A stretch of 16,680 nt of DNA from Candidatus Heimdallarchaeota archaeon (lineage in GTDB: Archaea; Asgardarchaeota; Heimdallarchaeia; Heimdallarchaeales; Heimdallarchaeaceae), in the NCBI GenBank assembly GCA_016840095.1, contig JAEOSZ010000032.1, positions 1-16,680 of the forward strand, read 5' to 3'. Under the pieces are notes generated by a model. It saw only the letters and a program-made list of their open reading frames with translations. It did no database searches and was not told where the DNA came from. The position numbers and the translations under genes are program-made. This document shows positions 1 through 16,680 of the stretch, piece after piece (position 1 is the stretch's first letter; the number at the start of each line of letters is the position of its first letter).

Positions 1-106
1 AAATTTCAGAATTATCTGAAAGCTTAACCATTTTTCTCTCAGCTATTTTCTCATAATCAGCTTCCATTTTTGTGAGAAAGATTGAATCTTTTTCTTTCTT
101 TTTCAT
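1..106 (-). CDS. 5' part of a CDS running off the left edge (hypothetical; possibly another alpha/beta hydrolase)
   Basis: Not in the ORF track. ATG at 106 on the minus strand, 13 nt after the DegV stop, reads MKKKEKDSIFLTKMEADYEKIAERKMVKLSDNSEI and stays open to the window edge. RKMVKLSDNSEI resembles the N-terminal hairpins of the two nearby hydrolases (KTIVNLPNGAKL, QTITLSDGRTL). The product call is weak. Confidence 0.65.
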   Translation of the reverse strand, partial: MKKKEKDSIFLTKMEADYEKIAERKMVKLSDNSEI

Positions 107-119
107 TGCGAAAACCAGT

Positions 120-1010
120 TTAACTTCTTAGTTTGAATTCTTCATACCTTGGATAGAGAGTAACCATTACTGCACCTTTACCAATTGAGCAAACTACTGA
201 TGGTGGAATCGGCCAAACTGTTTCATCACCAATTTCCATTTGATTTCTAACAGCTTCGCTAAGATATGCAGCTTTATCCAAATCATTTGAATGTGTAATT
301 AACATATCATATTTGATTTCAGGTTTGGATACTTCCCTTAATTGCTTTAGTATTTTCTTTATAGAGCCTTTGAAACCTATACCTCCTCCAAAACCTATAA
401 CACCTTTATCCATAGGAATATCTGATATTGGTTTTAAATTTAGAAGCTTAGTAACAATAGTCATTTTAACATCCTTACGAACTTTCCCTGTTCTAAACAG
501 AATAGAAAAATCTGCTGAAACACCTATTGTATAAATATAGGGTTTGACATCATCATAAAACTTCAAAATGTCTTTAACACCCTTTCCTTCATCTATCATT
601 TTCATAGCATATAATATGAATACTGCTTGACTAGGTGCTGCATAATCTGTTGAATATAAGTGAACATTTATCTCATCTTTGATTCTTTTTTGAGCAGATC
701 TTGCAGAATTAACTTGATTGGAAATTTTGGTTGTCATAAATGGATAGATTATATCTGTAAAACCTTCTTTTATTGCTTGATCAAAAATAGCAGATGCATC
801 TGAAGGAGGAGCCAAACTTGTTGATGGTACAGGATTTATTAGATGAAAATTATTAGTAAAATCTAATGTATCTATCTCAGTTAAATCTTTCTTGTATTCT
901 CCTTCTATAGCGATTTGTACTTCGAAAGGGGCAATATTATGTTTTTCACAGAAATTTAGAGGTATTGTTGCAGTCGAATCAACCATTAATTTAATTTTCA
1001 CAAGACTCAA
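120..1010 (-). CDS. DegV/FakB family fatty-acid-binding protein (divergent)
   Basis: Typical DegV length and motifs: N-terminal KIKLMVDST, PSTS, KIS, LLNLKPI, ITH, and C-terminal SVVCSIGKGAV. The start is TTG 1010 or GTG 1001 (MKIKLMVDST). Confidence 0.85.
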   Translation of the reverse strand: MSLVKIKLMVDSTATIPLNFCEKHNIAPFEVQIAIEGEYKKDLTEIDTLDFTNNFHLINPVPSTSLAPPSDASAIFDQAIKEGFTDIIYPFMTTKISNQVNSARSAQKRIKDEINVHLYSTDYAAPSQAVFILYAMKMIDEGKGVKDILKFYDDVKPYIYTIGVSADFSILFRTGKVRKDVKMTIVTKLLNLKPISDIPMDKGVIGFGGGIGFKGSIKKILKQLREVSKPEIKYDMLITHSNDLDKAAYLSEAVRNQMEIGDETVWPIPPSVVCSIGKGAVMVTLYPRYEEFKLRS

Positions 1011-1030
1011 ATGTACCCATCTAACTCTTG

Positions 1031-1038
1031 CTTATAAA
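1031..1038 (-). promoter_or_regulatory. Archaeal-type TATA box (TTTATAAG) for the DegV gene
   Basis: Lies 20 nt upstream of TTG 1010 and 29 nt upstream of GTG 1001. Confidence 0.45.
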
Positions 1039-1118
1039 TATTCACTTATCAATCAGTTTGAAAACTGTTAATTCTAAGGTTTTGAGCCTTCTAATTGCAT
1101 AAAAATAGAAATAAATTC

Positions 1119-1991
1119 TTAGAAAGTATTATCTTCTACTTTTTTCATTTCTTCTAAGATTATCTTAGCAAAAGCTTCATTGTGTGTATCATTTTTGAAA
1201 GGAACAGGTCTATACTTTGCTCCAGGAATCATGCCAACCATTTCTTCTATTGATCCTGTATCATGTTCCGGATCATCTTGAGCTCCAACAATGAACACTG
1301 GAGATTTGATGTTTTTGACAGATTCCTTATTCATCTCATAGTCACACATTAACATCTCCAAATTTCTCATCCATTTCAGTTGGCTTTTTTGCAACATCCT
1401 ACCTAAAGTATGTATTCTACTTTTACCGGATTCTTTATCTCTTCTGAATTTTACTTTGTAAATTAAGTACACAATGGGTTTTACTATAGTTACAAACCAG
1501 TGAGGTAACAATCTTGCAGCTGTTTTTGCTTTAGTATTCTCTTTATAATACTTCTGTGGCGAGGAATGAACTGACAAAAATGGCTGTATATTATACTTGC
1601 TCATCGCTTCAAGTACTCCAACGGAAGCTATAGAAGAACCAGTGAACACGCATTCTTCAGGTTTTATTTGAAGTTCTTCTATTGCTTGAGCAAAATCTTC
1701 TCTTAAGGTATCAACGGTGTAAGCTATGTTGTTTGGTGGAAAAGAAGAAAACTCCTTCTCCCTTGATTCGATAAAAATGACATTATGATTCTTTCTTAGT
1801 AAAGGTATAGATTCTCTCCAAAGATAAATATACGAGATGTATCCTGAATAAAAAATAATATCTCGAGTCATCTCAGTTTTTTCATCTGCTTGCAAAGTTA
1901 GTACTCTTAATTTAGCTCCATTAGGTAAATTTACAATAGTTTTCTTTGTTTCATTTTCGAGAGCATATTCTTTCTTTGGACGTCTAACCAT
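1119..1991 (-). CDS. Alpha/beta fold hydrolase
   Basis: IIFYSGY oxyanion strand, W in YLWRE, FIESRE, YTVDTLREDFAQAIEEL helix, nucleophile elbow variant GSSIA, acid in PVFIVGAQDD, and His near the C-terminus (NDTH). Confidence 0.85.
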   Translation of the reverse strand: MVRRPKKEYALENETKKTIVNLPNGAKLRVLTLQADEKTEMTRDIIFYSGYISYIYLWRESIPLLRKNHNVIFIESREKEFSSFPPNNIAYTVDTLREDFAQAIEELQIKPEECVFTGSSIASVGVLEAMSKYNIQPFLSVHSSPQKYYKENTKAKTAARLLPHWFVTIVKPIVYLIYKVKFRRDKESGKSRIHTLGRMLQKSQLKWMRNLEMLMCDYEMNKESVKNIKSPVFIVGAQDDPEHDTGSIEEMVGMIPGAKYRPVPFKNDTHNEAFAKIILEEMKKVEDNTF

Positions 1992-2012
1992 AATTCTGAT
2001 TTTATCATAGGA

Positions 2013-2028
2013 TATAAAAAGTTTCTAT
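2013..2028 (-). promoter_or_regulatory. BRE/TATA-like promoter (GAAAC-TTTTTATA) for the 1119..1991 gene
   Basis: TTTATA ends 21 nt upstream of the ATG at 1991 and is preceded by a purine-rich BRE-like stretch, which fits a leaderless archaeal transcript. Confidence 0.5.
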
Positions 2029-2116
2029 TGAGATAAACAAGACTTAGAGCTTATGGATTGTATTTTCAAACTTTTGTAAGAATGAAACAAAAAAAGTTTA
2101 TTAACTGCCTTCCATA

Positions 2117-3037
2117 ATGAGCTTAGTGATTCAAATGGATAGGTTTTCTCAGACGATTACACTCAGTGATGGTAGAACTCTAGGATTTGCAGAGTATGGC
2201 AATCCTAATGGGAAACCTATTCTCTATTTTCATGGAAATCCAGGAACTAGAACTGAAGCAAAAGTTGCAGAATTGACTCTTGCTAACGAAGATGCTAGGA
2301 TCATATCAGTAGATAGACCAGGATTTGGTTTATCTGATTTTAAGAAAGATAGAACCATTTTAGATTGGCCAGATGATGTTGAAGAACTAGCTGATTCATT
2401 AGGTTTGAAAACATTTCCAATTCTAGCTGTTTGTGGAGGAGCTCCATATGCCTTAGCTTGTGCATATAAGATTCCTGAGAGATGTATTTCTGTAGGTATT
2501 ATAGCTGCAATGGGTCCCGTAAATAGACTTACTAGAAGATTAGATGGTGTTAGTAAAAGAATGGTTTTTGTTAATAAACGATTACCCCTTGTATTTAGGT
2601 TCTATTTTTGGTATAAGATGGCAAGGCATGCTAGGTCAAATGATGAAACAAGAATTAGAAAAAGGATGCTTATCCATGTTACTAAGAATTTTTCAAAACC
2701 TGATAGTAGATTATTGATAAAAAAACCAAAAATCATAGATGTTCTATGCGAAAGGATGCGAGATGTAGGGAGAATAAGTACAAAAGGAGCAGTTTTTGAT
2801 CGCAAACTAATTTTTCGTAACTGGGGCTTTAAACTAGAAGAATTATCAAAGAAAGTCAAAATATTCTTATGGCAAGGTTATTTTGATAAAACAGTTCCAA
2901 TTTCCATTGGTAGATATATGGCGAAAAAAATTCCCAACTGTATAGCTAAATTCTTTCCAGATGAGGGACATATATCGATTTGTGTTAACCAAATGAACTA
3001 TATTGCTAAAAGTTTAACTTCTGCATTAAGTGAATAA
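2117..3037 (+). CDS. Alpha/beta fold hydrolase (Abhydrolase_1-like) with Cys at the nucleophile position
   Basis: LSDGRTLGFAEYG, YFHGNPG, DRPGFGLSD, elbow AVCGG (family norm GxSGG), WQGYFDKTVP (Asp) and DEGH (His). The real start may be ATG 2135 (TTTATTAA at 2097-2104 and GTGAT just upstream). Confidence 0.92.
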   Translation: MSLVIQMDRFSQTITLSDGRTLGFAEYGNPNGKPILYFHGNPGTRTEAKVAELTLANEDARIISVDRPGFGLSDFKKDRTILDWPDDVEELADSLGLKTFPILAVCGGAPYALACAYKIPERCISVGIIAAMGPVNRLTRRLDGVSKRMVFVNKRLPLVFRFYFWYKMARHARSNDETRIRKRMLIHVTKNFSKPDSRLLIKKPKIIDVLCERMRDVGRISTKGAVFDRKLIFRNWGFKLEELSKKVKIFLWQGYFDKTVPISIGRYMAKKIPNCIAKFFPDEGHISICVNQMNYIAKSLTSALSE

Positions 3038-3106
3038 ACACTTCCTGAAGAATCCCTAGCTCAAAATTAATAATAGTATAGTAGGATATCATCTTGTTGA
3101 GATTAT

Positions 3107-4339
3107 ATGTTTGATAAAATTCTTCGCACAAATACATTTGAATTTGAACTTATCGAACGAGCTTCTGGTTCATGGATATATGATGTAAATGGCAAGAAGT
3201 ACCTAGACTGTGAATCTGGAATGTGGTGTACAAATCTGGGACACAATCATCCAACGATAGTAGAGACTATCAAAGAGCAGTCTTCAAAGATTATACATAG
3301 AAATAAAGGATTTTTGTGCCCCATTACAATTGAAGCAGCTGAAAAGTTATTAGATTTTATCACTGATAAGTTCGATAAGGTTACATTTCTGAACAGCGGA
3401 AGTGAAGCTGTTGAATTTGCAATAAACTTTGCAAAAAAGATTACAAAAAGAAAGAATGTTCTATCTTTAGAGAATTCATATCTTGGCGCTTTTGGCATAG
3501 CACGAGACCTATCATTTACTTCATCAGAAAATGAGGAGTTTAAACTAGAATTTCCTGTATGTGGGAGGAATGAATGTGAGAATCTAGATAGGTTTTTACA
3601 GAAAGCTTACAAAGTAATTGATAAGCATGCAGATGATATTGCCTGCTTTGTTCTAGAACCTATCATGGTTGGAGGAGGAGTTCTTAGACCTTGTTCGAAA
3701 TTTATTCAACCTATTTGTGACAAAATGAAGGAAATTGGTGCTTTAGTTATTATAGATGAAGTGACAACTGGTTTTGGGAGAACTGGTAAGAAATTTGGAT
3801 ATGAACTTTTTAAGATCACTCCTGATATACTCGCTCTTGGTAAAGCATTAGGTAATGGCTATCCAGTTAGTGCAGTTGTTACAAAATCTGATCTGGAAGC
3901 TAAACTAACTTCTTCAGAATTATATTATGCACAATCACACCAACTTGATCCTTTAGGGACAAGCATAGCTATGAAAGTTATCGAGGTGTTTGAATCAGAA
4001 GATATTTTAGAGAAACTTAAACCAAAAATTGTTGAACTATTTTCATTTCTGAAAACCTTGTCTCACCCATCAATAATCGATGCAAGATCGTTTGGTTTTA
4101 TTTTTGCAATAGAGTTCAAAGAATATGGAAATAATAAAACTAAGGAACTAATATTAAGAATTAAGGATTCTCTACTCCTTGAAGGAGTTATGATTGGGTT
4201 TAGCACAGCAAAAAATCTGATAAGGTTTCTACCTCCTTTGACCATTTCAGATGAAGAAATCAAATTCTTGAAACAGAAAATTACGAAAGTATTGGAGGAA
4301 ATAAAAAGTAGTGAATTGGATACTAATCCAATCCCTTAA
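3107..4339 (+). CDS. Class III PLP-dependent aminotransferase (2,2-dialkylglycine decarboxylase-like subfamily)
   Basis: GKKYLD..SG.W..NLGH, NSGSEAVE, LEPI, IIDEVTTGFGRTG, PDILALGKALGNGYP (PLP lysine), IRFLPPL. Confidence 0.93.
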   Translation: MFDKILRTNTFEFELIERASGSWIYDVNGKKYLDCESGMWCTNLGHNHPTIVETIKEQSSKIIHRNKGFLCPITIEAAEKLLDFITDKFDKVTFLNSGSEAVEFAINFAKKITKRKNVLSLENSYLGAFGIARDLSFTSSENEEFKLEFPVCGRNECENLDRFLQKAYKVIDKHADDIACFVLEPIMVGGGVLRPCSKFIQPICDKMKEIGALVIIDEVTTGFGRTGKKFGYELFKITPDILALGKALGNGYPVSAVVTKSDLEAKLTSSELYYAQSHQLDPLGTSIAMKVIEVFESEDILEKLKPKIVELFSFLKTLSHPSIIDARSFGFIFAIEFKEYGNNKTKELILRIKDSLLLEGVMIGFSTAKNLIRFLPPLTISDEEIKFLKQKITKVLEEIKSSELDTNPIP

Positions 4340-5321
4340 CTACATCTTCAGGAAGGTAAACATCAAATTCACAGATTGAATCTCCGTTTATAACTGTCTT
4401 AACTGTTTTAACTTCTATAGGTTGATCTAGAACGATCTGCCAATAATTCTTGTAATATCCACCACTACAATTACAGAAAGCATTTGGGATTTCGTCAACT
4501 GTTCCATCTTTGATTGATTCTTTTACCCAAGGACAATGACAATAATAATATGCTTTTAGCATTTCATCCTCTTCATTAAGATACTTAATTATTTCATGAG
4601 GAATTTTTGAAACTGTAAGTATGTTTCCTTTTCGTATACCACCTTCAATTCCAGGCTGATTTCTCACATAATCCAAAACACTTTTGTCTATTTCTTGAGT
4701 GAAAAAGAGTGTTCCTTCTTTCTCATGTTGTTCAAGCGATGCAATGAATCTTTTCCTTTTTTCAGCTAAAAACTCATCAATATTCTTCGAATTAAGAAAT
4801 CTTTCTCTATCAGGTTTCCTCCATTCGTAATATGGATCTCTCAAACCTTTAGCTAAGAATTCTACGCAAGTTTGTTCTCCAACTTTGTCATGAAATCTCG
4901 ATATCAATTTCTTAGTATATTCAGGTTTATCTTTAGGTTCAATACCTAATGGAGGTACATTGAGATCTTGGAAAATTTCATCTCTGAATTCCTGACTATA
5001 TTCATCTATTAATCGTTTAGAGAAGTTAACCATTACTTCACTTCCATCAAAAACTTCTCTCCCCAACTTAACCAGTTCATGATTGTTGATAAATTGTCCG
5101 AAAATAATAAAGACTTCATAAGTAAAGCCCGAATTTCGGTTTTCACCAATTAATACCTTTGAGAAATCGTAAAAATCTTCAGATTCAGCAGTTTCGAAAT
5201 TTCTATTTCTATCTAGTAAGAATTTTGAATAATCTTCAAGTAGTGTTATAGCTTCTTGAACTGCCTCAGGAGGATTTTCTTTATCAATTAATCTTTGCTT
5301 AAAACGTTCTAATATTTCCAT
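4323..5321 (-). CDS. Cys-rich DUF6144/V4R-like domain protein with an extra helical N-terminal domain
   Basis: C-terminal YCHCPW...FCNCSGGY...W...PIEV....TVINGDSICEF pattern. ATG 5321 is preferred over GTG 5330 because GTGAT sits as an RBS just upstream. Overlaps the 3' end of the aminotransferase by 17 bp. Confidence 0.65.
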   Translation of the reverse strand: MEILERFKQRLIDKENPPEAVQEAITLLEDYSKFLLDRNRNFETAESEDFYDFSKVLIGENRNSGFTYEVFIIFGQFINNHELVKLGREVFDGSEVMVNFSKRLIDEYSQEFRDEIFQDLNVPPLGIEPKDKPEYTKKLISRFHDKVGEQTCVEFLAKGLRDPYYEWRKPDRERFLNSKNIDEFLAEKRKRFIASLEQHEKEGTLFFTQEIDKSVLDYVRNQPGIEGGIRKGNILTVSKIPHEIIKYLNEEDEMLKAYYYCHCPWVKESIKDGTVDEIPNAFCNCSGGYYKNYWQIVLDQPIEVKTVKTVINGDSICEFDVYLPEDVVKGLD

Positions 5322-5521
5322 GTCTATCACAGGCTAGTTTAGTATTAAAACACTTAAAAGAAGTACGTATATAAAGATGAGAATTTTTCTGTAAGGTGAG
5401 TTTAAAGTTTTGGTCCTTCTACACATAATGAGTGAAAAGAGTTTTTCATTAAAGATAAAGTAAGAATTTATGAGTATGAAGCAACTTTCATTGAGAAAAG
5501 AATGGGATAAGTTAACACATC

Positions 5522-5530
5522 TTTTTATAA
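5522..5530 (+). promoter_or_regulatory. TATA box (TTTTTATAA) for the aldo/keto reductase gene
   Basis: Lies 24 nt upstream of ATG 5555, with no RBS in between. Confidence 0.5.
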
Positions 5531-5554
5531 TAATATATAATTTGTGTCAATATT

Positions 5555-6472
5555 ATGAGTGAAAATAGATCTAAAAAGTTAGGTAACCTAGGTGTGAATT
5601 TAAGTACTCTAGGATTAGGTGTAGAACATTTTGCTAAAGGTGTTGGTAAAGTAAAACATCTTACTAGAGATGAAAACAGTAAACTCATACTTGATGAAGC
5701 TTACAGATTAGGTATAACACACTTTGATTTAGTATTTGATCTACCTTATTTCTTCAAGGTTTTCAGAGATTTCAGCATTGATAAACGAGAGAAAATCACA
5801 TTTACAACTCATATTGGTAATGTCTTCAATGAAGCAAAAGGTAAACCTTACAAAATCAGAACTTTAGAAAAAATCAAAAACTCTTTTGATCAAAAATTGG
5901 AAACTCTAGAAACAGATTATACCGATATAGGACTGCTTCAATATGTAAAGAATGATGAAGACTATAACAAAGTTGTAAAAAATGGTCTAATTGAATACGT
6001 TGAAAATCTAAAAGAAACTGGTAGAGCTAAATCTATAGGAATAAGTTCTCATAATCCAATCTTTCTGAAAAAAATGATACAAAATCATGATTTTGATGTC
6101 ATTATGACTGTTATTAATTTTGCAACAGGTGTCAGAGAAACTACACTAGAGTTAATCGAAGAGTGTAAAAATAATAACATCTCTCTCATAGCAATAAAGA
6201 ATCTTCTCAAGGGTAAATTGTTCACAACAAAAAAAACTGAATTAGGTTACTATTACTCTGGTGGTAGCAAAATTGAGCTTAAATTAAATGAAGCTGCTAC
6301 ACCTGCACAATGTTTCAATTATGCTCTAGATTTGGGGGTTGATTCTGTAGTATTTGGTGTTCAAACAGTAGAGCAGCTTCAAGAAAACATTCAATCTTTC
6401 AAAAGAGAAGAAAAGGTAGATTATAGTCAACTTGTTGAGATTTTTGACCAGATAATCAATAACACTGTGTAG
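5555..6472 (+). CDS. Aldo/keto reductase family protein
   Basis: KLGNLGVNLSTLGLG, GITHFD, LETLETDYTD, LKETGRAKSIGISSH, IAIKNLLKG, SVVFGVQTVEQLQENI. Confidence 0.9.
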   Translation: MSENRSKKLGNLGVNLSTLGLGVEHFAKGVGKVKHLTRDENSKLILDEAYRLGITHFDLVFDLPYFFKVFRDFSIDKREKITFTTHIGNVFNEAKGKPYKIRTLEKIKNSFDQKLETLETDYTDIGLLQYVKNDEDYNKVVKNGLIEYVENLKETGRAKSIGISSHNPIFLKKMIQNHDFDVIMTVINFATGVRETTLELIEECKNNNISLIAIKNLLKGKLFTTKKTELGYYYSGGSKIELKLNEAATPAQCFNYALDLGVDSVVFGVQTVEQLQENIQSFKREEKVDYSQLVEIFDQIINNTV

Positions 6473-6523
6473 TGAAAAGTCACAGAAAAAAATAAAGGAC
6501 ATGAACGAGTTGATATTTCATAT

Positions 6524-8131
6524 ATGAAAAAGCATCACAAATTCGAAAATAAGAAACTTGTTGATCTAAATCCAAAACCATTGAAAAAACAGATACTTGA
6601 TAATATCTTCATTTTTGGTCTTATTAATCTGCTCTGGTTTCTATTTCGTACTGGAAAAAAACCTTCTAGAATAACCTATCCTTGTCAACAAGAAGCTCTA
6701 AGAAATGCTTCAATTGGACTGGGTTCAGTTATCCCAATTATATCTCTAACAGCTGTTTTTACAACTATTAAGTCTTGGTTCTCTTACAGTAGATTCTTTA
6801 TTGTATTCATACTAACCGTATCAACTGTTGGAACTGCAACAGTCTCTTATACAGTAAATTCTAACCAGGAAGTTTTTCTAGACATTAGCTCCATAGAGTC
6901 AGAATCAGATGATGCTTCAGATATTTTCATTGTTAATGGTGAAGAAGTTGCTCATATTAACAACTTAATTGACTTAATGGGAACACAGAATCTAACTTTT
7001 TATCAAACTACTTTAATTGATGTTAATCAAGGTCCCAATGGTTTAATTGCATCTGATGATGTAGTTTTGCTCAAAAACAACTGTCAGTGGGCAAAAAGAG
7101 GTGGAACCAACACTGATATGATTAAGGAATTAATTCAAGCTATTATCAATCATCCTGAAACCTTCACAGGAGAAATAGTTATTGCTGATAATGGGCAAGG
7201 TAGGGGAGCTATGGATTGGAGTGATGCTAATTCAGAAGATAAAAGCCAGTCAGTACAAGATGTAGCAGATTTCTTCAGTTCAGAATATCAAGTTTCAGCT
7301 TATCTCTGGGATGACATTAATAACATTGAGGTAGACGAATACTCTCAAGGAGACCTGAATGATGGATACGTAGTTTATGACATTCCAGATCCTGAAACAG
7401 GCATATATGTATCATATCCCAAATTTGAAACAGATTTTGGCACAAAAATCAGTTTTCGAGATGGTATTTGGAATGGTACAGATTACGAAGAAAAACTCAA
7501 AGTAATCAATCTTCCAGTGTTGAAATCTCATTCAGGTTTTGGTGTTACAGCAACAACTAAGCACTATATGGGTGTACAATCTCAAGGCGTAGCTAATGGA
7601 CATGACAGAATTGCTGCAGGAGGAATGGGTACTCTAATGGTTGAACTTGGCATCCCAACATTAAATATCATTGATGCGATTTGGGTTAATGCTAATCCTG
7701 AATCTTCAGCTTATGAAGGACCTGGAACAAGTTATACAGAAGCTACTCGAGTCAATGTACTTATTGCAGGTATTGATCCAATAGCTTTAGATTATTGGTC
7801 AGCTAAAAATATACTACTCCAAGCTTCTGAAATGATAGGTTACGAAGACACCTATTCATTAGATCCGGATAGCACTAAAAGCACTGGACTGACAGAAGCT
7901 TTCGGAATATGGCTTAATCGAACAATGGATGAGCTCCTTAGTGCAGGATATAATGTCACTAATGATGAATTAAAGATGAATATTTACTCAAACTCTTTGA
8001 ATATAACTGTAGGACCAATGAACAATAACCAGATTTGGATTTATTTCGGTTCCATTGGAGGAAGTCTCATACTTGTTGGGATAGCAGTACCATATGTATT
8101 GAAGTTCCTTAAAAAAAGAAGAATGAAGTAA
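6524..8131 (+). CDS. Membrane-anchored DUF362 domain-containing protein
   Basis: DDVVLLKNN, TNTDMIKELI, EIVIADNGQG, INLPVLKSH..GVTATTKHYMG and IDPIALD are DUF362-type motifs. There are N-terminal hydrophobic segments with WFLFRTGKKPSRITYPCQ, and a C-terminal TM helix followed by a basic tail. Confidence 0.8.
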   Translation: MKKHHKFENKKLVDLNPKPLKKQILDNIFIFGLINLLWFLFRTGKKPSRITYPCQQEALRNASIGLGSVIPIISLTAVFTTIKSWFSYSRFFIVFILTVSTVGTATVSYTVNSNQEVFLDISSIESESDDASDIFIVNGEEVAHINNLIDLMGTQNLTFYQTTLIDVNQGPNGLIASDDVVLLKNNCQWAKRGGTNTDMIKELIQAIINHPETFTGEIVIADNGQGRGAMDWSDANSEDKSQSVQDVADFFSSEYQVSAYLWDDINNIEVDEYSQGDLNDGYVVYDIPDPETGIYVSYPKFETDFGTKISFRDGIWNGTDYEEKLKVINLPVLKSHSGFGVTATTKHYMGVQSQGVANGHDRIAAGGMGTLMVELGIPTLNIIDAIWVNANPESSAYEGPGTSYTEATRVNVLIAGIDPIALDYWSAKNILLQASEMIGYEDTYSLDPDSTKSTGLTEAFGIWLNRTMDELLSAGYNVTNDELKMNIYSNSLNITVGPMNNNQIWIYFGSIGGSLILVGIAVPYVLKFLKKRRMK

Positions 8132-8143
8132 TCTATAGATCAA

Positions 8144-9073
8144 CTAATTATTTTCAAATACTTTTTCCCAAACTCTAGAGTATTGTTTATGCTTAAAACC
8201 GATTGAAAGGTAAAATTGTTGACCATCTCCAACATAAACTTTTCGAGCTCCTTTTTGCTTGACTCGTTTAATTGCTTCATAATTTGCAGCTTTAGCTAAC
8301 CCCTTCCTTCTATGTCCAGGATCAGTACCAACCGGTTCCAATACCCCAATTTTATTTTTCTCATCAAACCAGACCAAACAAAAAGAAACAATCTCACTAT
8401 CAGGTGCTACAATGTAAATATCCAATTCTTTGTTATAATCAGGTGCTTTCTGCAGTGCTTCATAAGAATGTGGTTGGACCTCATGTTCTGTTCCCCAGTT
8501 TCCAAAAGCTTTTGCGAAAGCTTTAGTTCTTTTAATAATATCGTTGTTCTCAGCCATAGTCATGATTTTGTATCCTTCAGGTAACTTAGGATACAGAAAA
8601 TCTTGATTTAATGAAATTTCAGAAGTTGTTTCTTTTGCATCAGCTATAATAGAATATCCTCTTTCCTTTGCTATCTTCTCAAGAATAGTATCACCATTTC
8701 TTATTCTAGGTCTAAGCAAGATTTTGCCATCAATTTCTGCTTTAACATTTTCTTCTGCAAATTCAAACATTTCAAGATAATCTACTATATCAAGATACTT
8801 TGGATTCACTAGGAAGAATGTTTCCCCTCTATTCATTGCTTCATTAACTACTAGACTAACAATTTCACCATCCTGTGCTTCCCAAATTCCGATAGTTTTA
8901 CTCCATTCTTCTAAGGATAGCTCAAACATGTCCCTTATGAAATATGCAGAATAATTCCATCTCTCTATAGTCCAATTGAGCAAATAACCTTCATCTCTAT
9001 ATGTTAGTTGAAGGAAATCTCGTATCCTTAAGAAATCATCATCATGATTATATTCTTTAAAGAGGATTTTCAT
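8144..9073 (-). CDS. GNAT family N-acetyltransferase (C-terminal GNAT domain)
   Basis: FCLVWFD..NKIGVLEPVGTDPGHRRKGLAKA (motif A) and FYLSIGF (motif B). ATG 9073 (MKILFKEY) is preferred over 9136 because a TTAAAA box lies 23 nt upstream of it. Confidence 0.9.
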   Translation of the reverse strand: MKILFKEYNHDDDFLRIRDFLQLTYRDEGYLLNWTIERWNYSAYFIRDMFELSLEEWSKTIGIWEAQDGEIVSLVVNEAMNRGETFFLVNPKYLDIVDYLEMFEFAEENVKAEIDGKILLRPRIRNGDTILEKIAKERGYSIIADAKETTSEISLNQDFLYPKLPEGYKIMTMAENNDIIKRTKAFAKAFGNWGTEHEVQPHSYEALQKAPDYNKELDIYIVAPDSEIVSFCLVWFDEKNKIGVLEPVGTDPGHRRKGLAKAANYEAIKRVKQKGARKVYVGDGQQFYLSIGFKHKQYSRVWEKVFENN

Positions 9074-9139
9074 GCACCAAAATACGAGATAGGTAGTTTT
9101 AAGAGTTACTGTTCCATAAAAAGTAGTATTTACCATAAT

Positions 9140-9739
9140 CTACTTCTGGGCAATTATCCAATAGTGTAATTCATCGCCTTTTTCCAGAATTTCATCAAAC
9201 AGAACTAAGAATCCAGTTTCTTTGACCAAAGATAAGGACTTTTCAGGTGAGTAATTGCTCCAAAACATTTCAACCCCAATAAAATCATCTCCATAAGAAT
9301 CTCCACTGTGTGTTCCTAAGCAGAAAAAAAGGATACCTGCCGGTTTCAACATACGGTAGAAGTTTTCTAGAACAGAGGAGTGTTTCTCTTTTGGAACATG
9401 GAACATAGAGTAAATGGCAGTTATACAATCAAAAGAAAGCTCGGGAAAGTCTAGCTTACTCATATCTGATCTAAAGAATTTCGCTTCAGGTACATTCACT
9501 TTTGCTAGTTCTATCATGGTTTCGGATATATCAATTCCAGTTACCGAAAACCCCTTCTCAACAAAAAACTTAGCTATAGGAAGACCTGTACCACACCCTG
9601 CATCTAAAACATTACCTTTCTCTGGAAGATGTTTGAGCACAATTTCTAATTCTGGTAGATTACTAAAAAGGTCTCTATACTCCATGTAATTTGAACCAAT
9701 TTCATCATAACCTTTCTTGACTAAATTCCCCTTCTTCAT
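9140..9739 (-). CDS. Class I SAM-dependent methyltransferase
   Basis: VLDAGCGTG motif I, VTGIDIS motif II, SFDCI, FYRMLKPAG. The start is ATG 9739 or TTG 9745. Confidence 0.93.
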   Translation of the reverse strand: MKKGNLVKKGYDEIGSNYMEYRDLFSNLPELEIVLKHLPEKGNVLDAGCGTGLPIAKFFVEKGFSVTGIDISETMIELAKVNVPEAKFFRSDMSKLDFPELSFDCITAIYSMFHVPKEKHSSVLENFYRMLKPAGILFFCLGTHSGDSYGDDFIGVEMFWSNYSPEKSLSLVKETGFLVLFDEILEKGDELHYWIIAQK

Positions 9740-9834
9740 AATCAATCTGCTAGAATATAGTTTCTGCTATTATAAGAATTCTCTTCAAACCTTTGAGAAA
9801 TCTAAATATACCTCAAAAAAAATGCTTTCTTATA

Positions 9835-11304
9835 ATGTCATTAGAAGTTTTAGAGAAAAAAGTTGTTCCAAAGATACCTTTGAGTAAAAATGAGAAGAAG
9901 CTTCTTGCTTTAGTTGACAAAAGTGAACAACAAATTATTGATTTACTGCAAGATTTAGTGAAAATTGAATCATTAAACTTTTCTGAATTTCAGTATCATA
10001 AAATCGATGAAATTTTTGAGTTTACCAAGGATTTTATGGATAAAGGTGGTTTTAATACAACGTTGTTCAAAGCACCATTTCAAAGTAAAAGAAAAGATGA
10101 ATATTATTACAATCTGATTTCTTTTCTTGAAGGAGAAAAGAAAGGAAAAACACTGCAATTTAATGGGCATCTGGATATAGTTCCTTTTAATCCAGAAAAT
10201 TGGGATGAAGACACTCCTCCTTTAGGTGGTGTCATTAAGGATGGAAAATTGTATGGAAGAGGTTCAGTAGACATGAAAGCTGGTATTGCATGCCAAATGA
10301 TAGCTATGAAGATTCTCAAAGAATCTAGATTGAGTTTTAAAGGAAAGCTTCAACTTTGGTTAGTTCCTGATGAAGAAACACATGGAACTTATGGTTCAGT
10401 TTTTATGACTAAGAATCACTTTGATATAGTAAATGCAGACGCTACTATAATAGGTGAACCTAGTATAAGAAAACCACTGACCAGTCCAACCATTGGATTG
10501 GGAGAGAAAGGACCTCATTGGTTGAAGTTTACATTCCATGGAGTAGCTGGACATGGAAGCTGGCCAAAATTAAAATCAAATGCCATCAATAAAGCTACTA
10601 GATTTATACACAAAGCTAATAGAAGATTGAAAATCCCAAAGCATAAACCACCAATTTCGAAATTTCAACAGTTGAAGTATATGTTGAAGCGTGTAACCTT
10701 CTCAGATTTGAGAAAAATCCGATCATTTGTACCAGAAAAAAGTCCTTTAGATAAAGATAAGAGAGATTCAAATATTTTATACAAAACCACTTTTAGTTTT
10801 ACTGAAATAAATGCTGGAATCAAAACCAATGTTATTCCTGACACTTGTGAATTATCAGTAGATTTTCGAGCAATGCCAGGATTGTCAACTCAAGATTTAT
10901 TTGATTCTATAGTTAAATTCTGTTCAAAGCTGAAGTATCGTATAGAACTCCCAGAAGGATATAGAAATTCTCAACTTCAGAATACTAAATTCATGAAGGA
11001 ACCTGTTGACATAACTATGTCAATAATCACTATTGGTGAAGGATCAGCTACTGATCCAAATACAGAGTTTGGAAAAACAATTCAGAATTCATTCGAAGCA
11101 ATTTACGAATCAAGTCCCGTTTTTCATTTTAATACTGGTTTTTCAGATGGGGGAAACATGAGAGAAGCAGGTATGAAAGATATCTTTGTATTTGGTCCAG
11201 GAGGAAGAAATGCGCATAATGCGAATGAGTATGCAGATGTGGATACGCTCAAAGATGTAACAAAATTGTACTTACTCATTGCATATAGATATCTAAATTC
11301 TTAG
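9835..11304 (+). CDS. M20A family metallo-amidohydrolase (ArgE/DapE-like)
   Basis: FNGHLDIVP, LYGRGSVDMKAG, PDEE, IGEP, GHGS, TNVIPD, DFR, SDG and AHNANE are the M20 metal-binding and catalytic motifs. ATG 9835 is preferred over TTG 9793 (TAAATATA at 9803-9810 lies 24 nt upstream). Confidence 0.92.
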   Translation: MSLEVLEKKVVPKIPLSKNEKKLLALVDKSEQQIIDLLQDLVKIESLNFSEFQYHKIDEIFEFTKDFMDKGGFNTTLFKAPFQSKRKDEYYYNLISFLEGEKKGKTLQFNGHLDIVPFNPENWDEDTPPLGGVIKDGKLYGRGSVDMKAGIACQMIAMKILKESRLSFKGKLQLWLVPDEETHGTYGSVFMTKNHFDIVNADATIIGEPSIRKPLTSPTIGLGEKGPHWLKFTFHGVAGHGSWPKLKSNAINKATRFIHKANRRLKIPKHKPPISKFQQLKYMLKRVTFSDLRKIRSFVPEKSPLDKDKRDSNILYKTTFSFTEINAGIKTNVIPDTCELSVDFRAMPGLSTQDLFDSIVKFCSKLKYRIELPEGYRNSQLQNTKFMKEPVDITMSIITIGEGSATDPNTEFGKTIQNSFEAIYESSPVFHFNTGFSDGGNMREAGMKDIFVFGPGGRNAHNANEYADVDTLKDVTKLYLLIAYRYLNS

Positions 11305-11305
11305 T

Positions 11306-11336
11306 AAAAAAGAAACGAGAAGAGTCCTACTCTTCT
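11306..11336 (-). terminator. Hairpin plus U-rich tract at the end of the histidine kinase gene (between convergent genes)
   Basis: Perfect 8-bp inverted repeat AGAAGAGT-cct-ACTCTTCT (11318-11336) spanning the kinase stop codon, followed on the minus strand by CGTTTCTTTTTT. Confidence 0.45.
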
Positions 11337-12775
11337 GATAGGATGAGAGGAAACTTCATAGTTACAATTGTACCTTTAGGTTCGTTATCTTCAATCGAAA
11401 AGGTTCCTCCAAAGCTTTCTATTGCTGTTTTTGCTAGATTCAACCCAACTCCTTCTGGTTTCCACTCTTTTTCAGTTACCATAAGACTATAGTCTAAAAT
11501 CATCTTCTTTTCAGCATCACTCATACCTTTACCATTGTCTATAATCTGAATAATAATAGAATCGGCAGTTTTTTCAGCGTCTATTATTACTTCAACATCT
11601 TCCCCTCCATGTTTAAACGCATTTTCAATGATATTGAATAGTATGAAGTTTATTAACTGATTAGCCCAGATGTAGAGTTTTTTGTCTTTGATTTTTACTG
11701 TAACTTTCTCGAAAAGCTGTGCAACTTCATTGATAAAAGTGATTGGTACTTTCTCTGTTCGAAGACTAGTGTAAATCTCACTACTAGATCTAAGTTTTGT
11801 TATGCGGTTTTCCATATTTTTTAGTCTTTTAGACGCTATTTCTAACAGGTCACTTGATTTTTTCTCTTCATATAATTCAAGAGCATTGGAAACAACAATA
11901 ATGTCATTCCCCAAATCATGTCGTAATAGTTGAGTCAATATTATTAAGTCTCTTACTTTATCATCAAGCTCAAGATATAAAGATTTATACCGCTTTCTCT
12001 CTTCTTCAATAGCAGTAATTGATGATACAACTAAATTCTTCCCTCTCACCCATATTAGAATAGCAAGCATATAACTAAAACCTAGTAAATTGAATATTCT
12101 AGTTATCCCTCTATATTTTATATCTCCAAACAAACCATAAAATAACTGAAATGTATCCCCAAAAAACAGGAATGCGAAACCTGTTAGCAGTGCTAAGATA
12201 TAGTACCTGAAAGTTATTTCCATGTAGATTACATAAAGCGTTATTAGCAAGAACATAATTAGAATTACTTCAATAAAAAAAGGCAGAAAGAGCAAAAATT
12301 CTGACATTGGAACTCCTTGTGATAATGCTAAACGAACAGCAATTATTGCTACAGTAATGAAACCGGTAGATGCAACAATTGAACCAAACAAAAAGATGTT
12401 AAGAGATTGAAGTTTAATTAATCTTGCATCAAGAATTACTCTAATAACAAGAAAGATTAGAATGGGTAGATTTCCTAAAAAGTCAGATAGATCACTAAAC
12501 CATTCTACGGGATAGGAGCTAAATAAACTAACTAGATCAAAAATCGTATTTAGCAGGTAAATTAGCATAGAGAGTCCAAACATCGAGAAAAAGAATATCA
12601 AATCGCGTTTCTTCGAATATATAATATAAATAACTGATACTAATGTACTTATTAGTGTTATAATGAAAATCATAATTTTGTAATATGCATTTAATTCTAG
12701 GTTTGGAATTAGATAAGGAATAATAGTTAACAAAGGAAAAAGGAACAGAAGAAATGTATAGTATCGATTATTCAT
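11327..12775 (-). CDS. Integral-membrane sensor histidine kinase
   Basis: About 8 hydrophobic helices in aa 5-243, then a coiled linker, H-box LLRHDLGND, N-box NIIENAFKHG, G1 DNGKGM, G2 GVGL and terminal GTIV. Confidence 0.93.
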   Translation of the reverse strand: MNNRYYTFLLFLFPLLTIIPYLIPNLELNAYYKIMIFIITLISTLVSVIYIIYSKKRDLIFFFSMFGLSMLIYLLNTIFDLVSLFSSYPVEWFSDLSDFLGNLPILIFLVIRVILDARLIKLQSLNIFLFGSIVASTGFITVAIIAVRLALSQGVPMSEFLLFLPFFIEVILIMFLLITLYVIYMEITFRYYILALLTGFAFLFFGDTFQLFYGLFGDIKYRGITRIFNLLGFSYMLAILIWVRGKNLVVSSITAIEEERKRYKSLYLELDDKVRDLIILTQLLRHDLGNDIIVVSNALELYEEKKSSDLLEIASKRLKNMENRITKLRSSSEIYTSLRTEKVPITFINEVAQLFEKVTVKIKDKKLYIWANQLINFILFNIIENAFKHGGEDVEVIIDAEKTADSIIIQIIDNGKGMSDAEKKMILDYSLMVTEKEWKPEGVGLNLAKTAIESFGGTFSIEDNEPKGTIVTMKFPLILSEE

Positions 12776-12831
12776 AGATTATATATGAAATGCAAATTAA
12801 AAAATTTAATGCCTAATCATCTTCTCTTCTT

Positions 12832-13983
12832 TTAGGAGCGTTTCTGCTTCCTATTTAAAATAGAAACTAACAGTATTCCACCGACAAAAACAGAACCGAT
12901 TGCTATTAAAAGATAAGTAGACACAGGTAAATCTGTCTTTCTCCAATCCTTATTCTGATTTATTGTATAGTATTTTTTCAAAAAAGATTCTAAAGTACGT
13001 CCAGTTATCGATAGACTTGCAACATCAATATTACTCAAATCATCAGAATGAGTGTGATGATAGGTCCACTCTCCATTTATGAAATCGATTATTAAATCTA
13101 TTACAGGAATTCCAATTTCATCAAAAGCTACATGGTCATCTGTTATGTACATTGATTTAGGCTGACTCGGAAAAGCTTCATAATAACCCAATTTAATCCC
13201 TTCGTCAAATATACTATCATGCAATGCTTCGTTAGATCGAGACTCTTTTACAAATTTTAGATTGGATCCACCAACCATATCTAGTAAAATAAAACAATCA
13301 ATAGTTTCAGAAGTGGAATTATAAAAAGAATCTATTTCATTGGCAAACACTATTGAACCTTCTGCCCAACCCCAACCTTGTAAACCGTACATACCTCTGG
13401 AATAACCTTGATCTTCAGCATCTAAGAAAAGAAACCAAAGCTGGCAATCAAGCTCATTTTTATACTCGTATAAAACCCTAGAGAGTTCTAATAACACAGC
13501 TACTCCTGAACCGCCATCATTTGCACCAGGGATAGGGAAACTTTGATTTTCTGTATCTTTTTCTGCAACATTTCTTGAATCCCAATGAGCACTAAGAATG
13601 ACAATATTTTCTTCATGTGGATTTATTTTTCCTAGAACATTCTGACATTGATAACTTGGTTCTCCAGATTTCTGTATGGTAAAATTGTGCGTTACAACAG
13701 TGTCAGTTACATTAAGTAATTCTGCTCTTATCCAATCTGCACAATCATCGTGAGAGGAAGTACCGGGGACTCTGGGACCAAAGGACAACTGAGTTTCAAT
13801 ATCATCATATGCAGCTGTCTCATTGAAATATAGTGGTTGTGCAGCAGAAATCATTGAGAGGCTAAGAGTATTTTCAAGATTTAGATCTAAATCAGACAAA
13901 TTATATTGTAGGTTCATTCCAAGAAGAATCAATAGCAGTACAAAATAACTGAGAAATCTCTTGGATTTTGAATTCACATGCAA
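12832..13983 (-). CDS. M28 family Zn enzyme, glutaminyl-peptide cyclotransferase (QC)-like, with N-terminal signal/TM and C-terminal membrane anchor
   Basis: FGPRVPGT, AHWDSR, GANDGGSGVAVLLELSR, FLDAED, LLDMVG, TDDH, HHT..DD. The start is TTG 13983 or GTG 13977. Confidence 0.88.
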   Translation of the reverse strand: MHVNSKSKRFLSYFVLLLILLGMNLQYNLSDLDLNLENTLSLSMISAAQPLYFNETAAYDDIETQLSFGPRVPGTSSHDDCADWIRAELLNVTDTVVTHNFTIQKSGEPSYQCQNVLGKINPHEENIVILSAHWDSRNVAEKDTENQSFPIPGANDGGSGVAVLLELSRVLYEYKNELDCQLWFLFLDAEDQGYSRGMYGLQGWGWAEGSIVFANEIDSFYNSTSETIDCFILLDMVGGSNLKFVKESRSNEALHDSIFDEGIKLGYYEAFPSQPKSMYITDDHVAFDEIGIPVIDLIIDFINGEWTYHHTHSDDLSNIDVASLSITGRTLESFLKKYYTINQNKDWRKTDLPVSTYLLIAIGSVFVGGILLVSILNRKQKRS

Positions 13984-14036
13984 TATGATACATACCGTAT
14001 TATTAACTTTTTTAATTTAATATATCAAATTAGATT

Positions 14037-14069
14037 AAAAACAAGTGCTCAAGAGCAAACTTGATTTTT
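14037..14069. promoter_or_regulatory. Imperfect inverted repeat in the divergent promoter region (candidate operator)
   Basis: AAAAA-CAAG-TGCTC-aa-GAGCA-aa-CTTG-a-TTTTT; the core TGCTC-N2-GAGCA (14046-14057) is a perfect palindrome. Confidence 0.35.
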
Positions 14070-14091
14070 CACTATTTCTACTATTTGGAAT

Positions 14092-14150
14092 GAAATCTTT
14101 AAATAAATGTACCAAACAGTGAGAAATATCTAGAATCAATAGATGGTGAT
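14092..14150 (+). promoter_or_regulatory. BRE/TATA box (GAAATC-TTTAAATA, TATA 14098-14105) and GGTGAT ribosome-binding site (14145-14150) for the 14157 gene
   Basis: Consensus archaeal TATA preceded by a purine-rich element. GGTGAT lies 6 nt upstream of the TTG start. Confidence 0.55.
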
Positions 14151-14156
14151 GATCTT

Positions 14157-15251
14157 TTGAAGAAAACTACTATTGGAGATTATGTTATTGAACAATTTAC
14201 TATAGAAGAAGCTAATTTTGAGGAATTCTCAAAGTTAATTACTCAAGCCTTCCTAACTGATGAAACTGCACTAATAGAAGGTGCTTCTATAGCATTTTCA
14301 GAAGATACATTCAATATTATGTATGGTGCACCTTCAATTGACAAAGATACTTTTATTCGAGCTATACACAAACCAACAGGAAAATTGGTTGGATTTTTAG
14401 GTGCAATTCCACGCAATCTTTCAATTGAGGGAAAAGTATACAAGTTTTCCGTTCCTTCTTGGTTAAGTGTTCATTCAGAACACCAGAAAAAAGGATTGGC
14501 TAAAGCTATGGGGAGTAAGCTTTTTGAAGTGGGTATAGAGAAGGGGTATGATGGAGGATTTTCTCTTCATGAACCAGAACAACACGGAATTGATGTTTCA
14601 GCAGCTGTAGCTCGAGATAGAAATATTAAGTTCCAGAGAGTTGTAACTCTGACCAAATTTGTAATCAAAGCATTTGATGTAGATAAAGTATCAACAGTTG
14701 TAAGATTGAGATGGTATGAAAAATTAGTTTTCAGATTATTTCAAAAAGTTAAAACGATAAAATCAGACAAAATCAGAAGCTTCAAAGAGGAAGATATTCC
14801 TGAAATGTTCAAAATAATTCAAGAACAAGTTGAGAGAAATCAGATATCTATTGTTCCAGAAATGGAAGATTTCAAATGGATGCTTAAAAATCCTAAAGTA
14901 AATTGTGTGGTTCATGAAGATGATGAAGGTAAAGTTAAAGGATTTATGCTTGCATGGGAGTTCATTCTAGCTGGAATGGGAAACCAGATACCTTATGGAT
15001 GGTTTGATATGATTCATATTCACAGATTAACCAATAAAGAAGCAGGCAAACTAGCATATTATCTCTGTCAAACCTCAGAAGAACGAGGTTGGTATGGTCT
15101 TCAAACCCCATATATACCCTATTTCGACATGAAAGCATTGAAAAAGGCAAGATTCTTCTTTTTTGGAAAAAAAATCAATCTAGATATTTTTAACTTAACT
15201 AATGTAGAAATTCCTGAAAATGTTGACTCATTCTATTTCGATTGGAGATAA
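14157..15251 (+). CDS. Tandem-GNAT acyltransferase, N-myristoyltransferase (NMT)-like
   Basis: GNAT motif A [17 protein letters not shown] preceded by [15 protein letters not shown]. A second GNAT-like repeat begins at [13 protein letters not shown]...[10 protein letters not shown]. TTG start with a good RBS. The GNAT call is strong; the NMT relationship is a by-eye alignment. Confidence 0.85.
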   Translation: [364 protein letters not shown]

Positions 15252-15302
15252 AATTTAAAGAAGCAAACACAAAAATTCTTTAATCTTCATTTTTTTGTCA
15301 AT

Positions 15303-15875
15303 TTGACTAACATGGATTCAGCAGGACCTCTAATCAAGGAATTGAAAATCGCGAATATTAATTTTCTAATGTCATTAAAAAATCTTGAACCTAAATTTGC
15401 AACTAAACAAATTCAAAAGGATACAAATCACATTGCTTGGATAGTTGGACATTGCGTTTCACATATGGATAGCTATCTATCATATCATACTGGAAAAAGG
15501 AATTTTTCTCAAGAAGAAAGAGATTACTATGCTTATGGTGTTTCAAAAGATCAGATTATCGAATATCCGTATTCTTTTCGAGATTTAATTGATATGTATT
15601 TGGAAATTTCTAGTGAGTATATACAAATTCTTGAAGGACTCCCTACAGAGAAGTTTCAGCAAATACCATCTGAAGAACAAAAAGAAGTCCTCTCAGATCT
15701 AATTCATAGAATATCCCTACACATTATGGGACATACAGGACAAATAGTCTTACTAAGAAGAATGTTTGATAACCCCTATTGGGGTTTCGTTGGGGGAGTT
15801 TCAGAAAAACAAAGGGATGAATTACGAAAAGAATGGTTAGTTTGGTGGAAGGAAAACAAGTCAGAATTTCCTTAA
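15303..15875 (+). CDS. DinB/YfiT superfamily protein
   Basis: NHIAWIVGH and LHIMGHTGQIVLLRR give the three-His metal site of the DinB four-helix bundle. The start is TTG 15303 or ATG 15312. Confidence 0.88.
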   Translation: MTNMDSAGPLIKELKIANINFLMSLKNLEPKFATKQIQKDTNHIAWIVGHCVSHMDSYLSYHTGKRNFSQEERDYYAYGVSKDQIIEYPYSFRDLIDMYLEISSEYIQILEGLPTEKFQQIPSEEQKEVLSDLIHRISLHIMGHTGQIVLLRRMFDNPYWGFVGGVSEKQRDELRKEWLVWWKENKSEFP

Positions 15876-16680
15876 ACTTCTGGCCATTTCAGAGTTTTTC
15901 TGAGGTTGATAAATCTTTTCAAACCTTTTGGATTTACTTCATCAATTGAAGCATATTGAACTCCTAAAGAATCGAGAAGTTGATTGAATTTTTCTAGTCT
16001 TAAAAGAAAAGACTCATAATCTTTGTTTTCTTCATGAGACCAAGCAGTTTCAGCTACTGCTACAAGTCTAGGAAACACCTGCCAATCAAATCTTTCTCTA
16101 TTAGGTACCCATTCAGTCCAAATAGGTGCCTCTATTCCAACTATTTGTTCATGATATTCATCTTTTAGACCTTTTGGAATTGGATCAAAATGATAGGTTT
16201 TTCTTAAAGGTGTCATATAATAATTATAATCCAAATAATAATTAAAAAAGTTTGAAATAACAATTTCACCACCTTTCTTTAAATGTTTAAAAACACGCTT
16301 TTTTCCAGTAGGGGACCAATATTGACTGATTATGTCTTTGTCTGTGTCTCTTCCTAGAATTTCATCCCATCCAATTGTTCTCCTTCCCTTAGTTTTTAAG
16401 TAACTGTTAATTCGTTGAGTTAGATAAGTATGCAATTCCTCATAATTTTCTAATCCTTCTTCTTCCATTTTTTTACTACAATCAGAACATTTCTTCCAAT
16501 TTTTCTTGGGAACTTCATCTCCTCCAATATGAATAATCTCTGATGGAAAGATGGAAAGTACTTCATCTAGAACAGTTTCTAAAAATTCGTATGTATATTC
16601 TTTTCCTGGACAGAAGACATCAGAGAAGATTCCAAATTTTATAGGAACCTCGATATGTTCATTTTTACAGCTAACTTCAG
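15872..16680 (-). CDS. Beta-N-acetylhexosaminidase, glycoside hydrolase family 20 (5' end outside the window)
   Basis: The frame stays open beyond the track start (16468) to the window edge: EVSCKNEHIEVPIKFGIFSDVFCPGKEYTYEFLETVLDEVLSIFPSEIIHIGGDEVPK. Catalytic HIGGDE lies at 16514-16531; GWDEI, YLDY, GIEAPIWTE and FPRLVAVAETAWS are also present. Confidence 0.95.
   Translation of the reverse strand, partial: EVSCKNEHIEVPIKFGIFSDVFCPGKEYTYEFLETVLDEVLSIFPSEIIHIGGDEVPKKNWKKCSDCSKKMEEEGLENYEELHTYLTQRINSYLKTKGRRTIGWDEILGRDTDKDIISQYWSPTGKKRVFKHLKKGGEIVISNFFNYYLDYNYYMTPLRKTYHFDPIPKGLKDEYHEQIVGIEAPIWTEWVPNRERFDWQVFPRLVAVAETAWSHEENKDYESFLLRLEKFNQLLDSLGVQYASIDEVNPKGLKRFINLRKTLKWPEV

Follow-up and report, generated by a model that had tools for sequence, protein, structure and literature searches.

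Gene content and signals of the locus

The window, meaning the whole stretch of 16,680 nucleotides that was analysed, carries a gene for a protein of the type of N-myristoyltransferase (NMT), the eukaryotic enzyme by which a fatty chain is attached to protein ends; this gene is listed together with its signals, its parts and its neighbours in Table 1. The ORF was confirmed with TTG as the start codon, and all the protein blocks quoted in the initial annotation were found in the translation, with the KLVGF...GLA block running from residue 76 onward (nt 14382-14501). The host had been suspected to be an Asgard archaeon, and the contig was indeed assigned to Heimdallarchaeaceae, the family that also holds the two complete genomes of Ca. 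Heimdallarchaeum. The gene is present as a single copy in the host genome and is under purifying selection (dN 0.12-0.31 versus dS 1.7-2.8, seven relatives compared). Contigs with most of the gene at an identity of at least 99% were recovered from two marine sediment runs, which may include the source sample.

Table 1. Features of the window, with positions in the whole stretch
Feature	Position	Strand	Basis or remark
DegV-family gene	120-1010	-	locus L007 has a related gene some 4 kb away from its NMT-like gene
335-aa protein, Cys-rich motif	4323-5330	-	weak DUF6144 match; relatives near NMT-like genes at five other loci
Second, unrelated GNAT-family protein, 330 aa	8144-9136	-	best GNAT match in the C-terminal half
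M28 peptidase, glutaminyl-cyclase-like by eye	12832-13983	-	N- and C-terminal hydrophobic segments
Likely archaeal promoter, GAAATC then TTTAAATA box	14092-14105	+	about 55 nt before the start
Shine-Dalgarno-like GGTGA	14145-14149	+	7 nt upstream of TTG
NMT-type double-GNAT acyltransferase gene, 364 aa, TTG start	14157-15251	+	homology, predicted structure and purifying selection
Ab-loop equivalent, residues 32-47 (F32, D35/E36, G42, F47)	14250-14297	+	residue map, human numbering from PMC7048800
Beta-4 end and CoA loop, residues 100-115 (P100-S101-W102-L103, then HQKKGLA pyrophosphate loop)	14454-14501	+	alignment
Residues 139-154: conserved E139, G144, D146 and helix after beta-5	14571-14618	+	model and alignment
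Second GNAT domain, residues 262-323, putative acceptor site	14940-15125	+	many invariant residues at NMT peptide-groove positions
Chain end YFDWR, putative catalytic C-terminal carboxylate	15234-15248	+	W363/R364 superpose on L495/Q496
DinB-like gene	15303-15875	+	downstream of the NMT-like gene
GH20 gene, convergent, cut by the contig end	15872-16680	-	522-529 aa in relatives

The promoter-like box is common to seven of nine syntenic relatives, as judged by eye. A 13-nt AT-rich inverted repeat (14009-14041, 92% complementary) was absent from the nine syntenic relatives and was therefore set aside as a chance product of AT-rich sequence. The M28 gene, which lies head-to-head with the NMT-like gene, was likewise rejected as its functional partner, on account of the hydrophobic segments at both ends of its product and of an adjacency confined to close relatives. 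The DegV family is one that we take to be fatty-acid-binding. No conserved operon was found across the loci, and the neighbours (peptidases, DinB, GH20, ABC exporters and others) change by lineage.

Homology to NMT, predicted fold and active-site residues

In Pfam, the best match of the ORF protein was Acetyltransf_9 (PF13527, 40.8 bits), and no family was assigned to it in NCBIfam. The profile check proposed in the initial annotation held for the first NMT profile and failed for the second one: PF01233 (NMT) matched residues 17-118 above its cut-off (33.9 bits versus 25), and NMT_C (PF02799) matched residues 197-264 under its cut-off (16.6 bits versus 27.9, E 0.0065). The same was observed among the family members, with PF01233 matched at E <= 0.01 by 70 of 72 and NMT_C matched weakly by 10 of 72 (best E 5e-4). 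The best 31 matches of the sequence search against the PDB were all NMTs, and the family profile matched NMTs in the PDB with E 4e-13 and Eis with 0.55. When profiles of the family and of eukaryotic NMTs were aligned globally, the two were collinear over residues 8-361 (E 7.7e-44), and the same blocks were paired as had been matched by eye with human NMT1 at the outset. The identity to NMTs is 12-17%. A likeness to NMT far beyond chance and a full-length homology, as first proposed, were thereby confirmed.

The AlphaFold model of the ORF protein (pLDDT 93.5) was used for structural comparison. The best 50 Foldseek matches were all NMTs. Comparison with NMTs gave TM scores of 0.72-0.78 and, by VIA, Z of 31.4-33.1 and rmsd of 2.6-3.0 over about 335 residues. 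In the exhaustive structural search yeast Nmt1 (Z 31.5) was followed by MAB_4324 (22.8), 3ddd (20.1), Eis (19.9) and FemX (about 13). Residues 1-364 of the model correspond to residues 148-496 of human NMT1, and with the deltaC3 NMT1 structures as the control residue 361 was paired with human 493, so that Arg364 is placed on Gln496, the catalytic chain end (Q496/L455 in NMTs). The chain ends exactly four residues past the Y360 column in all 39 clade members and in 52 of the 59 other prokaryotic members, and W363 and R364 are conserved at 97% and 99%, respectively. The claim that the chain ends at the same place as that of NMT is thus borne out, and from the ranking of the Z values, the Arg364/Gln496 register and the constant end point the protein is to be placed in structure with NMT and not with Eis or FemABX, the alternatives against which it was to be judged. 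A C-terminal residue has also been proposed as the base for Eis (F402) and AAC(2')-Ic (W181), both aminoglycoside acetylators (PMC4964394), and a matching chain end therefore does not identify a protein acceptor.

With NMT (EC 2.3.1.97; PF01233 plus PF02799; human NMT1, yeast Nmt1p) and with the giant-virus NMTs the ORF protein shares the collinear double-GNAT fold, the C-terminal register, the aromatic residues at positions 180 and 192 and the acidic Ab-loop residues, whereas it lacks the FWxTQP arm and has an extra helix after beta-5. The last residue of the model aligns with Eis 402 (M. tuberculosis, PF13527), but the rmsd to Eis is 6.0 and the Eis-family architecture of two GNATs and a sterol-carrier third domain in about 400 aa is not seen, the 364 aa being fully covered by the NMT fold. 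W181 of AAC(2')-Ic, its last residue, resembles R364 in the role of remote base that R364 would have. FemABX proteins are tandem GNATs without the CoA loop that is conserved here, and the ORF protein is not one of them. MAB_4324 (7q3a), the P. horikoshii protein 3ddd, MshD, HisAT and FemABX share the two GNAT lobes (Z 13-23), but most alignments of such tandem GNATs stop at about 345-356, without the returning C-terminal tail; that of 3ddd reaches 364.

The residues of the Gly2 pocket and of the catalyst platform of human NMT1, for example Tyr180, Tyr192, Asn246 and Thr282, were taken from PMC7048800. The positions of Tyr180 and Tyr192 are occupied by F32 and F47 (each 96% F), I245-N246-F247-L248 is replaced by P100-S101-W102-L103 with S101 at the position of Asn246, and the Thr282 platform has no counterpart (L137/H138 there). 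His298, Ser405, Gly470 and Asp471, which we take to form the Ser5 pocket and the downstream groove of NMT, are replaced by I170, L271, F336 and G337. The residues for recognition of Gly, Ser5 and Lys are thus absent, which speaks against the function of a Gly-acceptor NMT; by sequence, the protein is a variant of the NMT kind and not a bona fide NMT. The Y180F/N246A form of human NMT1 keeps 89% of its activity (PMC7048800), so F32 and S101 need not block catalysis. Since the Tyr180 hydroxyl is part of the Gly2 filter and helps to exclude Ala in NMT1 (PMC7048800), F32 and S101 would remove part of the described filter.

The FWxTQP (FWxxQP) N-terminal arm, by which myristoyl-CoA is covered in NMT, was found in 20 of 27 NMTs versus one of 98 prokaryotic proteins, the median number of residues preceding beta-1 being 62 and 3, respectively. 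The segment after beta-5 is about 20 residues long with a helix in prokaryotic members versus nine residues in NMTs; this helix may be the canonical GNAT helix that NMT has lost, in which case the family would be architecturally intermediate. Conservation extends to the CoA loop, which is of the Q/RxxGxA type (G113 96%, A115 97%). As regards the bent C14 acyl pocket of NMT, the alignment shows the small G119, G133 and G134 as conserved and a bulky W102. Invariant residues of the second domain at NMT peptide-groove positions are W267, G273, G281, W282, D284, H287, W312, Q316, P318, P321 and Y322.

Distribution and relation to eukaryotic NMT

The close clade of NMT-like genes (39-88% identity) was present in 26 of 30 genomes of the host's family, in all 12 of a family to which a Gerdarchaeota-labelled genome belongs, and in 10 of 14 of a Loki family. 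It was not found in two further Heimdallarchaeia families, of which 12 and 22 genomes were searched and the second of which is probably Hodarchaeales. In another family, three weak partial GNAT matches were all that 135 genomes yielded. Since the number of candidates scored per genome is limited in these searches, weak members may escape them. A second, distant NMT-like subfamily was found in all seven genomes of three other Asgard families, with two to three copies each (L092-L096), and groups with a Helarchaeota protein. Members with bacterial gene context were obtained from Smithella, Syntrophaceae, Leptospirales and Marinisomatota. When 1.84 billion proteins were searched, 265 matches were obtained, among which a wide prokaryotic family of 330-410 aa, including Thermoplasmata (Thermoplasmatota), Woesearchaeota and Planctomycetaceae, ranked above the NMTs; only four matches came from a word-index search started from the broad alignment. 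The gene is rare outside Asgard: four phylum samples gave 1/161, 4/161, 1/201 and 5/161, with the seed genome counted in every case, and no match was found in the plasmids and viral contigs searched.

Two supposed non-Asgard members were rejected as probably mis-binned, namely 'Zixibacteria' P0063, with Asgard synteny, and 'Bathyarchaeia' L031, whose coordinates equal those of G090 from the host's class. Probable mis-binning was noted for L031, L064 and L135-L137, among them 'Bathyarchaeia' and 'Zixibacteria' contigs with Asgard synteny and a 'Fusibacter' contig with Marinisomatota synteny.

Neither of the two complete Ca. Heimdallarchaeum genomes has an intact NMT-like gene: in Ca. H. endolithica (L068:4405-5907) a TnpB/Cas12f-like ORF splits it, and in Ca. 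H. aukensis (L061:6001-7092) it is interrupted by in-frame stops. With one to four copies per genome, a patchy range and the lack of an operon, this is the pattern of an accessory gene.

In profile comparison the Asgard-rich clade matched the broad prokaryotic family with 4.5e-57 and NMT with 2.9e-25, and the broad family matched NMT with 5.4e-32. In the tree the clade was recovered with 100/100 and contained interleaved Asgard and bacterial genes, its sister (97/93) contained Sigynarchaeota, and NMT was attached by a long branch to an unresolved base. A planctomycete member, folded as the control, matched yeast Nmt1 end to end with Z 32.1; judged by the models, this bacterial protein is as NMT-like as the Heimdall one. 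The NMT-like family is therefore not Asgard-specific.

AU tests were run on 54 rows, and as the trees are unrooted, no direction of transfer is claimed. Of the trees tested, the best one (2.1 lnL over the free tree, p 0.57) had NMT grouped with both the Asgard-rich clade and the sister of that clade, and NMT was placed with acceptable p values also with the clade alone (0.41), with the second Asgard subfamily (0.44) and with a Myxococcota-containing group (0.51). As no placement tried was rejected (p 0.41-0.57), an Asgard origin of eukaryotic NMT is neither shown nor excluded. Heimdall members were among the top scorers against the eukaryotic NMT profile (80-81 bits), but within the clade this score tracks AT-rich composition (rho 0.56, p 2e-4); raw profile scores were discarded as evidence of Asgard affinity for this reason and because the set had been selected with an Asgard profile.

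NMT has to our knowledge been treated as eukaryote-only. Double-GNAT structures of the NMT type, with a chain that terminates at the active site as the defining trait, have already been reported in archaea and bacteria, their activity being untested there, with a protein list that includes Thorarchaeota and Bathyarchaeota (PMC12219266, the HisAT/NAT16 paper, 2025); its supplement holds no Heimdall or Loki protein, and neither a family description nor a sequence phylogeny is given. A subfamily of Borg proteins also matches PF01233 (PMC9879509), and a bacterial source of NMT has been argued from lipid chemistry alone (PMC4917890). A literature search for Asgard and myristoyltransferase, with most subscription journals outside its coverage, found no paper.

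Candidate donors and acceptors

The protein is probably soluble and stand-alone, an N-acyltransferase that depends on acyl-CoA and has the structure of an NMT, and no known family appears closer to eukaryotic NMT than the prokaryotic one to which it belongs. Its most likely function, as the product of an accessory gene, is the N-acylation of an amine from acyl-CoA, by chemistry of the NMT/Eis type and with an acceptor other than Gly. In the proposed mechanism, acyl-CoA would be bound by the N-terminal GNAT at the H109-A115 loop with the backbone amides of W102/L103 as the oxyanion hole, the primary amine would enter the cleft between the domains, whose lining would come from the aromatic and acidic residues that are invariant in the second one, and the C-terminal carboxylate of R364 would deprotonate it through water. 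Proteins that start with Gly are improbable acceptors; a small amine or a short peptide is tentatively rated a little likelier than the N-terminus or a lysine of a protein, which is itself conceivable. Against this reading stand the near-universal retention in two Heimdallarchaeia families under strong purifying selection, which fits a dedicated substrate, possibly a protein, the missing counterpart of the Thr282 platform, and neighbours that give no consistent substrate.

Acylation of protein N-termini or lysines with a non-Gly specificity, for example of Ser-start host Arf-like GTPases, is a less likely reading, although possible. It agrees with the conservation of the second domain at NMT peptide-binding positions, with F32 lacking the hydroxyl discussed above, with Ser being more frequent than any other residue at position 2 of the host's proteins (20.5% versus 6.9% background) and the Met-Ser start of four host Arf-like GTPases, and with the acetylation of peptide N-termini by M. 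smegmatis Eis (PMC4964394). However, published Asgard Arfs bind membranes without myristoylation (PMC11914678; bioRxiv 10.1101/2024.02.28.582541), one of them being from isolate 12F4_9 (PMC11914678), whose genome carries the NMT-like gene (L035), and the failure to find the gene in the family of 22 genomes, the occurrence in bacteria and the lack of a conserved partner gene also weigh against protein acylation.

A donor other than acyl-CoA, such as an acyl- or aminoacyl-carrier protein, or the acylation of an amino-lipid is improbable: AMP-binding ligases stand next to the gene in L069, a DAG kinase near that in L060 and LPG synthase domains next to P0173 and P0160, but lipid-related neighbours do not recur at independent loci, the CoA loop is conserved and the FemABX match is distant. 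In the bacterial locus L069 three AMP-binding ligases follow the gene (1669-6873), and in Smithella it is followed by a 2-oxoacid-dehydrogenase acyltransferase-like gene (L034:7129-8046).

It is similarly doubtful that the Asgard-rich clade is the source lineage of eukaryotic NMT and already acylates protein N-termini, e.g. of Ser-start Arf-like GTPases, in which case NMT would have arisen by loss of the helix after beta-5 and gain of the FWxTQP arm and the Gly pocket. The initial suggestion of a proto-NMT that acylates protein N-termini was not sustained, the family being also bacterial and thermoplasmatotal, its affinity to eukaryotes unresolved and a Gly2 signal lacking in the host. In its strict form, a true proto-NMT with Gly-start proteins as its myristoylation targets and with the eukaryotic enzyme as its direct descendant, it is very unlikely, since the best-tree placement and the two AMP-binding enzymes of the host genome are set against the equally acceptable other attachments, the NMT-likeness of the planctomycete protein, the lost recognition residues and arm, and a host Gly2 content of 3.6% of 1034 proteins (crude gene call) versus 5.8% background, with MGxxxS in two of the 37 Gly2 proteins.

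With the NMT fold and chain end, a generic GNAT helix and neither the myristoyl-CoA arm nor the Gly filter, the NMT-like family provides concrete candidates for the pre-eukaryotic state, and assays of some members would tell whether acylation with long chains, or of proteins, is older than the eukaryotes. A complete Asgard genome of 6.04 Mb (G137) contains one member, and proteomics may be feasible there. The intact NMT homolog in an Asgard archaeon is real, and ideas on how myristoylation arose can usefully be tested with it.
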